DNA of 32,000 nucleotides, taken from positions 750,001-782,000 of the forward strand of contig NZ_CP011391.1 in NCBI RefSeq assembly GCF_001564455.1, written 5' to 3'. A program made the translations under genes and the position numbers. Shown one piece after another: positions 1-32,000 of the stretch (position 1 is the first letter of the stretch; the number at the start of each line of letters is the position of its first letter). The notes under the pieces were generated by a model that saw nothing but the letters and a program-made list of their open reading frames with translations, had not been told where the DNA came from and did not search any database. This stretch comes from Faecalibaculum rodentium (GTDB lineage Bacteria; Bacillota_I; Bacilli_A; Erysipelotrichales; Erysipelotrichaceae).

Positions 1-11931: not shown

Positions 11932-14031
11932 ATGCGAATGCGTGAACCATTTGAAGCGTATTTTGACGATTTTGACAAAGTAAATATTTATAAATCCAAT
12001 AATTTTTTTGGCGGTAAAAGCCGCTTTTATCACCTGAAGGACTCCAGAGACCGGATCATTGAACTGGACCTGGTGACCAGATCTGAACTGCCGAACGGCT
12101 ATGTACATTCCGTTCTGACTCCCCGGGAACCAATCGAAGTGGGAGAGGAATATTATGTATACGATGAACACTGTCAGAAGACACCCGCCGTTTATTCGCA
12201 TATTACAAAAACGCCGAAGTTTGCGTCAGACTATGACTTTGATGGTGAACTGGGCCCCGTATATTCAAAAGAAGCCGTTGTGTTCCGCCTGTGGGCCCCC
12301 ACGGCTCATCGGATCATTGTTTCGCTGAGACAGGGATCCCGTTCTGTGAGCCAGGAACTGGAACGGAAACTCAATGGGGTGTTTGAAGCCAGTATTCCAG
12401 GTGACTGGAACGAGGCAAGGTATTCCTTCATGATCCGCTGCAACGGAAAGTGGCAGGAATCTGTGGACCCCTATTCATTCTTTGGCGGCATCAACGGCAA
12501 GTATTCCATCGTCGTTGATCCCTCCACCCTGAATCTTCCTGACCGGATTCCTCTGCCGCCGCTGGAAAGCAATACAGATGCGATCATATATGAAGCCAGT
12601 GTCCGGGATATGACCAGCGCAAACAACATAGGGGTCCAGCATCCCTCCACATTCCGGGGATTCACCGAGGAAAGTCCCACGGCATGCAGCCGACGGACCG
12701 GGTTTTCCTATTTAAAAACCCTCGGTGTGACACATGTTCAGCTCCTGCCGGTGTTCGATTTCGGCAGTGTGGATGAATCGCACCCCGGGCTCTATTACAA
12801 CTGGGGGTATGATCCCATGCATTTCCGGACCCTCGAAGGATCGTATTCCCTCAATCCCGACCGCGGAGCAGAACGGGTGCAGGAATTCGCCGGTCTTGTC
12901 CATGAACTGCATAAAGCGGGTCTGCGGGTCAATCTGGACCTCGTGTTCAATCATGTGTACAACAAAGGAGAGTTTGCCCTGGAGCGTCTTGTTCCGTACT
13001 ACTATTTTCTGATGAACCAGAACGGCGAGTTTTCCAACGGGTCGTTCTGCGGTAACGATATTGACACGCAGCCCATGATGAGCCGGAGGTACTTTGTGGA
13101 CACCTGCCGAAAAATCGTGGAACTGTATGACGTCGATGGCTTCCGCTTTGATTTGATGGGGATCCTCGATGTGAACCTCATGAATGAAATCGCGGCAGAA
13201 TGCCGCAGGATCAAACCCGGCTTTATGGTGTATGGCGAGGGCTGGAATATGCCCAGCTTTGTCCCTCCTGAAATCCGGGCCACGCAGGAGAACCAGGCAA
13301 AGATGCCTGACGTCGGTCATTTCTCCGATCGGTTCCGGGATACCATCCGGGGCTCGAACGGAGACCTCGGCCAGAAAGGGTTTGCAAGCGGCAACATCGG
13401 GGCAATGTCTGATGTCATGAATGTCATGGCAGCCTCATGCAACGAGCACCGGTATGATTCCCCGGAAAAAGCCATCAATTACGTGGAATGCCATGATAAC
13501 CACACGCTGTGGGACAAAAACAAAGTCGCCTGTCATGGCGAAGGCAGTGACCTTCGCGACAAGCGGCAGGTGTTTGCGAATGCAGTGGTTCTGCTCTCGC
13601 AGGGTGTACCATTCCTTCATGCCGGACAGGAATTCGGCCGGACGAAAGAAGGCGTCGGAAATACCTATAATCGCGGCGACAACATCAATCAGATGGATTA
13701 TCACCGCAGGGACCGGCACAGCAGCATCGTACGGGATACCAGGCGACTGATTGAAATTCGGAAGCAGCATCCCTCCCTGCGGCTGCGGACTGCCCAGGAA
13801 ATCGCAAATCAGGTGAAATTTGAGACCATCAGCGGACAGTGTCTGGTGTATCGAACCAGTAAGGATGCAGACAGCCTGATCAGTTTTCTCAATCCGACCG
13901 GCTCCTGGTTCCAGTATGATATCCATGAACTCGGTCATGTCCTGTTTGACAATGGAGATTCAAACCAGGAATATACCAGCAATCTTGTGATCGCACCGTA
14001 TTCCGTTGTGATCTGCCAGCTTGGCGGCTGA
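11932..14031 (+). CDS. pulA: Type I pullulanase (GH13), no signal peptide, 699 aa
   Basis: YNWGYDP motif plus the GH13 regions VFNHV, GFRFDLMG, YGEGWN and YVECHDN. SD gggagg lies 9 nt before the ATG. The N-terminus is hydrophilic, so the protein is probably cytoplasmic (AmyX-like). Confidence 0.9.
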   Translation: MRMREPFEAYFDDFDKVNIYKSNNFFGGKSRFYHLKDSRDRIIELDLVTRSELPNGYVHSVLTPREPIEVGEEYYVYDEHCQKTPAVYSHITKTPKFASDYDFDGELGPVYSKEAVVFRLWAPTAHRIIVSLRQGSRSVSQELERKLNGVFEASIPGDWNEARYSFMIRCNGKWQESVDPYSFFGGINGKYSIVVDPSTLNLPDRIPLPPLESNTDAIIYEASVRDMTSANNIGVQHPSTFRGFTEESPTACSRRTGFSYLKTLGVTHVQLLPVFDFGSVDESHPGLYYNWGYDPMHFRTLEGSYSLNPDRGAERVQEFAGLVHELHKAGLRVNLDLVFNHVYNKGEFALERLVPYYYFLMNQNGEFSNGSFCGNDIDTQPMMSRRYFVDTCRKIVELYDVDGFRFDLMGILDVNLMNEIAAECRRIKPGFMVYGEGWNMPSFVPPEIRATQENQAKMPDVGHFSDRFRDTIRGSNGDLGQKGFASGNIGAMSDVMNVMAASCNEHRYDSPEKAINYVECHDNHTLWDKNKVACHGEGSDLRDKRQVFANAVVLLSQGVPFLHAGQEFGRTKEGVGNTYNRGDNINQMDYHRRDRHSSIVRDTRRLIEIRKQHPSLRLRTAQEIANQVKFETISGQCLVYRTSKDADSLISFLNPTGSWFQYDIHELGHVLFDNGDSNQEYTSNLVIAPYSVVICQLGG

Positions 14032-14063
14032 CCTGCACGCAAGACTTGAATCCGCCGACATCC

Positions 14064-14092
14064 TTGACGGACTGCCGGCGGCCTTTTATGAT
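14064..14092 (+). promoter_or_regulatory. Candidate guaB promoter TTGACG-17-TATGAT
   Basis: TTGACG at 14064-14069, a 17-nt spacer, TATGAT at 14087-14092, 36 nt upstream of the guaB ATG. Confidence 0.45.
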
Positions 14093-14127
14093 AATCAGTA
14101 AAACAGCTGGAACAAAAAGGAGGAACC

Positions 14128-15639
14128 ATGGCAAAATTCTTTAAAGAACCATCCCGCACCTTCAGTGAATATCTTCTGGTCCCCGGATACACCGGACCTG
14201 ACTGCACCCCTGATCATGTTGATCTCTCCACACCCCTGGTGAAATTCTCAAAAGGAGAAAAACCGGCCGTTACCATGAAAATTCCCCTGGTCAGCGCCGT
14301 TATGCAGGCGGTGTCCGGACCGGAGCTTGCCTGTGCCCTGGCAAGGGAAGGTGGTGTTGCCTTCATCTACGGGTCGCAGCCCATTGAACGTCAGGCAGCC
14401 ATGGTGCGGCAGGTGAAGAGCACCAAAGCCGGTTTTGTAGACAGTGATTCCAACATCTCTCCGGATGCCACGATTGCGGATGTGATTGCCCTTCGCAACC
14501 GGACCGGTCATTCCACCATGGCGGTGACCGACAATGGCGAAAGAAACGGTACCCTGGTGGGAATTCTGACCAGCCGCGATTACAGAGAATCGCGGATCGA
14601 CCGGAACACGCTGGTCAAAGATGTCATGACCCCGTACGAAAAGCTGATTGTGGGCAAAGACGGCATCACCTTGTCAGAAGCCAACGACATCATCTGGGAT
14701 CACAAGCTCAATCAGCTCCCGATCGTGGATGAAAACCAGAAACTTGTGTCTTTTGTATTCCGAAAAGACTACGACAGCCACAAGGAATATGCCAACGAAC
14801 TGCTGGATGCCGACAAACGGTACGTGGTCGGTGCCGGCGTCAATACCAGGGATTACAGGGAACGGATCCCGGCTCTGGTGGAAGCGGGAGCAGATGTCCT
14901 GGTCATCGATTCCTCCGAAGGATATTCCTGCTGGCAGGCCGAGACCCTGAAATGGGTCCGTGAACAGTATGGAGATACCGTAAAAATCGGTGCAGGAAAT
15001 GTTGTGGATGCGGACGGTTTCCGCTTTCTTGCCCAAGCCGGCGCCGATTTCATCAAAGTCGGCATTGGCGGCGGTTCCATCTGTATCACCCGCGAGCAGA
15101 AAGGCATTGGCCGGGGTCAGGCAACAGCCACGCTGGAAGTCGCAAAGGCCCGTGACGAGTATTACCGCGAAACCGGGGTCTACATTCCGGTATGTTCCGA
15201 TGGCGGAATCGTACACGATTATCACATCACGCTGGCGCTGGCCTTTGGTGCAGACTTTGTCATGCTGGGCAGATATTTTGCCAGATTTGACGAAGCCCCG
15301 AACAACCTGGTCACAGTCAACGGTAACTACATGAAGGAATACTGGGGAGAAGGCAGCGCCCGTGCCCGCAACTGGCAGCGCTATGACGTCGGTGGCGAAG
15401 GAAAGATGTCATTTGTCGAAGGTGTGGATTCCTACGTCCCCTATGCCGGCAGCCTCCGGGAAAATGTTGGCTTGACCCTGTCAAAGGTTCGCCACACCAT
15501 GTGCAACTGTGGATGCCTCACAATTCCGGAACTGATGGAAAATGCCAAGGTCACCCTTGTTTCAGGAACCAGCATCGTGGAAGGCGGTGCGCATGATGTC
15601 ATTGTGCGTGACGAAAACGTCAACGCCAAGCCGATGTGA
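14128..15639 (+). CDS. guaB: IMP dehydrogenase, 503 aa, with a CBS pair
   Basis: Catalytic loop [23 protein letters not shown] (Cys319), CSDGGI, MLGRYFA and [11 protein letters not shown] aaggagg lies before the ATG. Confidence 0.93.
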
Positions 15640-15665
15640 ACAACAGCAGGTTCATCCCTTCATTC

Positions 15666-15714
15666 AACAGATCTGTTTCGTGTGATCGCAAAACAGATCT
15701 GTTTTATGTTTTCG
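15666..15714 (+). terminator. guaB terminator built from two copies of a palindrome
   Basis: aacagatctgttt (15666-15678) pairs with aaacagatctgtt (15691-15703): a 13-bp perfect stem with a 12-nt loop, followed by ttttatgtttt. Each arm is itself a DNA palindrome (see findings). Confidence 0.65.
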
Positions 15715-15779
15715 CATGACCCGGTCCGCTCTGGAGCTGTTCTGCCCATACCGTACTGGAAGAGAATCCGGTAAAATGA

Positions 15780-16892
15780 ATGCTGATGGATGCTCATACA
15801 GATCTGCTGCTGGACCTGAACATACTGTCCAGAGCAACACAGAAGTATTATGACAGGCAGCTGCAGCCCTTTAACCTGACTTACGCACAGCTGCCCGTCC
15901 TGCTGATGATTTATGAAGGTGAAGGCATTACCGCCAACCAGATCGTCAACCAGGGTCAGTACGACAAAGGAACCGTAACGAAAAATGTACAGAAGCTGGA
16001 AGCACAGGGATACATAGAATCCTCTCTGTCCAGGACTGACAAGCGGCTGCGTCATCTCTATACCACAGATCTTGCGAAAACCGTGATTGCTCAGATTTAT
16101 GCCATTCGCCGTGACTGGTGGAATCACCTGATGACAGCGATTCCCTGTGGGGAGGTACCGCTGTTTCTGTCACAGACCCGGGCTCTGGTGGAGAATGCGA
16201 TTGTCGCTTCCAACACACAAAGCATGCCGCTCCTGTTCTATCGTATGGAACGTCTCTCAGCCCGGGCCTGGCCAGGGCGGCTTGCCATGGTCCTGCACGT
16301 CACAGGCTGTAATTTCCGCTGCCCGGGTTGTCAACAGAGGTCACGGATCATGCTGCCGGAAGATGCACGGCTTCTGGATCCGGGCAGCATCCGGGAGGAG
16401 ATCGACCGTCGAAGCGGATTTGTGGATGGCATCGTGATTACAGGCGGTGAACCATTCCTGCAGAATGGTCTGATTTCCTTTCTCAGGGATCTGAAAGACA
16501 AGCATATTCCGGTCCGAATCAAAACCAACGGATTGTTTCCTGACCCCCTGGCCTGCTGTCTGCAGGAGGGACTTGTACAGGAAGTTTCTCTGGAGATCCG
16601 CAACGACCTGCGGCACTATGCAGCCAGTGCCGGGCTGAAGTCCTTTGATCCGGGGCCCCTGACCAGAAGCCTGAAACTGCTGGGGAATGCAGAAATATCC
16701 TGGGATGCAGTTCTGGAAGTGGACGACAGCTGGTTCCAGGATTCGGATCCCGGACAGCTGGCTGCACTTCTGGCGGATGCGGATCACATTCGTGTCATCA
16801 ATCACAAAAGGACAGAACAGTGTGTGGATCCAAACCTCGGTCCCATGGATGAACACGGCTACAGAGACTGGAAAGAGAGGCTGGAGAAGTGA
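15780..16892 (+). CDS. nrdG: MarR-family wHTH domain fused in frame to the anaerobic ribonucleotide reductase activating protein (NrdG, radical SAM), 370 aa
   Basis: The N-terminal ~145 aa has a MarR pattern (LTYAQLPVLLMIYEGEGITANQIV...KGTVTKNVQKLEAQGYIESSLSRTDKRLRHLYTT). The C-terminal 222 aa carries CNFRCPGC (CX3CX2C), VDGIVITGGEPFLQ and RIKTNG. There is no stop codon between the halves. The TGA overlaps the nrdD GTG. Confidence 0.8.
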   Translation: MLMDAHTDLLLDLNILSRATQKYYDRQLQPFNLTYAQLPVLLMIYEGEGITANQIVNQGQYDKGTVTKNVQKLEAQGYIESSLSRTDKRLRHLYTTDLAKTVIAQIYAIRRDWWNHLMTAIPCGEVPLFLSQTRALVENAIVASNTQSMPLLFYRMERLSARAWPGRLAMVLHVTGCNFRCPGCQQRSRIMLPEDARLLDPGSIREEIDRRSGFVDGIVITGGEPFLQNGLISFLRDLKDKHIPVRIKTNGLFPDPLACCLQEGLVQEVSLEIRNDLRHYAASAGLKSFDPGPLTRSLKLLGNAEISWDAVLEVDDSWFQDSDPGQLAALLADADHIRVINHKRTEQCVDPNLGPMDEHGYRDWKERLEK

Positions 16893-18838
16893 ACTGGCAG
16901 GTGGTAAAACGGGATGGCACAGCTGTGGCATTTGATGTGGGAAAAATCATGAAAGCCATGGAAAAGGCATTTGCAAGCCTCGGGGATGTTCCCGACCGCA
17001 GCATTCTGCAGATGCTGGCTCTCCGGGTGAGTGCAGATTTTATGCCCAAAGTGTCGGACGGCCGGATTTCTGTGGAACAGATCCAGGACAGTGCAGAACG
17101 GATCCTGTCTCTGGCCGGATATGCGGAGGCTGCGAAGGCCTATATTCTTTACCGGAAACAGAGAGAACATGTACGGGCTCTTGAGGACAGCTCCAGCCGG
17201 TATGCCTCACTGACAAAATCCTATCTCGAGCGTCCTGAATCCACAGGAAGTCAGGAAATGGATGCCGTCTACTCTCTGGGCGGGCTGATGCTTTCCAATT
17301 CAGGGGAAGTGACCCGTCATTACTGGCTGGGTTCCATATTCGATGAACAGTCAGCCCGGGCGCACAACGATGGATGGCTCCATATCCATGATCTGGAAAT
17401 GCTGGCACCCGGCAGTGCAGGCTGGGACATTCGGGGTCTGATTCAAAAGGGGCTCCATGTCAGGGGACAGATATCTTCCCGACCCCCGAGACATCTCAAC
17501 GCACTTTGTGCCCAGCTGGTGAATTTCATTACCATCATGCAGAATGAATGGTCCGGAGCCCAGTCGATCAGTCATTTTGATACCTGCCTTGCTCCTTTCG
17601 TGAAAAAAGACGGCCTGCGGCCTGAACAGGTCAAGAGTGCAATGGAAACCCTGGTCTATGGCCTGAACACCCCCAGCCGTTGGGGGACACAGCCGGCATT
17701 CTCCAATGTGGTATTCGATCTTTGTGTGCCCCGGGAGTGGAAAGATGCAGAGGCGGACCCTGACAGTGGAATCCGGTATGGGGACTGTGAGCCGGAAATG
17801 CAGATGATCCGGGAGGCGTTCTTCAGCGTTCTTGCGGATGGAGATACAGAAGGCCGGGGGTTCCCCTTTCCAATTCCAGTGATCCGCATCGACCGGGCCT
17901 GTCCAGAGGAACGCGAAATCTTTGAGGCTGCTGCCCGATATGGAAATCCTGTCTTTGCAAGAAACAGTCCGCCGATGGAAGGCTTTTTCTCCTGGGAAGG
18001 GGGCCGGTGCAGTCTTGGGGCTGTGACTTTGAATCTCCCCAGAATTGCCTGGAGCAGCCGGGATGAAGAGAGCTTTTTCCGGAAACTGGAGGAAACTGCC
18101 AGACTTGCGGCCAGGATCCTGGAAACACGCAGGCAGGTGATCCGGCGGTTTTTCGACAGCGGTCTGTATCCATGCACAAAGGGATATCTGGAATCTCTGG
18201 ACAGCGGCTATTGTGCCATCGGTGTCATCGGCATGAATGAAGCCTGTCAGAATGCATGTTTTATCCACCAGGATCTCAGGTCCGGACGCGGGCAGGCATT
18301 TGCAGTCAAAGTACTGCAGTTTCTCAGAGATATCACTGACAGCCTTGACCGGTTTGTGCTCATGGCTACACCTGCAGAAGGTGTATCTCAGCGGCTGGCG
18401 GAGCTGGATCTGCAGACTTGTCAGGGAATCAGAACGGCGGGTACTGCCGAAGCTCCCTATTATACAAATTCCTCCCAGCTGGCTGTCGATGCGACCGATG
18501 ACCTGTTCGAAGCTGTCAGGATTCAGGAGAGACTGCAGCAGTTCTTTTCCGGCGGCTGTTTTTTCAGCATCCCCTACACCAGTAAGCTTGGCAGCCGGGA
18601 ACTCGCTCTTCTGGAAAAACGTTTGCAGGAGAAAAGCTTCCTGCCTGTCTTTGCATTTTCCCCCACATGGTCGGTTTGTCCCAGGCATGGATTTTCTTCC
18701 GGCAGACAGGAAAGCTGTCCTGTCTGTCGGACAGAAGCAGAGGTATGGATTCGTGTTTCCGGGTATTATCGACCTCTCAGCCAGGTCAACAAAGCGAAAA
18801 AGCAGGAATATCAGGACCGGAAGGTGTATATGATCTGA
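16889..18838 (+). CDS. nrdD: Anaerobic ribonucleoside-triphosphate reductase (class III RNR), 649 aa
   Basis: N-terminal ATP-cone (VVKRDGTAVAFDVGKI...). C-terminal zinc ribbon plus glycyl-radical motif CPVC...RVSGYYRPLSQVNKAKKQEYQDRKVY. The GTG start overlaps the upstream stop (GTGA). SD aaagagagg lies 8 nt upstream. Confidence 0.93.
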   Translation: MNWQVVKRDGTAVAFDVGKIMKAMEKAFASLGDVPDRSILQMLALRVSADFMPKVSDGRISVEQIQDSAERILSLAGYAEAAKAYILYRKQREHVRALEDSSSRYASLTKSYLERPESTGSQEMDAVYSLGGLMLSNSGEVTRHYWLGSIFDEQSARAHNDGWLHIHDLEMLAPGSAGWDIRGLIQKGLHVRGQISSRPPRHLNALCAQLVNFITIMQNEWSGAQSISHFDTCLAPFVKKDGLRPEQVKSAMETLVYGLNTPSRWGTQPAFSNVVFDLCVPREWKDAEADPDSGIRYGDCEPEMQMIREAFFSVLADGDTEGRGFPFPIPVIRIDRACPEEREIFEAAARYGNPVFARNSPPMEGFFSWEGGRCSLGAVTLNLPRIAWSSRDEESFFRKLEETARLAARILETRRQVIRRFFDSGLYPCTKGYLESLDSGYCAIGVIGMNEACQNACFIHQDLRSGRGQAFAVKVLQFLRDITDSLDRFVLMATPAEGVSQRLAELDLQTCQGIRTAGTAEAPYYTNSSQLAVDATDDLFEAVRIQERLQQFFSGGCFFSIPYTSKLGSRELALLEKRLQEKSFLPVFAFSPTWSVCPRHGFSSGRQESCPVCRTEAEVWIRVSGYYRPLSQVNKAKKQEYQDRKVYMI

Positions 18839-18869
18839 ATTCCTGACGAAGGTCCAGTAAAAGAGGAAG

Positions 18870-18902
18870 GTGAGAGGACCGGCAGATGCCGGATTCTCTC
18901 AC
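18870..18902 (+). other. Hairpin downstream of nrdD with no T run
   Basis: gtgagag (18870-18876) / ctctcac (18896-18902) encloses an inner ccggc-agat-gccgg stem. No U tract follows, so it is not a canonical terminator. Confidence 0.3.
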
Positions 18903-18956
18903 AGCCCGCAGGGGGCTTTCCATTTCCTGTGTTCTCCGGTTTTTCTCTGTTCAGTG

Positions 18957-18985
18957 TTGACGAACCCTGCATGCTTTGGTATTAT
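18957..18985 (+). promoter_or_regulatory. tRNA operon promoter TTGACG-17-TATTAT with an extended -10 (TGg)
   Basis: TTGACG at 18957-18962, a 17-nt spacer ending in tgg, TATTAT at 18980-18985, 11 nt upstream of the tRNA-Leu 5' end. Confidence 0.6.
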
Positions 18986-18996
18986 GAATGAGCACC

Positions 18997-19083
18997 GCCC
19001 GGATGGCGAAATTGGTAGACGCAGCAGACTCAAAATCTGCCGGCAGCAATGTCGTACCGGTTCGAGTCCGGTTCTGGGCACCA
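18997..19083 (+). tRNA. tRNA-Leu(CAA), encoded CCA
   Basis: Acceptor GCCCGGA/TCTGGGC. Anticodon stem GCAGA/TCTGC with loop CTCAAAA. Long variable arm, T loop GGTTCGAGTCC, and a terminal ACCA. Confidence 0.93.
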
Positions 19084-19089
19084 TAGCAT

Positions 19090-19165
19090 GGGGTGTTAGC
19101 TCAGCTGGGAGAGCGCTACGCTGGCAGCGTAGAGGTCAGGGGTTCGAACCCCCTACGCTCCACCA
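19090..19165 (+). tRNA. tRNA-Ala(GGC), encoded CCA
   Basis: Acceptor GGGGTGT/ACGCTCC with the G3:U70 alanine identity pair. Anticodon loop CTGGCAG, T loop GGTTCGAACCCC, and a terminal ACCA. Confidence 0.93.
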
Positions 19166-19175
19166 TGCGAAAACA

Positions 19176-19210
19176 AGCCTTCAGGTCAAGCACCTAAAGG
19201 CTCTTTTTTT
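19176..19210 (+). terminator. tRNA operon terminator
   Basis: agccttcaggt / acctaaaggct stem with one bulge on each arm and a caagc loop, followed by cttttttt. Confidence 0.7.
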
Positions 19211-19293
19211 ATACAGGTCATCCGTGATTGGGACTGTCAGACTTTCCTGCAGCCAAACCGGAGACTGATTCCGGCTGACTCCTGGCTGGATGA

Positions 19294-19854
19294 TCATATC
19301 GGCAGTTCTTCACTGTGAATATGTTCAATGGACATGGTTCTGGCTTTGATACGCAGAATCACCAGAAACACAATGGAAGAAACGCCACTCAGAAACCAGA
19401 TATACCAGGTGTGAGTCGTGGTAAACAATGACAGGGGATTGATTTCTTCCAGAATGTTGTCCCAGATCGCTTCGGAAAACATATCCAGAATCTGTGCATG
19501 TGCCTGCCAGGCATGGATGGCGATTCCCAGGACAAAGGTCAATGTCGAGCCCGCTGTATAGGGGATGCCCCGCCGCATTTCATAGATCCGTTTGCCTGTT
19601 TTCCGGGAGGTGCTTTCCCGGATCCGGACATCCCGGGTTTCCAGCCAGCCAGCGAACAGGGCGATGGGTGTGAGCACCGCCAGCAGCTGAAGATCCCCGG
19701 TCTCCCACTTCATGGTGATGAAAAACAGGACAACTGAATACAACGGTACAAACAGATTGTGCCAGCTGGAGAAGAGAGTGTATTTTCTGGCTTTTGCGAC
19801 ATTGTGTAAAATGAAAACAGTGAGTATCAGCAGCAATACAAGGTTCAGGAACAT
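19294..19854 (-). CDS. Integral membrane protein, 186 aa, about 5 predicted TM segments; family not recognised
   Basis: The ATG at 19854 is preceded by ggaaggaagga-taccac (SD). Hydrophobic stretches include MFLNLVLLLILTVFIL, FVPLYSVVLFFITM, LQLLAVLTPIALFAGWL, STLTFVLGIAIHAW and WYIWFLSGVSSIVFLVIL. The 325-aa track ORF is an upstream read-through of GC-rich intergenic DNA. Confidence 0.7.
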   Translation of the reverse strand: MFLNLVLLLILTVFILHNVAKARKYTLFSSWHNLFVPLYSVVLFFITMKWETGDLQLLAVLTPIALFAGWLETRDVRIRESTSRKTGKRIYEMRRGIPYTAGSTLTFVLGIAIHAWQAHAQILDMFSEAIWDNILEEINPLSLFTTTHTWYIWFLSGVSSIVFLVILRIKARTMSIEHIHSEELPI

Positions 19855-20113
19855 GTGGTATCCTTCCTTCCATGTCTTTATGGTAGGGAATACCGGAGAA
19901 ACCCGGCAATTCCCTGACCTTGATGGCCGATCCCCCTGTATCCTGAGAAATGCCGGATTGTCCGGACTTTCAGAACCGGCTTGGGAAGCGGCGGCCAGTC
20001 TGGCATTGAGCAGGGTGGATTCGCAAACCCGGGGAATGGCGGCGGGATGGCTGGAAGAGACTGCTGACGGATGTCTGGCACTGCAGAAACAGTGATGGAA
20101 CGGAGGAACAGAT

Positions 20114-32000: not shown

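What the first reader, a model, noticed from the sequence alone, without database searches (positions are those of the whole stretch)
15780..16892. In-frame fusion of a MarR-type DNA-binding domain to the class III RNR activase NrdG, translationally coupled to nrdD
Seen in the sequence: one uninterrupted 370-codon frame. Residues 1-145 read as a complete MarR-family wHTH (…LTYAQLPVLLMIYEGEGITANQIVNQGQYDKGTVTKNVQKLEAQGYIESSLSRTDKRLRHLYTT…). Residues 149-370 read as a complete NrdG-type radical-SAM activase. That half has CNFRCPGC = CX3CX2C at Cys177/181/184 (nt 16308-16331), VDGIVITGGEPFLQ, and RIKTNG. Met149 (ATG 16224) sits where stand-alone NrdG proteins usually begin, about 36 residues before the end of the Cys motif. 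No stop codon separates the halves, and the 15 nt before 16224 (ccaacacacaaagc) contain no Shine-Dalgarno. The activase therefore seems to be made only as a fusion. Its TGA overlaps the GTG of nrdD (GTGA, 16889-16892), and the order is activase then reductase. I saw no NrdR-box-like A/T-rich palindromes upstream. Inference: tethering a DNA-binding domain to an O2-labile [4Fe-4S]/SAM enzyme could let transcription of the anaerobic RNR operon respond directly to cluster integrity, SAM, or engagement with NrdD. That logic would differ from NrdR or Fnr control. I do not recall this architecture being described, but I cannot query architecture databases here.
Basis: partly seen in the sequence, partly recalled or inferred. 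Interest (0 to 1): 0.7.

Follow-up and report, generated by a model that had tools for sequence, protein, structure and literature searches.

The report
MarR regulator fused to RNR activase
A gut bacterium makes the enzyme that switches on its oxygen-free DNA-building-block enzyme as one protein with a DNA-binding regulator; across its order that regulator's predicted target sequence lies at promoters of such genes, suggesting an undescribed control system.

Summary
One uninterrupted ORF (15780-16892; probable true start ATG 15786) encodes a complete MarR domain joined to an NrdG2-type radical-SAM activase, overlapping nrdD by 4 nt. It is not an artefact: all 80 species-level Erysipelotrichales loci examined have the same fusion followed by an nrdD-type gene. 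No paper describing it was found.

New here: this MarR subfamily is associated with an 18-bp palindrome, TAGTTGAA-NN-TTCAACTA. It lies on the fusion's own promoter in 50 of 81 loci (about 0.8 expected). In genera whose fusion promoter lacks it (Holdemanella, Dubosiella, Faecalicoccus, Catenisphaera), it lies upstream of a second, classical nrdD-nrdG operon.

So the fusion is most likely a dedicated class III RNR regulator with an activase-derived effector domain.

Caveats. The window's promoter and all 32 kb lack the box, so its target is unidentified. The twin palindromes upstream are the guaB terminator. Several lineages lost the cluster cysteines but keep the protein under purifying selection, which weakens the "Fe-S integrity sensor" idea. 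DNA binding is untested.

The parts
15661..15713 (+). guaB intrinsic terminator. Two perfect AACAGATCTGTT palindromes (15666-15677 and 15692-15703) pair into a 13-bp hairpin followed by TTTTATGTTTT. This is not the operator.
   Evidence: dG -27.1 kcal/mol, z = -4.7. Relatives have an ordinary guaB terminator hairpin plus T-run at the same place. The element is not conserved even in the congener L001.
15768..15777 (+). Probable promoter -10 region, CCGGTAAAAT (hexamer TAAAAT at 15772-15777), 8 nt before ATG 15786. This is leaderless-type geometry. No -35 element and no operator box are recognisable.
   Evidence: The same element is conserved in L001 and L211. A TAnnnT hexamer lies 6-7 nt before the ATG in 29 of the 40 clade A loci (the 11 without one include the window, scored from 15780) and in 0 of 41 clade B loci. 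The generic promoter scan found nothing here.
15780..16892 (+). MarR-NrdG fusion ORF as called (370 codons including the first ATG). The probable true start is ATG 15786, giving 368 aa.
15786..16223 (+). Complete MarR domain: helices a1-a6 plus a beta-wing. The recognition helix a4 covers residues 63-75 (nt 15966-16004). The wing covers residues 79-95 (nt 16014-16064). Family-invariant residues are R18, E46, D62, K63, K68, L73, D87 and R89.
   Evidence: Pfam. AF2 model with pLDDT 91. Foldseek TM 0.90 to DNA-bound SlyA 3Q5F and 0.81-0.91 to MarR 3BPV/3BPX. Alignments A1, A3 and A6. omega = 0.08 against L001.
16224..16889 (+). NrdG2-type radical-SAM activase half. CX3CX2C is at nt 16308-16331. 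GGEP covers residues 222-225 (nt 16443-16454). TNG covers residues 249-251.
   Evidence: Foldseek TM 0.73 to PFL-activating enzyme 3C8F. The half is diverged: 111 bits against a cutoff of 131, and omega = 0.25.
16889..18838 (+). nrdD, a class III ribonucleotide reductase of the Thermotoga-like (NrdD2/NrdDh-type) lineage. The GTG start overlaps the fusion's TGA. The ATP-cone covers residues 4-93. The glycyl-radical motif RVSGY covers residues 622-626 (nt 18752-18766).
   Evidence: NF006126, 625 bits against a cutoff of 548; closest solved structures 4COI/4U3E.

Best explanation
The gene encodes a bifunctional protein that is conserved across the order Erysipelotrichales. Its N-terminal MarR dimerisation and DNA-binding domain belongs to a MarR subfamily whose operator is the palindrome TAGTTGAA-NN-TTCAACTA. 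Its C-terminal half is an NrdG2-type radical-SAM activase. That half sits next to, and in most lineages probably still activates, the Thermotoga-type NrdD encoded immediately downstream.

The protein most likely represses class III RNR promoters by sitting on that operator. The operator overlaps the -35 element, or covers the transcription start and 5'UTR. The activase-derived domain would serve as the effector module that modulates DNA binding. Candidate signals are SAM, the Fe-S cluster state, or engagement with NrdD and its ATP-cone.

In one part of the family the operator is on the fusion's own promoter, which gives autoregulation. In the window's part of the family it has been lost from the fusion's promoter. 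In sister genera it is found instead on a second, classical (T4/E. coli-type) nrdD-nrdG operon, which gives trans-regulation of one class III RNR by a component of the other.

For this window I infer that the protein acts in trans on a site outside the 32 kb.

What is shown: the architecture, its conservation, the operator's distribution and the selection pattern. What is inferred: DNA binding, repression, the signal, and the target in this genome.
For: Architecture and conservation:
- Domains and fold are confirmed.
- The fusion is followed by an nrdD-type gene in 80 of 80 species-level loci, with no second activase within 6 kb on either side.
- About 30 clusters at 50% identity are fused.

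The operator box:
- A match of at least 10/12 occurs in 50 of 81 fusion upstream regions, nearly all between -17 and -68. Elsewhere in these loci there are 24 such matches in 812 kb, so about 0.8 would be expected.
- A sequence logo and paired boxes spaced 31-37 bp apart support a defined element.
- It overlaps the -35 element or the transcription start.

Link between the box and this MarR subfamily:
- Among 80 metagenome contigs with an exact box, 7 have a stand-alone GNAT-linked MarR homologue starting next to it. One more (L156) has a MarR gene cut off by the contig end.
- Four contigs have a classical nrdD-nrdG starting next to the box.
- Those stand-alone MarRs share the invariant recognition-helix and wing residues.

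Trans targets:
- A perfect 12/12 box lies at -45 to -57 of the classical nrdD in Dubosiella muris, D. newyorkensis, Faecalicoccus acidiformans, Catenisphaera and one unnamed relative. That is 5 of 6 loci chosen without reference to the box.
- Holdemanella, found through the box scan, has it too.
- Catenisphaera has a second box before its separate nrdG.
- These are the species whose fusion promoter lacks the box.

Selection:
- The MarR half is more constrained than the activase half in the window's clade: omega 0.08 against 0.25.

A regulatory role independent of catalysis:
- Cys-less lineages keep the fusion under constraint (omega 0.05-0.08) next to an intact NrdD.
- Dubosiella keeps the fusion plus a partner in which only the ATP-cone is conserved.

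Other regulators:
- No NrdR-like box lies upstream of any of these operons.
Against: - The window has no box match of at least 10/12 anywhere in its 32 kb. Its closest relatives L001 and L211 have none either. The target in this genome is therefore unidentified.
- No named Faecalibaculum classical NrdD appeared among the top hits. The genus may lack the presumed trans target.
- Allobaculum mucilyticum's classical nrdD has no box.
- Binding of the box by the fused MarR domain is inferred from association only. Another regulator could bind it.
- dS is saturated in several comparisons, so the omega values are rough.
- The window's activase half scores below the NrdG2 trusted cutoff, so even its activase activity is an inference.
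Confidence: 0.6

Rival explanations
1. In this organism the protein is simply the NrdG activase of the adjacent NrdD. The MarR fold survives as a dimerisation or scaffolding module, and DNA-dependent regulation has been lost along with the operator.
For: - No box lies at the promoter or anywhere in the 32 kb, nor in the closest relatives.
- No classical Faecalibaculum nrdDG was found.
- The Cys triad, GGEP motif and an intact NrdD are retained, with a 4-nt overlap between the genes.
- MarR helices a1, a5 and a6 are a dimer interface, and NrdD and NrdG work as dimers (established knowledge).
Against: - The residues that stay invariant are the DNA-reading ones: D62, K63, T65 and K68 in the recognition helix, and D87 and R89 in the wing.
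- The MarR half is under stronger constraint than the enzyme half, with omega 0.08 against 0.25.
- Sister genera that are equally box-less at the fusion promoter carry perfect boxes at a second nrdDG operon.
Confidence: 0.17
2. The protein is purely a transcription factor. Its NrdG-like half is a non-catalytic sensor (a pseudo-enzyme), and the adjacent NrdD is activated by another activase, or serves mainly as a nucleotide-sensing partner.
For: - The window's activase half is among the most diverged in the family: 111 bits against a cutoff of 131, compared with 204-211 bits in clade B. Dubosiella scores the same, and its partner NrdD is catalytically dead.
- omega is 0.25.
- Cys-less lineages show that the family can function without a cluster.
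- Sister genera carry a separate short NrdG.
Against: - The window keeps CX3CX2C, GGEP and TNG.
- Its NrdD is intact and scores above its equivalog cutoff, with a glycyl-radical motif.
- No other activase lies in the window.
- Short TIGR02491-type NrdGs are not known to activate Thermotoga-type NrdDs. This last point is my inference, not something I tested.
Confidence: 0.13
3. The conserved palindrome is bound by some other regulator of the order, and the fused MarR domain recognises a different, unidentified site.
For: - The association is correlative.
- Boxes occur at classical nrdD genes where no MarR gene is adjacent.
- The box is missing at many fusion promoters.
Against: - The box sits at the start of unrelated, GNAT-linked stand-alone MarR genes that share the fusion's recognition residues. 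This is typical MarR autoregulation.
- An 18-bp palindrome with 8-bp half-sites suits a MarR dimer.
- Within 6 kb either side of the fusion the box is essentially confined to the fusion promoter.
Confidence: 0.08
4. The fusion is an assembly or sequencing artefact that joins two separate genes.
For: None found.
Against: - The same single ORF appears in 80 of 80 independent species genomes and in more than 140 protein clusters, down to about 30% identity.
- The short 'MarR-only' hits are adapter chimeras or truncations.
- The AF2 model shows a6 running almost directly into the first beta-strand of the activase half, with pTM 0.77.
Confidence: 0.01

Closest known systems
BirA, and other bifunctional enzyme-repressors or 'trigger enzymes' such as NadR and PutA
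   Same: One polypeptide carries an N-terminal (winged-)helix DNA-binding domain and an enzyme domain that acts on a protein or metabolite of the regulated pathway. The state of the enzyme domain is expected to gate operator binding. In clade B the operator lies on the protein's own operon.
   Different: The DNA-binding domain is a full MarR fold. The enzyme is a radical-SAM glycyl-radical activase. In the window's clade the operator is on another operon rather than its own. No coupling mechanism has been shown. I recall no such pairing being described, and literature searches found none.
NrdR (Zn-ribbon plus ATP-cone repressor of RNR operons)
   Same: Both would be dedicated transcriptional regulators of ribonucleotide reductase genes that act through paired palindromic boxes at RNR promoters. 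A possible use of an ATP-cone, here on the partner NrdD, is suggested by Dubosiella retaining only the cone.
   Different: The proteins are not homologous. The box differs: TAGTTGAA-NN-TTCAACTA here, against the ACACWATATATWGTGT-type NrdR box. No NrdR-like box lies upstream of these operons. The shared string in the E. coli nrdHIEF oligo is a coincidence with different spacing.
Stand-alone NrdG2 (TIGR02495) activases and PFL-activating enzyme
   Same: The C-terminal half has the CX3CX2C motif, the GGEP SAM motif and a partial TIM-barrel fold (TM 0.73 to 3C8F). It lies next to nrdD.
   Different: About 150 residues of MarR domain are appended with a linker of only 5-8 residues. The window's copy scores below the equivalog cutoff. 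Some family members have lost the cluster cysteines.
MarR-family autoregulators (MarR, SlyA, OhrR), including the GNAT-linked stand-alone MarRs found here
   Same: The complete MarR fold is present (TM 0.9 to SlyA). A palindromic operator overlaps promoter elements. The stand-alone relatives share the recognition residues and the same box.
   Different: The usual small-molecule or oxidation-sensing pocket is supplemented or replaced by a covalently attached enzyme domain. The targets are RNR genes.
Fe-S transcription factors (FNR, IscR, NsrR, WhiB-like)
   Same: If the radical-SAM [4Fe-4S] cluster gates DNA binding, the logic would resemble O2 sensing by FNR, which activates nrdDG in E. coli.
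   Different: The cluster would be a catalytic SAM-binding cluster. Cys-less family members show that a cluster is not required for the protein to be retained.

Membership tests
MarR family (Pfam PF01047 / PF12802) | The winged-HTH HMM match is above the gathering threshold. | tested here: met
   MarR_2 scores 51.5 bits (cutoff 27) and MarR scores 40.6 bits (cutoff 24.6), both over residues 32-89.
MarR family (Pfam PF01047 / PF12802) | The complete fold is present: a1-a2-a3-a4, a beta-wing, then a5-a6. | tested here: met
   The AF2 model (pLDDT 91) shows all six helices and the wing. Foldseek gives TM 0.90 and rmsd 1.2-1.7 to SlyA 1LJ9/3Q5F, and TM up to 0.91 to MarR 3BPX.
MarR family (Pfam PF01047 / PF12802) | A dimer binds a palindromic operator at a regulated promoter. 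| tested here: inconclusive
   A family-level operator was found at fusion and nrdD promoters and at related stand-alone MarR genes. It is absent from this window. Binding itself cannot be tested with these tools.
NrdG2-type class III RNR activase (NCBIfam TIGR02495) | The equivalog HMM score is above the curated cutoff. | tested here: not met
   The window scores 111.1 bits against a cutoff of 131.15. Relatives score 126-211 bits, and clade B scores 204-211. This is still by far the best-scoring family for that half.
NrdG2-type class III RNR activase (NCBIfam TIGR02495) | The CX3CX2C [4Fe-4S] motif and the GGE SAM-binding motif are present. | tested here: met
   C177, C181 and C184 form the motif, and GGEP is at residues 222-225.
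NrdG2-type class III RNR activase (NCBIfam TIGR02495) | The gene is linked to nrdD. | tested here: met
   There is a 4-nt overlap with an intact nrdD. An nrdD-type gene follows the fusion in 80 of 80 species loci.
NrdG2-type class III RNR activase (NCBIfam TIGR02495) | The protein generates the glycyl radical on NrdD. | not testable with these tools
   This needs anaerobic reconstitution and EPR.
Radical SAM superfamily (PF04055) | The HMM match is above the gathering threshold. | tested here: met
   The score is 49.4 bits against a cutoff of 29.5. Foldseek gives TM 0.73 to PFL-AE 3C8F.
NrdR regulon | The regulator has a Zn-ribbon plus ATP-cone, and NrdR boxes lie upstream. | tested here: not met
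   The fusion has no such domains. The best NrdR-box score upstream of the 81 operons is at most 12/16, and no match lies upstream of this operon.
Bifunctional enzyme-repressors (BirA-like 'trigger enzymes') | A DNA-binding domain and a catalytic domain sit in one polypeptide. | tested here: met
Bifunctional enzyme-repressors (BirA-like 'trigger enzymes') | An operator lies at the promoter of the pathway's own genes. | tested here: inconclusive
   This is met in relatives, either at the fusion's own promoter or at the classical nrdDG operon. It was not found in this window.
Bifunctional enzyme-repressors (BirA-like 'trigger enzymes') | The state of the enzyme domain controls DNA binding. | not testable with these tools
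   This requires biochemistry.

The most novel reading that the evidence does not exclude
Erysipelotrichales have an RNR-specific transcription system unrelated to NrdR. It consists of a MarR domain fused to an NrdG-type activase, working together with its ATP-cone-bearing NrdD partner. The system reads the state of one class III RNR (Thermotoga-type) and sets transcription of class III RNR genes through the TAGTTGAA-NN-TTCAACTA operator. Those genes include a second, T4/E. coli-type nrdD-nrdG operon. In some lineages the pair has become purely regulatory: the activase is Cys-less, or the NrdD is reduced to a conserved ATP-cone.
Probability: 0.4. Interest if true: 0.85.

Novelty: new variant of a known kind. 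Interest (0 to 1): 0.72.

Why it matters
Regulation of ribonucleotide reductase is central to DNA precursor supply. In bacteria it is known mainly through NrdR, FNR and Fur.

If the inference is right, a whole order of abundant gut bacteria controls its anaerobic RNR genes with a different device: a transcription factor whose effector domain is the radical-SAM activase itself. That would be the first case I know of where a glycyl-radical activase doubles as, or evolves into, a DNA-binding regulator.

It offers a natural series from active enzyme to pseudo-enzyme: cysteines intact, cysteines lost, and a partner NrdD reduced to its ATP-cone. It also suggests cross-talk between two chemically different class III RNRs in one cell.

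It gives a concrete, testable operator sequence and a defined protein to test it with. On the practical side, these proteins are annotated only as 'activating protein', so the DNA-binding half is invisible in current annotation.

Tried and rejected
1. **Twin palindromes as the operator.** I considered the twin AACAGATCTGTT palindromes (15666-15703) as the MarR operator and rejected this. They fold into a hairpin followed by a T-run at the position of the guaB terminator seen in relatives. They are absent even from the congener. The third near-copy at 15797 merely encodes the conserved T-D-L-L residues.
2. **NrdR boxes.** None lies upstream of any of the 81 operons.
3. **NrdR preprint hit.** A preprint contains both half-site strings. 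This is a coincidence in the E. coli nrdHIEF oligo, which has 6-nt rather than 2-nt spacing.
4. **Short 'MarR-only' proteins as evidence for split genes.** These are adapter-derived chimeras or truncations. Only P0209 looks like a genuine stand-alone relative.
5. **Second activase near the fusion.** None lies within 6 kb either side in the 80 loci, nor beside the Cys-less versions.
6. **Classical nrdDG in the window's own genus.** No named Faecalibaculum hit appeared in two searches, and the cluster look-up returned no names. This remains unresolved.
7. **AFDB architecture and description search.** The library was unavailable.
8. **Near-identical strain L081.** It is too similar to be informative about upstream conservation.
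9. **Generic sigma-70 scan.** It found no promoter upstream of the fusion. The promoter call rests on comparative evidence.
Full report
**Observation**

The window contains an uninterrupted 370-codon ORF at 15780-16892 on the + strand.

- Pfam finds MarR_2 and MarR at residues 32-89, and Radical_SAM and Fer4_12 from residue 170.
- NCBIfam's best match for the C-terminal half is TIGR02495 (NrdG2) over residues 157-334, E = 4e-32. The score of 111 bits is below the curated cutoff of 131.
- CNFRCPGC (C177/C181/C184, nt 16308-16331), GGEPFLQ and KTNG are present. Met149 is ATG 16224 with no Shine-Dalgarno before it. The TGA overlaps the GTG of nrdD at 16889-16892.
- The downstream gene is an intact NrdD. 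It has an ATP-cone and NRDD domains, scores 625 bits on NF006126 against a cutoff of 548, and has the glycyl-radical motif RVSGY at residues 622-626.
- An exhaustive HMMER search shows that stand-alone NrdGs align from their residues 2-15 to query residues 150-163.
- Met149 is not conserved among homologues, so an internally initiated stand-alone activase is unlikely.

**Not an artefact, and widespread**

- All 120 top-listed homologue clusters are 360-411 aa (the shortest, P0094, is 360 aa) and carry both MarR and Radical_SAM domains, with identity down to about 30%.
- About 30 representatives at 50% identity are fused.
- A scan of species-representative genomes with an alignment of the MarR half found 189 candidate genomes. 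The 80 best are essentially all from Erysipelotrichales genera: Faecalibaculum, Dubosiella, Catenisphaera, Holdemanella, Absicoccus, Faecalicoccus, Faecalitalea, Floccifex, Longicatena, Holdemania, Sharpea, Dielma, Solobacterium and Eggerthia.
- In all 80, one ORF of 353-423 aa carries both halves and is followed directly by an nrdD-type gene. There is no second activase-like gene within 6 kb on either side.
- The short 'MarR-only' hits are adapter chimeras or truncations.
- The nearest relatives of the window are a 98%-identical mouse-gut contig, a 67%-identical contig with the same synteny, and a Faecalibaculum MAG (L001).
- I found no paper describing the architecture. Public sources name these proteins only 'anaerobic ribonucleoside-triphosphate reductase activating protein'.

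**Structure**

An AlphaFold2 model built on 88 homologues is confident, with pLDDT 91 and pTM 0.77. Residues 9-144 form a full MarR fold: a1-a4, a beta-wing, then a5-a6. Helix a6 runs, through a linker of about 8 residues, into the first beta-strand of the activase barrel. Foldseek matches the N-terminal half to SlyA, including the DNA complex 3Q5F (TM 0.90), and to MarR 3BPV/3BPX. It matches the C-terminal half to PFL-activating enzyme 3C8F (TM 0.73). No solved chain spans both halves.

**Upstream region of the window**

I tested whether they are an operator and rejected that reading.

- Together they form a 13-bp hairpin followed by UUUAUGUUUU (dG -27.1 kcal/mol, z = -4.7).
- They sit exactly where relatives have an ordinary guaB terminator.
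- They are not conserved even in the congener.

Relatives start at the residue equivalent to Met3. In 29 of the 40 clade A loci a TAnnnT hexamer lies 6-7 nt before the ATG. The 11 without one include the window, which was scored from the called start at 15780. None of the 41 clade B loci has it; those have a Shine-Dalgarno instead. The window's CCGGTAAAAT (ending at 15777) is conserved in L001 and L211. So the true start is probably ATG 15786, on a leaderless or nearly leaderless mRNA. This is an inference.

**A conserved operator for the family**

Many orthologous promoters carry TAGTTGAA-NN-TTCAACTA.

- Scored as AGTTGA-N4-TCAACT, 50 of 81 upstream regions have a match of at least 10/12, nearly all between -17 and -68 of the start codon. 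Elsewhere in the same loci there are 24 such matches in 812 kb, so about 0.8 would be expected.
- The logo is natTAGTTGAAnnTtCAACTAttt. Eighteen loci have a second, weaker box, most often 31-37 bp away.
- In clade B (L040-L080), which has a Shine-Dalgarno, the boxes cover the transcription start and often the -35 element.
- In the box-bearing part of clade A, which is guaB-linked with leaderless-type promoters, the box overlaps the -35 element.
- These are repressor positions. No NrdR-like box occurs upstream of any of these operons.

**Tying the box to this MarR subfamily**

A scan of metagenome contigs for the exact box returned 80 loci.

- Seven have a stand-alone MarR gene, 23-27% identical over the full MarR half (29-36% in local tblastn matches), starting within tens of bases of the box and followed by a GNAT gene.
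- One more (L156) has two boxes 37 bp apart before a MarR gene that is cut off by the contig end. This is the clade B fusion pattern.
- Four have the box directly upstream of a classical nrdD followed by a short nrdG.
- The stand-alone MarRs share every invariant position of the fusion's DNA-reading head: R16, Q35, E44, G47, D60-K61-x-T63-x-x-K66 and D85-x-R87.

**The window's clade**

The window, its relatives L001 and L211, and Dubosiella, Holdemanella, Absicoccus, Catenisphaera and some Faecalicoccus have no box at the fusion promoter. The window has none of at least 10/12 anywhere in 32 kb. The window's recognition helix is nevertheless the same as in box-bearing clade A species. Its MarR half is more constrained than its activase half: against L001, 82% identity versus 56%, and omega 0.08 versus 0.25.

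The explanation comes from the four classical nrdD contigs.

- One encodes, residue for residue, the Holdemanella biformis/hominis NrdD.
- Clade A species therefore have two class III systems. One is the fusion with a Thermotoga-like NrdD, whose closest solved structures are 4COI and 4U3E (this is the NrdD2/NrdDh-type lineage of PMC4493059). The other is a T4/E. coli-like 724-aa NrdD (9D3X and 1H78) with a TIGR02491 NrdG.
- I fetched the classical locus from named species that also carry the fusion. A perfect 12/12 box lies at -45 to -57 of nrdD in Dubosiella muris, D. newyorkensis, Faecalicoccus acidiformans, Catenisphaera adipataccumulans and one unnamed relative. Apart from two further matches in Catenisphaera, it is the only match of at least 10/12 in each locus.
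- One of those Catenisphaera matches is an 11/12 box before its separately transcribed nrdG. Allobaculum mucilyticum has none.
- The simplest reading is that in this clade the fusion acts in trans on the other class III operon.

For the window's own genus I could not find the classical operon: there was no named Faecalibaculum hit. So the target in this genome remains a prediction.

**Evidence that the family has a role beyond catalysis**

- Seven of 142 fused proteins lack CX3CX2C.
- Among species genomes, six form one clade (Absicoccus and relatives). They show progressive loss of the cysteines but retain GGEP and TNG. Their NrdD is intact and constrained, with pN/pS 0.08-0.12. The fusion is under purifying selection in both halves, with omega 0.05 and 0.08.
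- Other Cys-less representatives appear to belong to separate lineages.
- In four Dubosiella species the gene after the fusion is only 373-400 aa. It consists of an ATP-cone that is 88-90% identical among three of them (pN/pS about 0.1), plus a remnant of about 280 aa that Pfam no longer recognises and that evolves almost neutrally, with no glycyl-radical domain.
- The P0144 lineage has both a Cys-less fusion and an NrdD-like protein with no glycyl-radical motif.
- TIGR02495 scores fall from 204-211 bits in clade B to 111 bits in the window and in Dubosiella.
- These patterns argue that the protein is kept for something other than radical generation. They also argue that cluster integrity cannot be the universal signal, and they hint at the NrdD ATP-cone as a partner sensor.

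**Conclusion**

The architecture is real, order-wide and undescribed. The regulatory interpretation is strongly supported at the family level by a newly recognised operator.

The most likely mechanism is operator occlusion at class III RNR promoters by a MarR dimer whose affinity is set by its covalently attached activase domain. For this genome, the operator lies outside the window. DNA binding, the signal and activase activity are all untested.

I rate it a new variant of a known kind: a one-component or 'trigger-enzyme' regulator with an unprecedented effector domain and an RNR-specific regulon.

Noticed in passing
L003 7146-8276, L004 7156-8301, L013 7146-8267, L031 7103-8305 (Dubosiella species): The gene after the fusion is a 373-400 aa protein, not a full NrdD. 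It has a strongly conserved ATP-cone (88-90% identity among three of the species, pN/pS about 0.1). The remaining ~280 aa is unrecognisable and evolves almost neutrally, with no glycyl-radical domain. The same species keep a full classical NrdD elsewhere.
   Followed up: partly
L005, L007, L010, L017, L020, L037; also L082 and L084: These fusions have lost the CX3CX2C cysteines but keep GGEP and TNG, and remain under purifying selection. Most sit next to an intact NrdD. In L084 the NrdD-like partner also lacks the glycyl-radical motif. Where the functional activase is encoded is unknown.
   Followed up: partly
L115, L135, L155, L095, L128, L141, L125 (metagenome contigs): These contigs carry a stand-alone MarR plus GNAT acetyltransferase gene pair. 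The exact TAGTTGAA-NN-TTCAACTA box lies at the MarR gene's start. The function of the pair is unknown.
   Followed up: partly
window 15666-15703: The guaB terminator is unusual. Each arm of its hairpin is itself a perfect palindrome (AACAGATCTGTT, which contains a BglII site), and the arms belong to a 25-nt direct repeat spaced 26 nt apart.
   Followed up: yes
window 18690-18740 (NrdD C-terminus): The NrdD Zn-site region reads C-P-R-H ... C-P-V-C, with His in place of the second Cys of the usual four-Cys site. Relatives have CPEH...CPVC or similar.
   Followed up: no
L043 7131-9530: In Longicatena the NrdD downstream of the fusion carries a C-terminal thioredoxin/glutaredoxin-like extension with a CPNC motif. 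This fits a redoxin-dependent NrdD subtype.
   Followed up: no
L207 about 2925-2950, L209, L210, L097 (classical nrdD promoters): A conserved GTATACT(T)-N-AGTAC segment, which includes the probable -10 element, lies about 10-20 nt upstream of the box at classical nrdD promoters in several genera. It may be only the promoter, or it may be a second element.
   Followed up: no
window 3659-8515 and 29958-32000; 18997-19162; 15-896: The window holds two rRNA operons (16S, 23S, 5S, and the start of a second operon). Two tRNA genes lie just after nrdD, and a DDE transposase gene lies at the left end. Otherwise the region is housekeeping: aroA, cls, a fumarase/aspartase-type lyase, a pullulanase-type enzyme, guaB, mnmA, recD2, alaS and mltG.
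   Followed up: yes
L208 (Allobaculum mucilyticum classical nrdD): This is the only classical nrdD locus examined that has no box. Whether this species also lacks the fusion would be a useful natural control.
   Followed up: no
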